NCBI RefSeq assembly: GCF_006345805.1 | Contig: NC_043006.1 | Coordinates: 59,396,001 to 59,460,000 of the forward strand | Direction of reading: 5' to 3' | DNA length: 64,000 bases | From: Octopus sinensis | Taxonomy: Eukaryota | In this document: one piece after another, positions 1 to 64,000 of the stretch | Layout of the letters: each line of letters opens with the position of its first letter | Position numbering within the stretch: position 1 is the stretch's first letter | Notes under the pieces: model-generated | Told to the model about the DNA's origin: nothing | Database searches by the model: none | What the model saw: the letters and a program-made list of their open reading frames with translations, nothing else | Program-made: the position numbers and the translations under genes

Positions 1-277
1 TCAAAGAAGTTTTTGGTTCTATCTCTTTCTACTTTTAAGTGCTGGGTTTTACTGGGATTTCCCTTTTAAGTAGAAAGAATAGCCAAAACTCTTTGACTGT
101 ATTTCTACTTCGGTGTGTGGTGAGGCCAAATCGTTGCTAACCCTTAATTACTTATATTACTTAAACCTTCCTTGAATGGGGCTTTTACATGCCGAAATCT
201 ACTTGGTGAAATTAATGATTATTCCAAATTAATTAATTTCACCCTATATTATTATATGTATATATATATATATATAT

Positions 278-501
278 AAAGGACTGACCACTCAAAAAGT
301 GGACGGTCAACATGCTAGATATAGACGTCAAATCGCTATTTTCCACAAAGACTATGTTCTCAAATAAAAACTCAGCACAAAACCAAAGCATTAAATATAT
401 TAAAAAATATTTTATTTGAGAACATATTCTTTGTGGAAAATAGCGATTTGACGTCTATATCTAGCATGTTGACCGTCCGCTTTTTGAGTGGTCAGTCCTT
501 T
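278..501. repeat. Inverted repeat, 92-bp arms, 40-bp spacer
   Basis: 278-369 is the reverse complement of 410-501 with 2 mismatches. Confidence 0.9.
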
Positions 502-916
502 AAATTTTGTATGTAAAAATATTTTAATCTTCGGATTTTTTAATATGCTGGGCCACTGGTTTTAATTGATTAATATCAATTTCTACCCTTATTAAATTTT
601 ATATATATATATATCACGTGATCCCGTGACCGAATAGGCTATCAGATGTTGCTACACCTCGCTGGTAACAGTGTGGTTGCACCTAACACCTGGTGAGCGG
701 AACACTTCCCTTTTGTACGAAATTGTCTTTCATTCTAAGCAATCATCATAGAGTTGAAGTGGAACACACAATTATCTCATATGATACATTAATTCTATTT
801 TTAAGACAATATTTTATAATGCATTCAGTATTTAGTAAAGCAAATCCTTGTATATTACTATTAATTTCAAACTGTTTTTTGCAATGCTAATTGTTCCGAA
901 TATCAAAATATTGCAG

Positions 917-1005
917 AGAAGAAAAGCAAAGCACTGATATATGCCCTGACACCTCTTGCAGTTTTGTTCTTCATGTTTGTTGGGTGTATTTTAATTATAG
1001 ACAAG
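917..1005 (+). CDS. Putative exon encoding a transmembrane helix (EKKSKALIYALTPLAVLFFMFVGCILIIDK), unidentified gene
   Basis: TTGCAG acceptor, AAG|GTAAGA donor, open frame with a ~22-aa hydrophobic stretch. Confidence 0.55.
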
Positions 1006-2088
1006 GTAAGATTCTTAGTATTTTCCTATTTTCTCACAATTGTGCTCTTCATCTCAACAACACCAAATCCTCACAAAAAATGGAATACCGCTCACACATT
1101 TAGGCAGTGCCTGTCAACATGTACAGAATCGAATATGAAGCCTTGTTGGTATAGAGATCTTATACATGAGTATATACTGTATATGTGTGTGTTTGTGTGT
1201 GGTTGTGGTCAAACATTTTAACTGTTAGTTTTTTTGTGTCAGCAGCTACGTGTTAAACTTCTGTGGTGTTTGATGGTTGCAAAAATAATCAAGCAAATAG
1301 ATTCAAATACATACATTAAAATAATTAACATGAGTCTATTTACATAAAAACTATCGGTCAAAAGAAAAAGGCTAAAGCTGGAACAAAGGTGCAGGTGTGG
1401 ATATGTGGTAAGAAGCTCCCTTCCCAATCACATGGTCCTGGATTCAGTCCCACAGCCTAGCTCCTTGGGTAAGTGTCTTCTACTATAGCCGCGGGCCGGT
1501 CAAAGTCTTTTGAATAGATTTGGTAGACGGAAACTGAAAAAAGCCCGCCGTATGTATATATATGTGTATATATTTGAGAGTGTTTCTGTCTTTGTCCCCC
1601 CCCCACACACACACCATCGCTTGAGAAACGATGTCGGTTTGTTAATGTCCCCGTAAGTTAACGAATCGGCAAAAAAGACCGATAGAATAAGTACTAAGAC
1701 CAAGAGTGAGAATTAGTGGTATGTCCCCATTGACCGAAAAGGCATGAGGCTGAAAGGATAGTGGCCTAAAGTCTCCGGTAGAACCATTTAATCCGGAAAG
1801 GGTAGTATTTTCTAATTCTCGTATAGGAACTTATCCATATATTTACAACCGCTGAAAATTTCAGACCTGGTATTTAGCAGTGCGTTAGAGTTCTTAGATC
1901 TAAAAAAGGGTCTGTGTTTTTTCAGCAACGCATAGCTTACATTCTTTTGATCCATTGATATATGGTGTAAACTTTTCATCTATTTTCCACATCATATATA
2001 TATATATATAATAATAAATATTAGGGAATAAATCCAAATTTACAGGGAAAAATCAGATTTAGGATTGAATCCAATTTTATAGTAAAAT

Positions 2089-2503
2089 ATTATATTATAT
2101 TAAATTAGAGACAAATCCACTATTATGCAAATCAAACAAAGAAAGACTTAAGCCAATACATAAAATAATTTATATAAATTTAGAAATTTAACAATTGTAA
2201 ATAACCACTACGATCGTTTCGTGTCTTATTTCAGCACATCTTTAAGACATTCTTCAGGTGGTTTCAAAACCTTCTTGGCGAGCTTTAAACTATGAACTCA
2301 TAGTTTAAAGCTCGCCAGAAGGTTTTGAAACCACCTGAAGAATGTCTTAAAGATGTGCTGAAATAAGACACGAAACGATCGTAGTGGTTATTTATAATTG
2401 TTAAATTTCTAAATTTATATAAATTATTTTATGTATTGGCTTAAGTCTTTCTTTGTTTGATTTGCATAATAGTGGTTTGTCTCTAATTTAATATAATATA
2501 ATA
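2089..2503. repeat. Near-perfect palindrome, arms about 205 bp, 2-nt spacer
   Basis: Centre CTATGA-AC-TCATAG at about 2296; few mismatches. Confidence 0.92.
2329..2389 (+). ncRNA. Minimal type-I hammerhead ribozyme motif (mirror copy 2203-2263 on minus)
   Basis: AACCAC-CTGAAGA-stem II(TGTCTTA/TAAGACA)-CGAAA-palindrome ACGATCGT-GTA-GTGGTT. Confidence 0.7.
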
Positions 2504-2507
2504 TATA

Positions 2508-2569
<62 letters not shown>

Positions 2570-3426
2570 ACAACACTCACACACACACATATAAACTCGT
2601 AACAGTTATATATTCCGGAGGCACACTAGTGCTCTTCCCAACATCCCAGCCAAGTAATTTCATCTGCTGCCGTGTTACAAAGGTAGCATGGAAAGCATCT
2701 TTGAGCCATTCAACATCAGATACACAAAGAATCTTCAAGATGTGTTATATGGTGCCAAAATTCTCGCTGCACTAAGTGCAACTAGTATACTGATACGATT
2801 TCACAGTATTTTATTTGGAGTGAAGAAAATTCTGACACCAAATAATGAATGTTTATGCGAAGTTAACTGCATTTTTGTTTTTTTCAGTTTTTGAATAATA
2901 TGTGCCGTTCACGCAATAATTCTTACATGTACACATACATACAAATGTAGTAACAATAATAATAATCAATGGATAGAATTTATAAATATTTTAATGTATC
3001 ACTGAGCGGGTTTCCATATATCACATATTTTTGTGACCATAGTCCGCAAAAACCCACCTGATCTCCATAGATATTACAGGTTGTATTGCAATCACCCCAG
3101 CAATGCATGTGATTCGTGGAAACGCGCGTAGTGATACCTTGAAATATTTATTAATTCCATTCAAGGTTTATTATTATTGCTATATTTATCCTACGTTAAA
3201 TCGGCACAGTTCGATACGATCTCATAAAATTGCTGTTGTAGGTTTTGGAGTCACTAGGCCGTAGCCGACATAATAAAATAGGAGATTCTACATGCGTACT
3301 TGAAAACGTTTCCCGTAAACAAACTTAGAGGATATATCCAAATATACATACATACATACATACATACATACATACATACATACATACATACAGACACACA
3401 CACACACACAGATGTATATACATATA

Positions 3427-3471
<45 letters not shown>

Positions 3472-3888
3472 GAGCAAAACGCCCCCCCGTTCAATGGATG
3501 GTGCTGAGTTGTAAAACATTTAAACCAAATTTCCTCAAAACTTGTCCGACCGTCCCATAAGACTTTGCGAAACACTGATTTAACCTATATTTGAGACATC
3601 AGCAAAAGAAGAAATAAAGATAGACTTTTTTTATATTCCAAAGAAAAACGATTTTATTCGCTCAAATATGCAACCGAAGAGTTTAAAGTACCAGTAAGTA
3701 CATCGCAACAGCTGATGTACTTGCGCGTACAAATCCACGTTCCCACGGCTTTATCGATCGCATTCTCACCTGGAATCGATTTTTGTAATCTTTTCAAGAC
3801 TTATACACGCCTTGATACCGTCGGTATCTACATATCAAATTTGAGCGCAATCGGATGAAGGATGCCCGAGATTCTAGAAGACACACAT

Positions 3889-3925
<37 letters not shown>

Positions 3926-3960
3926 ACGGATTTTATATTATATATATATATATATATATT
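3472..3960 (+). mobile_element. Possible non-autonomous Helitron/HINE-like element
   Basis: CAAATTTGAG..AATCGG block, then (GACA)n and TTTTATA(TA)n; architecture only. Confidence 0.35.
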
Positions 3961-4061
3961 GGGCGCGTAGGTTTGTGTGTGTACATAATATAATATATTA
4001 TGTTATATATGGTATGCAGCGTGGCCGCAGTCTAATGCCTGAAACAATTACAAGAGTAAAA

Positions 4062-4106
<45 letters not shown>

Positions 4107-4133
4107 GTGTGTGTGTGTGGTGTGTGTGTGTCC

Positions 4134-4168
<35 letters not shown>

Positions 4169-4206
4169 ATATTCAATACATATATAATCAAAATTTGTTT
4201 TTTCAG

Positions 4207-4248
4207 GTCGATCAAATTACTGAAAATTCACAACAGAAGAAAGAATAA
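4207..4248 (+). CDS. Putative terminal exon (VDQITENSQQKKE*) of the same gene
   Basis: TTTTTTCAG acceptor; phase 0 matches the 1005 donor; AATAAA at about 4334. Confidence 0.4.
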   Translation, partial: VDQITENSQQKKE

Positions 4249-4642
4249 TTTCATATATATATTTTTCATGCAAGTTATGTACATATTTCAACTTCATGTA
4301 TGAACTGGATTAAATAATATCAAATCCATTTAGTAATAAATCGATTTATAAATGTGTCTGTTTGCCATATTTTCTAGAAGAGTCAACTGATAACTCGCTC
4401 CCACATTATGGTGTTTTTTTTTTTTTAAGTACGCAGCCTTTTCAAAGAGTATTATTTTCTAACTCCACCAATTTTTAAAATTGTGTCAAAAATCGTATAT
4501 TTTACGCAATCGTGGATGCCGAGGTGATTGTTTCATGATTGCTAATAGTTATTCTTTTTGCATCTATCATCGCTATGAGAAGGACTATAATATATTTAAG
4601 CACATTCATTTTCAATGGAGTGTACTTTGAAGTATTCCAGTA

Positions 4643-5000
4643 GGCGCAGGAGTGGCTGTGTGGTAAATAGCTTGCTTACCACCCACATGGTTCCGGGCTA
4701 AGTCTTCTACTATAGCCTCAGGCCGACCAAAGCCTTGTGAGTGGATTTAGTAGAGGGAAACTGAAAGAAGCCTGTCGTATATATATATGTATATATTTGT
4801 GTGTCTGTGTTTGTTCCCCCACCATCAATTGATAGCCGATGTTGGTGTGTTTACGTCCCCGTAACCTAGCGGTTCAGCAAAAGAGACCGATGGAATAAGT
4901 ACTAGGCTTACAAAGAACAAGTCCTATGGTCGATTTGCTCGACTAAAGGTGGTGCTCCAGTAGGGCTGCAGTCAAATGACTGAAGCAAATAACAGAATAA
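4643..5000 (+). mobile_element. SINE family A (tRNA-derived), empty-site copy. Other copies: about 1387-1720 +, 23865-24150 -, 28375-28615 -, 35285-35385 -, 49140-49590 -, 57835-58285 +, 58460-58670 -, 60537-60985 +
   Basis: A box TGGCTGTGTGG, internal (TA)/(TG) run, tail with CAGTC-AAAT-GACTG hairpin; B box GGTTCAGTCCC is seen in other copies but deleted in this one. Confidence 0.88.
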
Positions 5001-5473
5001 AATACGAGAACAATAAAGAATAGTAGTCTGCATTAGAACGAAAATTAGTTACAGCGTTGGACAAAATACCTTTTCATCAACTTTGGCATTTATCCTTCCG
5101 GGAATGCTTGAATGAAGTACCAGTTAAACACTGGGGTCAATATAATCGATGACAGTCTTTGTTAAAAAAATCACAGTGCAAGTGTGCAAGTGTCTTCAAC
5201 TATAACTTCGGTCCGACAAAAACCTTGTGTATAGATTTGTTACAAAGAAATTGAAAGCTGCCCATTGCATATATATGGGGGGGGGGGCAAAAATTAAGAA
5301 TGACCTGTAGTCAGGAAAATACACATCACAATATCAATAAGATTTACGCTCAGGAAAATACAAGGAACATCTTTACTATTTTCTGCATATGCTCTTCTAT
5401 AGAACGAAAAAAGCGCAGGAGTGGCTGTGTGGATAGGCGCAGGAGTGGCTGTGTGGTAAGTAGCTTGCTAACC

Positions 5474-7582
5474 TTCGTCTGAGTTAGACGTGTATTTTGG
5501 AGCTGCTTCAGATGTCACGTGTTAACGTGAAATATTGAACTTTTGACTCGACTACAGGTAGGCGTTTTGTATTTTTGGGAGTTTAGTGAAGTTTTATTGC
5601 TTGCATTTGATGTTTTTTTAGCATTGAATATTTTTTAGCAGATAATAAAACTCCACTTTGCTCCAGATATAATTTTGCTGCCTGTTGTCGAGTTTAAAGA
5701 GAATTGTATTTTTAAAGCGGCGTAGTCCGTCTGCAAAAATAGTTTTTGAAATTGTCTTTGTGTTATCCACGGGAATTACCAAGGAGTACCAAAGATTATT
5801 TTACCAAGGTGTTTTACCAACTGTGCATTTGGCCTGGAATACAATTTTTTGGCCGAAAAAAAGTGAAAACAAAAAAAGAAAAAATTATTTCCTTTGCCTG
5901 GATTTGAACTCTCTTTCTCCGTCTATCATTTATTCTTAAAAAAGAACTTTTTTTGAACTGCTATTTCTATTTTTATTTCTTCTCTTCTGTTGCATTTTTC
6001 ATTCTCCTTTCTGTGTCTTATTTTATGTTATCACATTTTGAACTGTTTTTTCTTACGTTATGGCAAAGAAATTCACTGTGTGGGAATTGACACCTCCCCA
6101 AAAATATTTGAATGACCTCGAGGACAAAACCGTGGTGTTGAGGACGTATTCAAAGTCGCTCAACACCATAATGGTTTTCCCAAAAGACACTATTGTTGGC
6201 GAGCTGGCAGACTATATGCCAGCCGTTAAATACATTCAACGGGGAGCCAAATACACAACGGTTTGGTTGCTGTTTGACTCCCCAAAAGATGCTTGCGAGT
6301 TTGCAAGCAGGCCCATTGAGGGCAAAGAAATCTTGTTTCTCCCTAGTTACAAGGGAGAAAAATTGACAAGACTGTGGGTCTGCGGCCTGCCACCCGACAT
6401 TGAACCCGAGTGAATAGAACAATCTATCTGCCGGGGTCTGGGTGACAGGGACGCAAAAATCCTAAATGTCAATGTACAGCCTGCGGCTGATTGGGAGGGG
6501 TCTAAGGCAACCTTAACCCTATGGACCCAGTCAACCAAGAGTCTGGTTTTACCGGACTTTTTGAGAATGGCCGGGTCCAAGTATCCGGTGATGCTTGAGG
6601 GACGCCCCCCCCCCCAAGTGTCACCTGTGTTTGGAGACCGGCCACATCAAGAAGAGCTGCCCCAGGGACCAGAGTAGGATCCTGGAGCGGCTGATATTGG
6701 AGCCTCTCCCTGCATCTTCAATGGAGGGAGAGAAGCAAAGTGAGGAGGGGGAAAATCCTCCTCCAAAAGAAAGAGAAAGGCGGGGAGCAATGGCGACCCA
6801 CCAAAGGACCCGAAAGCTGCGGGAGAGGAGAACCCGGTGCGCACAGCTCCGGAACCTCAGCCTCCCGTGGCCCAGGGCCAGAAGAAAAAGAAAAAGAAAA
6901 AGAGAAACGGAGCGTCGCCGGCGGATTGCTACACGCAGACGGCGGTTCCCGAGTATCCCGGGTCCTCTCAGGCGGGTGTGCCACCTGAGGGACTATTCGT
7001 GGAAGATTTTGTGCTCCTCTTTTTCAAAGGAAAAAAGGTGGAAAGCACCGTGAAAAAAGTGAGAAAGAGAGGACATTGGGAGGTAATCCGCTCCTGTGTG
7101 GAAAACCCCGAGTGGCCTTCGCAGTTAGCTGCGGGGGTCGTGGGAAGGGCTGATCTACACAGGATCGTGGCTTCCTGCCCAGCGGACTCCTTCCAGACTA
7201 TACCACTGGACACCGGCCTGACCAGCGAGTATTGCCTCAATGAGGCAAGAGCAATGGTCGGCCGGGTCACTTAGGCGGTGTAACATCTTTGTAACATGTG
7301 GAAGAGGAGGTTCGTTGCCTCCTCTAAAATATGTAATTTGATATCATGTGAACATTTTGTAACATTTTGAAGAGGAGGTTTATTGCCTCCTCTAAAATTT
7401 GTAACTTGTAATCATTGTATTAAATGTAATTATTGAACATTGTTTTAGAGAAGCAAAAGTCGGCGGGCGCTTTCTGACTTCTCCCATCACCATCTTCATC
7501 CACCACCACCATCATCCATTAATGTCTTTGTCCAGCCCGTAGCTACTCTGTGTGCTGCCCTTGTGGCAAATTAAATGAAATA
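5474..7582 (+). mobile_element. ORF1-only non-LTR retroelement copy 1 (HAL1/Tx1-ORF1-like), inserted in the head of SINE family A
   Basis: 16-bp TSD AAGTAGCTTGCTAACC at 5458-5473 and 7583-7598; degraded ORF1 at 6060-7274; A-rich 3' end; no RT/EN. Confidence 0.9.
6060..7274 (+). pseudogene. Gag/ORF1-like protein of copy 1 (CCHC knuckle, basic tract, C-terminal domain)
   Basis: One W->stop at 6411-6413 and frameshifts (polyC about 6604-6615, and about 6800-6840); GRPP-KCHLCLETGHIKKSC. Confidence 0.85.
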
Positions 7583-7733
7583 AAGTAGCTTGCTAACCAA
7601 CCACATGGTTCCGGGTTCAGTCCCACTGCGTGGCATCTTGGGCAAGTGTCTTCTGCTATAGCCCCGGGCCGACCAATGCCTTGTGAGTGGATTTGGTAGA
7701 CGGAAACTGAAAGAAGCCTGTCGTATATATGTA

Positions 7734-7764
<31 letters not shown>

Positions 7765-7965
7765 TTCTGTGTTTGTCCCCCTAGCATTGCTTGACAACCA
7801 ATTCTGGTGTGTTTACGTCCCCATCACTTAGCGGTTCGGCAGAAGAGACCGATAGAATAAGTACTAGGCTTACAAAGAATAAGTCCCGGGGTCGATTTGC
7901 TCGACTAAAGGCGGTGCTCCAGCATGGCCGCAGTCAAATGACTGAAACAAGTAAAAGAGAGTAAA
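7583..7965 (+). mobile_element. 3' part of the SINE-A host of copy 1 (5' part at 5413-5473)
   Basis: Continues exactly where the head stops. Confidence 0.92.
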
Positions 7966-10900
7966 GAGAAAAAAGCAGTTGGAGATTTGAACAAACGTGT
8001 TTCAATTCGACGCTCACCACATGCTGAAATGACCGGAAATAGGACGAGGTTGTTACGGGTGTGAGTGACAAGGAGGACAACTTGAAGGGCGACTTATGAC
8101 GTGGGTGGCAAGGGGGCAACTACGAACGTGGCTTAAGTGTGCGTGTGTATTTGTGTGTGAGTACGCGCATTTTGTGTATTTGTGTGTGAGTGCATGTGTA
8201 TGAATGTGATTGTGTGAGTGAGTTCATATTTTCTTCGTCTACATATATGTTCGTTCGCCGATTATAAACAATGCTTTCGCTAATGGTATCAGTTGTTTCC
8301 TGGTCTCCGCGTAAAAATGTCCAGGCTGTTAGTTGTTCGATAGACTAGGAGATTAATACCTCACTTGGAAATCGATGGGGCCTGGACGATAAGAAGGGCA
8401 TCTGTACGTGGGGAACCCTGTCCCAACATACTTTCTTCTGAACCATGCAAGCATAAAGACGTCAACGTCAAAAGGGCTATGTCGACGACGACGGCGATGA
8501 TAATGATGATGGTTTTATAAGACAGGGCCAACGTACAGAAATAGAAGTAAGTTGAGTACAAGTCACCGATATTAGCAAGGGAATACTGAAGGACAGGGAT
8601 GCTGAATAACGTTTGTCTAAAAATATTCATTAAGTATATCAGAACATACTTTCTGTTGCTGTTACAACTGCTGCACCAAATACAATTTTCAGAATGCATA
8701 CCGTTATGTAACATGGGCTTTGTTGGATATTATTATTGGTTTTAAAAATAATAAATAAATGCGCCCTTTTAAATCCTAGCCATGCTCATGGGACCGGTTT
8801 CCCGGTTTCAATGACGTATGTGTTCCCCAGCTGGACGGGACGCCAGTCCATCGCAGCGTTACTCATTTTTGCCAGCTGCGTGGACTGGAGCAACGTGAAA
8901 TGAAGTGTTTTGCTCAAGAACACAACGCGTCGCCCGGTCCAGGAATCGAAACCACAATCTTACGATCATGATGTTGACACCCTAACTACTAAGCTACGCG
9001 CTTCCACATTATTGGTATTAGTTAACGTTTATTCAAATTACGACTATGATGCGTATATTACATTATTTATAAGGCTTATAGTTCATAACTTTCGCGCGCC
9101 CTTCGATATCAGTTTGATTGATCGGGTTTATTTTCAACTAATGGAAAAATCGAAGGCAATAAAAGACACTTTAGCAGGAAAACTATAAATACTGTAACGA
9201 GTAGGTTAAGAAAATTCAGATTTGAAATAATTTCTTTCGTGATCATGTGGTCGGCAAGCAAGATAGAGAAAAACAAAGAGAAGACAAAGAGAGAAAGATG
9301 GAGATGGGAATACATGGAAGAGGACTTTGTGAAAAGTTTTAGTTGAGGAGAAAGGGGAACACGAAGACATACACAATCATGCATACATAGATACATAGAT
9401 ACATACATACATGAGTACATACATGCGTACATACATACATACATACATACATACATACATACATACATACATACATACATACATGCATACATACATACAT
9501 ACATACATACATACATACAACCGTTCAAGAATTTGGACCTGGAGATTTCCATTTCCAGCGACTTCGAGGGCCACCTCCCAGTGGTGTCGAGCGTCAACGA
9601 AGAACCCTCGACTACAACAAGACGACCAAAGTGTTTTTTCTCCAAGGTCTGGGGTCTCCCGCCCCTAAGCCCTAGATCATCACCTAATCACCCTTACCCG
9701 TCTTGTTGCTTAACAACAACAACTACATACATACATACCCCGTTGTTGATGTTGAAATTCCAAAGGAGGAGTCTTAGACCTAGGTTAGAAACCGGTTCTT
9801 TCTCTATTGGCAAGAAATCTTGAAATAAACTGAATAATGACATACATAGATACATACAGACATATGATTTATTGTATACTAACAAACTATTCATTATTGG
9901 TAGGAGACCTTCCGTTCATTTACAGATGGTCTACTGTATATTGGATAAATGGTGGATTGTATGTAGATAGATCACATACTGTAAATTTACCGTTGAGTTA
10001 CGCAATACTGACCAATCAAATGTGTAAGTTGTATATCAACTAGTTCATTGAGAACTGTATATACTGATAGGTGACCTTCAGAAAAATTATACAAAGTCAA
10101 ATTCCAATATTTTGAAGATTCTAAAAAATAATTGATTTGCATGGAAAAATAAAATTGTATGGGACTGAGCATGAGGTGGCAATTAAACGGGCTAATAAAT
10201 ATGTAGTGAAATGTGTAGGCATCCGTCTTTATGTTCTGAGTTCAAATTACGCTGAGGTCGACTTTTTCCTTTAATCCTTTTAGGGTCGATAAAATAAATA
10301 CCAATTGAACATCAGTCGATGTAGTCGACTTACCCACCGAAATTGCTGGCCTTGTGCTAAAATTTGAAACCAATATGTCCTGAAATGTTGATTAGTGAAA
10401 ATAAAGAGTAAAAGAGAAATGGTAAAGTTCGAAAAGTATTCTAAGAAAAGTCATGAAAATAATAATGTGTTTTTAGGAGAAAAACCATAGCAAATTTATA
10501 AGTGATGTTACTGACTTGAAATTTAAAATAACCTCTCGCTACAGACTACAGAAATCATTTTATCTAAATTGCTGAAACCTTGTTAGTACCATAGACACCG
10601 ATATACACTCACACAAAAGAAGGCAGCGAGCTGGCAGAAACGTTAGCACGGCGGGCGAAATGCGCAGCCGTATTTCGTCAGTCGTTACGTTCCGAGTTCA
10701 AATTCCGCCGAGGTCGACTTTTCCTTTCATCCTTTCGGGGTCGATAAATTAAGTACCAGTTACGCACTGGGGTCGATCTAATCGACTTAATCCCTTTGTC
10801 TGTCCTTGTTTGGTCCCTCTGTGTTTAGCCTCTTGTGGTTAGTAAAGAAATATATACACAAACACACACGATATATGAGATATTATCTTAGTATGTTTCC

Positions 10901-12369
10901 ACCTACCGTTTGCATCATGCGAAGAGCAGTGGCACAAGAGAAAGAGAGGATAAGAGTGATAGGGAATACTCCAAAGTAAAAAGGAAGAGAAGTTAAAGAG
11001 AGCATTGTGGTAAATGATGGCGGTGAGTGTAATTACATTGCTCGACGACAATTACTTGCACTAAGGCGCATGCGTTAAATCATTCAGTATTTTTTTTTTT
11101 TTTTTAATTTCAGTTAAAAATATTTTGTCAAGTGTGAAGTTGTAAAAACAGAAATCTTGAAACTATTCTGAATTTGGAACGTGGTCTTTCTTTTATTAAA
11201 TTAATGTAGAATTCCTTTATTTTATGGTTTAAAATTCTTTTCGAACCTACTGTATTCACTATGCACTCCATTTATATTCTACTTCGTTTACAAAATATTG
11301 ATTTACCAACATCTGTCACTTTGTATTATTATTTTCCAGCAGCAAAGTTCATTTACTTAATACAGCGTTCTTTTGTTACTAATAAATATTCTATTTTGTT
11401 TATCCTCCTATAACCACTGTAACTATCTCAGCATTTTATTCATTATTTGTTTTATTTCTTCTAGAATCTATACGCATTTAAATAGTAATATATCACAAAT
11501 CGTGTTGATATTTTTTTTTACGAAAGCGGTGAAAGCTAAACTACACACATATTTCCAAATCTCTTGTCTTTTGCGTTTTCTTTTCAACCATAGTTCTGTT
11601 TGTTTGCTTGTATAATTTCGATTACTATTCTACACCCAATATTTCTGTGACAACTATAGCCCTGCGATACGACAAGTTTGGTCGACTAATCTATGATAAA
11701 GGGTATTTTGTCATGACCATCTCATTTTATTTTTCGAGTACATTTTCCTATATATCTTCCTGCTCTTTTAAGATGGCAGGACGTCATCTGAGGAAGATTT
11801 GGCTGCTATTTCTAACAGGCCAAGTTACCATATACAGGCTTTCTCGATTTCCGACAGTGTAATGTTATTTATTCCTATCGAAATTTCCAGCAAATGATTA
11901 AATTTTCTAACTACTAAGAATAACTTACTCCTTTCAGTTCTTCTAACTGATGGTATTTTGATTTAATAAAGCTTTCTGATTCCTCCCATATTTGGACCAT
12001 CACTTCAAGTTTTCAAATTCATTTATATTCTAACAACTCTCTGCACGATTAGATTACATATTCTTCCTAATCTCCATCTAATAAAACAAAATAAAATATA
12101 CCTTATAATCACCAAACAGAGCATACTGTATACATACACCACCCAATCAAATAACACATTGCTTTATGTAAACAATACCTATAACATCATTAAATCACAG
12201 GAGAAACTTTTCTATAGAATTGCCGCTCAATAATATAACACAACTCACAAAAGTCATACATGACGTATTCAACCAAAATAACCACTCGAGAATGAACACT
12301 CCTCATGCCATAGATACGAAAACAACAACTGTCCCTACAAAAGGAGTTAATTCACATTAAACACATTGC

Positions 12370-12750
12370 TCTTTTACTTGTTCCAGTCATTTGACTGTGG
12401 CCATGCTGGAGCACCGCCTTTAATTGAGGAAATCCACCCCCAGGACTTATTCTTTGTAAGCCTAGTACTTATTCTATCGGTCTCTTTTGCCGAACCACTA
12501 AGTTACGGCGGCGTAAACACACCAGCATCGGTTGTCAAGCGATGTTGGGGGAACAAACACAGACACTCAAAGATACACACACACACATACATATATATAT
12601 ACATATATACGACGGGCTTTTTTCAGTTTCCGTCAACCAAAATCCACTCACAAGGCTTTAGTCGGCCCGAGGCTATAGTAGAAGACACTTGCTCAAGATG
12701 CCACGCAGTAGGACTGAACCCGGAACCATGTGGTTGGTAAGAAGCTACTT
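12370..12750 (-). mobile_element. 3' part of the SINE-A host of copy 2 (5' part at 14825-14861)
   Basis: Continues exactly where the head stops. Confidence 0.92.
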
Positions 12751-14824
12751 TATTTCAAAACATTTGCCATAAAGGCAGTACACAGATTAAGTTAGCTTTG
12801 CGGGCTGGACGAGGACATTAATGAAGTGAATGATAATGAAAGACAGATGATAAGGATGGGAGAAGACAAAAAGCGCCCGCCGACTTTCGCTTCTCTAAAA
12901 CATTGTTCTTTTTAAAGATAAACACAAAACGAGGTATTAAACCTCTTCAATTTTTCCAATTTTTGGACTTAGCAGTCCATTATTAATAAAAATGCAAAAC
13001 GAGGTATTAAACCTCTTCAATTTTTCCAATTTTTGGACTTAGCAGTCCATTATTAATACTAACAGTTCAATAATTACATATCGTCCTCGAAATAGCTTGT
13101 GCCCGCGCCCTCCACCATCATACACGCCTCCCTCAGAACGTAATCAAGTTCTGAGTTCGCGTCGCCCGGGACCAAGCTATAATCTTCATTGAGCTCCTTT
13201 AGCCCAAGCGTCACGTCGAACGCCACGGCCTCCACAGCTATCTGCGGAGGCCATTCGGGGTCCTGTGTGAAGGCTAAAGGAGCTCCCTTGTGGTACTCTT
13301 CCATCATTTTTTTTTCAATTTCTCCCCCTCTATAGAAGAGGACCAATACGTTCAGTTCTTTCGTTGGCGGCACAGTTCCCGCCAACGTCTGCGGCTCATG
13401 GATATCAGCCGCCCGACCTTTCTTTCTTTTTCTCCTCCTTCTTTTGGAGGAGACTGCTGACCCAGGGGACTCCATCACCAGACACGGGGGATCGCTATCC
13501 CCCTCCGCCACCTGAGCGTTCTTTGGCGAGCAGCCATTGTTGCTCGCCTGTCTCTTTCTTTTCGTGGAGGCAACCTCCTCCACGTCTTCCACCGTCTCCC
13601 CTCCAATGAGGGGGCGGCGGGCGCCTTTTCCCCTTCATGCTCCGGGGCACCACCACGGCCCCCGGGACAATTCCTCTTGATATGTCCGGGCTTCAGGCAC
13701 AGGTGACACTTGGGGGGCGTCCCCCGAGTATCACCGGGTACCTGTGCCCAGCCATTCTCAGGAAGTCCGGGAATTTCATTTCTCCCACGGCCACCGGTGT
13801 CCACAGGGTCAAAGTTGCCTTTGACCCCTCCCAGGCGACCGCGGGAGCCATTTTCACACTCAGTAGCCTGGGTCCGCTATCCCCCAGGCCTCGCCGGATG
13901 GTCTTCTCGATCCATTCCGCCTCCGTGCCCGGGGGCAGCCCACAAACCCAGGCTCTTTTTACTTTTCTCCCACAATACGAGGGGAGGAACAAAATTTCCT
14001 CTCCCTCCAGTGGCTCGCTAGCAAATCTGCTAGCTTCCTCGGGGGTACCAAACAGCAACCACACCGTTGCAAATTTACTCCCCCGAGAAATAAACTTTAT
14101 CGTTGGTAGGTGGTCCCCCAACTCTTTCTCTATGGTGCTCCTGTCGAAGAGGGCGATAGCTCACGCGACCTAGAATAGGTTCGTAGGACCACCGTCCTCT
14201 TCTCAAGACTTTCAATCCACTGCTTGGGTGGGACAACCTCCCATTCCAAAGCAGTGGTTTCTTTTGTTGCCATGATTTTGAAAAAAAGTTCAACTAAAAG
14301 TTCAAAGTCCAATAAGAAAAAAACACAATGACAGAACAGAAAGACAGAACAGAGAAAAGGACGAAGGAAGACAGTTCAAATAATGGCAACACAGTTCTGC
14401 AACTGGTAATCCTCACGAAACAGGGTACTCCTAGTTGCAGCACACTTGGTTCTCCGTGGTAAATCCAAGCACAATTGGTTCTCCGTGGTAAATCCAAGCA
14501 CAATTGGTTCTCCGTGGTAAATCCAAGCGAACAAATTAATTTTTGAGGAGGGGCTATGCCTCTTCAAAATACACAATTCTCACTAAAAGGTGAGACAATA
14601 AATACGCCAACAGGCAGAACAAATACATCCGAAGCAAGTGAAGCTTATTACGCACAGAAAAGTGTTAACACTAATTAACATTAATGCCAAAAAGTATTAA
14701 CGGCAAGCAATAAACCTCACTATGCTTCCAAAAATATCCAAAATGTCCTACCTGTTGCCGTAAAATGTTCAATAATTCACGTTAACACGTGACATTTGCC
14801 GGAGCAAAAAACAGCACGTCTGTC
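12751..14824 (-). mobile_element. ORF1-only non-LTR retroelement copy 2 (diverged subfamily), same SINE-A site
   Basis: 16-bp TSD (plus strand TGGTAAGAAGCTACTT) at 12735-12750 and 14825-14840; 5' and 3' ends homologous to copy 1; 29-bp tandem repeats in the 5' UTR (about 14445-14530). Confidence 0.9.
13074..14273 (-). pseudogene. Gag/ORF1-like protein of copy 2
   Basis: About 3 frameshifts; RYPVILGGRPP-KCHLCLKPGHIKRNC; aligns by eye end to end with copy 1. Confidence 0.85.
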
Positions 14825-15923
14825 TGGTAAGAAGCTACTTACCACACAGCCACTCCTGCGCGTATTCTTTACAAAAAAACAACAAAACAAAAAAAAAACA
14901 GATGAAACACTAAAGTCACGCCGAGAACAAATCAAATCATGCCACAAAGCAAACCTTGTGGAGTATACCAAAACAATTCTACATCATCAACTCGCCGTAT
15001 TCACACGGGTCGCATTCAGTCACCCACCTTGTAAACTTTTACTGGAGAAAAGCACTAACCTCACCCTATTCTCCAAATGAAAAACTTGAAAATGTCAACG
15101 CAAGCTTGGCTAATGTAGAAAATATCTGTTTTGAGCACTTTCTGTTGTATCCATCATACAACCAATTTCGCCATAGCTACTAGAGCAAAGAAAACTGCCT
15201 GCCCTCCCCAGTCATAGCTAGGCGGTAGGACGATCTGCACTCGGCTGAAAGTCGAATCAGTGCTGCACGCGTCACTAGTTGTTCAACAAAAATCGACATG
15301 ACAGTGATGTTCGGATGCTAGGGGGCCTAATTTTTTTTCTATTTGCTTAACCCAGGGCTACAGTTTTATTAAATGGATGAGCTGTTGAAGAATGTACATG
15401 ATAGGAGGCTTTCACTTCCAGGAATCTTCTAGGAATCTTTTATTTTCTAGGCCTGTGAATATGTATTCAAATCAACAGCTTTTCGTAATTGAGTCCTACA
15501 TGCAGAGCATTTTAACAACAGATAGATCTTCTGACCAGTGGGATGCGTCCTTCTGCAAGAAGAAGAGCAGATGCTACTTAAATGAAAACTAGAACAAGCC
15601 CAAGGACATCTCTCCACCTAAAATGAATTTACCAGGATAGCTTCCTCTTATTCCATTTCTGGTCGAGTCTTGTTCGTTATCATGAACTGGAGGTCTAGAC
15701 TGAAGCATAGACCAAGCAATTTCACCAGTTTGTCGGTTCCACAATGTTATACCGTGTTATACACTTTCCTCTCCAGGTGTTCAGCTGCAAATCCATTCAC
15801 TTGTTTGGGTTAATCTTTGCTCTTGCCAACGCCTCGCAGTTCTTTAGAATATTGTCCACCATGATTAGTAGTCTGACTCCAGCATAGTGAATCAGTCTCC
15901 ACGAATCTCCCGGACCCCAGTTC

Positions 15924-16328
15924 AAGAGAAAATTTCCTCAATACTTTTAGTACACACTAAATTGATCAGAGCTCTTCTGAAGACTAGTTTGTTATCCACC
16001 CTTATTACGATCTATCACGTCCGCTGGAAGTTGTGATAGATCGTAATAAAGGTGGATAACAAACTAGTCTTCAGAAGAGCTCTGATCGATTTAGATCTAA
16101 ACTGCGACGAAGTCATAATATACAACTTGCTTGGATGCTACCCTCAAAACACTCGGTTTGTATCCAATTTTCAGACGTTGGATTGCTTCAGTGATAAAAG
16201 GCACCAACTCTCTAATTGACTATTTCTTAGAACCACTTCAGTTTACGTGCACAGTCTCTCAAGAGAGTCTTCTCGGATCTCGTCTATATTTTGGTGTATA
16301 CTAAAAGTATTGAGGAAATTTTCTCTTT
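15924..16328. repeat. Nested inverted repeats
   Basis: 15962-16018 pairs with 16033-16089; 15924-15957 pairs with 16295-16328. Confidence 0.8.
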
Positions 16329-17065
16329 TTCCGGCAGTCACCTCCCGGATATTCCGTGGACCCAACAATTTGGAGGGGACTGAGAGGATTTAAGCACACC
16401 TATATAAGTACCAAAAAATAACTAGTGAAAGCATGGTACAGACTTACTTGAAGGTCTGGGGACTACTTACGGCTGTAGTCCTCAGCCCTTCTGCATGTCC
16501 TACGATTGCTCCTCTCACGCCTCTCTACATTCACAAACCTGAATTAAACATTCCCCCACCCCTTAAACTGCGTCACATCTGGAACACAATACATACTTTT
16601 TCTTCAACGTCTCTATCCATCTTATCAAGCTTTTAATATATCTCAATATTGCTAATAAAAAGTTTTCTTTATGATATTTGAGAGTTAGAAATGTTATTTT
16701 CATTATCGAAAAATCTTGTCAGAGAAGACAGTCTCTGCATTCCAGCATTAAAAATATACTTTATTATCCATGTTAATCGGCAGCAAAACAAATACAGGAA
16801 TAAATTGTTCAGGAAACATTATGAGAGTGTCAAAAGTATAGTTTAAAAATAGAAAAAACAACAACAAAAAACAAACAAAAAAAAACAGACTTTTATAATA
16901 CTACTTCGAAAGCAGATTTCTGTTAATAAAAGACGTAAAACCATTATAGACATTTCAGTAAACAAGTTATATCAGAATGCTGTTTTATTATCTCGAAAGT
17001 TTTGAAGTCTTTATTGCTGTGGTATGACTTGTTCTATATATATTCGAAGTTTTCTTGTTACGTTT

Positions 17066-56552
<39,487 letters not shown>

Positions 56553-57329
56553 GAATCTTGATAGCAACTTCTGTTTCTGATAATGAACTATAAAGTCAAG
56601 AACGAAAATGAGCGTAATAAATCGTCGTTTTAAAATGATAAACAGGATATCTGATTTCCATAAAACGTGTTCGTTTGATAACTAATACTATGTGCAAGAT
56701 AACTAGCTCAACCATGAGTGCTAATTATAGATTGTATAATTAGATTTGAATTTATAGTACAAGCGGTCTTAGATAAGAGAAGTGTATGAAATCATTCCTG
56801 TTGCTTCATATAGAGGCCACAGTTTCCTGAAAACAATTATACAATATAAATAATGCTTTCAAATTTTGTCACAAGGCCAGCAATTTCAGGGAAGTGGGTA
56901 AGTTGATCCCAGTGTTCAACTAGCACGTATTTTATCGATCGCGAAGGTGAAATGCAAAGTCGACGTCGGTGTAATTTGAACTCAGGAGGTAAAACCAGTC
57001 GAAATGCCGCTAAGCATTCCGCCTGGCATGATAAAAAAAGTGTTTATTATGGAAAATGTTTAAAAATCTTTCTTGTAAAGTAGCAATTTCTTTATTTTTA
57101 ATATAATTTTCATCTTTATTATATTTTATGTTACTTTGTTAAATACATTTTATAATATTTTAATCGTAGCCATACGCAAAGGCACGCAAGGTGCATATTT
57201 GTCATCTTATCACCAAGTCTAGAAGAGTTGTCCCCCTTCGCATCGATGGTATCGTCCCCTGCATAAAGCATGTTTTAAACGTGCATTAATCTTGTGAAAG
57301 CTGATGAAGATTACAACTACAGCCATTTT

Positions 57330-57810
57330 ACACCGCACATGAAAAAAAAAAAAAGATTGAGTTCGAAAGCAGTGGCAAAAGAAATTAATGATGTGGAAGG
57401 TCCTGGAACTGTCAACGGACGTGTGGCACCTAACGGAGTCAGAGGTTTCAAGGATGATTAGACCATCCTAGAAGACAAACCAATGTCGAGGAGACTATCT
57501 GTTGTGAAAGATGAGACCTTGCTTGAAATGGTTGAACAACAGCGAAGTACAAACACTCGTGCGCTGTCGGTAGAACCTGATCCTTCATAAAGCTGCATCA
57601 GTCAACACCTCCATAAGCTCGCTTCTGAACAGACGCTGCTGAGATGCTCCTTGTTAACTGAATGACAAGACTCAACGACATGTGAACATATGAAAACAAC
57701 TGCTGGCAGGTCCTTGAGACAACCGCTTTTGGCGTCGATTGTAAAGAAGGATGAAAAATGGATCTATTTTCGTAATCCAATAAGAGAAATCAGTGGCATC
57801 CTTCTGGCGA
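57330..57810 (+). mobile_element. mariner transposase relic
   Basis: Degraded EINDVEGPGTV..., LED.P..R...., DEKWIYF. Confidence 0.7.
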
Positions 57811-58006
57811 GGTTTCAAAATCTGTTCTCAAACGAGGCGTAGGAGTGGCTGTGTGGTAAGTAGCTTGCTTACCAACCACATAGTTCCAGATTTAGTCCCA
57901 CTGCGTGGCACGTTGGACAAGTGTCTTCTACTATAGCCTCGGACCGACCAAAGCCTTGTGAGTGGATTTGGTAGACGAAAACTGAAAGAAGCCCGTCATA
58001 TATATA

Positions 58007-58084
<78 letters not shown>

Positions 58085-58762
58085 TGTGTCGATGTTTGTT
58101 CCCCCACCATCGCTCGGCAACCGACGCTAGTGTGTTTACGTCCCCGTATCTTAGCGGTTCGGCGAAAGAGACCGATAGAATAAGTACTAGGCTTACAAAG
58201 AATAAGCCCTTGGGTCGATTTGCTCGACTAAAAGGCGGTGCTCCAGCATTGCCACAGTCAAATGTCTGAAACAAGTAAAAGAGTAAGTGGTTAGAAGAGA
58301 AGGACATGTTGTGTTTGGTGGAATGTCGAGTGGGTATTGCACTATGAGCTTGTCCCAGGTGGACATACTATGGACGTTAACCTTTAGATTCAACAAGTGC
58401 AGTGAGTATATAGACATTGAAAACCCGCTGGCCTGTTAATATATATATTCTTTTCTTTTATTCTTTTACTTGTTTCAGCCATTTGACTGCGATCATGCTT
58501 GAGCACTGCTTTTAGTCGAACAAATCGACCCCAGGACTTATTCTTTTTAAGTATAAGTACTTATTCTATCGGTATATTTTACCGAACCGGTAGGTTACAG
58601 GGACATAAACATACCAGCATCGGTTGTCAAGCGATGTTGGGGTACAAACACAGCAGACACACAAGTATATGCATATATCACCGTCATCACCGTGACTGAC
58701 CAGGCTATCAGATGTTGCTACACGTCGCTGGTCACAATGCGTTTCGCATATATATATGCATA

Positions 58763-58831
<69 letters not shown>

Positions 58832-60456
58832 CTACAAGAGGCTTCCAAATAGGAAAGCCTTGTGCTAGAAAGAGCAATAGAAAACTCAAACCACCAATTA
58901 AGGATAAATTCTCGAAAGGAATGAAAATTGAAAACGTTTACCATCTCTATTATTTCCCAGACCATGGCTTCTAACTATTTCCAGCAAAAAAATATTTGCT
59001 GAGGCCAGTTTTCATCAGTGGGAAAGCCTTTGAATTTCAAATATAAACACAGCCAGATCCACATGTAAAACTAACTGCCTGTATATGCTAACTTTTCAGA
59101 CCACTGCGTAGACGCAGATTATACCCGACGACAGAGAGGATGCCGGTAAAAATTTCGAACAAACTTTCCAAAGAATATTTAAATATAATAAATAACAATA
59201 GGGTGGTATGGGTGAATGCTAATACAACTACCATTTGTAGGTGATTCTCTACTATGGTGGATGACAACTTCCCACAACTCAAGCGTCAACCCTCCAACCC
59301 ACGAGTCTGGTGAGGGTTTCACGAGGTTAAAGTGCAAATCTTACTTGAAACTATTTTGGTCGCCTTTTGTGACACGCAGAGAAAACGTTGGGTCTATTGT
59401 TTGACATACCGGTCCCAATTCAGCATTAGACCAACGTGAAATAATGAAGTGCTTTTGCTTAAGGCAACAACACTCTGCCCGATTCACGGATCGAACCCAC
59501 GATCAAGTGATCATAATTGCAACATTCTAATTAACGGGTAGTGGAGGCACATAACCTAGAGGTTAGAGCAGCGGACTCGAGGTCGAGGGATTGCGGGTTC
59601 GAATCTCACACCGGGCGATGTGTGTGTTTATGAGCGAAACGACTAAGCTCCACGCGGCTCCGGCAGAAGGTAATAGCGAACTTCTGCTGACTCTTTCGCC
59701 ATAACTTTCTCTCACTCGTTCCTCCTGCATCTTGCAGCTCACCTGCGACGGACGGGCGTCCCGTCCAAGTAGGGAACCTGTACGCCAAGGAAACCGGGAA
59801 AACGACCCTTATGAGCCAGACATGGCTCGAGAAGGAACAAACAATTAACAGGTGATGCGTCTTCACATGAAATATATACCATGAAACAGTTATCCCTGGA
59901 AATACCATGCATATTGAGCACTGGATAATATGAAATAATACCAAGACGAATTAATTTTGTGATGTTCGTTCATGTTTGGCAGATGTAATGGGTTTGAATT
60001 TTGATGCTTGGTAGTTTGGCTCCTGCACAAAAAGAAAATGGAAACATTTTTCATGGTAGTGACATCTATTCAAACAGGAATGATGCGATCCTTGTTTAGT
60101 ACAACACATGCATAGTGAGCTAATGCCATCAAAAGCTGTCACATTTAAGGAAGGAATAATTTACAATATTCAACAATTTCAACATGAGAAAAAGGTCGAT
60201 AATATGTACCCTTAATGAAACAAACTATTCTTGTATGACTGCACACAATCCTACTACACACTGAACATCATCAATTATAAACTATTAACAATCATCTTAA
60301 GCTGAACATATTTCCCATCCCTCATATTGGTGAGTTCTTTAAATGTCTTCATGTCACCCTTTATACAGATGGTAGTTAAATCACTAGTAATTTTGGAAGG
60401 AGACAGCTAAAAACAAAGACAATCTCAAAATTACAATTTAGTTAATTCTGTTTCAA

Positions 60457-60704
60457 GGAATGGCAAGTTTTGGCTATGAAATAAAACTGAAATATGGAAA
60501 AGTATCAGGGTATGTAGATTTTAACACTTATGGCTCATGAGTGGCTGTGTGGTAAGTAGTTTGCTTACCAACCACAAGGTTCCGGGTTCAGTCCCACTGC
60601 GTGGCACTTTGGGCAAGTGTCTTCTACTATAGCCTCAGGCCGACCAAAGCCTTGTGAGTGGATTTCGTAGACGGAAACTGAAAGAAGCCCGTCATATATA
60701 AGTG

Positions 60705-60736
<32 letters not shown>

Positions 60737-60744
60737 GTGTGTGT

Positions 60745-60782
<38 letters not shown>

Positions 60783-61011
60783 TTTGTCCGTGTTTGTCCT
60801 CCCAACATCGCTTGACAACCGATGTTGGTGTATTTACGTCCCCGTAACCTAGCGGTTCGGCAAAAGACACCGATAGAATAAGTACTAGGCTTACAAAGAA
60901 TAAGTCCTGGGGTCGATTTGATCGACTAAAGGCGGTGCTCCAGCATGGCCACGGTCAAATGACTGAAAGAAGTAGAAGAAAGAAAAGAAAAAGAATATAC
61001 GTATATATATA

Positions 61012-61049
<38 letters not shown>

Positions 61050-61095
61050 TATATATATAATATATATATATATATATACTATATATATATATATC

Positions 61096-61145
<50 letters not shown>

Positions 61146-62312
61146 CTATATATATATATATATACGTATATATATTATATGAGCAAAGCAACAGCGAGAG
61201 TCAAAACAGTAATGACATATTCATTCCTAACCTTTACTCTTTTTCTAATTGTCAATACTTCTAACTATCTTCTAATTATCTTCCATTTTTGTAGATACAT
61301 AACTACTATCCTATAATTATAAGTATCATGTTAACATAGGCACGGTACTCAGAATTAGGTGGAGAAAAGAACAGATAACCACATTGATATGGTACCTGAC
61401 TTGCTTCCTTGTCCATGAATCTTATTATACAAGCTGTTGTTCTGTTCGAAATATAGCTGACTGTATCAGTTGTAAAGTTATACGATGACACACCTACATC
61501 TGACGATATTGAGTGTGGTCACAGTCGGTGATATAACACCGCCAGAGTTCATTAAGATGTACATTCATAATCGTCACCGGTAATTGCCGAAGTAGTTCAT
61601 AAAATTTTAATCATTGACAAAAATGATTTTTCCATCTTTAACGCTTAATTATTTCTCTTTAACCGTTTTAATTTCAACTCTACAGTTAAATACGTCAGCG
61701 GATAGCATATTGGAAATTTTACTGCCTCTGCTGCAGATACAAACGCTACCAAATTATAACTTCTGAAAGATATACAGTGTAATTTTATAAGCACACTTGA
61801 ATCGTATAGTTTTCATTTTCTCTTTTACAGATTTTACATTTTTTTTCAACCTCATATACTCGTCAACGATCCAGAAATAATCAAAGAAATTTCTGTCAAA
61901 GAGTTTGGATGGAAGCACTCCGTCGGTTACGACGACGAGGGTTCCGGTTGATCCGAATCAACGGAACAGCCTGCTCGTGAAATTAACGTGTAAGTGGCTG
62001 AGCACTCCACAGACACGTGTACCCTTAACGTAGTTCTCGGGGATATTCAGCGTGACACAGAGAGTGACAAGGCCGGCCCTTTGAAATACAGGTACAACAG
62101 AAACAGGAAGTAAGAGTGAGAGAAAGTTGTGGTGAAAAAGTACAGCAGGGATCACCACTATCCCTGCCGGAGCCTCGTGGACACAGAGAGTGACACTCAC
62201 AACGCCCGGTCTGGGAATCGAAACCGCGATCCTATGACCGCGAGTCCGCTGCCCTAACCACTGGGCCATTGCGCCTCCTGTCAAAGAGTTTGCAATATTT
62301 ACGAATAGACAC
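60457..62312 (+). pseudogene. Divergently oriented CYP paralog remnant: exon 3 (60457-60509) and exon 4 (61831-61907 + 62293-62312) split by a SINE
   Basis: GMASFGYEIKLKYGKVSG (53 nt; in-frame acceptor reads CAA, not CAG). FYIFFQPHILVNDPEIIKEISVKEF|AIFTNRH is 97 nt once the SINE and one TSD are removed. Exons 1, 2 and 5 were not found in the window. Confidence 0.85.
61908..62277 (-). mobile_element. SINE family C inserted in the CYP paralog exon 4. Related copies: about 8770-9005, 18243-18580, 19372-19688, 43788-44146, 45612-45865, 51890-52140, 59543-59845
   Basis: tRNA-like head GGAGGCGCAATGGCCCAGTGG; TSD CTGTCAAAGAGTTTG at 61893-61907 and 62278-62292. Confidence 0.92.
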
Positions 62313-62960
62313 GTGAGTTTACTTTGTAAAATTTATTTAAGACGTTTTACATTCAGCCGTGTGTCTAAACATCTTGATAAGTTTTCCTTTCCATTTTCGT
62401 CAGTTGATTTCCCTGTGTAACTTGATTTTTGTCTTTGTGTAGCAACTGTTATTTTCTGTTTGCTTACCCCTAGAAAGTACGAAAAATGACTAAATTTGTA
62501 TTCAAACTTGGATTTTGTTACATTTATTCGAATCCCAAAGAATCCCGCTCAGCACATGACTATGGTGCTCCTCCACTAATCCCGCCCGTGATCAGAGATA
62601 CACTTACTATCAGTCACTAATGGAATCAAATGTTTAGGTTAAGTAACAGAGAAGAAAGTCTGTGGTTTTGAGCAGAATATTTGCTATAACGATAATTTTG
62701 CTTCAGCAACTCAACGCTGAATCTGAAATGTAATAGAAAATAGGCCAGTTTGAAAACATTGATGTCCGGGTCTCAAAGGTAAAGTCTGAAGGGAATAGTA
62801 GTAATTTCATTTGATTTCTAGATGGAAGCAAATAAATAACACTTTCTGGCCAAAGACAACAAAAGGTAACCATCTTCTACCACAGTGTTTTCACCTGGGC
62901 GTGGATCTACAGCAGAATGGCGTAAAAGAAAAGTTTTCTTATTGAGCACAGATGATAAAT

Positions 62961-63023
<63 letters not shown>

Positions 63024-64000
63024 TCCATGTTGGAGAATTCTGTTGATAATTTTTCCTTCCCATCTTAGTCGATGTCATTTTCTGCAGTGTAGCCCATGAG
63101 TGAATGATTTTGGAGTACATTAATGTGAGATTTTGTTGCGTGTAGGATCTGAAGAATCATGCTCAAGTGATTTTGTCTTCAGAGAGGCACAAGGTCTATT
63201 TTTCTTTGGCAGAGGCTGGATGTGTAACTGAAAGATAAATCAAGGATATTTGACGTATTTGTGTATTAATGAGGGACAAAACCAAATCAAAGTGTAGAAT
63301 TTACGACTGTGAAAGATTCGGTTTTCCCGCTTTCAGTATCAGCCAATTTAGATGACTGTGAGATCCAAGAAGCGTTCGCGATTGATGACATCAACGAGGC
63401 GTATTTAGACATGAATAATTGTTTTACCATTAAATAGATACAGATTTAGCAGAAGTGTATTCCGAGGATTTGTGTATTGATCAGGCGTAATTACCGGGAA
63501 CGAAACTAACTGAATTTACGTTTGTGAAAGTTTCGTTCTTTGAACTGACGGCATCAGTATGATGGGACGTGTCATGAGAGATGACATCAACGTGGATTAT
63601 TGTGATATATAAATAAATTTCTTGCCATGATAAACATGTATTTAACATAATAATCTCATTTCTTGGACTTGATCATGATAAAGGTTCATTGAGTCAACTA
63701 AAATTTCGCTCCACACCTCTAACAATAAGTATGGTCATATCATATGTGATAGCAATAAGCATGGCCATATCATATGTGATAGTAATTGTTTAATCTTCAA
63801 TCAATGTATTGAACACGTTAGAGATAACACACGACCAACAATCAAAGCAGGCTGCTGTAACTCTATGATAATTGATTAATTTCCGGGTTGTCATCAAATA
63901 TGTAGGTTAGTTAATAATCAATTATTTGAATACTACTTATGTTTATATGATCATCGATTTCACCAACCTGAAATATGTGTCAGTAGATAATGCTAACCAA

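What the first reader, a model, noticed from the sequence alone, without database searches (positions are those of the whole stretch)
5413..14861. Site-specific retroelement family that targets one position in a tRNA-derived SINE head
Seen: two ~2.1-kb elements (5474-7582 +, 12751-14824 -) each split a SINE-A copy at the same site. Both 3' ends read TGAAATA joined to AAGTAGC (target ...GTGTGGT^AAGTAGCTT...), with 16-bp TSDs. Each TSD pair carries its host copy's own variant (GCTTGCTAACC vs GCTTCTTACC; other copies read GCTTGCTTACC), so these look like independent insertions. The ORF1 proteins are only roughly half identical by eye while the host SINEs stay close to consensus, which argues against one ancient composite being amplified. 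Copies at about 4670, 57855 and 60550 show the empty site. Known: Tx1-clade L1-like elements are often target-specific (U2 snRNA, tRNA arrays, 5S, other transposons). Inference: this lineage uses an abundant Pol III SINE (D-arm/anticodon-equivalent region) as a renewable safe-harbour target.
Basis: partly seen in the sequence, partly recalled or inferred. Interest (0 to 1): 0.92.

Follow-up and report, generated by a model that had tools for sequence, protein, structure and literature searches.

The report
Retroelement that targets an octopus SINE
Two 2.1-kb retroelements in this octopus window, and a third copy in another octopus species, each sit at exactly the same base of a very common short repeat (SINE), so this is a site-specific "parasite of a parasite". 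It is a new target for a known kind of targeted LINE, not a new mechanism.

Summary
e1 (5474-7582, +) and e2 (12751-14824, -) each split a SINE-A copy at GTGTGGT^AAGTAGC. Both lie in the SINE's orientation and have perfect 16-bp and 15/16-bp target-site duplications that carry each host copy's private variant. Four other SINE-A heads in the window show the empty site. A third copy, found only by protein homology in Octopus sinensis, has the same 5' junction.

The three copies are deeply diverged: synonymous sites are saturated and dN/dS is 0.09-0.2 in the N-terminal region. They are therefore independent insertions by old sub-lineages, not one amplified composite.

The roughly 400-aa ORF models as two RRM-like domains in tandem and carries a CCHC knuckle. 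It is a 24-29% identical relative of the ORF1 of octopod LINEs whose ORF2 has APE, RT and zf-RVT domains (L1/Tx1 type). e1 and e2 share that clade's 3' tail (..CCCTTGTGGCnAAT..GAAATA) and 16-bp duplication. Relatives sit inside (ATT)n and (TCTA)n microsatellites.

e1 and e2 have no endonuclease or RT. They are ORF1-only "half-LINEs", presumably moved in trans by an autonomous partner that was not found.

Limits: three copies only, no genome-wide census, and no Repbase/Dfam check. Verdict: a new member, with a new target, of a known kind; interest is moderate.

The parts
5437..5473 (+). 5' part of host SINE-A copy 1 (head up to the insertion site). It includes the left target-site duplication AAGTAGCTTGCTAACC at 5458-5473.
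5474..7582 (+). Element e1, 2109 bp. 5' UTR 5474-6059, with a conserved 5' block at 5486-5638. Decayed ORF 6060-7274, with an in-frame TGA at 6411-6413, a frameshift in a run of C at about 6605-6615, and a second frameshift at about 6745. 3' UTR 7275-7582, with two 66-bp hairpin units at 7282-7347 and 7351-7415 and a conserved tail at 7435-7582 that ends ...CCCTTGTGGCAAATTAAATGAAATA.
7583..7957 (+). 3' part of host SINE-A copy 1. It begins with the right target-site duplication at 7583-7598. The B-box-like GGTTCCGGGTTCAGTCC follows.
12368..12750 (-). 3' part of host SINE-A copy 2. It begins (minus strand) with the right target-site duplication AAGTAGCTTCTTACC at 12750-12736.
12751..14824 (-). 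Element e2, 2074 bp (2075 if the ambiguous A at 14825 is counted). 5' UTR 14824-14274, with a conserved block at 14821-14671. Decayed ORF 14273-13074, with three single-base frameshifts and no premature stop. 3' UTR 13073-12751, with two identical 64-bp hairpin units at 13058-12995 and 12988-12925 and a conserved tail at 12908-12751 that ends ...CCTTTATGGCAAATGTTTTGAAATA.
14826..14861 (-). 5' part of host SINE-A copy 2. It includes the left target-site duplication at 14840-14826.
4644..4938 (+). SINE-A copy with the empty target site (GTGTGGTAAATAGCTTGCTTACCACC).
49402..49589 (-). SINE-A copy with the empty target site.
57837..58223 (+). SINE-A copy with the empty target site (GTGTGGTAAGTAGCTTGCTTACCAACC).
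60533..60920 (+). SINE-A copy with the empty target site. It was used to test the head against Rfam.
26955..27470 (+). 5'-truncated LINE of the same clade: the C-terminus of its ORF2 is 42% identical to the L003 ORF2, and its tail reads ..CAGCCCTGCGTGGCCAATAAAGAAAT. It is flanked on both sides by (TCTA)n, so it is a microsatellite-specific relative.

Best explanation
e1, e2 and the O. sinensis copy belong to one family of non-LTR retrotransposons from an octopod L1/Tx1-type LINE clade. The family integrates by target-primed reverse transcription at a single position in the head of SINE-A.

Shown:
- The element's 3' end (...GAAATA) always joins AAGTAGC. This places the first nick on the bottom strand at 5'-..GCTACTT^ACCACAC..-3'.
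- The 5' end always follows ..CTTACC. This places the second nick on the top strand 16 nt downstream (CTTACC^AACC) and gives the 16-bp duplication.
- Both nicks fall within or at the edge of a perfect hairpin-forming palindrome, GGTAAG-N7-CTTACC.
- The element encodes only an ORF1-type protein with two RRM-like domains, a CCHC knuckle, a basic stretch and a C-terminal part of about 110 aa with no known relatives. It has no endonuclease or reverse transcriptase.

Inferred:
- The element is moved in trans by an autonomous relative. That relative's AP-type endonuclease supplies the SINE-A specificity, and its RT recognises the shared 3' tail (..CTGTGT..CCCTTGTGGCnAAT..GAAATA).
- Landing in a hugely abundant, dispensable SINE makes insertion harmless to the host. 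It separates the A-box-like and B-box-like motifs by 2.1 kb, which would disable that SINE copy if they act as a Pol III promoter. The supply of targets is renewed for as long as the SINE keeps amplifying.
- The ORF1-only layout is older than the split between e1 and e2.
For: Same-site, same-orientation junctions with duplications in two full copies. A third 5' junction in a copy found blind in another species.

Host-private variants appear in both halves of each duplication. The elements are 67-77% identical against 88% for the host SINEs.

In the N-terminal 200 codons, third-position differences are 0.45-0.59 against 0.16-0.29 at positions 1 and 2. dN/dS is 0.09-0.2 with saturated dS. The three copies therefore come from long-separated lineages whose protein stayed functional and that still use the same site.

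The ORF is an ORF1:
- a weak zf-CCHC match;
- 93 relatives, the named ones being cephalopod proteins;
- in L002, L003 and L005 these relatives are followed by an ORF2, and the L003 ORF2 has Exo_endo_phos, RVT_1 and zf-RVT domains;
- an AlphaFold model at pLDDT 80 matches tandem-RRM proteins: SFPQ/NONO, hnRNP A1 UP1 and IMP3 RRM12.

The 3' tail is shared by e1, e2, three autonomous LINEs, a truncated LINE in the window and SINE-B. The Argonauta LINE has a 16-bp duplication. Clade members sit inside (ATT)n and (TCTA)n.

e1 and e2 contain no ORF2 remnant. A second, unrelated ORF1-only family of the same clade exists at two O. vulgaris loci (L004, L015). ORF1-only forms therefore do propagate in this clade.

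Tx1-clade LINEs are known to target other transposons, microsatellites and small-RNA genes through their endonuclease (PMC4494074, PMC8869645).
Against: Only three copies were reachable, and one of them lacks its 3' half. No genome-wide census was possible, so strict specificity cannot be told apart from a strong preference.

No autonomous element with this target was found. No annotated protein is closer than 29% identity to this ORF1, apart from the O. sinensis copy.

Both window copies have broken ORFs, so nothing shows current activity.

Membership of the Tx1 clade proper, as opposed to L1, cannot be tested without an RT.

Selection on ORF1 could have acted in autonomous ancestors rather than in the ORF1-only form.
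Confidence: 0.72

Rival explanations
1. The family is an ordinary autonomous site-specific LINE. On this view the 2.1-kb copies are sporadic dead products, such as internal deletions or spliced RNAs that lost ORF2, and not a propagating ORF1-only lineage.
For: Both copies have broken ORFs. The purifying selection seen between lineages could have acted in autonomous masters. Relatives in L002, L003 and L005 are autonomous, at 5.3-5.5 kb.
Against: e1 and e2 are saturated at synonymous sites, yet they share exactly the same layout: ORF1 stop, then hairpin units, then a conserved 150-nt tail, with no ORF2 remnant. One old deletion is more parsimonious than two identical ones. A second ORF1-only family exists in the same clade at two loci.
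Confidence: 0.17
2. One ancient SINE-plus-insert composite was copied, by segmental duplication or by retrotransposition of the whole unit. On this view only one insertion ever happened.
For: Both copies lie within 9 kb of each other in the window.
Against: Each duplication pair carries a different private variant, present in both halves. The inserts are 67-77% identical while the SINE parts are 88% identical. The two copies are in opposite orientation. A third copy lies in a different chromosomal context in another species. The insert contains many runs of T that would stop Pol III transcription of a composite (the role of T runs is established knowledge).
Confidence: 0.02
3. Insertion is not truly site-specific. 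The partner endonuclease has a loose preference, for example for the hairpin-forming palindrome or a short motif. SINE-A is hit often only because it is so abundant.
For: SINE-A occurs about once per 5 kb in the window. SINE-B, which carries the same 3' tail, sits at an AT-rich non-SINE site. The Argonauta LINE sits at a unique-looking site.
Against: All three events share the same nucleotide on both strands and the same orientation. BLAST finds no e-type copy elsewhere in the window or in about 100 kb of other octopod loci.
Confidence: 0.06
4. The element itself contributes to targeting. The C-terminal ORF1 domain, which has no known relatives, or the element's RNA would guide a non-specific partner enzyme to SINE-A.
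For: The C-terminal half has no homologue among 5.8 billion proteins. The lineage has kept its target through deep divergence although it encodes no endonuclease.
Against: No case of this is known for APE-type LINEs, where the endonuclease sets the target (PMC4494074, PMC8869645). The C-terminal part evolves fast, at 29% identity and dN/dS 0.3-0.4. No clear complementarity is visible between the RNA 3' end and the target.
Confidence: 0.03

Closest known systems
Tx1-clade target-specific LINEs: Tx1L in the piggyBac element Tx1D of Xenopus, Tx1-Mar in Mariner-N4_AMi of crocodilians, and Kibi, Koshi and Keno in microsatellites and U2 snRNA genes (PMC4494074)
   Same: An APE-type LINE clade with a zf-RVT tail in ORF2. 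Insertion is at one defined sequence of another repeat, in a fixed orientation and with a duplication. Sister lineages use microsatellites. The 3' end is specific rather than poly(A)-dependent.
   Different: The target here is the head of a SINE, a target type I did not find reported in the papers I could search. The copies seen lack ORF2. Clade membership by RT phylogeny could not be tested.
HAL1, the 'half-L1' ORF1-only L1 derivatives of mammals (Bao and Jurka 2010, cited in PMC4494074)
   Same: A non-autonomous LINE derivative that keeps the 5' UTR, ORF1 and 3' UTR, lacks ORF2, and shows signs of selection on ORF1.
   Different: To my knowledge HAL1 inserts without site specificity and uses a poly(A) tail. 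Here the element is site-specific and uses a specific 3' tail.
Elements that target tRNA genes: Dictyostelium TRE5-A and DGLT-A and yeast Ty3 insert next to tRNA genes; Dada DNA transposons insert inside tRNA or snRNA genes (PMC3706591, PMC8869645)
   Same: They use an abundant Pol III-type template as a safe landing site. Dada inserts inside the RNA-coding sequence at a fixed position.
   Different: Those elements use real tRNA genes. To my knowledge, the retroelements among them depend on the Pol III machinery and insert at a distance outside the gene. Dada is a DNA transposon. Here the target is a retroposed SINE copy, and the position lies inside it.
R1, R2 and other rDNA-specific LINEs
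   Same: Single-site specificity kept over long evolutionary time, with a multicopy target as a refuge.
   Different: Different clades and enzymes. Their target is a host gene array kept uniform by concerted evolution. Here the target is a dispersed and decaying repeat family.

Membership tests
Target-specific non-LTR retrotransposon (as a behaviour) | Independent copies inserted at the same nucleotide of the same target sequence, in the same orientation, with target-site duplications | tested here: met
   Two complete copies plus one 5' junction from another species. Private variants in the duplications show the events are independent. Only three copies.
Target-specific non-LTR retrotransposon (as a behaviour) | The great majority of genomic copies lie at that site | not testable with these tools
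   No octopus genome could be searched by DNA. The JGI metagenome scans found no octopus DNA. The window and about 100 kb of other octopod loci hold no off-target copy.
Tx1 clade (L1 superfamily) LINE | RT sequence groups with Tx1 in a phylogeny | not testable with these tools
   The element has no RT. No labelled Tx1 or L1 reference set was available. Published octopus annotations list 'L1-Tx1' families (PMC13282606, PMC8967140).
Tx1 clade (L1 superfamily) LINE | ORF2 with an AP-endonuclease, an RT and a C-terminal zinc-binding motif | tested here: not met
   Absent from e1 and e2. The full set is present in the related autonomous LINE of L003 (Exo_endo_phos 1.9e-15, RVT_1 8.2e-31, zf-RVT 5.4e-9). 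The L002 and L005 LINEs carry an ORF2 homologous to it.
Tx1 clade (L1 superfamily) LINE | ORF1 with RRM domain(s) followed by a CCHC zinc knuckle | tested here: met
   zf-CCHC match below the Pfam cut-off (E 0.004-0.04). Conserved C-x2-C-x4-H-x4-C motif. The AlphaFold model at pLDDT 80 matches tandem-RRM proteins at E about 1e-4.
Octopod LINE clade defined here by its 3' tail | 3' end ..CTGTGT..CCCTTGTGGCnAAT(A)AAGAAAT(A) without poly(A), and a duplication of about 16 bp | tested here: met
   Alignment A6 of ten 3' ends. 16-bp duplication in the L005 LINE and in e1 and e2.
HAL1-like ORF1-only non-autonomous LINE | Full-length copies keep the 5' UTR, ORF1 and 3' UTR and lack ORF2 | tested here: met
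   e1 and e2 share both termini and the ORF and have no ORF2 remnant.
HAL1-like ORF1-only non-autonomous LINE | The ORF1-only form itself has propagated, giving many copies, with ORF1 under selection in that form | tested here: inconclusive
   dN/dS is 0.09-0.2 between lineages, and two saturated lineages share the same layout. However, there are only two full copies, and selection could have acted in autonomous ancestors.
tRNA-derived SINE (the target) | The head is recognisable as a tRNA, with internal A and B boxes | tested here: inconclusive
   A-box-like TGGCTGTGTGGT and B-box-like GGTTCCGGGTTCAGTCC are present. ARAGORN and the Rfam tRNA model find nothing, even at E<=10.

The most novel reading that the evidence does not exclude
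A long-lived ORF1-only half-LINE has kept single-nucleotide specificity for a SINE head through saturating divergence while encoding no endonuclease. On the most novel reading, part of the targeting information lies in the element itself, in its C-terminal ORF1 domain (which has no known relatives) or in its RNA, rather than in a dedicated partner endonuclease. That would be a new way for an APE-type retroelement to choose its site.
Probability: 0.05. Interest if true: 0.8.

Novelty: new member of a known kind. Interest (0 to 1): 0.42.

Why it matters
Target-specific LINEs are natural examples of precise RNA-templated DNA insertion, and their endonucleases are of interest for targeted integration. 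A lineage that uses a dispersed SINE as its landing site would add a new class of target: a retroposon that feeds on another retroposon, with targets that are continuously renewed.

It would also give a second, independent example of an ORF1-only "half-LINE", this time with site specificity.

For octopus genomics, it would explain part of the nested SINE/LINE structure and supply a clean insertion marker. It does not change our understanding of how these elements work.

Tried and rejected
- AlphaFold on the three-sequence alignment gave pLDDT 31 and was discarded. The 67-sequence alignment worked.
- Pfam on the ORF gave only a sub-threshold zf-CCHC match and a spurious low-complexity PNM8A match.
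- A search with the C-terminal half of the ORF found nothing.
- The ORF2 search returned unnamed hits. The two loci I fetched from it (L013, L014, ENA ERZ21867824) have no SINE-A and no clade tail, so they come from another organism and say nothing about the partner.
- Two JGI metagenome scans, one for the 3' junction and one for the SINE-A head, found nothing.
- Exact look-ups of P0002 and of a window ORF were not on record.
- The Logan contigs L006-L012 carry distant ORF1 homologues but are too short and too foreign to show element ends.
- Near-matches to the junction motif at 18336, 18811 and 19583 lie inside other SINEs and are unrelated.
- I looked for complementarity between the RNA 3' end and the nicked target and saw none worth reporting.
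- The whole 150-nt 3' tails do not fold better than shuffles (z = +0.25 and +0.51). Only the duplicated hairpin units do (z = -5.7 and -3.4).
- I considered a template-switch chimera of the U6/L1 type. I rejected it because the downstream flank is the continuation of the same SINE, with a duplication.

Full report
**What is in the sequence**

The window is AT-rich (38% GC) animal DNA packed with SINEs. Its closest protein matches are from Octopus.

Element e1 occupies 5474-7582 on the plus strand. Element e2 occupies 12751-14824 on the minus strand. Each interrupts a copy of one SINE family, called SINE-A here. SINE-A is about 430 bp long, starts (ATAG)GCGCAGGAGTGGCTGTGTGGTAAGTAGCTTGCTTACCAACCACATGGTTCCGGGTTCAGTCC..., and has an internal (TA)n(TG)n stretch.

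In both cases the upstream flank ends ...GTGTGGT followed by AAGTAGCTT..ACC. The element ends ...TGAAATA, and the same AAGTAGCTT..ACC follows again before the SINE continues with AACCACATGG. The duplications are perfect:
- 16/16 for e1 (5458-5473 and 7583-7598);
- 15/15 for e2 (14840-14826 and 12750-12736), or 16 if an ambiguous A is counted.

Both elements lie in the SINE's orientation. Uninterrupted SINE-A heads starting at 4644, 49589 (minus), 57837 and 60533 show the empty site. BLAST of e1 and e2 against the window finds no further copy. The junction 16-mer occurs exactly twice, and the near-matches are pieces of other SINEs.

**Independent events or one copied unit?**

Host 1 reads GCTTGCTAACC in both halves of its duplication. 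Host 2 reads GCTTCTTACC in both halves. The uninterrupted copies starting at 4644, 49589 and 57837 read GCTTGCTTACC; the one at 60533 reads GTTTGCTTACC. If one composite had been copied, each private change would have had to arise twice, in parallel.

The two elements are only 67% identical over 578 bp of the ORF and 76-77% over about 155 bp at either end. The host SINE bodies are 88% identical over 323 bp. A unit copied as a whole would show equal divergence throughout. The inserts are also full of T runs that would stop Pol III. The composite model is rejected.

**A third, blind confirmation**

A search with the conceptual N-terminal protein of e2 found a single protein, Octopus sinensis LOC115225585 (281 aa, 64% identity, E 7e-86). 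I fetched its locus, L001, on chromosome CM016886.1.

There the homologous element begins immediately after ...GGCTGTGTGGTAAGTAGCTTGCTTCC. This is the same position of a SINE-A head, in the same orientation. Its 3' part is lost at about L001:10975, so only the 5' junction can be read. The copy was retrieved without any reference to its flanks.

**How old and how constrained?**

Frameshift-corrected codon alignments of the three ORFs give these results for the N-terminal 200 codons:
- third-position differences of 0.45-0.59, against 0.16-0.29 at positions 1 and 2;
- dN/dS of 0.09-0.2, with saturated synonymous sites.

The remainder of the ORF evolves faster (dN/dS 0.3-0.4; 29% identity between e1 and e2).

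The three copies therefore descend from lineages that separated long ago. Each kept a functional protein and the same insertion site.

The copies in the window are themselves dead. e1 has an in-frame TGA and two frameshifts, one of them in a run of 11 C. e2 has three single-base frameshifts. The perfect duplications argue that these insertions are not very old. With 0 differences in 31 compared positions, the upper bound is roughly 9% divergence between the two halves.

**What the ORF is**

Pfam gives only a sub-threshold zinc knuckle; the motif CHLCLxxGHIKxxC is conserved.

A profile search of 1.8 billion representative proteins found 93 relatives, 13 of them at E<=1e-10. The named ones are from O. 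bimaculoides, O. vulgaris, O. sinensis and Argonauta hians. All are 29% identical or less to this ORF.

With 67 of them as an alignment, AlphaFold gives a confident model (mean pLDDT 80, above 90 over most of residues 10-140). Foldseek matches it to tandem-RRM proteins (SFPQ/NONO, hnRNP A1 UP1, IMP3 RRM12) at E about 1e-4.

The protein therefore has two RRM-like domains, a CCHC knuckle, a basic stretch and a C-terminal part of about 110 aa. That C-terminal part has no detectable relative among 5.8 billion proteins. RRM plus CCHC is the ORF1 layout described for L1/Tx1-type LINEs (my own knowledge: Khazina and Weichenrieder 2009).

**The relatives are LINEs, and several are target-specific**

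In L003 (O. vulgaris) the ORF1 homologue is followed by an intact 1132-aa ORF2 with Exo_endo_phos, RVT_1 and zf-RVT domains. The 5.28-kb unit is repeated head to tail.

In L002 (O. sinensis) a decayed ORF1+ORF2 element is flanked on both sides by (ATT)n.

In L005 (Argonauta) a full-length element has a 16-bp duplication, TCTTCAACTTATGTTT.

In the window itself, 26955-27470 is a 5'-truncated member. Its ORF2 C-terminus is 42% identical to L003, and it is flanked on both sides by (TCTA)n.

All of these end with the same tail..CTGTGT..(A)GCCCTTGTGGCnAATAAAGAAAT(A), without poly(A). So do e1, e2 and a second SINE, SINE-B.

e1 and e2 thus share four features with this clade: ORF1 homology, the tail, the duplication length and, more weakly, a GACGTG-containing 5' end.

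Published octopus repeat annotations list 'L1-Tx1' LINE families (PMC13282606, PMC8967140). Tx1-clade LINEs are known for choosing microsatellites, small-RNA genes and other transposons as targets through their endonuclease (PMC4494074, PMC8869645).

**What e1 and e2 lack**

e1 and e2 have no endonuclease or reverse transcriptase and no ORF2 remnant. After the ORF1 stop come two copies of a 64-66-bp hairpin unit, which fold far better than shuffled sequence (z = -5.7 and -3.4). Then comes the conserved tail of about 150 nt, which includes the stem GAGAAGCaAAAG...CTTTcTGaCTTCTC.

Both elements have this same layout despite saturating divergence. The loss of ORF2 therefore most likely predates their split.

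ORF1-only elements are not unique to this lineage. L004 and L015 (O. vulgaris) carry two diverged copies of another element of 1.7-1.8 kb. It has ORF1 and the clade tail but no ORF2 within 6-10 kb, and the L004 copy has an 11-bp duplication.

**Mechanism**

The junctions give the following directly:
- a first nick on the bottom strand at 5'-GCTACTT^ACCACAC-3';
- priming of reverse transcription at the ...GAAAUA end of the RNA;
- a second nick on the top strand 16 nt downstream, at CTTACC^AACC.

Both nicks fall within or at the edge of a perfect 6-bp-stem palindrome, GGTAAG-TAGCTTG-CTTACC, in the SINE head.

By inference, a still unidentified autonomous clade member supplies the endonuclease that recognises this site and the RT that recognises the tail. 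The ORF1 protein probably acts in cis on the element's RNA.

Insertion separates the A-box-like and B-box-like motifs by 2.1 kb. If they act as a Pol III promoter, this would silence that SINE copy.

**Limits**

- Only three copies could be reached.
- No octopus genome could be searched at the DNA level. The metagenome collection holds no octopus DNA.
- Repbase and Dfam could not be consulted. In the papers I could search I found no report of a LINE that targets a SINE head, and nothing on site specificity in octopus LINEs. Absence from this library is weak evidence.
- The tRNA origin of the SINE head is not confirmed.
- Tx1 membership in the strict phylogenetic sense is untested.

**Verdict**

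This is a site-specific retroelement lineage of an L1/Tx1-type octopod LINE clade. Its target is one position in an abundant SINE, and its known copies are ORF1-only and non-autonomous.

It extends the known list of targets and pairs site specificity with a half-LINE layout, but it works like known Tx1-type elements.

Noticed in passing
window 26955-27470 (+): A 5'-truncated LINE of the same clade, inserted in a (TCTA)n microsatellite, with the repeat on both sides. It appears to be a microsatellite-specific relative. A second RT fragment at 20661-21387 (-) also ends next to (TCTA)n, but with a different 3' end.
   Followed up: partly
window 48110-48790 (-): One SINE-B copy (GGGCGGCGAGCTGGCAGAATCG...) is followed by three head-truncated SINE-B units of about 184 bp and a final short fragment, in tandem. 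Each starts at GGTATTTCG directly after the previous unit's ...AAAGAAATA end. This could be repeated insertion at the element's own 3' end or a tandem amplification.
   Followed up: no
window 30808-31014 (+): A clean SINE-B copy with a duplication of about 20 bp (GATATAATATAAATTAATATA). Its 3' tail is the same CCCTTGTGGG.AATAAAG motif as the LINE clade, so SINE-B is probably mobilised by that clade.
   Followed up: partly
window 5413-5436 (+): Directly upstream of host SINE-A copy 1, the first 20 nt of the SINE head (GCGCAGGAGTGGCTGTGTGG) are repeated, followed by ATAG and then the full head. The origin is unexplained. It could be a SINE-in-SINE insertion or a 5' duplication.
   Followed up: no
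L003:781-19168 (O. vulgaris OX597840.1): A head-to-tail tandem array of a 5.28-kb LINE. At least three ORF1 copies are present, and one ORF2 is fully intact (1132 aa, 6058-9456). This looks like a potentially active element arranged as an array.
   Followed up: partly
L002:9778-15351 (O. sinensis CM016872.1): A decayed ORF1+ORF2 LINE flanked on both sides by (ATT)n. It is an APE-type element using the kind of target usually associated with Dong/R4 elements.
   Followed up: partly
L004:9917-11653 and L015:~5900-7716 (O. vulgaris): A second, unrelated ORF1-only element family of 1.7-1.8 kb. It has the clade's 3' tail, no ORF2 nearby, and an 11-bp duplication (TGCTGGGTTCG) in L004.
   Followed up: partly
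window 6605-6615 and 13706-13711: Both e1 and e2 have a frameshift in the same run of C just before the CCHC codons (11 C in e1, 6 C in e2). This is a mutational or sequencing hot spot, not a shared lesion.
   Followed up: no
window 18240-18560 and 19400-19690: A third SINE family with a much more tRNA-like head (GGCGCATGGCTCAGTGGTTAGAGCG...GGTTGTAAGTTCGAATCCCGG), present in both orientations.
   Followed up: no
window 39613-40008 (-), 53177-53833 (+), 15687-15868 (-): Other transposon protein remnants: a possibly hAT-transposase-like ORF (judged by eye, not searched), the C-terminal part of an unrelated LINE ORF2, and a short RT fragment just upstream of e2's host SINE.
   Followed up: no
L006-L012 (Logan, SRR118693xx): The same contig of about 1.7 kb, encoding a distant ORF1 homologue (P0007), was assembled in six sequencing runs. 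This suggests an abundant sequence, possibly a transcript, in an unidentified species.
   Followed up: no
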